NCBI GenBank assembly: GCA_963676835.2
Contig: CAXXFF010000001.1
Location: 320,001 to 384,000 of the forward strand
Source: Marispirochaeta sp.
Lineage (GTDB): Bacteria > Spirochaetota > Spirochaetia > JC444 > Marispirochaetaceae
Length of the DNA: 64,000 nt
Direction of reading: 5' to 3'
Each line of letters starts with the position of its first letter. The first letter of the stretch is position 1. The position numbers were made by a program, and so were the translations under genes. The notes under the pieces are model-generated. The model ran no database searches and was not told the DNA's origin. It saw nothing but the letters and a program-made list of their open reading frames with translations. This document shows positions 1 to 64,000 of this stretch, piece after piece.

Positions 1-1003
1 AACTCAAAGAGTCTTCCTCCATGGCCGTGCTTTCACCGAAAAAATAGGTACTTGTCTGCAGGAACGCACCTTTTTCAAGGTCAAAACCTACTGAAGGATT
101 TACGATCATGCTATCCCGGAGTTGAAAGAAAAAGGGAAAAGCCATAACCGGCACGCGTCCGATATAGAATGTTGCCCCTTCAAGCAGCCATTCCCCGGGT
201 TCATATACCCAGATTTCATCCGCATCGATCCGGTACGACGGCGGGACTATCCGGCTGGAGGTGATACTTCCCTCCTGCATGTAGATGATTTCACTGGAGG
301 AGCGGGCTATTGTATCCCCATAAAAACTGAAGGTCAGTTCTTTCTCATTTACCGTCCGGTCCTGAAGCGTGTAGCCTTTAAGAAAGCGGCTTTCCCAGTT
401 TTCGATATTAACCGTCAGGCTTTCACCGTAAAAGGTCTCTTTCTGGGTGTCACCTTCGGTAAGCACATAGCGGACATTTCCATAGGCACTTAGATCTCCA
501 CTGGCCTGATTATACAGCAGTCTGTCGGCTTCAATTTTGTGCAGACTGCCCTCGCCGCTTGATTCAAGTTCGAGAACAATCCCTCCGGTGATTTCGATAT
601 ACCCTTCTTCCCGTTCTTCCAGGGTAAAATACCGGGTGGAATCAGCCGATTTAATCCGTATCTGCCGGGAATCACCATTTTCAACTGCTGCCAGGGCGGC
701 GGAATCGATGGAAAAATGGTCATACAGTCTGCGTCTGAGAGCGTCTGCGGTACCGCGGTAATCGAGATCGACAATTCGGCACCAGTTTTCAAGCTGGTAC
801 AGATCGGCGGTGGCTATATCCCAGGCGGTAAGCTTCAGATACTCATGGTCTGCGATTCTGCCGGTATTGCCGGTAACTTCGGTATTGCTTCCAGGCTTCA
901 CCGGGGACTGAGCTTCGGGGTTCTCCTGAGTAAAGAGGGGAATCTGCCCCGTAAATCCTACTGCCAGAATCAGCAGCAGGAATAGCCACACCCGCCTGCC
1001 CAC
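1..1003 (-). CDS. LptD-like outer-membrane assembly protein, N-terminal part (runs off the left edge)
   Basis: Not in the ORF track because there is no stop in the window. Manual translation from GTG at 1003: MGRRVWLFLLLILAVG (signal peptide)...HKIEADRLLYN...AYGNVRY...YRIDADEIWVYEPGEW...YIGRVPVMAFPFF...NPSVGFDLEKGAFLQT, resembling the LptD N-terminal region. Confidence 0.65.
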   Translation of the reverse strand, partial: MGRRVWLFLLLILAVGFTGQIPLFTQENPEAQSPVKPGSNTEVTGNTGRIADHEYLKLTAWDIATADLYQLENWCRIVDLDYRGTADALRRRLYDHFSIDSAALAAVENGDSRQIRIKSADSTRYFTLEEREEGYIEITGGIVLELESSGEGSLHKIEADRLLYNQASGDLSAYGNVRYVLTEGDTQKETFYGESLTVNIENWESRFLKGYTLQDRTVNEKELTFSFYGDTIARSSSEIIYMQEGSITSSRIVPPSYRIDADEIWVYEPGEWLLEGATFYIGRVPVMAFPFFFQLRDSMIVNPSVGFDLEKGAFLQTSTYFFGESTAMEEDSLS

Positions 1004-1006
1004 GGG

Positions 1007-3826
1007 TTACTCAAAGACTCCGGATAAAAACTTTCCGGTATATGAACCGGGAGCAGCACAAATATCCTCAGGAGTACCGGCAGCCACTATGTGTCCGCCG
1101 TTGATCCCGCCTTCAGGGCCGAGGTCGATTATATGATCCGCCTGCTTGAGAACATCAAGATTATGCTCAATAAGAACAACGGTATTCCCCTTTTCTACAA
1201 GAAGCTGCAGAACTTCGAGAAGCTTTTTAACATCTGCAAAATGCAAGCCTGTGGTGGGTTCGTCAAGAATATAAAAGGTTTTTCCCGTACTGCGCTTTGA
1301 AAGTTCCAGAGAGAGCTTAACCCGCTGAGCCTCCCCTCCGGAAAGGGTTAGAGCAGACTGCCCCAGTTTTACGTAATCCAGCCCTACAGCCTTGAGGGTA
1401 TCCAGGCGGCGCTTAACCGATGGAATCTTGTCAAAGAACTCAGCAGCCTCCTCAATGGACATGTCCAGTACATCGTGAATATTTTTCCCCTTGTAGCGCA
1501 CATCGAGGGTCTCTTTATTAAAACGCTTGCCCTTGCAGACATCGCAGGTTATGTAGACGTCGGGTAGAAAATGCATCTCTATTTTGATTGTACCATCGCC
1601 CTGACAGTTTTCACAGCGCCCGCCTTTTACATTGAAGGAGAACCGGCCCGGCTTGTAACCCCGTGCCTTACTCTCCGGCAGTGACGCAAAAAGCTCCCGT
1701 ATAGGCGTAAACAGGCCTACATAGGTAGCCGGATTGGACCGGGGCGAACGGCCGATGGGGCTCTGATCGATATTAATAACCTTGTCTATCTCTTCGATAC
1801 CTTCCACAGAATCATACTCCCCTTCCTCAATTTTTGAAGGGTTGGTAAGGTTGTGGAGGATAGGATAGAGGAGATCTCCCATAAGGGTTGATTTTCCGGA
1901 ACCGGATACACCGGCTATAACCGTGAAGGTTCCCAGGGGAAACGCCACATCCACGTTTTTAAGGTTATGCTCTCTGGCACCCTTTATGGTGATCAACTTT
2001 CCATTACCGCTGCGGCGCTTTTCCGGAACATGAATCTGCAGATCCCCCCGGAGATACTGGCCGGTAAGACTCTCTTTTGAGGCCATAATCTCACTCAGGG
2101 TGCCCGCAGCGATAACCTCCCCGCCATGTACACCGGCACCGGGACCAAGATCTACAATATAATCTGCGGTTTTGAGGGTCATATCGTCATGCTCCACAAC
2201 GATAAGGGTATTCCCCAGATCACGCAGATGGCAGAGGGTATCAATTAATCGCTGATTATCCCGCTGATGCAGACCGATGGTGGGTTCATCCAGAATATAG
2301 AGAACTCCAACCAACTGTGAGCCTATCTGTGTGGCAAGCCTGATACGCTGGGCTTCCCCGCCGGAAAGAGTTGCGGCCTTCCGTTCAAGGGTCAGATACT
2401 CAAGGCCTACGCTCTTCATGAAGGTCAGCCTGTCGCGGATCTCCTTCATAATCTGGGAGGAAATGTGTATCTCCGTTTCAGACAGCTTCATGGCATCCGC
2501 AAAGGAGAGCAGTTCCTGAACCGATTTACAGGTGAGATCATGGATACTTTTATCACCAACGGTTACCGCCAGAGCTTCCGGCTTAAGTCTTTTTCCTCCG
2601 CAGGCGGTACAGGGTTTCTGACGCATGAACCCTTCCAGCCAGTCCTTTATGCCGTCGGAACTGGTTTCCATATAGCGGCGCTTGAGATCCCGCAGCACCC
2701 CTTTGAAAGATGAAGAGTATTCAAACTTCCCCGTCTTTTTGCGGTTAACATAGGTAATATCAATTACCTCTTCCGAACCGTGGAGCAGAATATGCCTCAC
2801 TTCATGATCCAGATCCTTAATAGGGGTATCCAGATCGAAGCCGAAATGGTCGGCCAGGGACTCAAACCAGCTGCGGTGCCAGGCAGATTCGGGATTGTGG
2901 GTTTTTATTGCTCCGTCATTGAAGGAGAGAGAATCATCGGGAATGACCAGATCCTCTTCGAACTCCATGGTAATGCCCAGACCGGCACAGGCATCGCAGG
3001 CGCCGTAGGGGTTATTGAAGCTGAAGAGCCGGGGCTGAAGTTCGGGAATGCTGATATTGCAGTCGGGGCATGAGTTTTTCTGACTGAAAAAGTCCTCCCG
3101 GTCTCCCTGATCATCCTTGAGAACCGCAATTACCTGACCATCTGCAACTTCCAGAGCTGTTTCCACCGATTCTGCCAGGCGTTTCCGGACTTCCGGACTT
3201 ATCTTAAGCCTGTCCACCACTATTTCCAGGCTGTGTTTCTGTTTTTTATTAAGGTTTATCTCTTCATCCAGGGAGACAACATCGCCGTTTACCCGCATCC
3301 TGGCAAATCCAGCCTTTGATGCGTCTTCAATAATCTTACGGTGTTCCCCTTTTTTGCCACGGACAACAGGGGCCAGGATCATTACACGGCTGCCATCGGG
3401 ATAATCGAGAATGGTATCGAGAATCTGGTCTACCGACTGCTCCCTTATAACCTTGCCGCAGGAGGGGCAATGGGGAACACCTATTCGGGCATAGAGAAGG
3501 CGGAGATAATCATATATTTCCGTTACCGTGCCCACCGTCGACCGGGGATTCCGGTGGGTTGTTTTCTGTTCTATGGAGATTGCCGGTGAGAGCCCTTCGA
3601 TGTAATCAACATCGGGTTTGTCCATACGGCCGAGAAATTGCCGGGCATAGGCGGAAAGGGATTCCACGTAGCGCCGCTGTCCTTCCGCAAATATTGTGTC
3701 AAATGCAAGGGAAGATTTCCCGCTCCCGGATAATCCGGAAATAACCACCAGAGAGTCACGGGGAAGCTCAAGATCGATGTTCTTGAGGTTATGTTCCCGT
3801 GCTCCTTTAATAATGAGATTTTTCAT
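1007..3826 (-). CDS. uvrA: Excinuclease ABC subunit A
   Basis: GAREHNLKN twice, two Walker A ([16 protein letters not shown]), two LSGGEAQR signatures, Zn fingers; 939 aa. Confidence 0.99.
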
Positions 3827-3967
3827 ACATCCTCAGGGCAAAACGGTAACCAAAAACGAGGGAATAGGCAAGCTTGGACTCTTTCAAATGGCTGTATTTT
3901 TTTTAATAGCCTGAATAGTGAAACGATGAGGAGAAATTACGGTTAGCGCTGCCTTAAAAAAGAGCAA

Positions 3968-4888
3968 TCAGAAGAAGTAAAAGAAATCCTTTGAAGTTAT
4001 CACCGGTTCGATATAGGGATCGGCAAGCTGTGAAATTGCCCGGTTCCGCCACTGGGTCTCAGTAAAAACATCCCTCACCAGGGTCATAATCTCCCTGAAA
4101 CTGGCGATTTCACCCTGGGCATACATGGCAGCACCAAGATAGTAAAACAGGGCTGCTGCATGGGTCTGATTCAGAAACTCGGCGGATTTCTCCAAAGCAA
4201 GTGCGCCTTCAAGAACTTCGCCGGGAGTTGTGAATTCTGTAAAAGGCGCTGAATTATGCAGATATTCCAGTGAACGGGTAAGCACCGTAAGCCCTGCGGT
4301 CATGAGGTGAACCGAAGCATCAGAATACCTACCGGTACGGTAGTAGAATAGACCCAGTTCTGCATGGGAAAGAAAATAGGCCCCACGATCCAGACGATAC
4401 AGCTTGAAAACCTGCTCCAGCCCCTGGTCACTCAAAACCCGCAGCATGGCGGCCTGCATGGTCATATTCTCCGGAGTATCATATTCCTTATCGATATTAA
4501 GGATGGCCAGGAGCTCTGTTTCAAAACGGGGAAACTCCTGCTTGAGTTTGTACAGTCTGGCAAGACGCTCCCGGATGCTGATCTCCTGCTGCAGAACATA
4601 GAGCTGGTGCCGGTAATCCAGCGCCGTGGTATACTCTTTTTCGGCAAGCCCCAACTCCCCTTCTTCCTCGAAAACCCGGCCTACCCAGTAATGGGCTTCC
4701 GGCATGAGGGAATCGCCGGAGAGGATAGATCTGAACAACAAAAGGGCATCGCCGAATTCTCCCTCCTCAAAAGCCACCTTTCCCCGTTCGAGTACCAGCC
4801 ATTCGGGCTCTGCCTTCTCTGAATCCTGTGCTATTACACTGAAAGAGAACAGGGAGAGGGCTGAAACAAGCAGGAGAATCCTTCTCAT
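3968..4888 (-). CDS. Exported TPR-repeat protein
   Basis: Signal peptide then TPR-like helices (AHYWVGRVFEEEG, LGLFYYRTGRYSDA); overlaps the ispG stop. Confidence 0.75.
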   Translation of the reverse strand: MRRILLLVSALSLFSFSVIAQDSEKAEPEWLVLERGKVAFEEGEFGDALLLFRSILSGDSLMPEAHYWVGRVFEEEGELGLAEKEYTTALDYRHQLYVLQQEISIRERLARLYKLKQEFPRFETELLAILNIDKEYDTPENMTMQAAMLRVLSDQGLEQVFKLYRLDRGAYFLSHAELGLFYYRTGRYSDASVHLMTAGLTVLTRSLEYLHNSAPFTEFTTPGEVLEGALALEKSAEFLNQTHAAALFYYLGAAMYAQGEIASFREIMTLVRDVFTETQWRNRAISQLADPYIEPVITSKDFFYFF

Positions 4889-5943
4889 TTTGCAAGCTCC
4901 CTGACTTCTTCCATCAGAGATTCAAGAGCCTTGTCCATGGGGACCTTCCGCTTAAGCTCGCCTTTTAAAAATATAACAGCTTCGTTCCCCGCACCGGTAA
5001 TTCCAACATCAGCATGACGAGCCTCTTCCGGTCCGTTTACAACGCAGCCCATAACGGCCACAGTAATGGGCTTTTCTATCTGGTAGAGCTCTTTCTGTAT
5101 GTCCCGGGCAATCTGATGGACCGGAAACTCCGACCTTCCGCAGCGCGGACAGGAGACGATATCAACTCCGCCCTTACGCAGGCCTGCTTCCCGCAGAATT
5201 TCCCTGCCGGTAATAATCTCATCCTCTTCGGGAGAAGATAAACTGACCCGTATAGTGGCGCCGATCCCCTCTTCCAGTAGTCTGGTTAGAGCACGGGTAT
5301 TTTTAACAATGCCGGGGATTAGAGGGCCTGCTTCGGTGACCCCTAAATGGAGGGGGAAATCGTACCGGGAAGCGAATTCCCTGTTTACCGCCATGGTGTT
5401 ATCGGCGGAGGAGGATTTTATGGAAAAAAGGGCATTACGGAAGTTTTCCGCTTCCAGAAACTCAATCTCCCGCTCTGCGGCTTTGAGCATTCCTTCAACC
5501 TGAGGCAGATCCCGAAGGTCCTTCGGCAGGGACCCTCCGTTTATACCTACCCGGATAGGTATGTGCTTATCAGCGGCCTTGGCCAGAACCTCTTTAACCT
5601 TCCAGGAGGCTCCGATATTTCCCGGGTTAATCCTTACTTTCTGTACCCCGTCCATTACAATAAGGGCGAGTTTATGATCAAAATGAATATCCGCTACGAT
5701 AGGCAGAGGGGCATTCTTCCCGATTTCGGCAAGAAGATGGGCATTTTCTTCATCCGGTACGGCAAAACGGATAATATCGCAGCCCATGGTGGCAAAACTC
5801 CGCAATGCCGACATAAGCTCTTCCCGGTCCACCGGAATTGCCCTCTTCCACATGGTCTGTATGGAAACCTTTGAATCGCCCCCCATGGGCACCTGGCCTA
5901 CATGCATGGAGCGGGTGTTATTTCTGCTTATTATTGAACTCAT
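4885..5943 (-). CDS. ispG: (E)-4-hydroxy-3-methylbut-2-enyl-diphosphate synthase
   Basis: VADIHFD, RINPGNIG, LHLGVTEAG, SCPRCGR, VMGCVVNGP motifs. Confidence 0.97.
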   Translation of the reverse strand: MSSIISRNNTRSMHVGQVPMGGDSKVSIQTMWKRAIPVDREELMSALRSFATMGCDIIRFAVPDEENAHLLAEIGKNAPLPIVADIHFDHKLALIVMDGVQKVRINPGNIGASWKVKEVLAKAADKHIPIRVGINGGSLPKDLRDLPQVEGMLKAAEREIEFLEAENFRNALFSIKSSSADNTMAVNREFASRYDFPLHLGVTEAGPLIPGIVKNTRALTRLLEEGIGATIRVSLSSPEEDEIITGREILREAGLRKGGVDIVSCPRCGRSEFPVHQIARDIQKELYQIEKPITVAVMGCVVNGPEEARHADVGITGAGNEAVIFLKGELKRKVPMDKALESLMEEVRELAK

Positions 5944-6008
5944 CTGTTAAAGATTATCGGCAAAAGGGGGGATTTGCCAAGACGGGAACCGTTAATTGCT
6001 GTAAATGT

Positions 6009-6036
6009 AAAAAGCCTTCCGGAAATCCGGAAGGCT
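6009..6036 (-). terminator. Intrinsic terminator of the V/A-ATPase operon
   Basis: Perfect stem AGCCTTCCGGA/TCCGGAAGGCT with an A-run on its left (T-tail on the minus strand), about 60 nt after the subunit K stop. Confidence 0.85.
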
Positions 6037-6093
6037 CTGATCATGTTTGTTAACCGATCTTAGATGATATCTGTCTTTTAGATAGTACCTCTT

Positions 6094-6516
6094 TTAGATA
6101 GTGCCCAGGAGGAATACCATAACAAAGAGTGCAACGGTTTCTACCAGACCAAGAACCATCATGTAGTTAACAAAACCCTTTCCGGTTTCAGCAAGAGCAT
6201 CGGAAGCTGCAGCACCGGCCTTACCCTGGAAGGCTGCAGAGAATCCCATTGCGATACCGCCGAAAAGACCGATTCCCAGATGAGCAGGGGTAGGATTCTG
6301 AACAGCCATAAGGGAGTTCATCAGGATCATACCGTAGATAATCTGAGTGAGGGGTGCGCCGACAAATGCTACCAGAAGGAAGGGTGCGGGCCGGTTCTGG
6401 GCGAAACATTTCTTCCAGGCTCCGACAGCCGCCATACCTGCAGCTCCCGCTCCAATTGCGGAACCCATTGCCGCGAACGCTATTGCTGCGGAAAAGCCAA
6501 GCAAACCAAAATTCAT
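6094..6516 (-). CDS. atpK: V/A-type ATP synthase subunit K (4-TM proteolipid)
   Basis: Gly/Ala-rich helices; LTQIIYG, FQGK and VET motifs; position in operon. Confidence 0.95.
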   Translation of the reverse strand: MNFGLLGFSAAIAFAAMGSAIGAGAAGMAAVGAWKKCFAQNRPAPFLLVAFVGAPLTQIIYGMILMNSLMAVQNPTPAHLGIGLFGGIAMGFSAAFQGKAGAAASDALAETGKGFVNYMMVLGLVETVALFVMVFLLGTI

Positions 6517-6587
6517 AAGTTGCTCCTTACAAAATTATATTCGATCTATACTCGATCCCCGCCACTGTCGGGGATACAGCACCAAAA

Positions 6588-8435
6588 TTATGCCGCCCTG
6601 CGGGCGAACGGTTCGTAGGCGTATCCGGACCACTCGAGACCGAGCTGACCGGAGTACTCCAGCATGTTGAGACGAATACCGTGAACGATAATCGACATAA
6701 GCGCCAGGATTATATTCAGTCCGTGACCGACGATAAGCATGGCAACTGCCCCGATTGCAGCAGGTCCGGTGAAGCCGATGGAGGCAGCCATTGCATTAAA
6801 ACTGGCGGCCACAGCAACACTTGAAAGCCCCACCGCAAAGAGGCGGATATAGGAGATAATGTTCGAGAAGGAACTTACTCCGTCAAGGAAGTTCAGCAGC
6901 AGGTTTATCGGATTAAGACCTGCGAGCATATCCTTGAAGAAATGGCCCTGCTGATTGGAAAACAGTACGATCAGTACGAATCCCGCTACCGCAAGAGGCA
7001 GAATATAGGGAGTGAGCTCCAAACCGCTGAAGGAAGTTATACCAAGTACAATATTGAGAGCCAGGAAGAACAAGCCCCACAGGAGTGAAAGCCAGCCGAG
7101 ATGCTCAAAAGCCTTGGGACTCGGCAGAGTTCTGATGAACATTTCAATCCGGGCGATACTCAGCTGGGCGACGCCGATGATGAAACAGATGAGCTGAACC
7201 ATCATCACCGAGTCAATACCTTCCTGAGCGTAACTGGCTATCTGGGGAATTATCAGCTTGTTCAGAGGGCCCCATGATGCAATACTTTCCGATCCGAACC
7301 AGGTTCCCGTAATGGTACCCCACACCACTATTGCCGATGAAAGCATTATCACCAGCTTCAGAGGCAGCTTTGCACTTTCCGGGGCCTTCATCAGTCCCCA
7401 TCCTGCAAGTCCGAGAAAGATAAGTCCATAGCCGGCATCACCTACAATCATAGCCACAAAGATGGTGAATGCAGTAAGAAAAACCAGGCTGATGTCAAAC
7501 TCACGGTATCCCGGTAAGGTTCCCATGAGGTCAAAAATGGGTTTAGCCATTTTTATGGGACCCTTTCGCTCAACCAGAGTCGGGACATACTCTTCCTCGA
7601 TGGGATCGCGGAACATAATGCCCCAGCTGTTATCCGACGCCGCTTTTCTCAGCTCGCCCATGCGGTTAACCGGAACAAAGCCCTGAAGAAACACCAGCTG
7701 ATCATCCTGACCGACACCGGCTTTTACCTCTTCAAATGCATGATCTTCCGCAAGATCGGCAGCATAATTTTTCAGTGCTGCGGTATAGGCGAGCTCCTTC
7801 TGCAGCAGCCCGTTCAGTTCGGTTATTCTTCTGCCGGCAGATTCAAGATCAAGCTTGAGAGCGCTAAGCCCTTTTTCCGGCAGAGTAACGGCCTGCGCCT
7901 CTCCCGGAAGTTCCTCTGCACCGTTTACCGAAGCAAACAAGGTAAAAGAACCGTTTTCTCCTACAGAAAAGAATCCGTCCATGGAGGATAGCATTCCTGC
8001 TGATTTTTTTGGAATCTGCACCAGGTTGATACTGATACCATCTTCAGCCAAAGCTTTTATATCCGCCGGATCGAAGTCTCCCCAGGGTGCGAGAAACTCC
8101 ATGTCCTTACCGATTTTAAGCTGCGCCTCCATAAGGCTTTTCTTTTCAGTCAGTAATTCATTTATTTCAGCAGTCTTCTCTTCCGCCGCAAGGGGGGCAA
8201 GGTCAACCTGCTTGATATCTTTATCTTTCTTACTCTTAAGCGATTCAGCCACTGTTTCCAGACCGAGCAGGGCCCGGGACGCTTTGTCACTTTTTTCCTT
8301 GACCATATCCAGGGCCTCGGAAGTTCCCGAACAGTCTTCAAGGTGGACCACCCCGAGCTCTCTCAATGCCTTGAGGGATGCTTCCCGGTAGGCATCGAGG
8401 AGAATAAGGTAGACCTTTTTCATTGCAACAATCAT
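6588..8435 (-). CDS. atpI: V/A-type ATP synthase subunit I
   Basis: GDAGYG, SYIRLFAVGL, HGIRLNMLE motifs. Confidence 0.96.
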   Translation of the reverse strand: MIVAMKKVYLILLDAYREASLKALRELGVVHLEDCSGTSEALDMVKEKSDKASRALLGLETVAESLKSKKDKDIKQVDLAPLAAEEKTAEINELLTEKKSLMEAQLKIGKDMEFLAPWGDFDPADIKALAEDGISINLVQIPKKSAGMLSSMDGFFSVGENGSFTLFASVNGAEELPGEAQAVTLPEKGLSALKLDLESAGRRITELNGLLQKELAYTAALKNYAADLAEDHAFEEVKAGVGQDDQLVFLQGFVPVNRMGELRKAASDNSWGIMFRDPIEEEYVPTLVERKGPIKMAKPIFDLMGTLPGYREFDISLVFLTAFTIFVAMIVGDAGYGLIFLGLAGWGLMKAPESAKLPLKLVIMLSSAIVVWGTITGTWFGSESIASWGPLNKLIIPQIASYAQEGIDSVMMVQLICFIIGVAQLSIARIEMFIRTLPSPKAFEHLGWLSLLWGLFFLALNIVLGITSFSGLELTPYILPLAVAGFVLIVLFSNQQGHFFKDMLAGLNPINLLLNFLDGVSSFSNIISYIRLFAVGLSSVAVAASFNAMAASIGFTGPAAIGAVAMLIVGHGLNIILALMSIIVHGIRLNMLEYSGQLGLEWSGYAYEPFARRAA

Positions 8436-8453
8436 GCTGTTCTCATCCCCTTT

Positions 8454-9056
8454 TTACGCTTCTGCAGCCTCAACGACCTTGGACTTGGCCATTTTTCCCC
8501 GGACAACCGCAGCGGTCTGCTGGTCTCCCAGGTAAATCTGGATTTTCCGGATATTGTTCTTTGCTTCGGGTATTTTAACCTTCTCAAAAAGGTTTACCCG
8601 CTGGGAGGTAGTTCTGAGCTCTTCTTCCAGCAGTTCCCGCTGGCGCTGAAGAACAGCAACCTCCGCATCAAAGGCAATAAGATCCTTGAGGGCTTTAATG
8701 CCCTTATCAACCCAGAGAGGTGTCTCCATAAGATCCCACTCTATGGATTTATAGGTCAGCTCGCTGAACACAGGCACATCCACACCGGCGATATTACTCA
8801 CATCGGTGACGATCTTATCCAGCTCAACGTACTTGTCCAGGGTTATCTCATCGCCGAAAACGGCAATCCAGTGCTGCATGGAGTCCCGAACAGCCTGCTG
8901 CTTCTGCCGCAGCTCCTGTTCCTGGGCTTCCACCTGCCGGATAACCAGCTGCAGCTGCTGTTTTTTCAGCTGCAGGGTTGGCAGATAACGCTGAAAACGC
9001 TTGAGAGAATCCTTCTGCTTTTTCAGCTCATTCTTTGTCAGTTTGACGGCGGCCAT
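8454..9056 (-). CDS. atpD: V/A-type ATP synthase subunit D
   Basis: LPTLQLKK, TSQRVNLFEKVKIP. Confidence 0.96.
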   Translation of the reverse strand: MAAVKLTKNELKKQKDSLKRFQRYLPTLQLKKQQLQLVIRQVEAQEQELRQKQQAVRDSMQHWIAVFGDEITLDKYVELDKIVTDVSNIAGVDVPVFSELTYKSIEWDLMETPLWVDKGIKALKDLIAFDAEVAVLQRQRELLEEELRTTSQRVNLFEKVKIPEAKNNIRKIQIYLGDQQTAAVVRGKMAKSKVVEAAEA

Positions 9057-9070
9057 TTTTCACCCCCGCC

Positions 9071-10378
9071 TTATACAGCTGCGTCAGTCTTGGGCCAGAA
9101 CTTGTCTGTAAGAGAAGACCGCAGTCCGGTCTCTTCCTTTGTAAAACAGCTGGCCATCAGCTGCCATCCAAGATCCAGAGCCTCTTCGAGAGGGATATTT
9201 ACCGAAAGGTCCATCATCTTCTCTTCGAAAAGATCACCGTATTTCAACAGCTTTTCATCCCAGTCGGACATACGGAATCCCATGGATTTCTTTTCAAGCG
9301 ATTCCTTGTAGGAAGCGTAGAGCTTGATCATGCCGTCCATAAGGGCCCGGTGGTCATCACGGGTATCCTTGTTAACCTGCTGCTTCAGACGTGAGAGTGA
9401 ACCAAAGGGCTCAATACGGCCGTTCTTCAGGTAGTACTGTCCCTCGGTGATGTATCCGGTGTTGTCCGGTACCGGGTGGGTTACGTCATCACCGGGCATG
9501 GTTGTTACACCAAGGATAGTGATTGAACCTGCGCCTTCAAAGTCGACGGCCTTTTCGTAACGGGCTGCCAGCTGAGAATAAAGGTCTCCGGGGTAACCGC
9601 GGTTTGACGGTACCTGTTCCATGGTAATTGCGATCTCTTTCATTGCGTCGGCGTAGTTGGTCATATCTGTAAGCAGAACCAGAACTTTCTTACCCTTCAG
9701 GGCAAAACCTTCAGCTACCGCAAGACTGATATCCGGTACCAGCTGGGCTTCAACAATGGGGTCGGAGGCGGTGTGTACAAAGAAGATTGTACGGCTCATG
9801 GCACCGCCTGACTCAAGAGTCTCTTTAAAGTAGAGGTAGTCGTCGAACTTGAGTCCGATACCACCAAGGATAATAATGTCGACTTCCGCCTGAAGGGCAA
9901 TCCGCGCAAGAAGCTGGTTGTAGGGCTCTCCGGAAACGGAGAAGATCGGCAGCTTCTGGGATTCTACCAGTGAGTTGAAAACGTCGATCATGGGGATACC
10001 GGTACGTACCATGTTACGGGGTACAATACGCTTGGCAGGGTTTACCGAAGGTCCGCCGATTTCGATCATGTTTTCTTCAAGGGCAGGTCCGTTATCACGG
10101 GGCTTTCCGGAACCGTCGAAGATCCGTCCAAGAAGGTTGTCTGTAAAAGATACCTTCATTGAGTGACCCAGGAAGCGGACTTCGTCACCGGTGGAAATAC
10201 CACGGCCTCCGGCAAAAACCTGAAGGGAAACCTTTTCGCCTTTCATCCGGATAACCTCGGCAAGAGATTCACCGTGGGCGGAGGATATGGTGGCAAGGTC
10301 GCCGTAGTTTACATCGCTTGCAGAAACGGTAATTACGTTACCGGAGATTGCTTCTATTTTGCTGTATACCTTTCGCAT
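9071..10378 (-). CDS. atpB: V/A-type ATP synthase subunit B
   Basis: [34 protein letters not shown]. Confidence 0.97.
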
Positions 10379-10398
10379 GTTCTCTCTCCCTTCCCCGC

Positions 10399-12165
10399 TT
10401 AGCTTACCGCGCCTTCAACAAGGCGGGCGGCTTTAGCCTCCATACCCTGGTGGCGCTCTTTGATCATTCCGAGGATCTTCTTTTCCAGTACTTCAAACTC
10501 GGAGGATTTCCACTGTGTACCGTTGTAGTCCAGGAACTGCTGTCTCAGACTGTTGAAGTAGGAACGGGCATCCTCTTTGCTCTCAAATTTCATGATGCCG
10601 CCGAGGACATCGAAAATGATATCGAAAATGTGATTCTGCCGTTCAACGGTTACAGAAAAGTCAACCGGATCGAAGGAGTTCTGCTGCAGATAAACCGCAT
10701 CCAGAAAGTCGCTCTTCAGGTAAAGAACAAAGTCATCCAGACTGGTTCCTTCTTCACCGACAACCTTCATCATCTGACCGATTTCATCGCCGCGGAAGAG
10801 CAGCGCCCGGGCATATTCAGTTCGTGGCTCGTCGATTGATCCTTCATATTTGGACCAGGAGTCCAGGGGGTGAATGGCAGGATACTTACGGGCATCGGAC
10901 CGTTCACGGGAGAGTCCATGGAACGCACCTACTACCTTCAGGGTTGCCTGGGTTACGGGCTCTTCGAAGTTACCACCCGCAGGAGAAACGGTACCGCCGA
11001 TGGTTACCGAACCGACACTGCCGTCCCTGAGGCGAACCACACCGGCACGCTCGTAAAAAGAGGCAATAGTTGATTCAAGGTATGCAGGGAAGGCCTCTTC
11101 ACCGGGGATCTCTTCGAGACGGCCGGACATTTCGCGCATGGCCTGTGCCCAGCGGCTGGTTGAGTCTGCAAGAAGAAGGACATGAAGTCCCATCTGCCGG
11201 TAATACTCCGCCAGGGTTACCGCGGTGTATACCGATGCTTCACGGGCGGCTACCGGCATGGAGCTGGTATTGGCAATGATGATGGTACGTTCCATCAGGG
11301 TCTTGCCGGTCCGCGGGTCCAGAAGTTCGGGAAACTCTTTAAGAGTCTCTACAACCTCACCGGCACGCTCACCGCAGGCCGCGACGATTACAACGTCTAC
11401 TTCGGCGTTACGGCTGGTAACCTGCTGAAGTACGGTTTTTCCCGCACCGAAAGGACCGGGGATACAGTAGGTACCGCCCCGGGCTACAGGCAGGAAGGTA
11501 TCGATGATACGAACCTTTGTTACCATTGGCTCAGTAGGCTTAAGTCTTTCTTCGTAAGCATTTACCGCCCGTTTTACCGGCCAGTCAAACTTCAATGTCA
11601 CTTCATGGGATTTACCATCTGAATCTTTCAGGGTTGCAACCTTATCGGTTACCGTAAACGATCCGCCCTCTGAAACAGATTCAACGGTGTAATCTCCAAG
11701 AAAGTTAAAGGGCACCATAATACGGTGCTTGAAAATTCCCTCCGGAACCGTTCCGACAGTATCTCCTGCACGGAGTACGTCACCGGCTTTTACCTCGGGA
11801 GTAAACTCCCATTTGGTGTCCCGGGGAAGTGAACTTAAATAAACACCCCGCTGCAGGAAGAATCCGCACTCTTCCGCCAGTTCGGGCAGGGGGTTCTGCA
11901 GACCGTCATAGATCTGACCAAGAAGTCCGGGACCGAGCTCTGCCGCGAGCATTTCACCGGTAAACTCGACCATGTTGCCGATACCGATTCCCCGGGTTAC
12001 TTCAAAAACCTGGACCTCGACGTTGTCGGCATTAACACGGATAACCTCCGCCTTAAGCCGCTGGTCGCCGACCAGGATGTATCCAACTTCATTCATGGAT
12101 ACCGTGCCTTCTACAGCAACGGTTACCATGTTTCCATTTATACCAACTACCTTTCCTTTCGTCAT
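10399..12165 (-). CDS. atpA: V/A-type ATP synthase subunit A
   Basis: [32 protein letters not shown]. Confidence 0.98.
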
Positions 12166-12195
12166 TGCTCTCTACTCCGCTTTCCCTTCAGTAGT

Positions 12196-12729
12196 TCAGA
12201 CGCCGACATCGGCGTTTTCCAGGGGTTTGGTAATATTTTCATAGGTTTCGGCATACCTGGCGGTACCCCGTTCTTCAGTAAGTTTGTTTTTTCTTTCAAG
12301 AAGGACAAGTTTCATCAGATGGACAACCAGTTTCTCAAGGTCAAAATAGTGTCCCGATTCGAGGTCATCAAGAAACTCCCAGTTGAAGGAGAGAAGTCCC
12401 ATTTCCGCTTCGTATGCATCATCCAGAGAAGCCAGCTGCCGGGCTTTTTCTGCAACCCGCTGACTCGATGCATGGGGATAGATGTTAGGGTCCCTTCCCA
12501 GAGCGGCTGCCCTGTTTCGGGCAAGTTCACCGGCCAGAGCCTGTTCAAACTCCTGTGCCATTGCAACAAAGGAGTGGGCAGGTCCGCTGCCCGTATAAAC
12601 TGCCTGGAGGACTGCGTAGTCCTTCTCGGAAAGCATGCTTTCGACAAACTGAAGATAGCCGTCGATATCTGTTTCCGTTGTTCCGGAAAATGTCAGATAT
12701 GGAAGTGATGCGACGATGTAGTAATACAC
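12196..12729 (-). CDS. V/A-ATPase subunit C-like (DUF2764 family)
   Basis: MYYYIVASLP start and WEFLDDLE..HYFD; lies between E and A as in spirochete operons. Confidence 0.8.
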   Translation of the reverse strand: MYYYIVASLPYLTFSGTTETDIDGYLQFVESMLSEKDYAVLQAVYTGSGPAHSFVAMAQEFEQALAGELARNRAAALGRDPNIYPHASSQRVAEKARQLASLDDAYEAEMGLLSFNWEFLDDLESGHYFDLEKLVVHLMKLVLLERKNKLTEERGTARYAETYENITKPLENADVGV

Positions 12730-12739
12730 ATCCCGCCCC

Positions 12740-13351
12740 TTACGCTTCCTTCGCCGCTTCCTCGACGATGGCCGCTAACTGCGGATTAACAAGCTGGGAA
12801 AGCATTTCGGCAATCTCTCTGGAAGAGAAATCGTAGTAGCTTCCACCCTCTTTGGTTCCGATTCGGAAACCTGCAGCAATACCGGAAAAAGGCTTGATCT
12901 CGACGCCTTCACCGAATTTGGCAGCAAGCTGACTGGTCAGATCCTTACCAAGCTTCTGAGCATCCGCTTCAGAAAGCAGCAGTGAAAGTTCCCCTTCCTT
13001 ACCGTCCCATTTTTCCAGAGCAGCAGTTACAATCTTTGCAAGACCGTCACCGCTCAATGCTTCACCACTCTTTTTTGCGAGAATGGCATCGCTGATCTGC
13101 TGAATTGACTGGCGCACTTTAAGGATCATGTCCCGGGCAGCCTGCTCAAGAGCAGCCTTACCGGAGGCTTCCATGCGCTTGGCCTCTTCTTTCGCAGCAT
13201 TTTTCATGGCAAGAGCTTCTTTCTCTGCCTCTTTGATAATCTCTTCCTTGCGGCGGGCCGCATCGCTAAGAATCTTTTCAGCTTCATCTTTGGCTGAGGA
13301 GATCCCGTCGGTCTTTATCTTCTCAATAAGTTCGTTCAGTTGAACATCCAT
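12740..13351 (-). CDS. atpE: V/A-type ATP synthase subunit E
   Basis: LIEKIKTDGI, N-terminal coiled coil, GFRIG...YDFS; first gene of operon. Confidence 0.9.
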   Translation of the reverse strand: MDVQLNELIEKIKTDGISSAKDEAEKILSDAARRKEEIIKEAEKEALAMKNAAKEEAKRMEASGKAALEQAARDMILKVRQSIQQISDAILAKKSGEALSGDGLAKIVTAALEKWDGKEGELSLLLSEADAQKLGKDLTSQLAAKFGEGVEIKPFSGIAAGFRIGTKEGGSYYDFSSREIAEMLSQLVNPQLAAIVEEAAKEA

Positions 13352-13503
13352 AGCTTCCTCACTCTCCGATCAAGATCGCGCCCTAGGGCAAAAGTCCGTT
13401 AAACATACTAAATGAGCACTTCAATTAAATCAATAAGATTTTTAAAAATTACGTTACTTTTTTATCGATACATTATCGCAGCAGTCAGGCACAATAAAAC
13501 GTC

Positions 13504-13866
13504 TTACAGCACATTTGATGTGATGTATTTCGCAACCTTTTGTATTTTGCGCTCAACATATATAAAAACAGCGTCCGGATATGCAGCTTTATGTATCACA
13601 TCTTTCATTTTGGCCGTTAAAGTCTCAACAAAATTTTGAAACTCCATGCCCGGATCCACCTCATAATTTTCCAGATTCTGAACAACCTCTTTAATACCGA
13701 AAAACTCCTGCTTAAGCACGGTAATATTTTCCAGACTGACATATTCGCTGAGAGTATTCTCTTTTCTCCGCTCTTCTGTCATTGCCGCAAGAGTGTTGAT
13801 ATCCTCTTCCAGATCTTCAAGCTCAATTTTCAGTATCTTAAGGAATTTTGATACCTTCTCTTTCAT
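13504..13866 (-). CDS. Hypothetical protein (helical)
   Basis: 120-aa ORF, AAGGA-like SD, co-oriented with neighbours. Confidence 0.7.
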   Translation of the reverse strand: MKEKVSKFLKILKIELEDLEEDINTLAAMTEERRKENTLSEYVSLENITVLKQEFFGIKEVVQNLENYEVDPGMEFQNFVETLTAKMKDVIHKAAYPDAVFIYVERKIQKVAKYITSNVL

Positions 13867-13953
13867 ACTACGTCCTTTTCGGGCTCCCCCGAGGTCGCCC
13901 TCATCTTTTATTGTAGTGTAACAGAAAACTAATGCAAGGTACGAAAGTTTTTT

Positions 13954-14352
13954 TTAAAGATTTCCAAGCGAAAGGTCACCATAAATTTTATAAATACGCC
14001 CGTCCTTCTCAACTTTAAGGCTGCGGTCAGGAAAAAAGCGCGGAAGACGGATATTGATCTGATGAATCACATCATGTTCAATCTTATCCCGTTCAAGCGG
14101 GTCAATATGTTCAAGGGTGGATATCTCTATATCGACAACATAACCGCGCCCGAGCTCACTTCCGAAGCCCGGAGAGAAGGCTGCTCCGATATTAAAAAGT
14201 CCGTCATGCTCTTTATTGGAAGTCTTACCCCTTGCAGGTCTGTTGGGGTGAAGGGAATACATTTTTCCATAAGTGTCCTCAAGGTAATCATCGATTTCAT
14301 CGAACATGGCTTTAAGGGTATTGTCCCAGCGGACCATTTTAGGGTGCTTCAT
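13954..14352 (-). CDS. Hypothetical protein (probable start MKHPK at 14352)
   Basis: Globular-looking ORF (LHPNRPARG, DGLFNIG, FSPGFGSELGRGY); the Met-rich extension in the track is overlap with the upstream gene's acidic tail. Confidence 0.7.
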   Translation of the reverse strand: MKHPKMVRWDNTLKAMFDEIDDYLEDTYGKMYSLHPNRPARGKTSNKEHDGLFNIGAAFSPGFGSELGRGYVVDIEISTLEHIDPLERDKIEHDVIHQINIRLPRFFPDRSLKVEKDGRIYKIYGDLSLGNL

Positions 14353-14596
14353 CGTCTTCATCCTCATCATCATCATCCATTGAAGCACCCGGCGGGCGGC
14401 CTGTCACTTCCTGAACCGGGGGAAGTCCTGCGCTGGAGCGTCTTCCGCCGCCACTCCGTCTCCGCCGGCCTTTTGATGAATCCATGGAAGCCACTGAAAA
14501 CACTATGGGCAGAAGAACCATTATTGCAAGGGTAATGAAGATAAACTCCCAGGACCGGAAAAGTCCGAGAAGAACTTCCGCAATCACCTGTGTCAT
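14339..14596 (-). CDS. Small membrane protein
   Basis: N-terminal TM segment, basic then acidic tail; ATGA overlap with rsgA stop. Confidence 0.6.
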   Translation of the reverse strand: MTQVIAEVLLGLFRSWEFIFITLAIMVLLPIVFSVASMDSSKGRRRRSGGGRRSSAGLPPVQEVTGRPPGASMDDDDEDEDDEAP

Positions 14597-15552
14597 TTTG
14601 CTCTGCTCCTGCTTCCCCGGTTTCGGGCGGCTTCGGTTTCCTTCAGCTGCTCCAGTATACGCAGATAACTGTCGTATCTGTCCGGATGTATTGTGCCCGC
14701 ATCCAGCCCTTCTCGAACTGCACAGCCGGGCTCATGATCATGATAGCATGGAGAAAAATTGCATTTACCGAGATAGGCTTCAAATTCGGGAAAATAGTGG
14801 TCCAGATCCAGTGGCAGTATTCCGTCAATATCGATTTCCCGTATACCCGGGGTATCCACCATAAAGCCCTTAAAAGGAGGAAAGATCATTTTTGCAAAAC
14901 AGGTGGTATGACTGCCCCGGTTGTATTTTCGGGTAATATCACCTGTAGCAAGTTCGGCACCGGGAACAATTCTGTTGAGCAGGGTTGATTTACCTACCCC
15001 TGACTGCCCCACAAAGGCAGTATCCCGCCCGGAAATGCGGCTTATAAGATCATCCACCCCTTCTCCGGTTTCGGCGGAACAGAAATGTACTTCAACACCT
15101 ATCTCCCTGTATGCCTCAAGCCGCTCCTGCATGGCAGTATCAATTTCCTGATCCATCTTGTTTACCACAACCATAACAGGCATATCGCCTATGGCTGCCG
15201 CCACCAGTACCCTGTCGATAAAACGGGGCCGAAACGGGGGGGACTCCGGAGAGGTTAAACAGACCATAAGATCCATATTGGCAACAATAGTCTGCATGGT
15301 ACCCCGTTTGCGGTTGAGTCTGGCGAAGACATTGCGTCGCTCTTCCCGGGAGGTTATAAGTCCGCTGCCGTGATGCTGAGGATCTTCCTCATACTCTACA
15401 AGATCACCCACGGCAATTGGATTATATCTGCCCATATCCTGGGCCAGTTTCTTGCCTTTTATACGGCAACTGAGCTCCCGGCGGGTATCTCCTTCTTCTA
15501 TTATAAGGGTGTAGATATTATTTATTCCTGAGGCAACCCGGGCTATGGGCAT
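14593..15552 (-). CDS. rsgA: Ribosome small subunit-dependent GTPase A
   Basis: NKMD, GQSGVGKS, GSHTT, DTPG and C-terminal CNFSPCYHDHEPGCAV Zn site. Confidence 0.96.
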   Translation of the reverse strand: MPIARVASGINNIYTLIIEEGDTRRELSCRIKGKKLAQDMGRYNPIAVGDLVEYEEDPQHHGSGLITSREERRNVFARLNRKRGTMQTIVANMDLMVCLTSPESPPFRPRFIDRVLVAAAIGDMPVMVVVNKMDQEIDTAMQERLEAYREIGVEVHFCSAETGEGVDDLISRISGRDTAFVGQSGVGKSTLLNRIVPGAELATGDITRKYNRGSHTTCFAKMIFPPFKGFMVDTPGIREIDIDGILPLDLDHYFPEFEAYLGKCNFSPCYHDHEPGCAVREGLDAGTIHPDRYDSYLRILEQLKETEAARNRGSRSRAK

Positions 15553-16385
15553 GACAGGACCCCCTCAAAGCTGGCGCCGTAAAAATGGGCGAAATCGGTA
15601 TAGCTTCCGTTCTCCGGCATGGAGGTTGTATATATTCGAAAATCCCCTTCTCCCTCGGGCCTATTCCCGGCGCTCAGCTCTTCCAGACGGCGAAGAACCT
15701 CCCGGCCGACTCCTTCAACGGAATCTACAACCTCAATATCCGGCCCAAGGAGTTCCTGAAATTCATCTTTAAGATGAATAAAATGGGTGCACCCCAGCAC
15801 AAGCTGATCTACTCCTGCATCCCTGAAAAAGCTGCAGGCCGGAGTAACTGCATCCAGACGCTGCTGCAGAGTAGATCCGGTAATCCGGTGCTCCACAAAC
15901 TCAACCAGTCCCTGCCCGGCATAGCGTACAACGGAACAATCGGAAGCGAAATCTGCTATAAGTTTGTCGGTATAGCTGCTGACCACAGTTTCTGAAGTGG
16001 CAATCAGACCTATTCTACGGGCTTTGCTTTTAAGGGCAGCAGGCTTTACTGCGGGAACCACACCCACAAAAGGCAACGGAAACTTCTCCCGCAGGGCAGC
16101 CAGTGCTACTACCGAAGCGGTATTACAGGCAATAAGCACCATATCCGGGTCAAACTCTGACTGAATGCAGCCTATGCGCCGGCGGACAAGTTCAATGAGT
16201 TCTTCCTCACTTTTACTGCCGTAGGGGAATCCCTTGCTGTCGGCGAGGTAAATGTAGCGCCCCTGGGGACGGTGCCTGTGGATCCAGGAAAGATACGGCA
16301 GCCCCCCGGCACCGGAATCGAGAACGGCAAGAACGGGAGGCTTACCAACAGCGGCTGAATCAGCCGAAGAGTTTGTCAAAGGCAT
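15543..16385 (-). CDS. murI: Glutamate racemase (start uncertain, about 16379-16385)
   Basis: DSGAGG, PYG, IACNTAS, VLGCTHF. Confidence 0.95.
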   Translation of the reverse strand: MPLTNSSADSAAVGKPPVLAVLDSGAGGLPYLSWIHRHRPQGRYIYLADSKGFPYGSKSEEELIELVRRRIGCIQSEFDPDMVLIACNTASVVALAALREKFPLPFVGVVPAVKPAALKSKARRIGLIATSETVVSSYTDKLIADFASDCSVVRYAGQGLVEFVEHRITGSTLQQRLDAVTPACSFFRDAGVDQLVLGCTHFIHLKDEFQELLGPDIEVVDSVEGVGREVLRRLEELSAGNRPEGEGDFRIYTTSMPENGSYTDFAHFYGASFEGVLSCP

Positions 16386-16644
16386 TGCGGGCATCATCTT
16401 TTTTCTTTTTTTCTCCCGATCCCTGTTCCGTGCTCCGGTTGGGAGAGTATGAATCACAGTAATTGGCGGATTCTTTGTCGGTTACCTGCTCGGAGATATG
16501 TTCCTTACAGTCATACTGCTGCCCCGGGGCATAGTAGAGACAATTCCGGCACGACCTTAAAGACTTACCGCATTGTGAGCAGGTATCGTCACGATAGACT
16601 TTTCCCTCCGGCATAGGGGATCCGCATATAGCACACATGAACAT
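16360..16644 (-). CDS. Small Cys-rich (zinc-binding) protein
   Basis: CxxC three times plus ANYC; ends ARNAFDKLF. Confidence 0.7.
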   Translation of the reverse strand: MFMCAICGSPMPEGKVYRDDTCSQCGKSLRSCRNCLYYAPGQQYDCKEHISEQVTDKESANYCDSYSPNRSTEQGSGEKKKKDDARNAFDKLFG

Positions 16645-16752
16645 AGAGTACCCCAAGACGGGGGAATTGTGAAGTTCCTATATTTAATGAGTTCCTATAA
16701 TTGTTCAGTACGATAATTGATCAGTTGAGGAGCAAAACGATAGAATGATCGT

Positions 16753-17526
16753 GTGGAAAGTAAAGATGTACTGAGAATGGAAAACGTCGGGAAGAAATAC
16801 CGCGGCAGCAGCGTATGGGCATTGAAAGATTTCAACCTTACCTGCATTTCCCACGAAATTACCGCCCTTATCGGCATTAACGGTGCCGGAAAAACAACCA
16901 CCCTGCGTCTGGCTGCATCCACCCTGAAACCAAGTGAAGGCACAATCAGCATGAACAGCAGCTATTCGCACCGCAGCCGGGCGGGAATTCTCTTCGGAGG
17001 AACCAGCGGACTCTACAAACGGCTTACTGCCAGAGAAAATATTCTCTACTTTGCACAACTGAATGGAATAAACAAGAAAACTGCGGAGAAAACCCTGCAA
17101 AAACTGTCCCGCTGGCTGAATCTGGATGATTTTCTGGATATCCGTGCAGGAAAGTTTTCCACGGGAATGCTGCAGCGGACCCTGCTGGCACGGGGCCTGA
17201 TACATGATCCGCCCCTGCTGCTGCTGGATGAACCGGCCAGCGGGCTTGATCCCCGGGCGGCAGAGAGTATCTACTCCTTTATTTCCGCCTGCCGCAATGA
17301 AGGAAAGACGGTAATTTTTTCCACCCACAACCTGCATGCAGCACAACGGCTCAGTGATCGAATAGTTCTCCTGCATAAAGGCAAATGCATTTCCGCCGGT
17401 ACCTGCGAAGATGTTGCCCATACAGCAGGTTTACCCGGAGAGAGCAGCCTGGAAGATTCCTTCTTTGCTCTTACATCACCCGAATATGGTGATAAAACCG
17501 AAGTGTACACAGGTACAAAACAGTGA
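16753..17526 (+). CDS. ABC exporter ATP-binding protein (NatA-like)
   Basis: GINGAGKT, FSTGM signature, LLDEP, STH. Confidence 0.9.
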   Translation: MESKDVLRMENVGKKYRGSSVWALKDFNLTCISHEITALIGINGAGKTTTLRLAASTLKPSEGTISMNSSYSHRSRAGILFGGTSGLYKRLTARENILYFAQLNGINKKTAEKTLQKLSRWLNLDDFLDIRAGKFSTGMLQRTLLARGLIHDPPLLLLDEPASGLDPRAAESIYSFISACRNEGKTVIFSTHNLHAAQRLSDRIVLLHKGKCISAGTCEDVAHTAGLPGESSLEDSFFALTSPEYGDKTEVYTGTKQ

Positions 17527-18362
17527 ATATGATATTTCAAACTGCTGCTGCAGCACTGACAGTACTGAAAAAAGAGCTGAAAGATCTGCTGCGCGACCCC
17601 CGCACCATGGTCGTATCCATACTGCTGCCGCTGATTCTGTTTCCTCTTATATTCACCATTGCCGGCGGAAGTATGGCGGAAAACATACCCGCAATACAGA
17701 CTGATCCCGAAGAAGCCGGCCGGGCGATTCTGGCAATTATTTTACCGTTTATAATTACCATATTCAGCAGCGCCTGCCCCCTCCCCTTTGCAGCAGATCT
17801 GAGTGCCGGGGAAAAAGAACGAAAGAGTCTTGAACCGCTGCTTTCCTCTGCAGCTCCGCGGACAGCCATTATTGCAGGAAAGCTGGCTGCAGCCGGCGCA
17901 GCGGGGTTTCTCAGCCTAACAGCGTTTACCGCGGGTCTGACTATATCCTACCTGCTTAATCCGGGCATTATCGGAGACGGCGGACTGATTTTTCGCCTCT
18001 CTCCAGGCGACATTCTGCTTATATCCGCCGCTGCTGGCAGTGCTGTTTTTCTTTTTGCCGGGCTGGAGCTTCTTCTGGGTTTTCTGGCCAAATCCGTACG
18101 GGAGGCCCAGCTTCTGGGAATGCCGGTTCTCATAATCTCAGGCCTGATTGTCTATACCGCCCAGTATGCGGATCCGTCATCACTGCTGTTTAGCTGTCTT
18201 CCCCTGGTTAACCTGGCAATATTAATACAAACCACAATTACAGGAGTATTAACATTTTCCACGGTTGTGACAGTTTTCGCATGTTCGTTCTTATATTTAC
18301 TCTTGCTGATAACAGGCGGAACCCTGCTTCTGCGGCGGGAAGCAACTCTGCTGGAACAGTAG
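17523..18362 (+). CDS. ABC-2 permease (NatB-like)
   Basis: KKELKDLLRDPRT, AGEKERKSLEPLL, AKSVREAQ, multiple TM helices. Confidence 0.88.
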   Translation: MNMIFQTAAAALTVLKKELKDLLRDPRTMVVSILLPLILFPLIFTIAGGSMAENIPAIQTDPEEAGRAILAIILPFIITIFSSACPLPFAADLSAGEKERKSLEPLLSSAAPRTAIIAGKLAAAGAAGFLSLTAFTAGLTISYLLNPGIIGDGGLIFRLSPGDILLISAAAGSAVFLFAGLELLLGFLAKSVREAQLLGMPVLIISGLIVYTAQYADPSSLLFSCLPLVNLAILIQTTITGVLTFSTVVTVFACSFLYLLLLITGGTLLLRREATLLEQ

Positions 18363-18384
18363 GACTGTCCAAAGAAGAGCCGGA

Positions 18385-18413
18385 TTGATTTTCCTGCGGT
18401 TCGGAAGTATAGT
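18385..18413 (+). promoter_or_regulatory. Putative sigma70 promoter for a 20-aa ORF
   Basis: TTGATT-N17-TATAGT. Confidence 0.55.
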
Positions 18414-18448
18414 AGAAGATATAATATTAAAACTGCGGATGGAAATAT

Positions 18449-18511
18449 ATGGATATAGTAACTGCACTTGTAGTTGTAATTCTTGTTGTTGTATTGATTA
18501 AGTTAATTTAG
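18449..18511 (+). CDS. Putative 20-aa hydrophobic peptide MDIVTALVVVILVVVLIKLI
   Basis: Manual translation; weak GGA-rich SD and a promoter upstream; single TM helix with C-terminal Lys. Confidence 0.45.
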   Translation: MDIVTALVVVILVVVLIKLI

Positions 18512-18534
18512 AGAAGGAATTTCCACAAACCGTA

Positions 18535-18563
18535 TTGACAAAATTCTGCCGATTCGGTAAGTT
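18535..18563 (+). promoter_or_regulatory. tRNA promoter
   Basis: TTGACA-N17-TAAGTT, 15 nt upstream of the tRNA. Confidence 0.7.
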
Positions 18564-18578
18564 CTCTACACATTAAAC

Positions 18579-18650
<72 letters not shown>

Positions 18651-18656
18651 CTACTT

Positions 18657-18684
18657 GAGATCCTGTTCTGCAGGGTCTTTTTTT
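18657..18684 (+). terminator. Intrinsic terminator after tRNA-Gly
   Basis: GAGATCCTG-TTCTG-CAGGGTCTT stem running into a T-tract. Confidence 0.8.
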
Positions 18685-18844
18685 ATGTATCTGATGAAAA
18701 TTTTTAGCATTGTAAATAGGTTCCATATCCTTCATAATTTTTACAACAAATAAACCTACTGACAGTTTATCTGCATCTTTCCATAAATATGGAGGCAAAG
18801 AAACAGATCAATGACAACTGCAAGGCACAGCCACCTTATAATGT

Positions 18845-20032
18845 TTAAAATCCTCTCATCCTAGGCCTGAAAATATTGATAAGTTGATTGATTTTATCTT
18901 TAAAGAATTCTTTTATCTCTTCACGCTTATTATCATCAAACACATCATCACAATTCATCCTGTATCCAACACCATCTCCTACATCCCATGCCCAGACAGA
19001 ATCATGCCCAGCTTCTAAATGAATTTTTTCTTTATCCTCATCCAAGAAACTATAGATTTCCCTTCCCTCTAAATCTTTCTGACATCGAAAATATACACCA
19101 ACTCTGTTTTTGCTTTTCATGAAATATGCACTTACCCATGCACGCCGGGATTTACCTGGGTATACATAAAGATTCTGCCCTGTTGCGGGATTAGGCAATG
19201 GTTGACCAGGATCATCAAACACTAGTTCAGCAACAAGTTCACTCCAGAATTTTGTATAGAACATTTTTTCCTTCTCCCAATCTGGGGAATAGGATGGTAT
19301 ATTTGTATTTACTTTTGTTTTTTCAGTAGATGCTGACAGAGAAAATCCATGTGGAATCTCAACCACATATTTCTGTAACTCCACTGTCTTCACTACTGTT
19401 CGAGGCAAAATAATAGTCTCTAAATTATTCTTCTGATAAATTGAAAGTTCAACCATTCCAAATGTAAAGTTTAAATGGCCAGCAGCTTCCAGGAACTCCG
19501 CTATTCCAGACGCTCCTTCTCGAATACCATCCCCAACTATCAACAGCAGGAATCTACCTCTAAACAGATTGCGGCTAATTGTATCAATGAAGTCCTTTTC
19601 CTCCAGCAGCAGGTTTGAATCACCCTCAGATGCCATTTTATACAATGTGTTGCCTGTACTCTTAAGTCTACGGTTCGTTTCCCTTTGAAGATCTTCATAT
19701 GTCCATTTGGAGAGTTCTTTTGCATAGTCCAAAATTTGAGCTATAACAACTCTTCTTGCTTCCGGATTTCTCCAAAGTTTTGTCTCTATGATAATCAATT
19801 CACCTGTAGGTGTAACCATGAAGATATCAAGCGGACCAACTGGAGTACTTAACTCTGTACAAATAGGGATAACAGGGTTAAACGATTCATCTATATCACT
19901 TATTGGAAGACATTCCGGGTACTTAAAAACAAGTTCCTGAATACTCGCCTCATCCAATGCCTCTATCTGCTTTAATAATTCAACTTTTCCATCATCTATG
20001 GAAATAGGTCTGCCGTAAGCTGATTGTTTCAT
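18845..20032 (-). CDS. PD-(D/E)XK (NucS-like) nuclease with DUF4268-like C-terminus
   Basis: LDIF...IIIETKLWRNPEARRVVIAQILDYA; C-terminal FYTKFWSEL...VGVYF. Confidence 0.75.
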   Translation of the reverse strand: MKQSAYGRPISIDDGKVELLKQIEALDEASIQELVFKYPECLPISDIDESFNPVIPICTELSTPVGPLDIFMVTPTGELIIIETKLWRNPEARRVVIAQILDYAKELSKWTYEDLQRETNRRLKSTGNTLYKMASEGDSNLLLEEKDFIDTISRNLFRGRFLLLIVGDGIREGASGIAEFLEAAGHLNFTFGMVELSIYQKNNLETIILPRTVVKTVELQKYVVEIPHGFSLSASTEKTKVNTNIPSYSPDWEKEKMFYTKFWSELVAELVFDDPGQPLPNPATGQNLYVYPGKSRRAWVSAYFMKSKNRVGVYFRCQKDLEGREIYSFLDEDKEKIHLEAGHDSVWAWDVGDGVGYRMNCDDVFDDNKREEIKEFFKDKINQLINIFRPRMRGF

Positions 20033-20230
20033 GGAAACTCCTTTTGTGATTTTAAAATCTCGTTAAGATGATACAATTTGTTACAAAGTCTAATGCCATA
20101 GCATCTTTCCCAATAAAGCTGTCTCCCCGTCTGATCATCCTTCGGAAATGCACAAACAGAGTAATAATCAATTTCCAGCTCAGGAATGAGATATTGCTGC
20201 ATTAACATAGTTACTGACAGGCTTTCTTTA

Positions 20231-20713
20231 TTATGAACAGTTTTTTCCGATCTTACTCCTGATTGATTTAACTAACTTGAGTATCAATCCAGTTTGAAAT
20301 GCACTAACCAATGCACCTTCACAAAACCGGTCCTGCCGAACAATAGCTGTTGTGAGTTTGCACATTGTGGGGACATCCAGTGTATCTATATAGTCATCAA
20401 TATTATTATAAAGTTCGTTTCCGTATTCCCATGATGGCCAATCGAAAACAATTATAATGGGTATTTCATATACTATATGTATAAACCGGGTTATAACATC
20501 GGAATGTTTACAGTGGAGAGATCCGACACTACCCGTAGCCGAATTATTTCCGTATTCCCACTCTCCGAAACTCTGCGTCTGTTCTATTTCCGGTATCAGA
20601 TCAAATAACGGTTTCCATTCTTCAAGAGTATAGCTGCTTATTCGTTCTACATAATTGTCTTCATTCAGTTCTAAATCAGCCATGCTACGATCCTTTAGAG
20701 TATTTTGGTTCAT
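20231..20713 (-). CDS. DUF6508-like protein
   Basis: FDWPSW...LTTAIVRQDRFCEGAL..AFQTG pattern. Confidence 0.7.
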   Translation of the reverse strand: MNQNTLKDRSMADLELNEDNYVERISSYTLEEWKPLFDLIPEIEQTQSFGEWEYGNNSATGSVGSLHCKHSDVITRFIHIVYEIPIIIVFDWPSWEYGNELYNNIDDYIDTLDVPTMCKLTTAIVRQDRFCEGALVSAFQTGLILKLVKSIRSKIGKNCS

Positions 20714-20725
20714 AGATTATCCGCT

Positions 20726-21424
20726 TTAGTTCATTTGTATTGTAACAAAAGGATGATCGCTTAATGCTATCCGTTCACCATCGTTTTGCTTTACCGAAAA
20801 ATCCATTTCAATCTCTGTTGCCAGTGAATCGGAATGGATTACATGTTGTACAGAATTGGTTTCTTCCGCAGTCGGCCATTGTAAATTATTGACTTTCACA
20901 AAATCATAGACCTGCTCATATGCCGTCTTCTTTTGCGACCACCCTTTTTTTAAATTGAAGTCTCCCCCGATCAGGAACGTATTCCCGAGCAGTTGAGTAA
21001 ACTGTGAGATTTGCTCATTGAATCGATCAGAATATTTCTTGGTACTCTCTTTCTTCCATTGATCCTTTATCGTAATAACATTGCCATAGACATACAGAGG
21101 TTGCCCCTTATATTCAACCTTGCAGAGGACCCCGTTGAGAGGCTCCTCAATGACTACCTGCTCTGCCGGAAGTTTGCTTAAGATAGCAACCTGGTGATAC
21201 TTGTTGGGAGGGTCATAACACCTGCTTTTCTTGTAGTAACAGCTTTCATCACTGCAATACTGCGTAAAACCTGGGAACGCAATAGTTGAATTGGTTTCGG
21301 TTAAGATCAACAGATCACAGTTCTGCTTCTCAATATACGCACATATTTCAGTATACCGTTGAAGCCGACCAGCTCTCTTTGTATCCATCTCGGGGTGATC
21401 AATGTTCCAGAGTCCTATTCTCAT
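20726..21424 (-). CDS. Endonuclease/exonuclease/phosphatase (EEP) family protein
   Basis: WNI, ILTE, GGDFN, SDHP catalytic motifs. Confidence 0.88.
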   Translation of the reverse strand: MRIGLWNIDHPEMDTKRAGRLQRYTEICAYIEKQNCDLLILTETNSTIAFPGFTQYCSDESCYYKKSRCYDPPNKYHQVAILSKLPAEQVVIEEPLNGVLCKVEYKGQPLYVYGNVITIKDQWKKESTKKYSDRFNEQISQFTQLLGNTFLIGGDFNLKKGWSQKKTAYEQVYDFVKVNNLQWPTAEETNSVQHVIHSDSLATEIEMDFSVKQNDGERIALSDHPFVTIQMN

Positions 21425-21462
21425 GTTTACCCTTTGCCGTACAACAGTATCGTAGTTTTTTC

Positions 21463-22362
21463 CTAATACGGCGGTATCACTGTATGATCATCAATCGCAA
21501 ATGCACAAACAGGGCAGAACTCAACTTCAATCTTAGGAACGAGATATAGCTGCTCAATCATAGTCAACCGAGACAAAACTTTCCCTCCATTATTCCAGAA
21601 CATTTCCACTAACTTCTGCGCTACCTCTACATCAATAGTTTCCCCTATTTCCGCTTCCAACAGGCCAATGAGATGATTGCTGGTTTTTTCCAGATCACGT
21701 GTTCGATGTATTGGGTTAACTTTCTGATCCTTCCTCATCACCTTCCTGGTTATTTCAAGAAGATCAAATGCAGCAGAAAATCCTTTACCTGTCATAGACC
21801 GTATTTCGTTTAATGTATCAATAGAGGGATGGATTCTTTGAGCTCGATTATCTGCTATGCTCCCAAAGACCGACAGAGTACGCTTGGTAAAGATTCCTTC
21901 TACTTTGATCTCTTTCAACTCTTCAATATTCTGGAGTTGTGCTTGTAGCACTTCGAGTTCATCTGAATAACCTTCCCGTCGAATAGGTCCCCGAGGCATT
22001 ATTGTATTATATGGTGAATACTTCATAACCGCATCATTCAATGACTGGTCTTTGTTTACTTTTTTTATCTTAGGTAGTATATCGGATAAGATCGGATACT
22101 CATCCGATAGAACCTCTTTCTCTGCAATAATTGAAGAGACTTTCATCTGTTTAAGGTACTCAGGTAATTGCTGAAGGCTATTTATGATTGCCTTTTTCTT
22201 TTCATCAGCAATACTATTTTGTTTGTCAGCATATTCTATCTGCTTCTCAACTACCTTAACTTTTTCTTCAAATACACGCCGGATATTCCCGTATATATAT
22301 TCGATATATTGACCTTCTGTTCTCCCACAAATATAGCATTTTGTTTCGTTTTCAGTTTCCAT
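21463..22362 (-). CDS. Hypothetical protein with terminal CxxC pairs
   Basis: AAGGAG SD before ATG 22362; CYIC near N-terminus, CPVC near C-terminus, coiled-coil-like middle. Confidence 0.7.
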   Translation of the reverse strand: METENETKCYICGRTEGQYIEYIYGNIRRVFEEKVKVVEKQIEYADKQNSIADEKKKAIINSLQQLPEYLKQMKVSSIIAEKEVLSDEYPILSDILPKIKKVNKDQSLNDAVMKYSPYNTIMPRGPIRREGYSDELEVLQAQLQNIEELKEIKVEGIFTKRTLSVFGSIADNRAQRIHPSIDTLNEIRSMTGKGFSAAFDLLEITRKVMRKDQKVNPIHRTRDLEKTSNHLIGLLEAEIGETIDVEVAQKLVEMFWNNGGKVLSRLTMIEQLYLVPKIEVEFCPVCAFAIDDHTVIPPY

Positions 22363-22372
22363 AGCGTTCTCC

Positions 22373-23524
22373 TTAAATAAATTGCAATCCATATTCATGA
22401 GGGTTTACACTCAGTTCCGGATCATCCTCTATTAAATTCATCCCTAGTTGCAGGTTATATAATGAAGTTAAAACACTCTTAGCTATATTCCTGTTTGTTG
22501 AACTTGTAAGTATTATCAAGCTTAAACGTAATGGTTCCAAAACCTTGATGGCAGTATAAAGCTCCTTTTCAGTGAGAATATCGGTGTTTTTATAGAAATC
22601 ACCCAAGACTTCCTTCTTGTTTATATCCAGATACCTACAAAGATCTTTACTGTCAGGAAACTCTTCAATATACAAATCATTATAAGCATGGTGGCGATCT
22701 GCTACATCCTCAAGACGTTCTTTCAATTTACGGTTCATGTCCATGAATACTTTTAGTCTTTCCTTGTTACCCTCAAAGTTCTTAATACCGGTATATGTAA
22801 TAATCCCGCACCTTATCCTTAAATTCAGATACCGATTGTAAGGAGGTAGTCCATGGTGGTAGTTTATGCCATAAAAATCGTAGGCAACCCCGCTATGGAA
22901 TCTTCTTTTACGGGAGGTAATATTAAGAATATTCATATCTGCCAGAATCTCATCTATACGCACTGAAACTGGTATAGGTTCCTTTCTTGGATCTAACGGA
23001 GGCAATGATTCACGCAGACACAATTTCAAAGCAGTATTCATGAGGGTTGAACGTGCTTCCTGGTTTTCAAATATGGCATTCTTCCGAAAACTTAGAAAGT
23101 TAAAATACTGCGCGATTAATGAGAAAAGTTTTTTTATTTGCTCATGCTGATTGAGTACATTATCAAGGAGATTTGGGTGCTCCGACAAATCATGAAGATC
23201 TCGCCACCATTGATCATCCATCATCTCAACAAAAGAGAAGTTCATATTATCAAGCGCTGTTTTTACCTTCTCTTCGGTAGATTCATGAGTACTCTTCATT
23301 TCACTACTATCTGAAAACGAAAGAGCATGAGCAAAAGATTCTAATAACTGTTCATATGATGGCGTAGAATTATCTGGTAAATCTTTTTTTAGATATTTTT
23401 GAACGAAAGGAACACCTATAGTTCCATTCTTCCATTGGCGAGCGAATCCTTTGATTTCTTCTACCGTGTAATAATGAAGTAATTTAGGATTCTCACAGAT
23501 TAGATTAAACAGCTGGACAGACAT
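22373..23524 (-). CDS. Hypothetical protein
   Basis: 383-aa ORF in AT-rich DNA with AAGGGG SD; no motif recognised. Confidence 0.75.
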   Translation of the reverse strand: MSVQLFNLICENPKLLHYYTVEEIKGFARQWKNGTIGVPFVQKYLKKDLPDNSTPSYEQLLESFAHALSFSDSSEMKSTHESTEEKVKTALDNMNFSFVEMMDDQWWRDLHDLSEHPNLLDNVLNQHEQIKKLFSLIAQYFNFLSFRKNAIFENQEARSTLMNTALKLCLRESLPPLDPRKEPIPVSVRIDEILADMNILNITSRKRRFHSGVAYDFYGINYHHGLPPYNRYLNLRIRCGIITYTGIKNFEGNKERLKVFMDMNRKLKERLEDVADRHHAYNDLYIEEFPDSKDLCRYLDINKKEVLGDFYKNTDILTEKELYTAIKVLEPLRLSLIILTSSTNRNIAKSVLTSLYNLQLGMNLIEDDPELSVNPHEYGLQFI

Positions 23525-23809
23525 AATTCACCCCTTAACTGATGCCTGTCTACCAGAGTAATAGGATAATTAGTATCTGTTAGATCGATAACTTTCTCTG
23601 TTTTATCTTAGCAGTCTTGAAGGGTCTCTCCCTTTGTGACAGGCAACACTCAGCATACTGCAAAAACTGAGCTTTAATAGTAACATTGCTTTCATGAATG
23701 AGCAAGTATCTACTGAATGTACCCCCCTGGCCAACTGCATCCATTAACTGGACTTTTCATGAGGCAGCATAATATGTGCTATAATCCCCCCTGGTAATCA
23801 AAAAATAAA

Positions 23810-24877
23810 ATGAAATATCGGTTTATTGATTTTCGCAATTTTCACACTCTCACTCCACCCATAGGCAAGTTCCCACTTACTCGGTACCTTGATGAATACC
23901 TTCAGCAAATCAACGATGATCCAGGAAGTTCGCATGGTTTAATTGATGCGCTGGTACGACAGAATATAAAGACCAATAATTTGTCATGCGGTTCAGCGCG
24001 ATTATGTAAATCACCCATCAAAATCACTCAAGCAGCCTCGATAACAGATCCACGATGCAAAATGAGTGCGTATAATACTCCTCTTCCCAGTCATGCCCTA
24101 CTCCATACTGTCCAGATTTATGAGAGCGGATTAGTCTGGAAAACTATGGTTCCTCTGCAGATCCTATTGAAAGGCTGGGGCGATGCGAATAAAGGTCATC
24201 AGGGCTACGTACATGCTATCTCCCAAAACATGAATCAGATCCATGATCCATTTAACCCGAAGGAACTTAAGGCAGCAGACAAAGACAGTTATTACTATGT
24301 CGGGATTACAGGACGGAATTGGCTCACACGCTTACAAGAACACATCGGGGAAATACGCCGAGGAAGTAGGAAGACATTTCATAACGCCTGGCGAGAAAAC
24401 TTATCTATGACCAATGTGTTGTACAGTTCAACATTATTTGAAGTAAATCTGACATATGATGATGCTATGAACTGGGAAGAACGAAAGGTTGATCAAATTG
24501 CCTCCGACACGCAGGGATTAAATATGATACCCGGAGGATTTAAAGGATTGCGTGAGCTTCACAAATTAGGCATTACCAGCAAAGAAAAAATCTCTCTTGA
24601 TGAGCGAGAGACCGCTATAGCGGAGTACATACGAAGGTATCCCCGCAAAGGTATCCCACACCCACTCATGGCAGATCACTGGCAAGAGTACGAGTTCTAT
24701 CTCAATTACATCGAATCAAGGTCAAACACATTATCAGCTGATCAAGTACGTAAAATTAGAGAACTGTATAGCCTCGGCAAATCTGTACCGGAGATTGCAG
24801 AGGAAGTAGATGCGTTGAACGAACTGCAAGTAAAAAGAGTTATAAAAGGGATCACCTACAAAAGGGTTCAAGAGTAA
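23810..24877 (+). CDS. GIY-YIG-like nuclease with C-terminal HTH
   Basis: GYVH...YYVGITGRNWLTRLQEH...WEERKV...GLNMIPGG; C-terminal QVRKIRELYSLGKSVPEIAE. Confidence 0.65.
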   Translation: MKYRFIDFRNFHTLTPPIGKFPLTRYLDEYLQQINDDPGSSHGLIDALVRQNIKTNNLSCGSARLCKSPIKITQAASITDPRCKMSAYNTPLPSHALLHTVQIYESGLVWKTMVPLQILLKGWGDANKGHQGYVHAISQNMNQIHDPFNPKELKAADKDSYYYVGITGRNWLTRLQEHIGEIRRGSRKTFHNAWRENLSMTNVLYSSTLFEVNLTYDDAMNWEERKVDQIASDTQGLNMIPGGFKGLRELHKLGITSKEKISLDERETAIAEYIRRYPRKGIPHPLMADHWQEYEFYLNYIESRSNTLSADQVRKIRELYSLGKSVPEIAEEVDALNELQVKRVIKGITYKRVQE

Positions 24878-24879
24878 AC

Positions 24880-25177
24880 TCAATCTACCAAGAATCTGTA
24901 ACCTGCTGCTATTATAATATCAAGGTTATAGTATTTCTGCGTCCATCTGACTTTTCTCGTGCCCTCAGTTTGAACTTGTAAGAAATCCTTACAAGTTGCC
25001 CTCTTCCAGTTCCTTTTCATTATAGATGGTTCTCAGATGCAGCGTTATGTTCTGTGGAGTAGTGTCAAAAAGTTCGGCTATAGATTTCTGGGTCAGCCAA
25101 ACGGTTTCTCCATCAAACTGAACCTGGACTTCAACCAGGTTATCCGAGCTTTTAAATATTTTGATTTTGTTTTCCAT
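24880..25177 (-). pseudogene. Frameshifted, truncated RhuM-family remnant
   Basis: MENKIKIF...ETVWLTQKSIAELF...NITLHLRTIY...ELEE, continuing in another frame as ATCKDFLQVQTEG...YYNLDIIIAAGYR then stop; collinear with the N-terminus of 31254..32231. Confidence 0.85.
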
Positions 25178-25357
25178 ACGGAGACCTCCTGTATGAATAA
25201 CCGAAGAATCCAGAGACTGCTTCATAACTCATATTGCAGCCTTTTCTCGCCTGATCCGCCCGGGTAGAACTGAGGCCGTTCAGTAATCGGCATTCTTAAT
25301 AAATCTGCTGCAGCAGGTTTGATCAGGCTGTCGCAGTCAAAAAAAGTGCTCTTTTAA

Positions 25358-25386
25358 TTGACAATCAGCCTCTGCGGACTTAATAT
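25358..25386 (+). promoter_or_regulatory. sigma70 promoter for the riboswitch/ADP-ribosylglycohydrolase transcript
   Basis: TTGACA-N17-TAATAT; predicted start about 25393, matching the 5' end of the aptamer. Confidence 0.75.
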
Positions 25387-25392
25387 TGTGAA

Positions 25393-25447
25393 GGACGTGA
25401 TTTGCCCTCCGGCTTGCAGCGTCCGAAAACAAATTGCTAAAAGGAGG
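25393..25447 (+). promoter_or_regulatory. SAM-II (SAM-alpha) riboswitch
   Basis: GGACG-UGAUUU-GCCCUCCGGC-UUGCAG-CGUCC-GAAAACAAAUU-GCUAAAA-GGAGG: P1 GGACG/CGUCC, SAM-II core elements UGAUUU, UUGC and GCUAAA, and CCUCC complementary to SD GGAGG 8 nt before the GTG. Confidence 0.85.
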
Positions 25448-25455
25448 AATCCAGC

Positions 25456-26478
25456 GTGATTCTACCCAATCAACCAAATAACGTTTCTCTCTATTCCCGT
25501 ATTAAAGGTGGTATCTTCGGCACCGCTATAGGCGATGCTTTAGGCGTACCGGTGGAGTTTCTCAAACGGAATGTAATTGCCCCTAATCCAGTTACCGGTA
25601 TGCGGGGATGGGGAACACACAACCAGCCTCCGGGAACCTGGTCCGACGATACGTCTATGGCCCTCTGCGTTCTTGAATCCATCAATAAAAAGGGATGGAG
25701 CATCGATGACCAGGCAGTGCGTTTTGTGCGCTGGCTGGGGAAGGCCCACCTCACCGCTCATGATGAAGTCTTTGATGCCGGCAGGGCTACCGCCCAGGCG
25801 ATAGAACGTATTTCCGACGGATGGGAGCCTCTGGAGGCGGGCTGCTTTGAGGAGGATTCAAACGGTAACGGATCCCTTATGCGGAACCTTCCCGGGGCTG
25901 TCTACTGCACAACTCTTCTCAGTGATGCTGAAACGGTACAGAATATTTCAGATTCATCGGCAATTACCCATGCACATGCCAGAAGCAGGCTTGGATGTGT
26001 AATTCATGCTTTCCTGGTAAGCGGACTGCTCAAGGGTATGCGAATCGATGAGGCGAATATTAATGCAGCGGAGAAGACAGAATCTGTATTGAGCACAAGT
26101 TCGCTTTTTGCCGACATGAGACAGGAGCTCCCTCGCTACCATTTCATCCTTCATGACAATCTTGAACTTGCAGACATTTCAGAAATAAAGGCTACAGGCT
26201 ATGTGGTCGACACCCTTGAAGCTGCGGTCTGGTGCCTGCTTACCAGTCAATCCTTTGAAGAATGTGTGCTTAAAGCGGTTAATTTGGGAGAGGATACCGA
26301 TACGGTCGGTGCTGTCGCCGGCGGGCTTGCGGGAATTTACTGGGGATACGAGAGCATCCCTTCTGAGTGGGTCGATGCTCTGGCGAAACAGGAGATGATC
26401 GGATCCATGACGGATGAGTTTAACACTGTTCTTGAGAGTTCGGGTGCCAGTTCCCTTACAGACGGGGGTATCAAATGA
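25456..26478 (+). CDS. ADP-ribosylglycohydrolase family protein
   Basis: GDALG, WSDDT, GNGSLMR, ITH, GEDTDT. Confidence 0.95.
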   Translation: MILPNQPNNVSLYSRIKGGIFGTAIGDALGVPVEFLKRNVIAPNPVTGMRGWGTHNQPPGTWSDDTSMALCVLESINKKGWSIDDQAVRFVRWLGKAHLTAHDEVFDAGRATAQAIERISDGWEPLEAGCFEEDSNGNGSLMRNLPGAVYCTTLLSDAETVQNISDSSAITHAHARSRLGCVIHAFLVSGLLKGMRIDEANINAAEKTESVLSTSSLFADMRQELPRYHFILHDNLELADISEIKATGYVVDTLEAAVWCLLTSQSFEECVLKAVNLGEDTDTVGAVAGGLAGIYWGYESIPSEWVDALAKQEMIGSMTDEFNTVLESSGASSLTDGGIK

Positions 26479-26666
26479 GCGATGAACAGGAAAATAAAGG
26501 CTCTAAGGTATTTGCCCATATAGGGCCGTATGCATGCAGAAGACGGGATCCGCTCTTCGATATGCCGCGGAAAACACAACGGCTGATGAAGCTTGTAGAT
26601 GAAATTGTGGCCCAGGAGCTTGAGAAAAAGTTATCCGAATATAAAGCGGAAGCCCATAATGAGTGA
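26475..26666 (+). CDS. Small hypothetical protein
   Basis: 63 aa; ATGA overlap with the upstream stop; GGGGG SD. Confidence 0.5.
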   Translation: MSDEQENKGSKVFAHIGPYACRRRDPLFDMPRKTQRLMKLVDEIVAQELEKKLSEYKAEAHNE

Positions 26667-26723
26667 TTTTGATGAATGCGACAAAAGCCGTCATCGACAT
26701 AGTTCAATTTAACCGTCTATTCC

Positions 26724-27818
26724 TTAACGGGCATAGCGTTTTACTGCCTGGTCTATCAGCTCGAATACTCTGCCGTCATCGGCCGATCCGGTCCTTCCGG
26801 AAAGGCCGGTGATCCAGGATTCGGGTAAGGCATTTTTTCCATGCAGCGCTCCGACTGCCATCCCGACAATTGCCGCAATGGTATCGTTATCCACCGTGTC
26901 GTTAACCGCTCTTACAATGGCTTCATCCGGGTCATGTCCGTACCTGGCGAGAATGAAAAGTACGCTGGGAACGGTCTCCAGGAGATATGCACCGGCGTAC
27001 CACCGGTTACATGCGTCGAGTACGGAGACACCTCTGTCTACCGCGGTTCGTACTTCTGTGTTGACGAAATCAGAAAGCCTGCCCTGGAAGCCTGAAAAAT
27101 AAGGGGACCGTGATGTGTAGGTTTTTTCAGTCTCCAGCTTCGATGCCAGTTCCACATACCGGTTAATCCACCAGTGAGCGGCCGGCGGTGCTTCCATGTA
27201 CAGCAACTCCCGCAGCATAAGCCCGAATGCGGCACAGGCGGATATTGAGGCTGAATCGTTATGGGTGACCATGGAACCCAGGGCTATATCGGCTATAAGC
27301 TCCTCCCCTCCCTTCAGCAGCGACGGCAGGATTAACGGGGCAACCCGCATGAGAGCGCCGTTTCCCGCGGATTCCGGGGCCGCTTCCTGCCAGGGCTTCC
27401 CCAGGGCGCGGGCCATCAGAAACTGTTTTACCGAGTTGCCGATGCCGAATATATGGCCACGCATAAATCTGTCTGAAATGTGTGAGGGATCTACCCTGCC
27501 GTCTGCAAGAATTTGTTCCAGGGCCCAAAAGCTTAACTGAGTATCGTCTGTTGGAAGGCCAATTGCTTTTCCGGCGGCATATCGGTTCGGGAGATAGCCG
27601 CGGATTTCTCCGTACCGGGATTTACGTGCGTCCGGGAGCATTCCTTCAGATGTGTTGCCGAGAGAGTCGCCTATGGCAAGGCCGCAGAGCATGCCGGAGA
27701 GGCGGTCAGTACGCAGCAGAGCATGTACTGGCATAATAGAACCGGTCAAATGTTGGTAGTGTTTGGCTCGAACAGCACCATTATCTATCAGTGTGGATAA
27801 TAATCGGGTATTTGTCAT
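26724..27818 (-). CDS. ADP-ribosylglycohydrolase family protein
   Basis: GDSLG, PTDDT, AGNGALMR, VTH, VDNDT. Confidence 0.95.
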   Translation of the reverse strand: MTNTRLLSTLIDNGAVRAKHYQHLTGSIMPVHALLRTDRLSGMLCGLAIGDSLGNTSEGMLPDARKSRYGEIRGYLPNRYAAGKAIGLPTDDTQLSFWALEQILADGRVDPSHISDRFMRGHIFGIGNSVKQFLMARALGKPWQEAAPESAGNGALMRVAPLILPSLLKGGEELIADIALGSMVTHNDSASISACAAFGLMLRELLYMEAPPAAHWWINRYVELASKLETEKTYTSRSPYFSGFQGRLSDFVNTEVRTAVDRGVSVLDACNRWYAGAYLLETVPSVLFILARYGHDPDEAIVRAVNDTVDNDTIAAIVGMAVGALHGKNALPESWITGLSGRTGSADDGRVFELIDQAVKRYAR

Positions 27819-27819
27819 T

Positions 27820-28536
27820 CTATACTGTTCTGTGGCGCTTTTCCCACTCCAGAATAAAAATCAGTATCGAATAAACTTCTTTAACTTTAAAGGACAAGAA
27901 AATTTGGTCTCCATGCGCAATACCATTTCTCAATGGAATCAATTTATCCTTTATTTTAGCCAATTCTTTATCTTTACAAGAACAAAGGTACAAATTTATT
28001 TTATCCGAAAAGAGCAAACACTCTTGAATCGATATTTCTTCATTTCTTTTCTTTTTCTTTTCGAATGTTTTCAATATTTGTTTTTCTCGATCTTCACCCA
28101 TCTTCTTCAAACATTCAGTCATCTCGTTCTTTTCAATTTTCTGTATACACTTTGTAATCGTGTTCTCAAAAACAACGAAAAATGTAAACAGATAGGCTTT
28201 CATCAAAGATTTTTCCAAATCTGCAACTGTAACAATGTATCCGACTACAGAACTCTTCATCAAAAAAACAAAGCGTTGGCTTGATAATGATTTCAAAAGG
28301 TCGATGAATGGAGTATAAGCAGATAATAACTGTTTTAAGCTGATCGGGACTGCTTTACCTTCCAAAACATCGAAGTATTTCTCGATAGATCCATCGCTAT
28401 TCCTGATACCAATTACATCAAAATCTTTTCTTATTTTATCTTTTTCGAATGGCGGTGTTATCGTTTCCAACGATGATGCCAGGTATTGCGCCTGATAAAT
28501 GTTATCCAAGCTGTTCATTAAACTGTTCATTATCAC
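27820..28536 (-). CDS. Putative degenerate CBS pair fused to a HEPN domain
   Basis: FDVIGIR...FVFL...GYIVTVADL (CBS-like), then FE helix and LRNGIAH (RxxxxH). Confidence 0.6.
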   Translation of the reverse strand: MIMNSLMNSLDNIYQAQYLASSLETITPPFEKDKIRKDFDVIGIRNSDGSIEKYFDVLEGKAVPISLKQLLSAYTPFIDLLKSLSSQRFVFLMKSSVVGYIVTVADLEKSLMKAYLFTFFVVFENTITKCIQKIEKNEMTECLKKMGEDREKQILKTFEKKKKRNEEISIQECLLFSDKINLYLCSCKDKELAKIKDKLIPLRNGIAHGDQIFLSFKVKEVYSILIFILEWEKRHRTV

Positions 28537-28578
28537 CTTCCTGGTTCATATGCTGTACTATAACATAAAAGGATTTCA

Positions 28579-28971
28579 ATGATGTTATCGGAAACAGAAG
28601 CACTCCGCATGTACGCTGCTATGTTTAATACTCTTGATGAAAGCTGCCTTGAGCCCATTCTTCACGAAGACTTTCGTTTTTCTTCCCAGATGGTACTTGA
28701 AGAAATTTCTTCAAAAGAAGCATTTATTCACTATATCCGCGGGAAATTACAAACAATCCGGAACGCCAAAGCATCCGTATATGCCGAGATGGGAACAATC
28801 ACCTTCAACAAGGTCCCAAGACCATGTGTTCTGCTTGCGCAGGATTCCAGGGATAATCTCGTCGGTTTAGCTATTGCAGAGACTTCTGAGGGTCTTTTAC
28901 ACCGAATCGATCTCTGTATTGTACCGTCGCCGAAGGAAGCTGAACGAACCGGCAATTATCCGGAGAGGTAA
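28579..28971 (+). CDS. NTF2/SnoaL-like fold hypothetical protein
   Basis: YAAMFNTLD..LEPILHEDFRFSS...AFIHY pattern. Confidence 0.5.
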   Translation: MMLSETEALRMYAAMFNTLDESCLEPILHEDFRFSSQMVLEEISSKEAFIHYIRGKLQTIRNAKASVYAEMGTITFNKVPRPCVLLAQDSRDNLVGLAIAETSEGLLHRIDLCIVPSPKEAERTGNYPER

Positions 28972-29117
28972 ATCAACTCAATGTCTTCACTCTTATTTAG
29001 TACCGCAAACAGTATCTCATGCTATGATAAATCTGCGATCTGTTTGTATTTGAATAAAAGTTACAGTACAATCATACCCATACATACAACAGGTTTCATT
29101 AAATAAAGGATGCATCT

Positions 29118-31196
29118 TTGGAAGCTAAACTGGACCGTCTGGTCAGTCTTGTCGGATCCGACCAGGGGTTTTACATTCTTGCCCTCCACTCTTTTGTTGA
29201 ATGGTATCTCCGCTACCGGAAAGGTTATACCGATGAGAAGTTTCCGGAGCTTACCTGGCGTTTCCGTGAGGAACTGATTACCGAGCGGGAAGGATTTATA
29301 GACGGTCTCAACTGCCTTACCGGACTTGCGAAGCAGCACCATATTACCAACAGCGTCCGGCATGCCTTTGAATCCTTTGACGAAGAGGAGGCACGAGCGG
29401 CTACCCTCTTCTTCCTGCGGTTCTGCGGGCTGATCGGCATAGACAACAGTCCCCAGGTACAGATTCTGTGGCAGAACCTTGAGATCTGGCGAAACCGAAC
29501 AACAATACTCGAACAGACAACGCATCTGAATACCCTGGAACATATGCTCAAGGAACTCCAGGAACGTAATACCGAACTGCTGATGCAGAAAGATGAACGG
29601 GACCAGCTGAAACTTGAGCTGGAAGAGACCAGGCTGGAGATGAACCGGGCAGATCTTGAACTGCGGAAGGTTAAAGCTTCGGCGGAAAAGAAAGACGCAA
29701 AGATAGATTCCCTCAGGCAGCAGAAACACGAGATTTCCCTCCGGTACACCGAACTTGAGAAAAGTTTTTCCCGCTTTGATGATCTGGAACGGTACTTAAG
29801 CTATTTGAGCCGTTTCTCCCTCTATACACGAAGCCGCATGGAATATGAACAGATGATATCCCAGCTTACCCCCGAGCAGGAGGATGTGCTCAACAGCGCT
29901 GAACTCTCCAGAAATCTGTTTATAAAAGGCGGCCCGGGCACCGGCAAATCCCTGGTTATGATAGAACTGATACGAAGGGTTCTGCCCCAGCAGGAGCTGG
30001 ATTTCGGCACCGAATCCTCAATCGTCTTTATTACCTTTACCACAACCCTGGCGAAATACAACCAGTATATTTCATCCCTCCGCGGGCTGGATCTTCCGGT
30101 CAAGCTTGTACGTACAACCGACAGCCTTTTATACGGAAAGTTCCGGGAGATATTCGGGTACTCATACCGATTCAAGTTCAACTTTATTGAAGAGTATCTG
30201 AAAGAGAGGGATATTCCCGGTTTCTTTACCCGAAAAGAGCTGGAAAGCGAGATTGAGAACTTTCTTTTCGGCCACATGGTAAGCCGGGAAGAGTACATTG
30301 ACCGGATGATTCCCCGGACAGGTATGCGTAAACGCTTAACAAAAGAACAGCGAACAGAGGTCTGGAAAATACGGGATGAGATTGTAGAGGAGATGGAGCG
30401 GGCACAGCTGCTTACCACGGAATACCTGCGCATGCGCCTGGCTTTATACCTGAAGGAACATCCGGAGAATGAGGAGATTCGGGATATCAGCTACCTTTTT
30501 GTTGATGAAACCCAGGATCTTACCGGAGCGGCAGTTACCGCCCTGAATGAGCTTTCCCGGCGCTGCATGGTTTTTGCCGGGGATTTTGACCAGAGTCTCT
30601 ACTGCTTTCAGAACCCCTTTACCCGGGCGGGCCTTTCATTTCAGGGACGGACAAAGATTCTCCGGACCAATTTCCGCAATACGGTTCAGATTCATGATTT
30701 CGCCGAGAAGTTCCGCGCTTTGAACAACGAAGGTACGGATACCGAGAACCAACCTTCCCCTTTCAGAGAAGGTCCTTCGCCCGAAGTATACCGAAGTGAC
30801 CCGGAAAGTCTTCTGGAAATGCTCGCGACAAAGCTGTGCATCTATACAGACGAACTGGGGTATGAACCTGAGACCATCTGCGTGCTTACCCCGGGCAACG
30901 ATGTGCTGCAGTCCCTTGAAGAGTGGCTTATGTACCGAAATATCCCCGCAGTGCCGATCCGGGACAGGAACTTTCATTTTGATTCAACCGGTAGTATCCG
31001 GGTAAGTACCCTGCATTCCAGCAAGGGGCTGGATTTTTCTGTTGTCCTGCTCTACCTGCCGGTACTTGAAAAGAAAGAGCTGTACAGCGATGAAACAACC
31101 GACCGGCTGCTGCATAATCTTATTTATGTGGGTATGACCCGGGCCATGGACTGTCTTGATGTTTTTGTCGGGGACGGGGTTGAGATTAATTTTTAG
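29118..31196 (+). CDS. SF1 (UvrD-like) helicase with N-terminal helical domain and coiled coil
   Basis: GGPGTGKS, VDETQD, AGDFDQ, NFRN, STLHSSKGLDF, YVGMTRA. Confidence 0.88.
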   Translation: MEAKLDRLVSLVGSDQGFYILALHSFVEWYLRYRKGYTDEKFPELTWRFREELITEREGFIDGLNCLTGLAKQHHITNSVRHAFESFDEEEARAATLFFLRFCGLIGIDNSPQVQILWQNLEIWRNRTTILEQTTHLNTLEHMLKELQERNTELLMQKDERDQLKLELEETRLEMNRADLELRKVKASAEKKDAKIDSLRQQKHEISLRYTELEKSFSRFDDLERYLSYLSRFSLYTRSRMEYEQMISQLTPEQEDVLNSAELSRNLFIKGGPGTGKSLVMIELIRRVLPQQELDFGTESSIVFITFTTTLAKYNQYISSLRGLDLPVKLVRTTDSLLYGKFREIFGYSYRFKFNFIEEYLKERDIPGFFTRKELESEIENFLFGHMVSREEYIDRMIPRTGMRKRLTKEQRTEVWKIRDEIVEEMERAQLLTTEYLRMRLALYLKEHPENEEIRDISYLFVDETQDLTGAAVTALNELSRRCMVFAGDFDQSLYCFQNPFTRAGLSFQGRTKILRTNFRNTVQIHDFAEKFRALNNEGTDTENQPSPFREGPSPEVYRSDPESLLEMLATKLCIYTDELGYEPETICVLTPGNDVLQSLEEWLMYRNIPAVPIRDRNFHFDSTGSIRVSTLHSSKGLDFSVVLLYLPVLEKKELYSDETTDRLLHNLIYVGMTRAMDCLDVFVGDGVEINF

Positions 31197-31215
31197 CGGG
31201 CCCGTTTTCCGGTAG

Positions 31216-32415
31216 TAACCACGACAGCCGCGAAAGGGTCACGACATGGTTTATCACTCATCGCTGCTGCGATTGAGGATGCTGATTATAAGCTTTTTAA
31301 CCGTTTCTGATTCTTCAGGTTTGCTGACCGCGACAAACAGCGTCATTGCAGCCAGGGTCTCGTTGTCGATTACGGGTTTTCCGTTTTCCTGCAGCAATGC
31401 ATGGTTCTGCTGCAAAAAATAGAGAAAACATGCGGCGGCTATACGTTTGTTGCCATCCACAAATGAGTGGTTCTTGGTAATAAAGTACAGCAGGTTTGCA
31501 GCCTTTTCTTCCATGGTCGGGTATAGTTCCTTTCCCCCGAAGCTCTGCTGAATCTGATTTACCGAACTCTCAAAGCTTTCATCCTTGGGCTGTGCGAAAA
31601 CACCGGAGGCAAAATCGGAGTACATACCTTCAATAAGTGCAAGGTAGTCTCGTACTGCCGGGTATACAATGCTGCAGCTGGTTTTGCCTTTTTCATCAAG
31701 GTCTTCATGATCGTAGTCATCCAGTAAAGCAAGGCCTCTGGAAAAGAGCTGGAACACCTCCCGGTTCTTGTCATCAGTTACGTCTTCAATGGCCCGGTTG
31801 ATAATGCGGATTCCGGTTTTCAGGTATTCCACTTCCTGCTGTTTCTGTGCAAGTCGCTTCTTGTTAACAGCAAAGCCTTTTACCAGATAATCCTTCAGCC
31901 GGGCTGTTGCCCATTTACGGAACTGGGTTCCCCGTTTTGAATTTACGCGGTATCCTACGGAGATTATAGCATCCAGATTGTAGATCATAACTGAGCGCCG
32001 CACATGGCGTTTCCCTTCAAGTTGAACTACCGAGGATTGCTCGGTAGTTGCAGATTCATCGAGCTCGTCAGATGCATAGATATTCTTGAGGTGCAGTCCT
32101 ATCGTATCAGAGTCTTTATCGAACAGCTGTGCCATCTGCTTCTGAGTAAGCCAGACGGTATCTTCATCAAACTGTACCCGGATTTCGGTTGTGTTATCAG
32201 TTGTAGTGTATATTTCGATTTTGTTTTCCATGTCCTGCCCCCATTATTATAACCCGGATTTTGCCATTCTGATTCTTCCGCTTCAGTGATATTCCATACA
32301 ATAACTGCGGTTAGCCGCCTGCCGGTGCATAAAACAGAGTTGTGACAGTTGTGAATGTCGTGGTTGAGGGGTTTTGTTTACAGGCTAACCATGACCTTCA
32401 CGAAAAGGCACGACG
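31216..32415. repeat. Three degenerate ~30-nt repeats (31216-31246 +, 32340-32365 -, 32386-32415 +) around the RhuM-Fic gene
   Basis: TAACCACGACAGCCGCGAAAGGGTCACGAC; AACCACGACATTCACAACTGTCACAA (reverse strand); TAACCATGACCTTCACGAAAAGGCACGAC. Confidence 0.45.
31254..32231 (-). CDS. RhuM-Fic/Doc fusion protein
   Basis: YNLDAIISVGYRVNSKRGTQFRKWAT (RhuM) and HSFVDGNKR (Fic/Doc). Confidence 0.92.
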   Translation of the reverse strand: MENKIEIYTTTDNTTEIRVQFDEDTVWLTQKQMAQLFDKDSDTIGLHLKNIYASDELDESATTEQSSVVQLEGKRHVRRSVMIYNLDAIISVGYRVNSKRGTQFRKWATARLKDYLVKGFAVNKKRLAQKQQEVEYLKTGIRIINRAIEDVTDDKNREVFQLFSRGLALLDDYDHEDLDEKGKTSCSIVYPAVRDYLALIEGMYSDFASGVFAQPKDESFESSVNQIQQSFGGKELYPTMEEKAANLLYFITKNHSFVDGNKRIAAACFLYFLQQNHALLQENGKPVIDNETLAAMTLFVAVSKPEESETVKKLIISILNRSSDE

Positions 32416-32416
32416 G

Positions 32417-34147
32417 TTAAGGTGTCCAGCGGGGGACGGAGCGCTGGAGGGCGGTTATTTCGACCGATTCGGTCAGGGCATGAAACAGGTTATTGAAATC
32501 AGCTGCAGTGCCGGTGAATGTCCTGCTTCCGATCAGGCGGCCTGCTTCAAGGGAAAAGCGGGAGCGGTATGTTTCGTACATTATCTGCCAGTTGCCGGTT
32601 ATGGCAGACTTTCGTGCTGCAAGCAGCTTCTGCTCCGGCAGTTTATCCCGTTTCTGATTGTTCACCTTTGGATCTGAGGGCAACAGATTCCAGAGATCGT
32701 TGTTGTGCCAGAGGGTATATGGTATTGCATGATCTACCTCATACCCTTTCGCCGGATTGATTGCAGTTCCGCTCCAGACACATTCCAGAGCCTGTATAGT
32801 GTCATAGACTCTTCGGGCATAGCTTACGTCTCTTTCTGTTTCTCCTATTCCCTGTAACAGCAGGTCAAGGCATTGTGCGACCGTAAATTTCTTCTCGTTC
32901 GATTTAAGTTCCGCAGTAAACTGTGCCCACCGCATGAGTATGGAATCCTCAAACCATTTTCCCATGAGCGAAAATTCCTGCCACAGGTCAGCCGGAATCA
33001 GGATATTACTCCCTTCCCCCCTGAAGACTTTTTTCTCAGTACCTGCATACTGTACGGGCTGACGGATTCCAGCCTTTATTTTTCCCAGGGCATCTTTCAG
33101 CAGTTCCTCGGATTCAGGATCAAGTTCATTCTGATACAAGGCCTGCCGGAATGCCTGGAATCCTCCCCGGGCACCTTCCCATGTGGATGAAAGCTTCTCC
33201 AGCTGCTTGCGGAAGGTAATATCCTGTTTATCTTTGATTTTCTGCCCCTGGAAAACTTTACTGTCCCCGGCGACCAGAGGCCAGTAGTATTCCAGCCATT
33301 TTTCAGCGACATGATCCATTGACAGGGCGACCTGTCCGTTCTCTCTCCAGTTAACTGAGTTGGGAGCGGTAACTGCTATCTCCCCCATTGCACGCAATAA
33401 GGCGAATTTATAGCTGTTTACTTTCCTGTCACTGCGTAGAATTGATTCTATCTTTTCTATCGGGCGCGTTCCGTCGGTGTGCTGATTTTTGAATAATAGA
33501 GTACACCAGCGTACCCCTGTCCGGCCAAGACTGTCTTCGCTCTCTATTCTATGGCTCAGGCTGAAGCCCAGACGTTCTGCGAGGAAGATATACTCTTCAG
33601 GCGGTCTTATATTAAATAGCCTACCGTTTTTGTCTCTTCCTGTCTTTTTATCAATATCCGGATAATCAACCGGTACGAAAATTACCAGGGTACCGTTCTC
33701 AGCCATAGCCATAATTCTTTTTATTGAGAAGAACGAATCGAACAGCAGGGATTTAGGCAGGTGCTGGAGAACTGCACTTCAGGTCACCAGGTTATAGGAA
33801 TCTCCGCAGGGTGATAGATCCGGCAGAGACGCTGAGTATATTCTATCCTTGAGATCCGGGTAGCTGATCATGGCCTGATTACGCATGCGGTCGTTCGGCT
33901 CAGTGCCACGAGCATCTAATCCATGTTCATAGAGCCATGCGAGATCCCGGCCGGAGCCGCTGCCGATATCGAGGGCTTTGCCGTTTTGAGGGAGATAGTG
34001 TTGAATGCAGGATAATGGGGATTCGGCTGTGTTGAAGCGATTAATTTGGTCATGATGAAGCCCGCTGTAGTAAGCTGAAGTGGCTTCATCTACTACGCCA
34101 TAGTCCTTGTTTGATTTTGAATCGTATATAGAATTATTTCTTTTCAA
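32417..34147 (-). pseudogene. Class I SAM-dependent methyltransferase-HNH nuclease fusion interrupted by in-frame TGA (33779-33781)
   Basis: The two track ORFs are in frame, 22 codons apart: LDIGSGSGRD...YNLVT*SAVLQHLP...SYKFALL...CVWSG...VDHAIP...NDLWNL...VNNQKRD. Confidence 0.85.
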
Positions 34148-34331
34148 TATTGATCACCCATACTTCATAAACCCGTTTCATAGTACCATTGTTTTTTGTT
34201 CCAATTCCATTATTTTGAAGTTTTTAAGAAGTAGCTACCTGGCAAAAGGAAAGTATTCTTGTTAAAATCATGTGTTGAGTTATTTGTTTGTAGGTTTAGA
34301 TGACACAAACCTTATCAGCAGAAGGTGTAAA

Positions 34332-35891
34332 GTGAGTAAAACAATACCAGTAATAGATTTATTTGCCGGACCGGGCGGACTTGGCGAAGGATTTTCATCT
34401 CTCAGACCGACTTCCGGAAACAGATTTAAAATCAGAATGTCTGTTGAAATGGAAGAATCAGCTCATAAAACACTGACCCTGCGTGCATTCTACAGACAAT
34501 TTCCGGATAAGGATTCTGTACCCGAAGAATATTATGATTTTATAGGCAAACCTTATTCTGATAACAACCTTCAAAAGCTTCTTGATAGTTTCCCTGAAGG
34601 GGAAGATGCTAGAGATGAAGCATGTCGACTTACCCTTGGTAAGGATAATGAAATTATTCATTCAAAAATTGAAAAGATTGTCAGCACATTTAAACCTGAA
34701 CAAGACTGGGTTCTTATCGGAGGTCCTCCATGTCAGGCTTACTCTCTCGCCGGTAGAGTCAGGAATATGGGGAAGAAAAACTATAAAGCCGAAGAGGATC
34801 ACAGACATTTTTTGTACCGTGAATATCTGGAAATAATCGGGCGTTACCATCCTTCAGTATTTGTTATGGAAAACGTAAAAGGCATTCTTTCTTCGAACGT
34901 TGGAGGGCAGAATATATTCTCAAATATAATTAAAGATCTCCAGAAGCCGAATGAAGTCGTTATAAATCCGAACGGTAAAAAAGCTGAGTACAAACTCTAT
35001 TCCCTTGTTAAAGAGTCACCTCCTGATCAAATACATGATCCCAGAGATTTCATCATTAAAAGTGAAGAATATGGTATTCCCCAGAAAAGGCATAGAGTAA
35101 TAATACTTGGAGTCAGAAAAGATATTGATACTGTCCCAAGGCCCCTGGAAAAAGCAAACAAAGTCTCTGTAAAAAAGGCAATTTCTGATTTACCTCCCCT
35201 GAGAAGCGGCCTTTCAAAAGTTAAGGATGACACTTCATCCGATTGGATAAAGGCAATAAGTAAAATACCTCAATTTAAAAAGAAAGATTTTTTGAGCCCT
35301 CCGGAAAAGATTTCCGAATTAAATAAAGAAATACATTTCGCAATCTCATTACTTGATAAAACCTTAACAACATCTATATCAAAACCATTAAAAAAGAAGT
35401 ATAGAAATGCTATTTTCAACCCAGACTGGTACATTAATGAAAGACTTAAAAACATCTGCAATCACGAAAGCAGGACCCATATTGATTCCGATCTTCATCG
35501 TTATCTGTTTGTGTCCTGTTTCGGAAAATTATACGGAAGATCCCCCAAGCTGAATGAATTCCCAGCTGCTCTTCTACCAAATCATAAAAATGCATGTGAA
35601 CATTCAGTTATAAGTAAATTTGTAGATCGTTTTCGTGTTCAACTAGCAGAAAGCCCTTCAACAACAATTACCTGTCACATTTCAAAAGATGGCCATTATT
35701 ATATTCATCCGGATCCTACCCAGTGCCGTAGTCTTACGGTGAGAGAAGCAGCCAGATTGCAAACATTTCCTGATGACTATTTCTTTTGCGGCCCGAGGAC
35801 AAAACAGTATCATCAGGTGGGAAACGCAGTACCTCCACTTCTGGCAAATCAGATTGCTGAGATAGTAATGGATTCATTTGAGGACATCTGA
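34332..35891 (+). CDS. dcm: DNA (cytosine-5)-methyltransferase (start probably GTG 34332)
   Basis: DLFAGPGG, GGPPCQ, MENV, PQKRHR, TVREAARLQTFP, QVGNAVP. Confidence 0.95.
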   Translation: MSKTIPVIDLFAGPGGLGEGFSSLRPTSGNRFKIRMSVEMEESAHKTLTLRAFYRQFPDKDSVPEEYYDFIGKPYSDNNLQKLLDSFPEGEDARDEACRLTLGKDNEIIHSKIEKIVSTFKPEQDWVLIGGPPCQAYSLAGRVRNMGKKNYKAEEDHRHFLYREYLEIIGRYHPSVFVMENVKGILSSNVGGQNIFSNIIKDLQKPNEVVINPNGKKAEYKLYSLVKESPPDQIHDPRDFIIKSEEYGIPQKRHRVIILGVRKDIDTVPRPLEKANKVSVKKAISDLPPLRSGLSKVKDDTSSDWIKAISKIPQFKKKDFLSPPEKISELNKEIHFAISLLDKTLTTSISKPLKKKYRNAIFNPDWYINERLKNICNHESRTHIDSDLHRYLFVSCFGKLYGRSPKLNEFPAALLPNHKNACEHSVISKFVDRFRVQLAESPSTTITCHISKDGHYYIHPDPTQCRSLTVREAARLQTFPDDYFFCGPRTKQYHQVGNAVPPLLANQIAEIVMDSFEDI

Positions 35892-35893
35892 TT

Positions 35894-36313
35894 GTGGACA
35901 AGCTTACTCCGGAAAAGCGAAGCTGGAATATGTCCCGTATAAAGAACAGGGATACAAAGCCTGAAATCAGAGTCAGGTCATTTCTTCATAGCGCTGGATT
36001 CCGATTCAGACTTCACAGAAAGGATCTTCCAGGAAAACCTGATATAGTTCTTCCAAAGTATAAAACTGTTATATTTATTCATGGTTGCTACTGGCATCGC
36101 CATCCAGGTTGTAAGAACGCTACTACACCGAAAACAAGAACTGACTTCTGGGAAGATAAATTCAGGGATAATGTAGCTCGCGATAAAAGAAATATTAAGG
36201 ATTTGAAAGATCTCGGCTGGAAAGTAATTGTCATCTGGGAATGTGAGACTGAGAGCTATGAAAAAATGCAAATAGCTTTATCCCCATTTCTTTCTACAAA
36301 GTTGAATGACTAA
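35894..36313 (+). CDS. vsr: Very short patch repair endonuclease
   Basis: RSWNMSRI, DTKPE, LPGKPD, FIHGCYWH, IWEC. Confidence 0.96.
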   Translation: MDKLTPEKRSWNMSRIKNRDTKPEIRVRSFLHSAGFRFRLHRKDLPGKPDIVLPKYKTVIFIHGCYWHRHPGCKNATTPKTRTDFWEDKFRDNVARDKRNIKDLKDLGWKVIVIWECETESYEKMQIALSPFLSTKLND

Positions 36314-36350
36314 TAGGCATGTTACTCCAACCAGATATTTTCTAAATATG

Positions 36351-39209
36351 CTATATATGAACAACTGGTGAATTTATATTTTCAATATTTCGGACTGACC
36401 ATTTGTGTATAAATCCAAGATTGTTTTTGGGATATGTAATCGACCATCCCAAGGTTGGCGTCTTATTATCTTTTTTTACAAAATATATAAGAACAACAGC
36501 TGTAGATGTATTTCTGAGGTTTTTTGTTGATTCATTTGGTGTTAACAGCTTGTAATGTCCACTTTCTGGTAATTCCCATCCGGCAACATACTTTGCCGTT
36601 GCTGAATCAATTGGATCTGAATAAACTCCGAATGGACCACCATTTGAACGTGTCCTACGATGCCTGATCGATATTTTATGTTTCAGTAATTCTTGCGTAC
36701 CATTTTTTTCATTAGTTAATAGTGGTGCAAGAAACAGCATTCTTTGCATACCATGATTTTCATTTGAAATAAAATCAAGTTGATAATTAACAGATTCAGG
36801 TATGACTTTATTCCATTTGTAATTCTTTAAAAACTGAAGACCATTTATTATTGATGTTGTCCAGTAGTAAGAAGAGAATTCTTTTTTACCTTTATCTTTA
36901 AATATCCCACCAAGAATGTCTCTATGTACATTAGTTGTAGTGAATATTTCTTCAAATAATGCTATATTGAACTTGTCTGTTTTTGCATCTGGTATAGTAG
37001 TGGGCTCATTGTAAGTTTTACCATAATTCCATGAAGTAATTTTAGCATTATACATTTTGTTTTTAGCTGTGGGTTTGATTTCTGAAAAAGCTTGAACGAG
37101 TGGTGGTACTTGTAGTGGCGTGAGTTTTTTATCAGAAGAAACGTATCGCTTTAATTCCTGACGAAGATGAGCTTCCATTCTACTGGTAGCACGGAATGAT
37201 TCAAGTAGATCGATATTCTTTTTGCCCTCATCAATGCCAATAAATAGTCTAACTAGATCACAATATCCTTTACGAAAACCGAACCATCGACCCATTTGCA
37301 TCAATGTATCCCCCTGGGAGGTTATACGGCGATAATAACTAATTGTTAGATCTTCTATGGTGTATCCTCTGGATAGTTTATCTCCACCAATTATCACCGA
37401 CCAGATTGGTTCCAATTCAAAATCAGGATTGTTTTTATTGTCACCATTTACAATTATTGTTCTAAGATTTCCCGAACATTCAGTGATTTTACCAATACAA
37501 TTTTGTATGTAAGGAATCAAATCCTGAAAAGAATCAGGCAAAGGAAGATCTGCATTGATATGCTCTGAAGTTGGACGATAGTCTTCGTTCCAAAGTTGTT
37601 GAATTTTAAACAGTCCATCTGTACCTTGAAAATTACAGTCTTCCCATGTTTTTTTAACTAAAGCCTCAATCTCATTGTGTTTAAGCTTTGTTCTTGAGAT
37701 ATGAACAAGCATAGTATGGTGTTTAAAAGGAGCTAAGCTTGAGTGTTTATCTTTTCTGAATAGTTTGATTGCACCTGAAAGAACAAAAGCAGTTAAGGCA
37801 ATCGAAAGATCGTCCTGTTCGTTATGACTGGATTTGACTTTTTTGATAAAATATTTCTCATTTGAATTAGGATCATTATCAATATTGAAGAAGTCACGCG
37901 CACCCATATAATCAGAGGGTGGCTCCGGAAGAGTAATTATAAAATCTTTTGGAAATAGGTCATCAACATCATCAGGGTTAATAAATACATTTGCATATGG
38001 GGTTGCAGTATAACCTACATACTGGCACCTAGGCATTATTTTAAGCACATCAATAATATTTCCATTAACTTTTCGACGTTCCTCAAGTTCTTTTTTGTTC
38101 GGTCGCCGTGTATCTATTGATGCTTGATCAGATTCATCATCTATTAGTAAAGTAGGTATTTCATTAAGTAATCCTTTGTATTTAAGATTAAGTTTTGTGA
38201 GATCTGCTATTAGTTTAGAAATGATTTGTGCATTCTTTTTTATTACGAGCACATTGATCTTGGCACGAGGAGAGAAAAGATTTGTTGCGCAGTGAAGAGG
38301 AAGATCTTTGTCTTCTTTCTCTGGTACCAGTATGTTGAGGGTATCAGACAGCAATCGTTTGTAATCTTCTTCTAGAGTAGTTATGCGATTCCAACCAAAA
38401 AGATTGTGAGGTTTTTTGTTGTGATTCACAAAATCAGCCCATTCAGAATCTTCAAGAGTTTTGTAATCATCGTCATATTTTAGGGATGGACAACCTATTA
38501 ACCCTTTGTCAATTCTTCGTTGTGTTTGTTTGCGTAGTATGTTCCAAGGACCTGCAAGTATTATAAACATTTTGTAACCAGCATCAGCAGCTTTGGCCAG
38601 TAGTGCTGAAAAGTTGGCTGTTTTACCACTCTGCACATAACCGACTACAAGTCCACGGGCAGAATATGCTTCTTCCCGGTAAGGAGCTGAAAGTCGTTCA
38701 AGGATTGATTGAGCGCCGTTTCCCAAATCAATTGTCGATGCCGGGTTCCACCCATTGGATAGGAGGTAACGTTCATATGATTTCCAGAAGTAATCAGATG
38801 TATTAATACGCGTATCATACCAATTTATGTGCTCATCTGCTATCACAACAGGAGTTTGTATTTTAAAAGGGAGTTGTTTGTCCCAGAAATCAGACAGTTG
38901 TGATGGTATACAAAGTAATTTGTATATTTCTTTGCGACGATTATAGCTGGCTAGAGGAAACTTATTTAACTGAACAATTGATTTATCATGATCCCATTTG
39001 GTAATAAGACTATGAAAATCTGTCAAGATCTCATCGGAGGCATTCGCGGCCAAAATATATTTTGATAAAAATATGAGTCCATTATCGTTAAGCTCATTAT
39101 TTTGGTCAATTGAAGAAAGCAAACTTGAGACAGAACAAGGACCTTTCACTTTCAGCAAGCTTAAAACAGCATTATACATTGTTCTTTGTCTATAAGTATT
39201 TTTAATCAT
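36351..39209 (-). CDS. Z1-domain SF2 helicase-like protein
   Basis: GYVQSGKT, IDDESD, YTATP, HHTMLVH, LSRGYT, DTLMQMGRWFGFR. Confidence 0.92.
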   Translation of the reverse strand: MIKNTYRQRTMYNAVLSLLKVKGPCSVSSLLSSIDQNNELNDNGLIFLSKYILAANASDEILTDFHSLITKWDHDKSIVQLNKFPLASYNRRKEIYKLLCIPSQLSDFWDKQLPFKIQTPVVIADEHINWYDTRINTSDYFWKSYERYLLSNGWNPASTIDLGNGAQSILERLSAPYREEAYSARGLVVGYVQSGKTANFSALLAKAADAGYKMFIILAGPWNILRKQTQRRIDKGLIGCPSLKYDDDYKTLEDSEWADFVNHNKKPHNLFGWNRITTLEEDYKRLLSDTLNILVPEKEDKDLPLHCATNLFSPRAKINVLVIKKNAQIISKLIADLTKLNLKYKGLLNEIPTLLIDDESDQASIDTRRPNKKELEERRKVNGNIIDVLKIMPRCQYVGYTATPYANVFINPDDVDDLFPKDFIITLPEPPSDYMGARDFFNIDNDPNSNEKYFIKKVKSSHNEQDDLSIALTAFVLSGAIKLFRKDKHSSLAPFKHHTMLVHISRTKLKHNEIEALVKKTWEDCNFQGTDGLFKIQQLWNEDYRPTSEHINADLPLPDSFQDLIPYIQNCIGKITECSGNLRTIIVNGDNKNNPDFELEPIWSVIIGGDKLSRGYTIEDLTISYYRRITSQGDTLMQMGRWFGFRKGYCDLVRLFIGIDEGKKNIDLLESFRATSRMEAHLRQELKRYVSSDKKLTPLQVPPLVQAFSEIKPTAKNKMYNAKITSWNYGKTYNEPTTIPDAKTDKFNIALFEEIFTTTNVHRDILGGIFKDKGKKEFSSYYWTTSIINGLQFLKNYKWNKVIPESVNYQLDFISNENHGMQRMLFLAPLLTNEKNGTQELLKHKISIRHRRTRSNGGPFGVYSDPIDSATAKYVAGWELPESGHYKLLTPNESTKNLRNTSTAVVLIYFVKKDNKTPTLGWSITYPKNNLGFIHKWSVRNIENINSPVVHI

Positions 39210-39232
39210 ATTTTAGCCTCATTTTATAAAAT

Positions 39233-40216
39233 TTAAAATAATTCTAATAGAATACTGTCTTCAAGGTCTTTTCCGTATGACTCTAAATCAATTTTATATA
39301 TAACATCTCCTAAACGATCTTGAAGGGGCGCGTAAATATTATCTATATCGTTTGGAATGCGTGGGAAATCGTCATTTACTGGGATCATTTTAGGTAATGA
39401 TCTCAACTTTAATGAGAGTCTGCTATAAAATACTTCGTGGTCAGAACGGTATCCAAAAGTTTGTAGCTTCATGTTGAAGTCTAATAGATTTTCGTTGCTA
39501 AGGATGTTACGAATTTCAGAAACAAGACCAGGCAATGTAATTAAATCAGTTCCTGAGGCTTCCATGAACTGTAAAGATATAAAGAAGAGCTTGCAATCGA
39601 TACTGGGGTATGGTTGATTTAGTCCATTTATTATATGGATACGTTTTGTTTTTAAAGTTGATTTCACTTCAAATTCTAAATCTCCGTACCTGAAATCATG
39701 AGGTTCATTTATTGGCCCAATCCATCCATTTGGAGTTAGACCCATATTTATAGAAATTAATCTTTTGAGAAAATATAACTCGCCGATGAGACCTAGAATG
39801 TTTTTATCCGAGAGCGATGGTTTGGATGCTATGAGACCTTCAAGGTTAGATAAAGCTTGATCGATAGCAGAATCGCAGGGGATATTATCACGGTCCATTA
39901 GAATAGCAACGTCTATTACAAATGTATAGAATTCACTAAATAATGTTTTATCATTTGTCCAAATCTCATAATAAGAATTATTATTATTGTAAGTGGTAAT
40001 AGAAATGTTCTGTAATTTATTTATCCTTTTAAAGAGCGAATCTGAAATAGAAGAATTTACTTCAACACCAAATAGCGATGAATTCCCTCGTGATAAAAGT
40101 GTAAGGTAATTACTTCCTGGGATTTTATATCGTCTTTCAACACCAGCTCCAATTAGTATGGACTCAATTTGTCCCCAGTTTGCAAAATTGTTAGATTGCA
40201 TCTGATTTATTATCAT
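39233..40216 (-). CDS. PD-(D/E)XK motif protein (DUF4420)
   Basis: GLIGELYFL, WIGP...HDF...EVKST...HIINGLNQ. Confidence 0.88.
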   Translation of the reverse strand: MIINQMQSNNFANWGQIESILIGAGVERRYKIPGSNYLTLLSRGNSSLFGVEVNSSISDSLFKRINKLQNISITTYNNNNSYYEIWTNDKTLFSEFYTFVIDVAILMDRDNIPCDSAIDQALSNLEGLIASKPSLSDKNILGLIGELYFLKRLISINMGLTPNGWIGPINEPHDFRYGDLEFEVKSTLKTKRIHIINGLNQPYPSIDCKLFFISLQFMEASGTDLITLPGLVSEIRNILSNENLLDFNMKLQTFGYRSDHEVFYSRLSLKLRSLPKMIPVNDDFPRIPNDIDNIYAPLQDRLGDVIYKIDLESYGKDLEDSILLELF

Positions 40217-41687
40217 CCAATAATGTTAAAAGTATCTTCTGAAGAAATTTGATCTTGTTATTAGCCTTTAAACCACTTCTTTGGATGACAAGATAATCTT
40301 CAAGCAACAGAAATAAAAATAATGGAAATAACTCATCTAATGGGATTTTTTTCATGGAATCTTTTAATGCTGTTGAAATTAGTATCTGACCCGCCCCACG
40401 ATCAATCCGAAACATTTCATCTTTATTAAGTTTTTTCCAGAAAATTTCAATATCATCGGAATCTTTTGTCTTGATTCCTTTGTGGTCAGCTAACAAGGTT
40501 CTATAAAAAGACTTGATTTCCCCAGAAGGCAGAACTGCTTCTTTGGAATTTGGTTTTGATGAACTGCTCCGGTATAGGGTATTGGCTAATGTAAGACAAT
40601 CATTAAATTTTGTTCCGCCTTTGGAAGTGGTAATCATAATTTGCTCAAAAAACTCTTCAGGTAAGTCAATTGAGGATTTCTTTATGTCGAGACGAACAAG
40701 ATCATCCAAAGTTGACGGGAGATCAATCTCCACACGGCACAGAGAGAGATGAGGCTCGCTCTCACGCATCCCATTCCAACCACCTGCTTGTAATAACCGA
40801 TTATTTCTGAAAATATATAATCCTTGTCTTGTATTTGCGCCTCCCGGCAGTTTGTATTCACGGGATTGACAATTAGGAGGCCAGATATGAACTCGGGCAC
40901 GAATCTGACTATCACCAATAGAAATGATGAAATCCTTAGGATATTGATCATGACCAGAGTGTGGGTAACCAAATGGATTTAATGCATGTATACTTTCTGG
41001 TGGGTATGGTGAGCCTCTCTCTTCGATATTTGTTTCAACAAGTATTTTTATTTTATTTTGAGCAAGATGCCTATGGTATATAAGACCAAGATGTGATCGA
41101 AGTTTATTTGACATTTTTGTTACAATTTTTTCAGAAAGTTTTTCATTTAGATTTAAGCGATCTAGCCCAAGCAGTGTGACAACCGTGCCAGAGGAAGCAT
41201 TCTTCCCTGAAGATGCTTTCGTGAGCATATTCATACAGTAGTCTTGTCTAAGTTCCGCAACTTTGTTTTCAGATAAAGTAGAAACTGTAGCGCGTAATCC
41301 ATAAATTTCTCCTCCAGCTTCATGAGATACAACATCAAACATAGGTGCCTGACTGAGGCTAGCAAGTTTAAGTCCCATACCGAATTTACCGAGCTGGAGA
41401 CTGTCTTTGTCTGTATCGCTACCTATTCGCATGGCTTCCTGTAGTATGGGTTTTGCCATCCCTGAGCCATTGTCCCAAATGGATAGGTCTAAACTTCCTT
41501 TAGTATTGAGGATAAAACGTATCACAATTATATCTGCTTGGGCATCAACGGAGTTATCGATTATATCTGCTATTGCTTGGGGCATTTGATATCCGATTGA
41601 GCGAAGCGCTTGTATTACCCGAGCCATTTGAGGAGGAATATCTATCATGCAATCTTTTTTTACAGATGTTCTCACAAAGTTGCTCAC
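40191..41687 (-). CDS. GHKL/MORC-family ATPase
   Basis: ADIIDNSVDA, DNGSGM, LGKFGMGLKLAS, GTVV; QGLYIFRNNRLL (S5-like). Confidence 0.9.
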   Translation of the reverse strand: MSNFVRTSVKKDCMIDIPPQMARVIQALRSIGYQMPQAIADIIDNSVDAQADIIVIRFILNTKGSLDLSIWDNGSGMAKPILQEAMRIGSDTDKDSLQLGKFGMGLKLASLSQAPMFDVVSHEAGGEIYGLRATVSTLSENKVAELRQDYCMNMLTKASSGKNASSGTVVTLLGLDRLNLNEKLSEKIVTKMSNKLRSHLGLIYHRHLAQNKIKILVETNIEERGSPYPPESIHALNPFGYPHSGHDQYPKDFIISIGDSQIRARVHIWPPNCQSREYKLPGGANTRQGLYIFRNNRLLQAGGWNGMRESEPHLSLCRVEIDLPSTLDDLVRLDIKKSSIDLPEEFFEQIMITTSKGGTKFNDCLTLANTLYRSSSSKPNSKEAVLPSGEIKSFYRTLLADHKGIKTKDSDDIEIFWKKLNKDEMFRIDRGAGQILISTALKDSMKKIPLDELFPLFLFLLLEDYLVIQRSGLKANNKIKFLQKILLTLLDDNKSDAI

Positions 41688-42576
41688 TCATCCAAATATT
41701 TAGATATAATCATAACACTTATTTAGTTTTAACATAAAAATATCGCTGAACCAAGGATTTTTAAGATTATTGATACTCAATGATTGATAGATATTGGATT
41801 TCCTTACAACTTAAAGATTTCAGTAATGCATAAAAAGAATGTATTTTAATAAGATAAATGACATATAAAGTAAAGCCCTATAATATATATACCTTTCGCA
41901 CTACAGTCTTAATCGAAAAGAACCAAAATAACTAAAAAAAATCGTTTGTTACTACAAAATTCAAGTAAACCTTCTTCTGCTACCGTAAAATTATTTATGC
42001 AGATTTACCAGCATTATGACCAAATACCAGGATTCTTAGACAGATTTTCACAATTTCCAATTGGCACGAATCCTGCATCACATTTGATATGCGAGTTGCA
42101 GCCGGACGGGGAGAAATTACCGTTATGTTATCTATACTGATTTTTCCAGGACTGATTACCATGGGCCCTACCACTCATTATCTGTTCCTGCTTAAATCAG
42201 AAGTTTACCCCTCCACCCCTCCCTTCTTCCCCGTCCCGGCAGTAACTCTCGCAGTCCCGATAATAGTCGTGACCCCGGAAGCATATATAAAATGCAGGAA
42301 TCTCGACTTTGTCCGCGATGTCAAGGAAGAGGCAAACTCCCGAATTATGGAGAAAGTGGACACCTCTATATGGATAAGCTCCGGGGGAATATTCAGTGAA
42401 AAAGCTTTCACGGGAAAAAGAGGGTTCCGCAGGTAAGCAACCAAATTATCGCATTGATGCACGGTGTCCCGGAGGGAAATACAATGTTTACCCCTTGGAT
42501 AAACACATATTTATTTTTTTCAGAATTGAGCAAAAAAGAACGCCGTACGTTATAGTATAAGGAGAACCGGAAAACC

Positions 42577-43821
42577 ATGGGATTTTTCATTACCGTTGCA
42601 ATAACCATTATCTCCTCTGCCCTCTGGCTCAAATACCTGGACCACCTGGATTACTACAAGAAAGATAAGCGCACCGAAAAAATCCTCCGTGTAGGCCTTA
42701 TAGCCGGCATCATCAGCATAATTCCAACCTTTATCTTCTATGAAACAAACTGGCTTTTCTTCTCATGGCTGGTTACCGGACCATTCATGGACAATTTTTT
42801 CATAGTCGGCCTTTCCGAAGAAGCTGCAAAATACCTAATGCTCATTGTGGTAGTGCTTCTGTTTAAATCCGTTAAAGAACCCCAGGACGGGATTATCCAG
42901 GGCGCCGCAGTAGGTGCAGGCTTTGCATTTTTCGAGAATATTAAATACGGCATGGACTATGGTGTGGTAACAACCATTATCCGTTCGATTCTCTGCACTC
43001 CCGGACACATGATGTACACCGCCCTGGCCGGCTACTTCCTTGCCTCTGCAATCTATTCAAACCTGGAAGTACGGGATGACCGGTCGGTTCTCTATGCGAT
43101 ATTCGCCTTCATTCCCACCGCCCTAATACACGCACTGTACAACGCCTCCCTGGACTGGCAGATTATCTACAGCGATGACTTTCACAACCTTGCAGGCCTC
43201 GCCTACCTGATCGACTTTATTACCCTGTTCATTACAATCCAGGTATTCCAGTCTCTTATTGAAAAAAGCCCCTACTTTGTTCATCCCTACTCCCGCTATA
43301 AAAAAGCTATCCGCTCCATTTTGCGGGGGCTGAAACTTAATCCCGGAAGCTTTGTCCTCAACCGCCGGCTTTCTCTCTACCTGCTCGCAGCAGGGAAATA
43401 TCCGGAAGCTTTAAAACGGATCCGTTACTGCAGAAGCCGGCAGCCGAAAAGCGGAAATGTCTGGGATGTACTGGAGGGAATCGCCCTTCTCGGCTCACGG
43501 CATGATGATGAAGGAATTGCCATGCTCACTAGGGCCAGGGAGAACTTCAGCAAAGGAGAACAGTTCCGCATCGAGGTTTTTCTCCAGCGTATAATCCGCG
43601 ATTCCGGTATAAAATTGAGGGTAAAGAATATTCTCTACCCACATGTATTCACCAGAAACCGCTACTTTGCACGGCGCCTTAAATACGGGCCCAGGGATTA
43701 CTGGAAAACTGATTCGAGGATTCTGAAGGAAAGGCTGCAGAAATACCGGGAGCTGATGATGCAGCAGAAATATGCATATAGCACGGAATCTCAGCCCTCA
43801 TCATTAGCACCGCCGTCGTAA
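42577..43821 (+). CDS. PrsW-family intramembrane metalloprotease with soluble C-terminal extension
   Basis: EEAAK, GAGFAFFEN, PGH, HALYN; TPR-like tail. Confidence 0.88.
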   Translation: MGFFITVAITIISSALWLKYLDHLDYYKKDKRTEKILRVGLIAGIISIIPTFIFYETNWLFFSWLVTGPFMDNFFIVGLSEEAAKYLMLIVVVLLFKSVKEPQDGIIQGAAVGAGFAFFENIKYGMDYGVVTTIIRSILCTPGHMMYTALAGYFLASAIYSNLEVRDDRSVLYAIFAFIPTALIHALYNASLDWQIIYSDDFHNLAGLAYLIDFITLFITIQVFQSLIEKSPYFVHPYSRYKKAIRSILRGLKLNPGSFVLNRRLSLYLLAAGKYPEALKRIRYCRSRQPKSGNVWDVLEGIALLGSRHDDEGIAMLTRARENFSKGEQFRIEVFLQRIIRDSGIKLRVKNILYPHVFTRNRYFARRLKYGPRDYWKTDSRILKERLQKYRELMMQQKYAYSTESQPSSLAPPS

Positions 43822-44042
43822 AGAATCGCACCATCTTCATCATTCATAATGATCATCCGTGATTCGCACAACATATAAGGAATCTCTTGATAACTTGTGC
43901 GATAATACCAGCATTTATAATTCTGTATAGGGAAATTTAAATAGGGATTGGCATTATCTGGCATACTGGAGGTAAGATTTTCTACAGCAACCGAAGATTT
44001 GAGATATTCACCTATTCTCTTAGATGCTTCATTCTTATCCAT
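43791..44042 (-). CDS. Small hypothetical protein
   Basis: AT-rich ~83-aa ORF whose stop overlaps the PrsW 3' end. Confidence 0.55.
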   Translation of the reverse strand: MDKNEASKRIGEYLKSSVAVENLTSSMPDNANPYLNFPIQNYKCWYYRTSYQEIPYMLCESRMIIMNDEDGAILYDGGANDEG

Positions 44043-44109
44043 ATAAGAGCCCACAAACTCCAGCTATAAAAGCTACCTGCAATCATCAGGCTTACAAATG
44101 GGTCTTTTT

Positions 44110-45009
44110 TCAAAAAATATTACTGAAGTAAAATAAGTACACTGTAAAAAATAATGTACCAGCAACTGTGATAAATTTGAGAAATTTATCGAAATCAATA
44201 ATATAAAACAGAACCGAGAAGGTAATAAAAAAGAGTTCATTTCCACCAATTTCTGGAACAGGCAAAGTGTAGCCCTTGTAAAACGCAAATGAAAAGAAAA
44301 GATATGCCACGAGATTCGAGTAGAATGATTTTTTGTTGGAGAGGAAAATACTTACTATCTTAAATAACAATGCTGCTATTGTGAAAGAAACTGTGTTATT
44401 CGCGATAACAGGAGAAAAAGGAAACAACTTTTCCCCCAGCATTAGAGCTACTATAACTATTGCTGCAACATTCAGAACCAAACTCAGAGGATTTGCATGC
44501 TTCTTACTTAACCCTCTCCGTGTTTTTTTGTACTTAATAAGATTCTGCTGATCATTGTACGCGAAGCTATTGGCATAATTTGAAAGATAATCGATAAAAA
44601 TGATCTTCAACGTCTCTGTGTTTGTAATATTCTGGAAATAGAGATGTATCTGCGAAACCTCATCGATTAGTGTAATAATATTGTATGCGCCGTACTTGTC
44701 AATAAACAGCGAGCATCGTCCTATCTCTTTTATATCAATCTCATTCGGTCCGGTTTCTTCCAATTTGGTTGATGCAGTTGTTTTGTTTACAATGTGTTTT
44801 TTAACAGTACTCTTTCTGGTATTCCAGAGCAGCCGCTTATTGGTAAGGACATAGATGCGTTCACGGTTTCTGAACAAAGAATCGTCGACTAAAAGCAGTA
44901 TTCTCTCATCTTCTGCCAACTCAAATCTTGGAATGGCTTTCTTAACAATCTCGATATCGACATGTACGATGAATCTTTCGTTCTTCAAGAAACTGAAACC
45001 ATTCAGCAT
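44110..45009 (-). CDS. Hypothetical membrane protein
   Basis: GGAG SD; soluble N-half (YVLTNKRLLW, PH-like) and several C-terminal TM helices. Confidence 0.7.
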   Translation of the reverse strand: MLNGFSFLKNERFIVHVDIEIVKKAIPRFELAEDERILLLVDDSLFRNRERIYVLTNKRLLWNTRKSTVKKHIVNKTTASTKLEETGPNEIDIKEIGRCSLFIDKYGAYNIITLIDEVSQIHLYFQNITNTETLKIIFIDYLSNYANSFAYNDQQNLIKYKKTRRGLSKKHANPLSLVLNVAAIVIVALMLGEKLFPFSPVIANNTVSFTIAALLFKIVSIFLSNKKSFYSNLVAYLFFSFAFYKGYTLPVPEIGGNELFFITFSVLFYIIDFDKFLKFITVAGTLFFTVYLFYFSNIF

Positions 45010-45682
45010 TTTCTTTCTCCATAATTATTAGAAATTAGATACTCATTTTTAACCAGTAGACCCACTTTCACAGAAACAACTTACAATTTAAGGCTGCATC
45101 GGTGTTGTTTACCATGACTTTAAAACGAAAGCAGAATCAGTTCTTCCCTGCTATCAATAAAATTATACATTGAGCATTCAGACACCGCAACTTTATAAAT
45201 GCCTATTTCCCTGGAGAACCCACGTGCGAATTTCACTTTCGCATATAGATAATTGATTCTAATCTAATGATATCCAAAACCGCATAGGTTACAAGTATTT
45301 CCCGTTTCAATTTTCACTTAACGGAAGATCTACCTGCCCTCCTGATACACCGGATTCAATCACATAAAAGAACTGAACAGTAAATTTCCCGGTACCAGCA
45401 GATTTTCAGTATCTCTCTAACCCTACCATTTCCAGAGAGACCGCCCTCACCAGCTCCACGAAATAAAGAAAACTAAAAAATTTACCTGGCCATACAGGTA
45501 AACCTTCAGACTCGATTAAACGAATCCATGAAAGGAACAGTGTAATTCCATGCAGTCTATGTGATAAAATTTTTCCTTTTTCAGAAATTATTTCATATCG
45601 CTTTTCTCTCTTGTACAGAAAAGGTGTTTCCATTTCTTCATTGCGCTATTTATTAATCAGGTGTATTGTAAAATAGTGCATC

Positions 45683-45698
45683 ATCAAAACGTTTTGAT
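45683..45698. promoter_or_regulatory. LacI-family operator 1
   Basis: Perfect palindrome ATCAAAACGTTTTGAT upstream of the Gfo/Idh/MocA gene. Confidence 0.8.
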
Positions 45699-45712
45699 TA
45701 CCTGGAGGAACC

Positions 45713-46741
45713 ATGAAGGGTATAGGAATAATCGGGACAGGAGTAATTGCAGATTTCCACGCTGGAGCAATTGAAGGGTTGGAGGAAGCAGTACTTACCG
45801 CTGTATATGACAGTGCACCAGCCCGGGCGGAAAAATTCGCAGAAAAATGGCATACCAGGGCATGTACGGACCTGCAGGACTTTCTGGCAATTCCGGAAAT
45901 GGATATAGTCGCGGTATGTACTCCTTCAGGAGCCCACCGGGATCCGTCCATATCTGCAGCTGCTGCGGGAAAACATCTTCTGGTAGAGAAACCCATGGAG
46001 GTTACAAGTGCACGGGCACGAGACATTTCAGAAGCCTGCCGGAACGGAAATGTCCGTTTGGCATCTGTTTTTCAGACCCGCTTTCATCCCGTTGTCAGGC
46101 TGCTGAAACAGGCGGTGGCAGAAAAGTGGTTCGGCAGAATCTCCCTGGTTACGGCAGAAGTTAAATGGTACCGCTCTCAGGAATATTATGACAGCAGTCC
46201 CTGGCGCGGAACCTGGTCACTGGACGGCGGGGGTGCTCTGATGAACCAGTCCATTCATGTTATTGATCTGCTGCTTTGGCTGTTCGGTGATCCCGGATAT
46301 ATAGCAGCCCGGGCGGACACCCTATGTCATACCGGGATAGAGGTGGAAGATACCCTGGTTGCTTCAATGGTGTTCCCGGATGGTCCCCTGGGAACCCTGG
46401 CTTTGACAACCGGAGCATGGCCCGGGAGCTTCAAGACTCTGGAAATCTGCGGAGAGCTGGGTCATATCAGGCTTGAAGAAAACCGGATGGCCAGATGGGA
46501 TTTCCATAAAAGCAGCCCTGCGGCAGCCGTCGATCTGACAGCATACACCGAGGGCTCCGATGATGTTTCCGACCCGCTGAACATCGGCTATGCCGCTCAC
46601 CGGGCACAGTACCTCGACCTGCTGCATTCCATCGAAAGCGGAGAAAAACCGGAGGTCGGTGCGGAAGAAGCTATAGCTGCTGTAATTCTTGTGGAGCGAA
46701 TCTATGCATCAGCGGGTATCGGCCCCCGATCGCCGGGTTGA
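45713..46741 (+). CDS. Gfo/Idh/MocA oxidoreductase
   Basis: GTGVIA, VEKP, GGGALMNQSIHVIDL. Confidence 0.95.
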   Translation: MKGIGIIGTGVIADFHAGAIEGLEEAVLTAVYDSAPARAEKFAEKWHTRACTDLQDFLAIPEMDIVAVCTPSGAHRDPSISAAAAGKHLLVEKPMEVTSARARDISEACRNGNVRLASVFQTRFHPVVRLLKQAVAEKWFGRISLVTAEVKWYRSQEYYDSSPWRGTWSLDGGGALMNQSIHVIDLLLWLFGDPGYIAARADTLCHTGIEVEDTLVASMVFPDGPLGTLALTTGAWPGSFKTLEICGELGHIRLEENRMARWDFHKSSPAAAVDLTAYTEGSDDVSDPLNIGYAAHRAQYLDLLHSIESGEKPEVGAEEAIAAVILVERIYASAGIGPRSPG

Positions 46742-47719
46742 ATCCCGTTCTATAAGCCTGCTGGAAAGAACTGTCTGAATAGGAATCTCCTGCCCCCCGA
46801 GTATCCGGTCCTGGAGATAGCGGGCGGCCATTTTTCCCATATCATACAGAGGCTGATCGAAGCTGGTTACAGGAGTGGGCCAGAAGGCGGAAAAATCCCG
46901 GTTGTCAAACCCGACGACACCGATGTCATCCGGAACCCCCATTCCCCGTTCTTCAGCTGCATGAATAGCACCAACTGCAATATAGTCGTTGGCGCAGAAA
47001 ACCGAATCCACATTACCCGACGATTTCAGAAGCTCTTCCATCCCTTTTACACCGCCCTGAAAATCAAAGGGCACATTGATGATTTTTTTCTGAGCTATGG
47101 TCAGCCCGAAATTATCAGCTCCGTCGAGAAACCCCTTCTGACGGTCGTTACTGGCAATACGGTCGGCAGGTCCCATTATAAGTCCGGCACGGGAAAAACC
47201 CTTTCGAGCCAGGTGCTCTGCGGCTTCCCACCCCCCCCGGTAATTGTCCAGAATAATTCGCGGCAGATGGGGGCCGTAATCAAAGTTGACCGTTAAAAGC
47301 GGAAACTCCGGCGGGGAAAACTCCAGGCTGCGGTGATCCTGGGTGACACTCTGGGAAATTATGGCACCGTCCAGTTTGCGGGAATTGAGGAACGCCATGG
47401 TATCCCCGAGATTCGTTTTAAATTCGGTACCGGATACAAACAGCAGATGAAAACCGTAGGGGACGAAAACCGACTCCACTCCCTGGATAATTCTGTTTGA
47501 AAAGTATTCCGTTATGTCTGCTGCGACAAAACCGATAATGCCGGTGTGACCGCTTTTCATGGCCCGGGCGTTTGCATTGGGGATATAATTCAGTTCTTCA
47601 ATTGCCTGGAGCACCCGGTTTCTGGTTGGTTCACTGATGGGGCGTTTTCCATTCAGCACATGGCTGACCGTTGACGGTGACACCCCTGCAAGCTTTGCTA
47701 CGTCGGTAATCTTAACCAT
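46709..47719 (-). CDS. LacI-family transcriptional regulator
   Basis: ITDVAKLAGVSPSTVSHVLN, YIPNANARAM, VVGFDN. Confidence 0.96.
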   Translation of the reverse strand: MVKITDVAKLAGVSPSTVSHVLNGKRPISEPTRNRVLQAIEELNYIPNANARAMKSGHTGIIGFVAADITEYFSNRIIQGVESVFVPYGFHLLFVSGTEFKTNLGDTMAFLNSRKLDGAIISQSVTQDHRSLEFSPPEFPLLTVNFDYGPHLPRIILDNYRGGWEAAEHLARKGFSRAGLIMGPADRIASNDRQKGFLDGADNFGLTIAQKKIINVPFDFQGGVKGMEELLKSSGNVDSVFCANDYIAVGAIHAAEERGMGVPDDIGVVGFDNRDFSAFWPTPVTSFDQPLYDMGKMAARYLQDRILGGQEIPIQTVLSSRLIERDSTRRSGADTR

Positions 47720-47760
47720 TTCCTAACTATACTTCCACTTTGAGAATGGAGCAACAGTTT

Positions 47761-47836
47761 ATCAAAACGTTTTGATATTTTTTCTTGACAGCTGCATATG
47801 CCGGGCGTATCATGAATTTTGTCAAATCGTTTTGAC
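47761..47836. promoter_or_regulatory. Two LacI operators flanking the ABC-operon promoter
   Basis: ATCAAAACGTTTTGAT (47761-47776), TTGACA-N17-TATCAT (47785-47813), GTCAAATCGTTTTGAC (47821-47836). Confidence 0.82.
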
Positions 47837-47861
47837 AAAATAACCACAGGAGGAGTTTTGT

Positions 47862-49115
47862 ATGAAAAAGTTACTCGTGCTTCTAATCACCCTGCTTTTA
47901 CTTACAGGAATAGTCTGGGCGGCTGGTCAGAAGGAGTCCGCAGCAGAGGATGTCACACTGACAGTATTGTGGTTCAACGACGCCAATGAATCGGAAGTTT
48001 TCATGAACACCATTCAGGATTATCTGGATGCTCATCCGAACGTAAGCATCGACCTGCAGCTTGTGCCCTTTGGAGATTATGAAAAACGTCTCAAGCTGAT
48101 GATCGCCGGCGGCACCCCCCCGGATCTTGCCCGTATCACCAATAATCACGTTGCGATGTTCGCAGATGAGCTCCTCCCGCTTGACAGCAATGTAAAGAAC
48201 TTCGATTCGGTGATCAGCGGATTCAGCCCGGCATCCCTTGCATTCGCCACCCACTCCAACGGGACAACCGTGGCCCTTCCCACCGAGTCCACCGCAAACG
48301 GCATGATAGTCAATGTTGATATGTTCAAGAAAGCCGGCATTGATATCAAACAGCTCTCTAAAACCTGGACCTGGGACAACTGGTATGATGCTCTCAAGAA
48401 GGTTGTTGCTGCAAATTCCGGTGTTGACTATGGACTTGCCTATGACTTCAGCCCCCACCGCTGGTCCACCCTGCTCTATGAAGCCGGCGGACGGTTTCTC
48501 AACGACAGTGAAACCGCAATGAACTTTAATACTCCGGAAGCCATCGATGCTCTTAAGTTCTTCAAGAAACTTCACGACGACAAACTTATCGTTCCCTCAG
48601 TATGGATGGGGTCCGAAAATCCCCAGGAACTGTTTCAGTCCGGACTGGCTGCAAGCCATATCGGCGGATCCTGGGTCATCAATGCCTATGCAACCCAGAT
48701 CACCAATTTTGAATGGGCGGCAGTCCAGATGCCCAAACGCAAGATCCGCAGCTCAGTTGCCGGCGGTAAATTCGTAGGTGTTTTTAAAGGTGCGGAAAAC
48801 GAAGCAGCAGCACTGGACCTGATGCTTGCCTTTTCCGATGCAAAGCATAATGCAATGTACTGCGGCAACACCTTCAACCTGTCGGCCCGTACCGATGTAA
48901 ATATCAAATATGCATCCCGATCTGAAGACTTCAACGCAATGGCTGCCGATCTTTCAGTCACCCCGGCTGTTACCGCCGAGGACTGGAAAAGCCCCGAACT
49001 GAATAAAATCTATTCCTACATCCGTGAACAGATTGTAGAGGGCCTGCTGGGCAACATAACAATGGAACAGGCTGCAGAAAATATTCAGAACGAAGGAAAC
49101 AAGTTCTTCAAGTAA
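47862..49115 (+). CDS. Carbohydrate ABC transporter substrate-binding protein
   Basis: Spirochete-type WAAGQKE signal, AGGTPPDL, TWTWD. Confidence 0.93.
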   Translation: MKKLLVLLITLLLLTGIVWAAGQKESAAEDVTLTVLWFNDANESEVFMNTIQDYLDAHPNVSIDLQLVPFGDYEKRLKLMIAGGTPPDLARITNNHVAMFADELLPLDSNVKNFDSVISGFSPASLAFATHSNGTTVALPTESTANGMIVNVDMFKKAGIDIKQLSKTWTWDNWYDALKKVVAANSGVDYGLAYDFSPHRWSTLLYEAGGRFLNDSETAMNFNTPEAIDALKFFKKLHDDKLIVPSVWMGSENPQELFQSGLAASHIGGSWVINAYATQITNFEWAAVQMPKRKIRSSVAGGKFVGVFKGAENEAAALDLMLAFSDAKHNAMYCGNTFNLSARTDVNIKYASRSEDFNAMAADLSVTPAVTAEDWKSPELNKIYSYIREQIVEGLLGNITMEQAAENIQNEGNKFFK

Positions 49116-49127
49116 ATCATCTTTACC

Positions 49128-49162
49128 GCGGCGCCCGCATTGACAGAGGGCGCCGCATTTTT
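49128..49162 (+). terminator. Stem-loop after SBP gene (partial terminator or mRNA stabiliser)
   Basis: GCGGCGCCC...GGGCGCCGC followed by ATTTTT. Confidence 0.7.
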
Positions 49163-49199
49163 GACGTAAATTGCAGCATATTGCTTCCGGGGAGATTAC

Positions 49200-50087
49200 A
49201 TGGCCAGAAAACTTAAAAGCTCATTTAATCAAACCGCCGCTCCGCTTCTGTTTTTACTGCCGAATATGATAATTTTCGGCCTGTTTATTATTGTTCCCGC
49301 GGTTGCCGGTTTAAGACTCTCTTTTTATCAGTACGAGATTCTGGGTGATAAATTATTTATCGGATTTGCCAACTATATAGAAGTTATTCAGGACGCAATG
49401 TTCTGGAAAACCTTCTGGAATACCCTCAGATATGTACTCTTTGTAGTTCCTCTTCTCACGGTCTCTGCCCTCGGGATGGCTTTGATTACCTCGGATACAA
49501 TTAAAGGAGTTGCATTCTTCCGCGGTCTTTTCTACCTGCCTACAATGCTGAGTCTCATTATTGTAGGTATTATCTGGCGGTGGATACTCGGGGATCAGAT
49601 GGGGGTTCTGAATTTTGTACTGCGCCTCCTCGGAGGAAATCCTGTAGCATGGCTCACAACACCCCTTACGGCAAACATATCGCTTATTTTCATAACCATA
49701 TGGACCATGACCGGGTTCTACATGGTTATGTTCATCGGAGGACTCCAGGCAATTCCCCAGGAGCTGTTTGCCGCCGCAGAAATAGATGGTGCCAACCGCT
49801 GGCAGCTCTTCTGGCATATCAAACTGCCGCTGATACGCCCGACCATGCTGGTAGTGGTTGTGCTGGCAACCATTAACTCCTTTAAAGCCTTTGAACTTAT
49901 TTATACCCTGACAAAGGGCGGTCCCGGAACATCAACCAAACTGCTGGTACAGAACATTTACCAGGTTGCATTTGAGCAGGACCGGCTGGGATATGCGTCA
50001 GCCATGGCGGTAATGCTTATGATAACCATTGGAATCCTCACCTTTTTCCAGTTCCGGATGAACAGGGAGGAATTTTCAAATGAATAG
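49200..50087 (+). CDS. Carbohydrate ABC permease
   Basis: AAEIDGAN EAA loop, TKGGPG. Confidence 0.95.
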   Translation: MARKLKSSFNQTAAPLLFLLPNMIIFGLFIIVPAVAGLRLSFYQYEILGDKLFIGFANYIEVIQDAMFWKTFWNTLRYVLFVVPLLTVSALGMALITSDTIKGVAFFRGLFYLPTMLSLIIVGIIWRWILGDQMGVLNFVLRLLGGNPVAWLTTPLTANISLIFITIWTMTGFYMVMFIGGLQAIPQELFAAAEIDGANRWQLFWHIKLPLIRPTMLVVVVLATINSFKAFELIYTLTKGGPGTSTKLLVQNIYQVAFEQDRLGYASAMAVMLMITIGILTFFQFRMNREEFSNE

Positions 50088-50898
50088 AAGACAACTTACT
50101 TCCCGTTATGCACTGTACCTGGTATTTGCCTTTATTTTCTTTTTTCCGGTCCTCTGGATTCTTTTAAGCTCTCTGAAAAGCCAGAGTGAACTGTTTACCT
50201 ACCCCCTTACCTTTCTTCCCGATAAAGTGACTTTTGAAAACTATGCAACTGCATTTAAAAGCGGCAGGTTTGTCAGCTACTTTCTTAACAGCACCTTCAC
50301 CGCTGTGGTTGCAACAGCGATTACCGTGCTGATTAATATTATGGCCGGATATGCCCTGAGCAAATACGTATTCCGCGGCAGGGACCTCATCTTCTTTGTC
50401 ATGATAGCCACCCTGATGATTCCCCTTCAGGTGGTGATGGTGCCGATTTTTCTCCTGGAAAAGAATCTCGGCCTTCTGAATACCCTCTGGGGTATCATCA
50501 TACCTCCTGCAGCAACTCCCACGGGGATATTTCTCGCGAGACAGTACATGATGACCATACCCGATTCTCTTATAGAATCAGCCAGGATTGACGGCGCAGG
50601 GGAAGCAACAATTTTTCTCCGCATTATCCTGCCTCTATCAAAGCCGATAATCGCTACTATTGCCATCTTTTCGTTTATGTGGCGGTGGAATGATTTTCTC
50701 TGGCCCTTCATCGTCATAAGCAGGCAGAAGAAATATACCCTTCAGCTGGCTTTATCCAATTTCGTCGGGCAGTACGATGTTGACTGGTCAAGTCTGCTGT
50801 CCATGACAGTGATCGCAATTCTTCCCATGATTATAGTGTTCCTGGTTTTCCAGAAATACTTCATCAAGGGACTGACCTCGGGAGGAGTTAAAGGCTGA
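50080..50898 (+). CDS. Carbohydrate ABC permease
   Basis: ESARIDGA, WNDFLWP. Confidence 0.95.
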   Translation: MNRRQLTSRYALYLVFAFIFFFPVLWILLSSLKSQSELFTYPLTFLPDKVTFENYATAFKSGRFVSYFLNSTFTAVVATAITVLINIMAGYALSKYVFRGRDLIFFVMIATLMIPLQVVMVPIFLLEKNLGLLNTLWGIIIPPAATPTGIFLARQYMMTIPDSLIESARIDGAGEATIFLRIILPLSKPIIATIAIFSFMWRWNDFLWPFIVISRQKKYTLQLALSNFVGQYDVDWSSLLSMTVIAILPMIIVFLVFQKYFIKGLTSGGVKG

Positions 50899-53330
50899 TG
50901 AAACGCGCTCCTCATTCCTTGTCCCCCCCATCATTTTCCGTAACCCTTACGGAAAATATGAAATTCTCAGGGCCCGATGCAGAGTTGAATATCCGCGGTC
51001 TTTACCCGGGGATATACGAAATAAGGTATGATTTCAACGCCTGCCCCGTGGAACCGGACCTTGAAGATGCAGCTGCCGAACTGGCAGATCCGGGGTTTGT
51101 TCCGGAACCGGTAACTTTTTCGACAGAATCCGAAGGAGACCTCTGCAGGGCCGAAGACGGGAATATCCGGCTTGAGATTGATCTGCCCAGCGGCACCGTA
51201 TCCGTTTTCCGGCGGGGCACCCTGATTCATGGAGGTCTCATCGGAAGCTCCGATACGGTGGTTCCCCGGTTTCCACTGCGGGTATACGGTGCGCCACCGC
51301 GGCATGTACAGGGTGTCTTTAATTTTCCCATGGACGCGGGAGACCGTTTCTACGGTCTGGGCGATAAGGGCGGCAGTCCGAACCGCCGCAACCGGCGCTT
51401 CCTTCTTCACAGCCGGGATGCCCTGGGATATAAGGGAGACTTCGCCGATCCCCTCTACAAATCAATTCCCTTTGTCATCAAGTGGAACCCCTCGTCTGGA
51501 ACGTGGATCGGCATCGCGGTGATGGCAACAGATATTGTGCGCGCTGATTTCGGTGTGGAGAGTCAGTATTTCTACTCATTTGCCTTAAGAAACGGACCTT
51601 ACCGTTATGTTCTTTTTACCGGAGATTCATACGGTGATATTCTCGAAGGCTACCTTAAACTTACCGGAAAGCCTGCCTTTCCCCCGGCTTTTACCTTCGG
51701 TTTCCTTGGATCATCCATGGATTATGTTGAAACAGACGATGGAGAAGAACGAGTAGCTGCATACTTTGACACAGTGGAATCACGGGAAGTACCCTGTGAA
51801 GGACTGTATCTGTCAAGCGGATATTATAAATCCGACAATGGACACCGGCACAGCTTTCTGTGGAACCTGCGCAAGTTTCCGGATCCGAATGAGTTTATCG
51901 GCACTATCCGGAAACGTGGATACCATGTGGCGGCCAATCTCAAACCGGGAATACTCATTGATCACCCGAATTATAATAAATTCATCAGTGAGAACAGTCT
52001 GGTTAAAGATGGAGACGGTGAACCCTACGTGGAATTCTACTGGGGGGAAAACGCCTCTTTCTGGGATTTTATAAGCTCCTCAGGGGTTTCCAACTGGAAA
52101 CGTGAGTTAAGGGCATTCCTCATAGACAGGGGTGTGGATGGAATCTGGAATGACAATAACGAGTATGAGATAGAAGACACCACCGTTCCTGCCCATTCCC
52201 AGCGAAGTACCATGGCCCTGAGGATGTCCCGGGCATCATATGAGGAACTCCTTTCTGCCCATCCCGGACAGCGTCCATGGGTTATCAGCCGTTCCGGAGG
52301 CATCGGAATTCAGCGCTATGCAAGAACCTGGAGCGGAGATAACGGCAGCGACTACGAAAGCCTCCGGGCGAACCTGCTTATGGGTTCCTCCATGGGTTTG
52401 AGCGGACTCCCGTTTTTCGGACATGATGTGGGGGGATTTTACGGGGGACCTCCTGATGCGGTACAGTTTCTGCGCTGGTGTCAGTCCGCTGTTTTCCAGC
52501 CCCGCTTTGTAATCCATTCATGGACAGCCCATGGAAAACCCACGGAGCTCTGGAGTTTCGAAGGTTATTTCGATGCTCTCAGATCCCTTGTACTTCAGCA
52601 CTACGAGTTTCTCCCCTACACCTATTCCCAGGCATACCTGTCGCACCGGACAGGGAAACCTGTTCAGCGGCTTCTGACTCTTGAGTTTCCGGAAGATCCC
52701 GGACTTTCTGACGACACCGCAGCCTATCTGTACGGAGACGCAATTCTGGTCCTGCCGGTGGTAACACCGGACACCGACGAAGTCCGGCTCCGCCTTCCTG
52801 AATGCTGCAGCTGGTACGATCCGGAAAACGCCGGTATTATTACCGGCGGTACCGGGTTCACCTCGAAGGTCAGCGACGGCCGTACCCGCCATCTTCTCAG
52901 GACTCCCTCAGCGGTATTCCGCAGTAATGATCCAGTCAGACATTTCAACGGCTGGCTGCCGGCCATGCAGCTTGATGTATATCCCCCTGACGGTGAGCAT
53001 TCAGACAGCCGCTCTCCCGGCAGCAGCGGAAAAGCTGTATACCGCACCTGGATCTTCGAGGATGACGGAATATCCTTCCCGGAAGCAGGAAACTTCAGAC
53101 TCTGTACCGTAGAACTGACAGACAGCGGCGGCGGTACCTTTCTTCTGAAGATTACCCGCAGTGATCCCGGCAGCTGGGTCCCTGATGATCCCGGACGGAG
53201 TCTGAGTATTAATCTGCCTGAGGGATTTGCTTTTCCCGATAAAAATCAGTCCATGACGATTCCTTTCATGGGGGATTTTTTCAGGGCAGAGTTTATAATC
53301 AGCGGTCACTACAGAGTTATCTGCACATAA
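50898..53330 (+). CDS. Glycoside hydrolase family 31
   Basis: FYGLG, LYKSIPF, WNDNNE nucleophile region, TWSGDN, HDVGGF, FEDDG. Confidence 0.93.
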   Translation: MKRAPHSLSPPSFSVTLTENMKFSGPDAELNIRGLYPGIYEIRYDFNACPVEPDLEDAAAELADPGFVPEPVTFSTESEGDLCRAEDGNIRLEIDLPSGTVSVFRRGTLIHGGLIGSSDTVVPRFPLRVYGAPPRHVQGVFNFPMDAGDRFYGLGDKGGSPNRRNRRFLLHSRDALGYKGDFADPLYKSIPFVIKWNPSSGTWIGIAVMATDIVRADFGVESQYFYSFALRNGPYRYVLFTGDSYGDILEGYLKLTGKPAFPPAFTFGFLGSSMDYVETDDGEERVAAYFDTVESREVPCEGLYLSSGYYKSDNGHRHSFLWNLRKFPDPNEFIGTIRKRGYHVAANLKPGILIDHPNYNKFISENSLVKDGDGEPYVEFYWGENASFWDFISSSGVSNWKRELRAFLIDRGVDGIWNDNNEYEIEDTTVPAHSQRSTMALRMSRASYEELLSAHPGQRPWVISRSGGIGIQRYARTWSGDNGSDYESLRANLLMGSSMGLSGLPFFGHDVGGFYGGPPDAVQFLRWCQSAVFQPRFVIHSWTAHGKPTELWSFEGYFDALRSLVLQHYEFLPYTYSQAYLSHRTGKPVQRLLTLEFPEDPGLSDDTAAYLYGDAILVLPVVTPDTDEVRLRLPECCSWYDPENAGIITGGTGFTSKVSDGRTRHLLRTPSAVFRSNDPVRHFNGWLPAMQLDVYPPDGEHSDSRSPGSSGKAVYRTWIFEDDGISFPEAGNFRLCTVELTDSGGGTFLLKITRSDPGSWVPDDPGRSLSINLPEGFAFPDKNQSMTIPFMGDFFRAEFIISGHYRVICT

Positions 53331-53387
53331 CAGTGTAGAAAGAAACATACCAGACGATAACAAAGGAAAAAAGAATAAGGAAAACAT

Positions 53388-54347
53388 ATGAAAAGCTCTG
53401 TTCTTACATTCACAGCAGAAAGGAAGGCTGAATTCATTGACCGCAGCCTGCCGGGACTTTCCGACGGCCAGGCACTGGTGGAGAACCTGGTCAGTTTACT
53501 GAGCCCGGGAACAGAACTGGCACTGTTTACCAGAAGCCATATCGGGTTTGACGATCCGGACATTCAATGGGCCAGGTACCCGATTCCCGCTGGATATGCT
53601 TCGGCGGGAGTCGTCCGGGAGAGCAGGATTAAGGGGCTGAGACCGGGAAGCATGGTAATGCATTACGGACCCCACGCCGATTTTTCCATCATCGGAGACA
53701 GCCTTGTGCACTGGGCAGAAGTGCCGGACAATCTTGATCCGGAAACAGCCTGTTTCGCCCGTTTTGCACAGATAGCCCGCAGTGCCCGCATTGCCGCCTG
53801 CAGGACACCGAAAAAGGTCCTGGTTTACGGCGCGGGAATCGTGGGAAACCTGGCTGCCCAGTGGTTCAACCTGGAAGAGGCCGAGGATGTCCGCATCGCG
53901 GATTTGTCCCCTGAACGTCTTGCCATGGCTTCCGCCTGCGGCATCGCCGGTGACGGAGAAACCGGCACTGCTCCGGAGCTTTTTTCTCCGGATACTATTA
54001 TAGAAGCCACAGGCTCACCCGCAGTTATAGATACTGCCCTTAACCGGGTGGAAAAACTCGGTCAGATTATTCTTCTCGGGTCCACCAGGGGCTTGGTCTC
54101 CCTTAACCTCTATAAACATATACACCGCAAACTTGTACTGTTAAGCGGTGCTCACGAAACTATCCAGGGAGAACAGGTGAAGGAAATTCTCAGACTAAGT
54201 CTGGATAAACTTGCCGGTGGATATCTTGTAGTATCCCCCCTCATAACCCACAGCATTAGTCCCGGAGAAATCGCCGGAATCTATGAAAAGATACTTGAAC
54301 AGCCCGGAAAATATACGGGCATACTGGTTCAATGGAGCAAAAAATGA
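53388..54347 (+). CDS. MDR-family dehydrogenase (SPGTE subtype)
   Basis: LSPGTE, GYAS.G, GAGIVG, IEATG. Confidence 0.85.
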   Translation: MKSSVLTFTAERKAEFIDRSLPGLSDGQALVENLVSLLSPGTELALFTRSHIGFDDPDIQWARYPIPAGYASAGVVRESRIKGLRPGSMVMHYGPHADFSIIGDSLVHWAEVPDNLDPETACFARFAQIARSARIAACRTPKKVLVYGAGIVGNLAAQWFNLEEAEDVRIADLSPERLAMASACGIAGDGETGTAPELFSPDTIIEATGSPAVIDTALNRVEKLGQIILLGSTRGLVSLNLYKHIHRKLVLLSGAHETIQGEQVKEILRLSLDKLAGGYLVVSPLITHSISPGEIAGIYEKILEQPGKYTGILVQWSKK

Positions 54348-55192
54348 AAATCGGACTGGAACGTTTTTCGGGAATAGCGGATGAAGGCTCAGCGTCGATT
54401 TCAAGACAGCTGGAAATCCATAAACAACTGGGATGGAGCAGCATCGAACTGCGAACGGTGGAAGGCAGAAATATCTGTGAAATGGATGACAGGGATTTCG
54501 AACAAGTTGCCGCGGCTGTAATCGATACTGGATTTTCCGTTTCCGCATTCGGTTCCGCCATTGCCAACTGGTCCCGTCCGGTTACCGGAGATTTCTCCAT
54601 CGACCGGCATGATCTGCTCAGGGCCGTCCCGCGGATGAAAACGCTCAACACCGATTATATACGGGTTATGTCATATACCTCCGGCGGACTTCCGGAAAGA
54701 GAGTGGGCAGAGGAAGCTCTGAAACGGCTGAAAGAACTGGTCCGTATTGCCGAGGGTGAAGGGGTTGTTCTTGTCCATGAAAACTGTGACGGATGGGCCA
54801 GTCAGACTCCGGCAAATCTTAAACGTATGCTGGGGGAAATAGACAGTAAGGCACTGCAGATTGTGTTTGATCCAGGGAATCCGCTTAACCACGGATCAGA
54901 ACCGGAGGAAGTCTGGGATTTTTATCACGCCGCAAAGCCGAGGATTGTGCATTTTCATATCAAGGACTGCTATGTAAATGAAGAAGGAAAACCGGAACAC
55001 TGTTTTCCCGGTCAGGGACAATGTGAAATACGCCCTATAGTTGAGGATCTCGAAGCTTCCGGATACCGGGGGATGTATGCAATCGAACCGCATATGACTG
55101 TGCAGATCCATAAAAGCATGGAAGGTGATGCCGAAGCCATGGAAAAAAACTATATCCAGTACGGTACAACTGCGGTTAAACTGTTATCATAA
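54344..55192 (+). CDS. Sugar phosphate isomerase/epimerase (xylose isomerase-like TIM barrel)
   Basis: IADE, HEN, FDPGN, HIKD, IEPH metal motifs; ATGA overlap. Confidence 0.88.
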   Translation: MKIGLERFSGIADEGSASISRQLEIHKQLGWSSIELRTVEGRNICEMDDRDFEQVAAAVIDTGFSVSAFGSAIANWSRPVTGDFSIDRHDLLRAVPRMKTLNTDYIRVMSYTSGGLPEREWAEEALKRLKELVRIAEGEGVVLVHENCDGWASQTPANLKRMLGEIDSKALQIVFDPGNPLNHGSEPEEVWDFYHAAKPRIVHFHIKDCYVNEEGKPEHCFPGQGQCEIRPIVEDLEASGYRGMYAIEPHMTVQIHKSMEGDAEAMEKNYIQYGTTAVKLLS

Positions 55193-55225
55193 AAGTAAGG
55201 AACCTTCAGGGAGACACCTCATGGT

Positions 55226-56707
55226 ATGGCGGAAAGAGATTTACAGATGACCTACGATCTGGCAATAATCGGTGCAGGAGTGGTAGGTTCCAGCATCGCC
55301 CGCAGGATGTCTGAATACAACCTCAATATTATCGTCCTGGAAAAAGCCACAGACATCAGCTTCGGTGTATCAAAAGCAAATTCCGGTATTGTTCATGGAG
55401 GTTTCCATTACCGCTCCGACACCCTGAAAGGCCGCCTTGAGATACGGGGAAACCTCCGTTATGACGAGCTTCAGAAAGAACTTCATTTTCCATTCAGGCG
55501 CTGCGGGATTCTGGTTGCTGCATTCAGCACGGAAGAAATGCGCCGGGTAGAGACCCTGTATCAGAACGGCGTGGAAAACGGGGCTATAGGTATAGAACTC
55601 TGCAATCGTGAAAGAATGCTGGCCCTGGAACCTAAACTCAACCCGGACAGTATCGGTGGACTGCACGCACCCAACGGAGGTATCGTAGAACCCTACCGCT
55701 TTGTTTTCGCCCTGATGGAATCAGCTCTGAAAAACGGGGTGATGCTGAAAACGGACTTCCAGCTGGGGGATGTACGGAAAAACGGCGGCAGTTTTGTGCT
55801 TAAATCCATCACCGGAGAAGAGGTCCGCACCCGCTGGGCGGTAAACGCCGCTGGTCTGTATGCCGATGAAGTATCCGCTCTCTTTGCGGCTGAACAATTC
55901 CGGATAACTCCCCGAAAAGGAGAAGAGTTTCTCCTGGACCGTAATGCCTCAGCATATACAAACAAGGTGGTTTTTCCCGTTCCGGAAATACACTCAAAAG
56001 GAATGCTGGTTATTCCCACAGTTGAAGGCACCACCATGATCGGCCCCACCGCCGAGATTCAGCAAAGCAAGGAAGACACCGCCACTACGGCTGAGAATTT
56101 TTCTCTGGCCTTTGCCAGCGCCCGCCGGCTGGTTCCGGTTGTTTCCGAAAGGGACATTATCACCAGTTTTTCAGGATTGAGACCGGTACTTGAGAATAAG
56201 GAAGACTTTTTTATCGCCCCGTCCAAAGCGGTACCGAGGCTGATTCAGGCTGCAGGTATACAAAGCCCCGGACTGACTGCAGCACCGGCAATAGCAGACT
56301 ATGTAAAAGACCTTCTGCGGGATGCGGGGCTTGAACTCCGGGAACGCCCGGGATATGACCCGATGATTCCCGAAATCACCAGGTTCCGCACCGCCGACCA
56401 GGCGACCCGGGACCGTCTGATCGCGGAAAACCCGGCTTACGGAGAAATTATCTGCCGCTGCGAGTCGGTCAGTGAGGCGGAAATTATCGAAGCCATCAGA
56501 CGGGGACATACTACCCTCGACGGCATAAAATTCTACACCCGTGCCGGGATGGGCCGCTGCCAGGGCGGCTTCTGCAGCTTCCGTATTCTAAAAATAATTG
56601 CCAGGGAAACCGGGATGGATATGCTGGAACTGACAAAACGGGGAAAAGGGAGCGAAATCCTCCGCTGCCGGATCGGCAGTATGCCGGTGGAGGAGACAGC
56701 AGAATGA
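55226..56707 (+). CDS. GlpA/LhgO-like FAD oxidoreductase with BFD-like [2Fe-2S] domain
   Basis: GAGVVG, SKANSGIVHGG, IQSPGLT, ICRCE, GMGRCQGGFC. Confidence 0.9.
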   Translation: MAERDLQMTYDLAIIGAGVVGSSIARRMSEYNLNIIVLEKATDISFGVSKANSGIVHGGFHYRSDTLKGRLEIRGNLRYDELQKELHFPFRRCGILVAAFSTEEMRRVETLYQNGVENGAIGIELCNRERMLALEPKLNPDSIGGLHAPNGGIVEPYRFVFALMESALKNGVMLKTDFQLGDVRKNGGSFVLKSITGEEVRTRWAVNAAGLYADEVSALFAAEQFRITPRKGEEFLLDRNASAYTNKVVFPVPEIHSKGMLVIPTVEGTTMIGPTAEIQQSKEDTATTAENFSLAFASARRLVPVVSERDIITSFSGLRPVLENKEDFFIAPSKAVPRLIQAAGIQSPGLTAAPAIADYVKDLLRDAGLELRERPGYDPMIPEITRFRTADQATRDRLIAENPAYGEIICRCESVSEAEIIEAIRRGHTTLDGIKFYTRAGMGRCQGGFCSFRILKIIARETGMDMLELTKRGKGSEILRCRIGSMPVEETAE

Positions 56708-58029
56708 AAACCCTGAGCTATGACTGTGCAGTAATAGGCGGCGGTGCAGCAGGAATGACCGCCGCAATGGAACTTGCAGACAGGGGCCGGTCGGTGGTGC
56801 TTATCGAGCGCGATGGCATGCTCGGCGGTATCCTCAACCAGTGCATTCATAACGGATTCGGCCTTCACTGGTTCAGGGAGGAACTTACGGGGCCGAAGTA
56901 TGCCGAGCGTTTTGCCGACCAGATTACCGGTTCAGGCATCGATGTATTTCTATCCATGACCGTGACTGAAATACAGAGAAAATCTGCAGAGTCTGCAGAA
57001 AATAGTAATCAGCAAACCGGCAGCCAGGTTATTGCAAGTTCAGCGCAAAGCGGAGTTATATCCTTCGAGGTGAAAGCAGTAATCCTTGCAATGGGATGCA
57101 GGGAAAGAAACCGCGGCAATATCGGCATTGCGGGCACACGGCCAGCAGGAATCTTCACCGCAGGTCTGGCTCAGCGGCTGGTTAATATTGAAGGATATGT
57201 ACCCGGATCCAGCTGCGTCATCATCGGCAGCGGTGATATCGGGCTGATTATGGCCAGACGCATGACATGGATCGGAGTAAAAGTGGAGGCTGTGGTAGAG
57301 ATTCAGCCCTACCCGGCCGGCCTCACCCGCAACATTGTCCAATGCCTTAACGACTTTCAGATTCCCCTCTACCTTTCCCACGAGGTAACAGAAATCCGCG
57401 GTAAAGACCGGGTGGAGGGAGTGCACATAGCCCCGGTGGACAGAAGTTCCGATGGATTTGATCTGGCCTGTGACACAATTCTGCTTTCTGTAGGACTGAT
57501 TCCCGACAATGAACTGATCCGTTCCGCCGGGATCACCATCCGTCAGGAGACCAGCGGTCCTGAAGTTGATGAATCACTTATGTGCTCCGCGGCAGGTGTA
57601 TTCGCCTGCGGCAATGTACTGCATGTACACGATCTGGTTGACTGGGTCAGTGAGGAAGCAAGCCGCTGTGCTGCTGCCGCTGACACATGGATCGGCCGTA
57701 GTAAAACATCCGCAGAACCCGGGAGCAGTGCCTTCACCATACGGGCGGGAGCAAATCTCCGCTATGTACTGCCCCATACCTGTACTTTCCCTGGTCCCGT
57801 ACGGTTCTCCATGAGAAGTATGATTGTATCAAACCGGGCAAGGGTGGAACTGCGCAGCGGTTCCAAAGTACTGGAAAGTAAATCCCTGCAGCACATTCAG
57901 CCCTCTGAAATGATTCATGTCGATGTCGATCCCTCCCAATGGACGGAACAGCCTGCCCCGGGAGTACTGGAGTTTCATATTATCAACAAAGAAAAAACAG
58001 CAGAAAGAGAAAACAGTGATGAACAGTAA
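56704..58029 (+). CDS. FAD/NAD(P)-dependent oxidoreductase (partner of GlpA-like subunit)
   Basis: GGGAAG, GGILNQCIHNGFG, GCRER, GSGDIG, CGNVLHVHD. Confidence 0.9.
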   Translation: MKTLSYDCAVIGGGAAGMTAAMELADRGRSVVLIERDGMLGGILNQCIHNGFGLHWFREELTGPKYAERFADQITGSGIDVFLSMTVTEIQRKSAESAENSNQQTGSQVIASSAQSGVISFEVKAVILAMGCRERNRGNIGIAGTRPAGIFTAGLAQRLVNIEGYVPGSSCVIIGSGDIGLIMARRMTWIGVKVEAVVEIQPYPAGLTRNIVQCLNDFQIPLYLSHEVTEIRGKDRVEGVHIAPVDRSSDGFDLACDTILLSVGLIPDNELIRSAGITIRQETSGPEVDESLMCSAAGVFACGNVLHVHDLVDWVSEEASRCAAAADTWIGRSKTSAEPGSSAFTIRAGANLRYVLPHTCTFPGPVRFSMRSMIVSNRARVELRSGSKVLESKSLQHIQPSEMIHVDVDPSQWTEQPAPGVLEFHIINKEKTAERENSDEQ

Positions 58030-58408
58030 CAGCCGGGAACTCATCTGTATAAGCTGTCCCATGGGCTGTCATCTTGATCTCAGATTTTCAGGCGACATTC
58101 AAGATGTCCGGGAGGGAGCTGATATAGAGGTACGGGGCAACCGCTGCCCCAGGGGGGACCTGTACGCCAGAGAGGAACTCCTCCGGCCCAGGCGTACCGT
58201 TACCGCCACTGTTTTCAGCGGTGAACATTTTCCCCGCATTCCGGTTAAAAGCAGCTCTCCCGTTCCCCGGGGAGACATCCCTTCCGTCCTGAACGATCTG
58301 TATCAGGTTCATGCATCTCTTCCGGTTACCTGCGGTCAGGTGATAGCCGTAATCAGAAATATAGAGTTTGTCGCCACCAGAAGTTTCAGGAATATCAATG
58401 AAGAATAA
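58019..58408 (+). CDS. DUF1667 family protein
   Basis: CISCPMGC, GNRCPRG, PRRTVTATV, PVKS. Confidence 0.88.
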   Translation: MNSNSRELICISCPMGCHLDLRFSGDIQDVREGADIEVRGNRCPRGDLYAREELLRPRRTVTATVFSGEHFPRIPVKSSSPVPRGDIPSVLNDLYQVHASLPVTCGQVIAVIRNIEFVATRSFRNINEE

Positions 58409-59942
58409 GCATACAGGGCAGTATGATGCGGTGATAATCGGCGGAGGAATCGTCGGGACTGCCATCGCCTATCTACTTTCCCACCGCCGCAGAGACGGGA
58501 ATTCCCTGAAAATTGCGCTTGTAGAAAAAAGTGATGATTTTGCAGCCGGGGCAACCCGGTCAAACAGCGGAATCATTCATGGCGCATATGCCGCATCCCA
58601 TGAAACCCTCAAAGGCAAGTTAATGGCCAGAGGGAACATTCTCTGGCGCCGCTGGGCGGAAAGATTATCAGTTCCATACTCGGAACCCGGCGGAATGGTA
58701 CTTGCTTTCACCCGGGACCAGGAAGCAGTACTTGATTCCCTTGAAAAAAACGCTCGTATCAATACGCTGGATCCCCACAGACAAGCGGAAATAATTACCC
58801 CGGCCCGGATGCATACCCTGCAGGGGGGACTCTCCGCGAAAGTACAGGCGGCTCTTCTTGCACTGGATATTGCGCTGCTCTCCCCCTACGAAGCATGTAT
58901 CGCCCTGGGACAGGAGGCCGGCCTGCGAGGTACGGACCTGATGATGAATCATGAGGTGGTATCAATAGAACCGGGGGATAAAGATATTCTCACCCTTGGA
59001 CTTTCAGGTTCTGACGGTATTCGTCTGCTTTATTCTAAAACAGTTATTAATGCTGCAGGCTATGCCGCGGCATCTGTGGCGGCAATGGCAGGGGAAACAC
59101 CCTTTACACCCCGCTACCGGCGCGGTCAGTACATTGTATTTCAACGGGGCAGCGCCAAAGATCTTCACCATGTAATTTTCCAGGCCCCCGGCCCCGAAGG
59201 AAAGGGCATTCTGGTAACCCCCACCGCCTGGGGGAACCTTCTCATCGGCCCCAACGCCGAAGCTGTAGACGACCCGGTAGATACTTCCACAAGCCCGGAA
59301 GGACTTGAGGAAATTCTAAAGAAGGCATTTCTCAGTGTACCGGACCTTCCGGTACACCGGATGCTGCGGGATTTTGCAGGCATACGGCCCGGAATCGAAG
59401 GGGGAGATTTTTATATCAGTCAGTCTGACAGATATCCCGGACTCATACATCTGGGAGGCATCGATTCCCCCGGACTGACATCAGCCCCGGCAATTGCAGA
59501 AATGGTAACGGAAAAAGTGCTGAATATCCTGGGGGGAACCATATCAGAACTGAGTATGGATGTACTGTCCTGGCCAGCCGGGCCTGAAGTAATTCAGCCT
59601 ATGAAGGATATAAGTGATGATGTAAATCTGGAAGAAGGTAATCCCCGGCGGATTATCTGCCGCTGTGAGCAGGTCCGGCAGGGAACGATAGATGAAGCCT
59701 GCCGGGATGCCGGTAGAGCCGGCCTGGTTCTGAAAAACCGGGACAGCATAAAACGCCGCACCCGTGCAGGTATGGGTGCCTGTCAGGGGCAGTTCTGCAC
59801 ATCCGGAGTTGAATCAATCCTGCAGAAACAGTTTCACCTTACTCAGGAGCAGATTTTACCTGGAAGAAAACCGAGTTCCGAATTCAGGGAGTTTGCCAGT
59901 AAAATCAAACAGGGGAACAAAGACCATAATGACCAGAAATGA
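58398..59942 (+). CDS. Second GlpA/LhgO-like FAD oxidoreductase with BFD-like domain
   Basis: GGGIVG, TRSNSGIIHG, IDSPGLT, ICRCE, GMGACQGQFC. Confidence 0.88.
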   Translation: MKNKHTGQYDAVIIGGGIVGTAIAYLLSHRRRDGNSLKIALVEKSDDFAAGATRSNSGIIHGAYAASHETLKGKLMARGNILWRRWAERLSVPYSEPGGMVLAFTRDQEAVLDSLEKNARINTLDPHRQAEIITPARMHTLQGGLSAKVQAALLALDIALLSPYEACIALGQEAGLRGTDLMMNHEVVSIEPGDKDILTLGLSGSDGIRLLYSKTVINAAGYAAASVAAMAGETPFTPRYRRGQYIVFQRGSAKDLHHVIFQAPGPEGKGILVTPTAWGNLLIGPNAEAVDDPVDTSTSPEGLEEILKKAFLSVPDLPVHRMLRDFAGIRPGIEGGDFYISQSDRYPGLIHLGGIDSPGLTSAPAIAEMVTEKVLNILGGTISELSMDVLSWPAGPEVIQPMKDISDDVNLEEGNPRRIICRCEQVRQGTIDEACRDAGRAGLVLKNRDSIKRRTRAGMGACQGQFCTSGVESILQKQFHLTQEQILPGRKPSSEFREFASKIKQGNKDHNDQK

Positions 59943-61080
59943 TCTTGATAATTTCTGGAATACCGATGCAGCGGCAAAGCAGGAAAACTGCTTCAGCCTG
60001 GATGCTCACCGGGTTTCAATGGGCATACGCATGAGTGAGGAATGTGTCTACAGTGAATTGAAAGAACCCGGTGATCCCTGGAACATAGATGCCCTGCCTC
60101 TGCTGCGACGTGCGGAGCTTAATAAACGGTATAATGAAAAAGCGCTGAAAACCGTGGGCATCCCCCTGCTCCCGGAGCAGTTTCCCCCGGCAGAAGCAGT
60201 TTATCCGCCAATCAGACGCATCGGTGAGGTTTTCGGTGGAACCTACGCAAGGGGGTACCGTACCGGAGAATGGCTGCATCACGAAAAACTGCAAACCCCT
60301 GAAGATCTTACTGCCCAGCTTGACCAGGTTGACTCCATGCTTGCGGACGGGTACAGGAATCTCAGGAGCTTCATATACCCGGAAAACTGGGACGGAGAAA
60401 AAAAAAGGATTTACGGGGACTTTGGAATACTCCCTCCTCTTCTCCGCCACATCCGTGGTCCGGTTACTCTGGCGACTTCCCTGTACGGACTTGAAAAACT
60501 CTCCTATCTGGCTGTTGATGATGAAAACCTCTTTATCCGCTTCGGCCATACAATAGGTAGGGTTATTATTGCCATGGCGGAACTTTCCGACAGGGAAGCG
60601 GATTATTCCGGAGGAGATTCACCCCGGGGCTTCTCATTCGCCGATGACGACTGTTCTCTGTTCAGTCCTGATATGTACCGAAAATTCGGCCATCCGGTCC
60701 TGAAGGCTGTTTTCGAACAGTATGCACCGGACCCGGGAAACATGCGCTTTCAGCATTCCGACTCGGCCATGGCCCACCTCCTGCCGCAGCTTGGAACCCT
60801 GAATCTTACCGGATGCAACTTCGGCCCTACGGTTCTGGTTGAGGAGATACGGGAATTTCTCCCTCAAACCAGAATTGACGGATGCCTGGCACCCTTCACC
60901 TTTATGAGCAATGACAGGGAACAGATCCGCAAAGAAGTACGCCGGGACTGCGAAGCAGTTAAAAGGACTGGAACTCGGGGTCTCAACATTTATACTGCTG
61001 GTTCTATAAATGACGGCAGCTCACTGGAGAGTATGCTTGCCGTTATTGAAGCGGTTATTGAGTTCGGAAATTACAGGTAA
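59929..61080 (+). CDS. Uroporphyrinogen decarboxylase / MtaA-like family protein
   Basis: RGPVTLA, ADDDCSLFSPDMYRKF..P, QHSD, AGSIN; start at ATG 59929. Confidence 0.75.
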   Translation: MTRNDLDNFWNTDAAAKQENCFSLDAHRVSMGIRMSEECVYSELKEPGDPWNIDALPLLRRAELNKRYNEKALKTVGIPLLPEQFPPAEAVYPPIRRIGEVFGGTYARGYRTGEWLHHEKLQTPEDLTAQLDQVDSMLADGYRNLRSFIYPENWDGEKKRIYGDFGILPPLLRHIRGPVTLATSLYGLEKLSYLAVDDENLFIRFGHTIGRVIIAMAELSDREADYSGGDSPRGFSFADDDCSLFSPDMYRKFGHPVLKAVFEQYAPDPGNMRFQHSDSAMAHLLPQLGTLNLTGCNFGPTVLVEEIREFLPQTRIDGCLAPFTFMSNDREQIRKEVRRDCEAVKRTGTRGLNIYTAGSINDGSSLESMLAVIEAVIEFGNYR

Positions 61081-61162
61081 TAAGTGTAATCATGAAAAAA
61101 GAGACCAGCCGTTGCTGAGCCTCTTTTTCCAATCCATGTTCTGAACTTTTTCGCCTGTATTT

Positions 61163-61729
61163 TTATCCCACCGGTCCGAAGGCCTTAACCTTTTTAACCA
61201 TGGTTTTTATACGATCAAAATCTGCATCCGGCGGTGCAGTATCCGCAATAGACACAATCAACTTTTTCCCATCCGCCGCAGCCTGAAGAAAATCATCAAG
61301 ATATTTTTCGAAATCATATTCTGTTGTTGAATTGGGTAAAAATAAAATTGAAGGCATACCCCCATAGATGGAAATGCTGTCGCCGAATGCCTGTCTGTGT
61401 TCGTTGAATGAAACACTTGTCATTGGCGCCGGGCAAACCGAATCTGCAATATCAAAATCAGCTTTTACATACAGATCAAGAAGATTGCTGTTTTCACCGT
61501 CGGTATGGGATAAAACGTATTTTCCCTTTGCATGAATCCTGTCAGCACAATCCTTGAGAGTCGGTAAGATATGTTCCTCAAAGAATGGAAGATTCTCTAT
61601 CATGGAATCATAGTTGGAGCCGACTCGGAGAATCTCCGCGTCGGAATCAATTCCAATATCCAATGCCTGATAGAAAGAAAGCTTTATTTTATCCGCCAGT
61701 TCAAGCATTTTTTCCGGATGGTCAAACAT
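61163..61729 (-). pseudogene. C-terminal half of a UroD/MtaA-family protein
   Basis: FFEEHILP...SHTDGE...IYGG...IADTAPPDA; only 188 aa, with an in-frame TGA 13 codons upstream of the ATG. Confidence 0.65.
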
Positions 61730-61810
61730 TTCGATATGTCTGACTTGTTTCCATTCAAAATTAACTCATGCAGTATTATAAAATCAGCAACCAAAGCATG
61801 ACAAATATAT

Positions 61811-61839
61811 TTGACACAAATTAAGCACAATGTTATATT
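61811..61839 (+). promoter_or_regulatory. sigma70 promoter of hicAB
   Basis: TTGACA-N17-TATATT. Confidence 0.7.
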
Positions 61840-61885
61840 AAAAAGCGTTGAGATGCAAAAAGTAGATTATTAAAGAGGATTCAAA

Positions 61886-62071
61886 ATGCCATTGACAGGT
61901 AAGGAAATGCTTAAGCTGTATAAAAAGCATGGATGGAGGATTGTTAGGCAGAAAGGAAGCCATTATCAGCTTAAAAAAACTTTAAATGGAGTGGATAAAC
62001 TGCAGACAATTCCTGTTCATTCAGGAGATCTTAAGAAAGGACTGGAACAGCGACTGCTGAAGGAGATATAG
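61886..62071 (+). CDS. hicA: HicA toxin
   Basis: GW..RQKGSH...TIPVH..DLKKG. Confidence 0.93.
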   Translation: MPLTGKEMLKLYKKHGWRIVRQKGSHYQLKKTLNGVDKLQTIPVHSGDLKKGLEQRLLKEI

Positions 62072-62073
62072 AG

Positions 62074-62499
62074 ATGAAATATCATTTTAAGACACATAAG
62101 GAAGAAAACGGCTTTTGGGGTGAGTGCATCGAACTTGAAGGGTGTTACTCAGAAGGTGACACTGTTGAAGAGCTTAAAATAAATCTTGAAGAAGCTTTGA
62201 ACCTGTATCTCGATGAACCCGCAGGGTCATTTACAACCTTTTCTTTGCCGGATGAGACATATGAACAGGATGATGAAATAATCAGCATTCCGGTGGACCC
62301 GGAAGTAGCATTTGCCCTGCTTATCCGTCAGGAACGGATTAAACACAAAATGACACAAATAGAAGTAATGCATGCAATGGGACTAAAAAACCGCAACAGC
62401 TATGCCCGGTTGGAATCCCGGTCCAATCCCTCTCTGACATTATTAAAAAAGGTAATGAAAGTTTTTCCCGAGTTTCCCATAAAGGAATGCCTCTCCTAA
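62074..62499 (+). CDS. hicB: HicB antitoxin with C-terminal HTH
   Basis: LEGCYSEGDTVEE..NLEEAL.LY; TQ.EV..MG...SYARLE. Confidence 0.92.
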   Translation: MKYHFKTHKEENGFWGECIELEGCYSEGDTVEELKINLEEALNLYLDEPAGSFTTFSLPDETYEQDDEIISIPVDPEVAFALLIRQERIKHKMTQIEVMHAMGLKNRNSYARLESRSNPSLTLLKKVMKVFPEFPIKECLS

Positions 62500-62674
62500 A
62501 AAATTCAGTCGGGATTGCAATAGTAAAACCAGTTTATTATGCAACATACAGTTGTAAATAAAACCTTGACAACTGTATCCGTTGTTGGAGGAATGCTGGG
62601 TAGGTTTTGCACTACGTTTAATCAAATGGCGTGAGACTATATGCTTTTAACCTGTTTTGCCTGATTATAAACTC

Positions 62675-64000
62675 TCACCCATCACAGGCGTTCGCAGCAC
62701 TCTCAGGATCCAGGGCTCCGGTAGCCATCAGCGAACCTATTGCATCCACAGTGGCTTTTCCACGGTCCAGAACCCCGACAATACGTCCGCCGAATATTAC
62801 TGCAATACGGTCGGAAAGCTTCATAACTTCATCGAGGTCTTCTGAGATAAGGAGTATTGCTGTTCCCTGGTCGCGCTGTTCTATGAGAGTACGGTGGATA
62901 AATTCAGATGCACCAATATCAACACCCCGTGTCGGCTGTGCTGCTATGAGGACATCAGGCTTACGGGACAGCTCCCGCGCAAGAATCAGCTTCTGGATAT
63001 TTCCGCCGGAAAGATTCTTCAGGGGTGTATCCAGAGTCGGGGTCTTAACTGCAAAGGTCGATACCAGCCCTGCAGCATGCCGGGCCATATGCTTCATTTT
63101 CAGGAAAATCCAGTTTCTGAAAGAAGTACTGGAATGGTCCCGGAGAAATACATTTTCCAATACATTAAAATCCCCGATGGCACCGTCCCTCATACGCTCT
63201 TCGGGAATAAAGGAGAGCCCCGCATCAATACGCTGTGTCAAAGAAGTTCCGGTAATCTCTTCGGCATCAAGAAATACTGTTCCGGAACTTACCTGCCGCA
63301 TACCTGCCAGGCATTCTGCAAGTTCCCGCTGGCCGTTTCCGGAAACCCCTGCCAGACCCAGGATTTCTCCAGACTGCAGAGTCAGGTCTATCCCTTTCAG
63401 TACTTCATTACCCCGGTCACCCTGAGCATGAATATCTCTGATGGAAAGAGCTGTTTTCCCTTCCTTTGGGGCCCGTATTTCCAGCGGCTTTATTTCACGC
63501 CCCACCATCAAGCGAACAAGCTCCTCCCGGGTAACTTCCGAAGTTTTCCGGGTACCCACAGTTGCACCGTCCCGAAGTACGGTTAGACGATCGCTTACAG
63601 CAAGGACCTCATGCAGTTTATGGGAAATAAAGAGCAGGGAATGTCCCTCCTCCACCATTCGCCGCAGGGTACGGAAGAGGTCATCAACCTCTCCCGGAGT
63701 AAGAACCGCGGTCGGCTCGTCCAGAATAATAAGACTTGCTCCCATAAAGAGGGCTTTAAGAATCTCAACCCGCTGCTGCTCTCCCACCGAGAGCTGCCAG
63801 ATGTAGGCGTCCGGTTCAACATGCAGGCCGTAGTCACTGGATAAGGTGCAGATTCTCTCTTTGACCTGGTCCAGATCAAGAAGAAGCCCACGGGAAGATT
63901 TCCGTCCCAGAGCCAGGTTCTGGGCAACCGTCATGGTCGGCACCAGCATAAAATGCTGGTGTATCATTCCGATACCCGCTTTTATGGCGTCTGCGGGAGA
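62675..64000 (-). CDS. CUT2/nucleoside-type ABC ATP-binding protein (5' end outside window)
   Basis: GIGMIHQHF, LSVGEQQRVE, GVSGNGQ, LSGGNIQK, QPTRGVD. Confidence 0.95.
   Translation of the reverse strand, partial: SPADAIKAGIGMIHQHFMLVPTMTVAQNLALGRKSSRGLLLDLDQVKERICTLSSDYGLHVEPDAYIWQLSVGEQQRVEILKALFMGASLIILDEPTAVLTPGEVDDLFRTLRRMVEEGHSLLFISHKLHEVLAVSDRLTVLRDGATVGTRKTSEVTREELVRLMVGREIKPLEIRAPKEGKTALSIRDIHAQGDRGNEVLKGIDLTLQSGEILGLAGVSGNGQRELAECLAGMRQVSSGTVFLDAEEITGTSLTQRIDAGLSFIPEERMRDGAIGDFNVLENVFLRDHSSTSFRNWIFLKMKHMARHAAGLVSTFAVKTPTLDTPLKNLSGGNIQKLILARELSRKPDVLIAAQPTRGVDIGASEFIHRTLIEQRDQGTAILLISEDLDEVMKLSDRIAVIFGGRIVGVLDRGKATVDAIGSLMATGALDPESAANACDG

Follow-up and report, generated by a model that had tools for sequence, protein, structure and literature searches.

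The window analysed here is a 64,000-nucleotide stretch of a Marispirochaeta sp. contig. At the locus of interest, a promoter and a short leader RNA precede a gene for an ADP-ribosylglycohydrolase (termed ARH1), with a small open reading frame (ORF) behind it and a second ARH gene (ARH2) in a convergent operon next to it. The features are given below by their positions in the window.

24989–25225, minus strand: 78-aa ORF, oriented away from the switch; duplicates part of the 5′ end of RhuM-Fic (31254–32231)
25358–25386, plus strand: sigma-70-like promoter with TTGACA (25358–25363), a 17-nt spacer and TAATAT (25381–25386); predicted start just 5′ of P1
25384–25460, plus strand: SAM-II aptamer and expression platform, given as the extent of the Rfam match
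25393–25397, plus strand: GGACG, 5′ strand of P1, pairing with CGUCC at 25420–25424
25398–25404, plus strand: UGAUUUG, the U-rich triplex strand L1; GUGAUUU is invariant or nearly so in 34 leaders
25406–25410, plus strand: CCUCC, 5′ strand of P2a and anti-Shine-Dalgarno, the perfect complement of GGAGG at 25443–25447
25414–25417, plus strand: UUGC, 5′ strand of P2b, pairing with GC(U)AA
25420–25424, plus strand: CGUCC, 3′ strand of P1, pairing with GGACG
25425–25435, plus strand: GAAAACAAAUU, the A-rich linker L3, whose AAA.AA core is conserved across leaders
25436–25442, plus strand: GCUAAAA, 3′ strand of P2b with conserved adenines, placed by the alignment and the pairing table
25443–25447, plus strand: GGAGG, Shine-Dalgarno (SD) sequence of ARH1 and 3′ strand of P2a, 8 nt 5′ of the GTG at 25456
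25456–26478, plus strand: ARH1, a 340-aa ADP-ribosylglycohydrolase of the Tri1/Lmo0067/DraG type (PF03747)
26475–26666, plus strand: putative 63-aa ORF, overlapping the ARH1 stop by ATGA
26724–28536, minus strand: convergent neighbour operon with a HEPN protein (27820–28536, RNGIAH motif) followed by ARH2 (26724–27818)

By the Rfam cut-off, the ARH1 leader RNA is a member of the SAM-II family. The SAM_alpha model (RF00521) matches 25384–25460 on the plus strand over model positions 1–79 of 79 with 43.1 bits, where the gathering score is 36 (E = 2.2e-6 for the 64-kb window and 3.5e-8 for the genome), and the same search returned no match in 14 control genomes. The initial annotation, made from the sequence alone, had read an H-type SAM-II pseudoknot at this place and proposed a covariance search with this model; the full-length match above the gathering score bears the reading out, and all the elements, including the perfect pairing of CCUCC with the GGAGG of ARH1, were found where they had been placed. 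Pairing is possible at all nine P2 pairs, including all five P2a pairs with the SD sequence, and this P2a is the longest and most perfect among the compared leaders. The ligand-pocket nucleotides (the U-rich L1 and the GCUAAA tail) are intact, as are all nucleotides conserved in the Rfam consensus. The leader is the sole SAM-II or SAM-I match in its genome, where the organism's own metK is without a riboswitch match. Our subtype model R1 scores the leader at 74.6 bits, the leader itself being part of the R1 training set. The nested minimum-free-energy fold, computed with a program that cannot model pseudoknots, is unremarkable (z = −1.58). As to the downstream gene, the leader precedes an ARH and not a gene of methionine or SAM metabolism, whose control belongs to the usual description of SAM-II.

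Pairing and conservation were assessed on 34 distinct leaders of the aptamer subtype, which are related sequences. P1 is 97.1% paired, and its outermost pair occurs as AU (10 leaders), CG (9), UA (5), GC (3), and GU (2) and is unpaired in 5, so that all four Watson-Crick types are represented. The observed covariation score was reached by none of 500 shuffles, a count that is not a probability because the sequences are related. The P1 stem is backed by compensatory changes. With all helices taken together, 87.7% of the cells are paired versus 25–46% with slid partners. In P2b, 97.8% of the cells are paired and the pairs are essentially invariant, which leaves this helix without a covariation signal; P2a is 68% paired, its inner CC/GG pairs being retained in 29–34 of the 34 leaders and its outer pairs variable. 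Covariation therefore lends the pseudoknot itself little support. The L1 motif GUGAUUU, UUGC, and GCUAAAA vary little or not at all, and the P1 core GACG/CGUC is nearly invariant. A metagenome leader (L034) is identical to the ARH1 leader at 53 of 55 aptamer positions versus 19 of 45 upstream and 8 of 25 downstream, and its cargo (the gene or genes behind the leader), a 22-aa ORF and a 296-aa gene, is unrelated to ARH. We count a near-identical aptamer between divergent flanks as a probable sign of selection on the aptamer.

The promoter is present as initially described and agrees with the consensus at 10 of 12 positions. Six promoter-like sites were found in 25000–28800 versus 5.5 ± 2.0 expected from shuffles, so the match is not significant by itself; its TTGAC box is retained in two homologous leaders, one of them L034 and the other from a congener described below (G001). 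Upstream of the promoter, the partial RhuM-Fic copy is reflected in repeat D1 (25065–25177 versus 32119–32231, 71% identity) and likewise in repeat D5, and it is, judging from these repeats, the mark of a recombination scar at the 5′ border of the leader.

The GTG-started ARH gene that had been proposed behind the leader is confirmed, as ARH1 matches PF03747 over profile positions 1–287 of 287 (E = 1.9e-76). Its closest solved structures are Lmo0067 (PDB 8za7, 1.8e-64) and Tri1 (PDB 6dre, 1.6e-42), with DraG at 2.2e-26. The acidic motifs SDDTS and GEDTDT, which we take to be metal ligands, are intact and aligned with those of Lmo0067 and Tri1. ARH1 stays under the NCBIfam equivalog cut-offs for Tri1 (NF041672, 178 versus 490 bits) and DraG (TIGR02662, 140 versus 337 bits). 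The start codon is corroborated by the G001 orthologue, which begins 3 nt later with ATG. Other close orthologues have 70, 65, and 61% identity to ARH1. Most likely, ARH1 is a metal-dependent hydrolase that removes ADP-ribose from arginine of a protein target. A paralogue with 60% identity lies elsewhere in the same genome, whereas relatives in genome contigs amount to one distant locus with 41% identity (L002, Planctomycetota). Rfam searches at E ≤ 1 upstream of two ARH paralogues in the genome and upstream of the Planctomycetota relative returned nothing. For the 63-aa ORF, the ATGA overlap holds, but it is no more than a putative gene, with one marginal relative (E = 0.009) among 300 other genomes of the class and no match in Pfam, NCBIfam, or PADLOC. 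Neither ARH1 nor this ORF matches any PADLOC-DB 2.0 family at E ≤ 0.001.

The surrounding region (18–46 kb) follows a tRNA-Gly gene (18579–18651) and is a mosaic in GC content, which is low. That it is a defence island, as had been claimed, is supported by PADLOC matches to MzaB, MzaC, and MzaD, PDC-S23 (RhuM-Fic), PDC-S11, and a GajB-like/NERD-UvrD helicase, to which Pfam adds Dcm with Vsr and an HNH protein. The GC content of the ARH1 region (0.45–0.50) is host-like, versus 0.35–0.40 in the neighbouring island modules. ARH2 is 24% identical to ARH1. No ADP-ribosyltransferase was recognised adjacent to ARH1, nor a DarT-like gene beside it.

In the congener G001, a homologous leader (R1 38.1 bits) directly precedes an ARH that is 71% identical to ARH1. 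The linkage of leader and ARH is therefore not a single-strain accident, and ARH is, as far as gene order can tell, a cargo of the leader module in this genus. In the G001 leader, however, a U of L1 and the GCUAAAA core are mutated and the ligand pocket is not preserved. Because the aptamer core has decayed there, SAM control of the ARH appears dispensable in that lineage. An intact aptamer before an ARH was thus found in one genome only, the other ARH-linked case being the decayed one of G001, and Rfam searches at E ≤ 1 upstream of the ARH relatives in G001, G009, and G020 gave nothing. The initial annotation would have yielded to relatives that carry the leader before a methionine gene while the ARH linkage is confined to this strain. 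The first half of this pattern is seen, with metK behind the leaders L032, L041, and G099, and speaks against its claim; the second half is not, since G001 shares the linkage, which speaks for it.

The aptamer subtype gave 25 matches in 22 of 151 genomes of the class Spirochaetia and was present at 37 metagenome loci; a pattern scan of viral contigs gave no match. Among the 25 class-genome matches, the cargo is metK once (plus one case from a separate SAM_alpha search), an FGase-like amidohydrolase 4 times, ARH twice, and an orphan protein 14 times, the last comprising a ~200-aa family (6), a ~125-aa family (1), and other uncharacterised proteins (7). Overall, metK is the cargo 5 times, the named cases being the three above, and FGase-like amidohydrolases and several orphan families are cargo more often. 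The metK-linked leaders L032 and L041 are both above the Rfam cut-off, and another metK gene (G061) has a SAM_alpha match with a different P1 that falls below it (29.7 bits). Because identical cores of the same subtype precede metK, SAM is the probable ligand of the subtype. There are at least 11 unrelated cargo clusters and at least 8 unrelated orphan gene families, and the cargo often lies behind a 19–39-aa upstream ORF. In a second local subtype, the loop holds a GGGG..CCCC hairpin, and one switch-led operon (L036) ends in a Macro-domain gene.

The ~125-aa family is the commonest cargo (25 of the 37 metagenome loci), located mostly between sugar-ABC and GGDEF genes, and the commonest cargos altogether (the ~125-aa and ~200-aa families, FGase-like amidohydrolases, and metK) are mostly in ordinary chromosomal contexts. 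Other orphan cargos lie beside HmaA (G052, 1585 bits), beside LmuB and an integrase (G070), and next to a type I REase-like gene, a GajB-like helicase, and an integrase (G005), and the G001 ARH is ~6.5 kb from HmaC. The ~125-aa family, recognisable by ‘MQYTP’, has only 9 close relatives in a set of 5.8 billion proteins and no Pfam, NCBIfam, or PADLOC match; its AF2 model (pLDDT 76.6) matched no fold in the PDB at E ≤ 0.001, and the atlas score of the family was 0.76. The AF2 model of the ~200-aa family (pLDDT 54.2) is too poor for a fold search, and an atlas lead for this family, ADP_PFK_GK at 0.86–0.88, was set aside as under the 0.9 bar. In the Marispirochaeta genome itself, FGase (PF05013) gave no profile match and the orphan cargo families have no tblastn match at E ≤ 1e-4. 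None of the cargo families tested has a PADLOC match. What appears to be new is a canonical aptamer subtype that, in Spirochaetia, precedes mostly genes of no assigned function instead of methionine genes.

Given the RNA family, geometry, gene identity, and distribution described above, we think it likely that the leader is a functional SAM-II riboswitch that turns off translation of an accessory ADP-ribosylhydrolase gene; in this model, the binding of SAM, the direction of the switch, and the class of substrate are predictions. Transcription would begin just upstream of P1. When SAM is plentiful, its binding in the L1/P2b triplex would lock the H-type pseudoknot, and the locked P2a arm, in which CCUCC (25406–25410) is paired with GGAGG (25443–25447), would bury the SD sequence and leave ARH1 untranslated, together with the ATGA-coupled 63-aa ORF if it is real. 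A drop in SAM would free the 3′ tail and allow ARH1 to be made. The leader would then represent a small, movable module of promoter, aptamer, and SD, other copies of which have been placed in Spirochaetia in front of metK, of FGase-like amidohydrolases, and of no fewer than eight unrelated orphan families. To our knowledge, ARH has no link to SAM or methionine metabolism, which counts against this explanation.

Other readings differ in what the switch is for. ARH1 might reverse a regulatory ADP-ribosylation, as DraG does, when methionine/SAM or nutrients in general are limiting, with the switch as simply the tie of this genus to that signal. The regulon of the subtype holds metK and FGase-like amidohydrolases and so appears to read SAM physiology, the ARH1 region has the host-like GC content that the neighbouring modules lack, and the 60%-identical paralogue in the same genome suggests that these ARHs are native to the lineage. 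Nonetheless, ARH1 is far under the DraG equivalog cut-off and no target is known, while the lack of DraT (PF07357) matches in the genome is uninformative, since the control genomes have none either; we hold this role to be unlikely, though deserving of consideration. The cassette of promoter, aptamer, and SD might instead be shuffled among accessory genes, with SAM dependence before ARH1 tolerated and not adaptive. The near-identical L034 leader before unrelated genes, the scar at the 5′ border, the decay of the aptamer before the same gene in G001, and the diversity of cargo clusters would all fit such hitch-hiking, but neither an aptamer conserved so much better than its flanks in the L034 comparison nor the longest and most perfect P2a of the set is expected of a neutral remnant, and we find the idea rather improbable. 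That the subtype binds a compound other than SAM, for example ADP-ribose or an NAD-related adenosine compound, would suit the dominance of non-methionine cargos and the two that are ADP-ribose hydrolases (ARH here and Macro in L036); with every nucleotide of the Rfam consensus retained and identical cores before metK, we give it almost no credence.

Two further readings start from the defence setting. In one, a phage SAM lyase would deplete SAM and so disable SAM-dependent defence, and the switch, like a guard, would read the drop and turn on ARH1 or other orphan cargos as a back-up. The genome's sole SAM riboswitch indeed sits in an island with a Dcm-linked Mza-like system, PDC-S23, PDC-S11, and a GajB-like helicase, other cargos adjoin HmaA, LmuB, and a type I REase-like gene, the G001 ARH is near HmaC, and the Macro-domain gene of L036 offers a second ADP-ribose link. 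Against this stand the cargos without PADLOC matches, ARH1 among them, the commonest cargo in its sugar-ABC and GGDEF surroundings, and the metK and FGase-like cargos, which suggest ordinary SAM and methionine physiology. Moreover, the G001 aptamer has decayed, the viral contigs hold no copy, the host has no known phage or SAM lyase, and a hydrolase that removes a modification is no obvious effector; defence islands also gather accessory genes of all kinds. The sensing of phage-induced SAM depletion suggested by the initial annotation thus found no support, although several orphan cargos do adjoin Hma, Lamassu, type I R-M, and Mza systems, and we judge it quite improbable. In the other reading, SAM too low for the methyltransferases of the island to protect self-DNA would induce a factor that damps or repairs the damage of methylation-dependent defence. 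Methyltransferase-type systems are found no more than ~8 kb from four of the cargos, orphan or ARH: Mza and Dcm here, Hma near those of G001 and G052, and type I R-M near that of G005. This proximity is anecdotal, however, and the G070 cargo is beside Lamassu, which has no methyltransferase. There is also no known route from ADP-ribosyl hydrolysis to nuclease control, and no cargo is consistently paired with a given system, which makes such a safety valve very unlikely. A broader version, in which Spirochaetia have recruited the SAM-II leader as an RNA sensor for genome-conflict genes, would have it read a collapse of SAM, from a phage SAM lyase or failing self-methylation, and release small accessory proteins and ADP-ribose-removing enzymes (ARH; the Macro operon L036) beside Mza, Hma, and type I R-M systems; we offer it as a speculation that is probably wrong.

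In the preferred reading, a translational OFF switch on ARH1, a canonical aptamer serves non-canonical genes: this ARH, which lies in a defence island, and elsewhere in the class the FGase-like amidohydrolases and the orphan families. The textbook role of a SAM riboswitch is feedback on the genes for methionine and SAM. If this one works as its sequence implies, the SAM level would be a signal for processes beyond SAM supply, several protein families without other clues would gain a first functional handle, and whether a metabolite-sensing RNA couples the SAM pool to ADP-ribosylation or defence islands would become testable. Should the ARH linkage be a hitch-hiking accident, the locus would still show a ~90-nt promoter-aptamer-SD cassette moving between genes, and should the genome-conflict reading be true, a riboswitch would for the first time be seen to act as an immune or safety sensor. 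Searches of a collection of PMC/bioRxiv papers found no paper on a SAM-II riboswitch together with an ADP-ribosylglycohydrolase, none among the matches listed that ties a SAM riboswitch to a phage SAM lyase or defense, and no paper on Lmo0067. The consulted portion of PMC8632094 (SAM-II, riboswitch, Spirochaet*) contains no description of SAM-II before an ARH, and spirochaetes are not mentioned in that of PMC5473149.

Among the known systems, the closest for the RNA is SAM-II itself, the metA/metX-type H-type pseudoknot of Alphaproteobacteria and Bacteroidota, in which pairing of an anti-SD with the SD of the gene is the usual OFF architecture. The ARH1 leader shares with it P1, the U-rich L1, the UUGC/GCUAA P2b, the A-rich L3, and an SD sequence inside the 3′ pseudoknot strand, and some copies of the subtype precede metK. 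It differs in its host lineage (Spirochaetia), in its cargo, which is an ADP-ribosylhydrolase here and mostly orphan genes across the class, in the nearly invariant P1 core of the subtype, and in the existence of the second local subtype with the loop hairpin. On the protein side, Tri1 (a T6SS immunity ADP-ribosylarginine hydrolase of Serratia), Lmo0067, and DraG share the ARH fold, with the SDDT and DTDT motifs aligned with those of ARH1; in contrast to Tri1 and DraG, ARH1 scores under both equivalog cut-offs and has no recognised ADP-ribosyltransferase next to it. We know of no riboswitch control for any of the three. DarG3, according to the consulted portion of PMC13069673, is the ARH-like antitoxin in DarHTG, a defence system that includes a helicase. 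The likeness, drawn from description and not from sequence, is an ARH-fold hydrolase in a defence context with a helicase, the UvrD/GajB-like helicase here being 2.6 kb away; unlike that system, the locus has an HEPN protein (RNGIAH) as the neighbour of ARH2 and no DarT-like gene was seen beside ARH1. The guard-type systems that sense phage counter-defence, for example those responding to Ocr or to RecBCD inhibition, are proteins. They resemble the locus only in the proposed logic of detecting a side-effect of an anti-defence factor, and by this analogy the sensor would here be an mRNA leader that reads a metabolite.

The leader of ARH1, a 340-aa ADP-ribosylglycohydrolase (ARH), was recognized by the Rfam SAM-II model SAM_alpha (RF00521) at 25384-25460, with all 79 model positions (1-79) aligned and a score (43.1 bits) that exceeds the cut-off of 36. 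This search, proposed in the initial annotation, upholds the riboswitch call made there, and the match is one of only two above the gathering score when the whole window is compared with Rfam 15 by cmscan, the other being a tRNA. Rereading the sequence also located every promoter, aptamer and start element of that annotation, as follows.

Elements of the SAM-II leader of ARH1
25358-25363 and 25381-25386, + strand: promoter TTGACA, 17-nt spacer, TAATAT (10/12 consensus positions, promoter scan)
25393-25397, + strand: P1 5' strand GGACG
between the P1 5' strand and CCUCC, + strand: UGAUUUG, then G
25406-25410, + strand: CCUCC, followed by GGC
25414-25417, + strand: UUGC, followed by AG
25420-25424, + strand: P1 3' strand CGUCC
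between CGUCC (25420-25424) and GCUAAAA (25436-25442), + strand: GAAAACAAAUU
25436-25442, + strand: GCUAAAA
25443-25447, + strand: GGAGG
25456, + strand: GTG start codon, 8 bases 3' of GGAGG

In SAM-II RNAs, the ligand stabilizes an H-type pseudoknot, which occludes the Shine-Dalgarno sequence. The geometry in the window predicts, and we consider it probable, that ARH1 would be translated only when SAM is low. The nested minimum free energy fold, computed with a program that does not model pseudoknots, includes P1 and is not unusual (z = -1.58). Within the leader set, the window copy has the longest P2a stem. Promoter-like sites are not enriched (6 found, 5.5 ± 2.0 expected from shuffles), so the case for the promoter lies in its position and in the TTGAC box, which is kept in two homologous leaders.

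RF00521 has one match in the whole genome, SAM-I (RF00162) has none, and R1, a covariance model built from spirochaete leaders including this one, also locates only the window copy. The sole recognizable SAM riboswitch of the organism therefore controls an ARH gene. The DNA upstream of metK (contig 2) gave no Rfam match even at E<=5. Outside the window, the genome carries an ARH1 paralogue with 60% identity (G000:C1:84198-85124) and, 3 kb beyond it, an ARH fragment spanning only residues 156-323 (G000:C1:88085-88588); the DNA upstream of both lacks Rfam matches.

Across 151 sampled genomes of the class, RF00521 matched 12 at E<=0.001 (8 passed the cut-off) and R1 matched 22, with 25 matches at E<=0.01. 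A pattern scan found 37 loci in metagenome contigs and none in viral contigs; the pattern was derived from the window's own subtype, and several loci duplicate each other or genome loci. Ten of 20 loci submitted to Rfam passed its cut-off. The leaders share the consensus GACGUGAUUU(R)...UUGC.GCGUC...AAA.AA..GCUAAAA(A)GGAG, with a start codon 7-10 nt after GGAG. The outer P1 pair varies across a set of 34 distinct leaders (AU 10, CG 9, UA 5, GC 3, GU 2), and 87.7% of cells are paired overall, versus 25-46% with slid partners. Because P2b is invariant and P2a keeps just a CC/GG core, the leader set is compatible with the pseudoknot without providing independent proof.

The genes behind the leaders (cargos) are as follows.

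Cargos of the 25 R1 matches in class genomes (cargo: matches; genomes)
ARH: 2; G000 (the window's own genome), G001 (congener)
~200-aa orphan family: 6; G016, G121, G042, G052, G118, G097
FGase-domain proteins (PF05013): 4; G077, G143, G118, G097
metK: 1; G099
~125-aa 'MQYTP' family: 1; G017
other unknown proteins: 7; G104, G005, G070, G099 (second match, contig 91), G074, G120, G065
no usable ORF or broken 3' half: 2; G100, G057
core-less, probable false positives: 2; G132, G031

The last two types of the ~200-aa family are linked by hhalign at 99.5%. A further leader, detected by Rfam only (G061, 29.7 bits), precedes metK. A G100 leader copy at a contig end (L021, 3058-3127, minus strand) keeps its 5' half intact but has GCUAACUGGAAG as its 3' tail and lacks a following ORF; it is another decayed copy. 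Of the 37 metagenome loci, 25 have MQYTP genes; metK, a 137-aa protein and a family shared by L036 and L052 account for 2 each, one locus is truncated where its contig ends, and a 163-aa protein, the ~200-aa family, a Cys-rich protein, a 296-aa protein and a 260-aa protein occur once each. A 19-39-aa ORF intervenes between many leaders and the main gene; before MQYTP genes, where it is frequent, it contains a CCUCCUG...CAGGAGG hairpin. The window's genome holds no homologues of the orphan cargo families.

The commonest cargo, at 26 of 46 loci (L023-L059; L004/L019 of G017), is an orphan family of ~115-138 aa starting 'MQYTP...TETY...GMAGYDP', for which searches gave no family, fold or annotation. 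FGase-domain genes are cargos at L080 (G077), L084 (G143), L085 (G097) and L086 (G118), and a 461-494-aa FGase-domain gene is convergent with the MQYTP gene at L042 and L053, which hints at an unrecognized methionine- or SAM-linked amidohydrolase. G097 (L085/L093) and G118 (L086/L092) each have two SAM-II leaders, before FGase-like and ~200-aa family genes, and one metagenome contig (L043/L052) has two, with convergent orphan genes 3.8 kb apart. At L036 (2497-4905), the leader heads a 29-aa ORF and then genes for an unknown protein of 365 aa (a relative of the 150-aa cargo of L052), a protein of 178 aa and a Macro-domain protein of 170 aa (PF01661, 7.8e-45), a second tie of a SAM-II leader to ADP-ribose removal.

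The ARH linkage recurs in G001, where an ARH 71% identical to ARH1 is directly preceded by a homologous leader with the TTGAC box, P1, CCUUCC and GGAGGAAUCC; the module thus predates, or moved between, the two species. R1 scores this leader at 38.1 bits, and Rfam gave no match at E<=1. It carries changes of GAUUU to GAUCU and of UUGCUAAAAGG to UAGCCACAGG, and SAM sensing looks lost. Its accessory stretch includes DrmE_C-like, PDDEXK_3 and FitA/PIN genes, with HmaC ~6.5 kb off.

In the window, tRNA-Gly(UCC) at 18579-18651 precedes a region of mosaic GC content (18-46 kb), in which modules of 0.35-0.40 alternate with host-like stretches of 0.45-0.50 between flanks of ~0.50; ARH1 is placed in a host-like stretch. 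The region encodes DUF4268 (PDC-S11), DUF6508, EEP nuclease, UvrD/GajB-like helicase, RhuM-Fic (PDC-S23), HNH and Dcm+Vsr proteins, as well as Z1/DUF4420/HATPase proteins matching MzaC/D/B. The earlier label 'defence island' is a fair one. At 34272-41687, the Dcm-type methyltransferase and Vsr lie beside Z1, DUF4420 and HATPase_c_3 (MzaC, MzaD and MzaB matches), together an Mza-like system in a 0.35-GC module. DUF6508 (PF20118) is a stand-alone gene here (20231-20713, minus strand); among the best 120 ARH1 homologues, 3 (P0082, P0111, P0115) are fusions of this domain with ARH, and 8 others are fusions with PTP-like phosphatase domains. Directly 5' of the promoter, a 78-aa ORF and the sequence adjoining the promoter partially duplicate the RhuM-Fic gene 5' end (24989-25256 versus 31496-32231, 71-83%, repeats D1 and D5), which looks like a recombination or rearrangement scar bordering the switch module. 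On the other side, a 63-aa ORF (26475..26666) overlaps the ARH1 stop (ATGA); family searches found no match for it, and 300 other class genomes yielded a single marginal relative (E 0.009). A second ARH, 24% identical to ARH1, converges on this side. The minus-strand operon at 26724-28536 encodes a 238-aa HEPN protein (RNGIAH), with Pfam HEPN matches only under the cut-off, then a 364-aa ARH; neither is in PADLOC, and they may form a toxin/antitoxin-like or conflict pair.

Among five explanations of why an arginine-type ADP-ribosylhydrolase should be tied to low SAM, the one we rank first, though with low confidence, is a regulatory or starvation role; the metK and FGase cargos suit ordinary SAM/Met physiology, and the dominant MQYTP genes are flanked by sugar-ABC and GGDEF genes, both of which count against a conflict role. 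A hitch-hiking cassette, ranked second, is somewhat more doubtful. The metagenome leader L034 is identical to the window aptamer at 53/55 positions but at just 19/45 and 8/25 in the flanks, and its cargo is a 22-aa ORF and a 296-aa protein unrelated to ARH1, a pattern that indicates purifying selection on the aptamer together with cassette mobility.

A guard against phage SAM depletion, ranked third, we regard as unlikely; as the headline interpretation of the initial annotation, it is possible but unsupported. A conflict role is favored by the G005 switch-led operon, flanked by a type I REase-like gene, a GajB-like helicase and an integrase, by the G052 cargo divergent from HmaA (1585 bits), by LmuB 2.5 kb from the G070 cargo with an integrase nearby, by the PIN toxin adjoining the G042 cargo, and by the L036 operon, which terminates in a second ADP-ribose hydrolase gene. 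However, PADLOC matches none of the cargos tested, Pfam finds no defence-type domains near the G016, G017 and G104 cargos, and defence islands gather accessory genes of all kinds. A safety valve for methylation failure, ranked fourth, is less probable still, and an altered ligand, ranked last, very improbable; metK cargos behind the same core are the best available argument for SAM.

In the literature searched, no report joins SAM-II with ARH, none connects SAM riboswitches to defence or to SAM lyases, and none describes SAM-II regulons in spirochaetes, on which the distribution table and supplements of PMC5473149 could bear. PMC13069673 describes DarG3 as an ARH-like antitoxin of a helicase-containing DarTG variant. 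The ORF of ARH1 (25456..26478) encodes a full-length ADP-ribosylglycohydrolase (PF03747, 1.9e-76), and its nearest solved structure is Listeria Lmo0067 (8za7, 1.8e-64). SDDTS and GEDTDT, the metal-binding motifs, are aligned and identical in the solved relatives. ARH1 also matches the T6SS immunity hydrolase Tri1 (6dre, 1.6e-42) and DraG (2.2e-26) but falls far under the NCBIfam equivalog cut-offs of both, and by this measure it is of the Tri1/DraG type, yet neither one.
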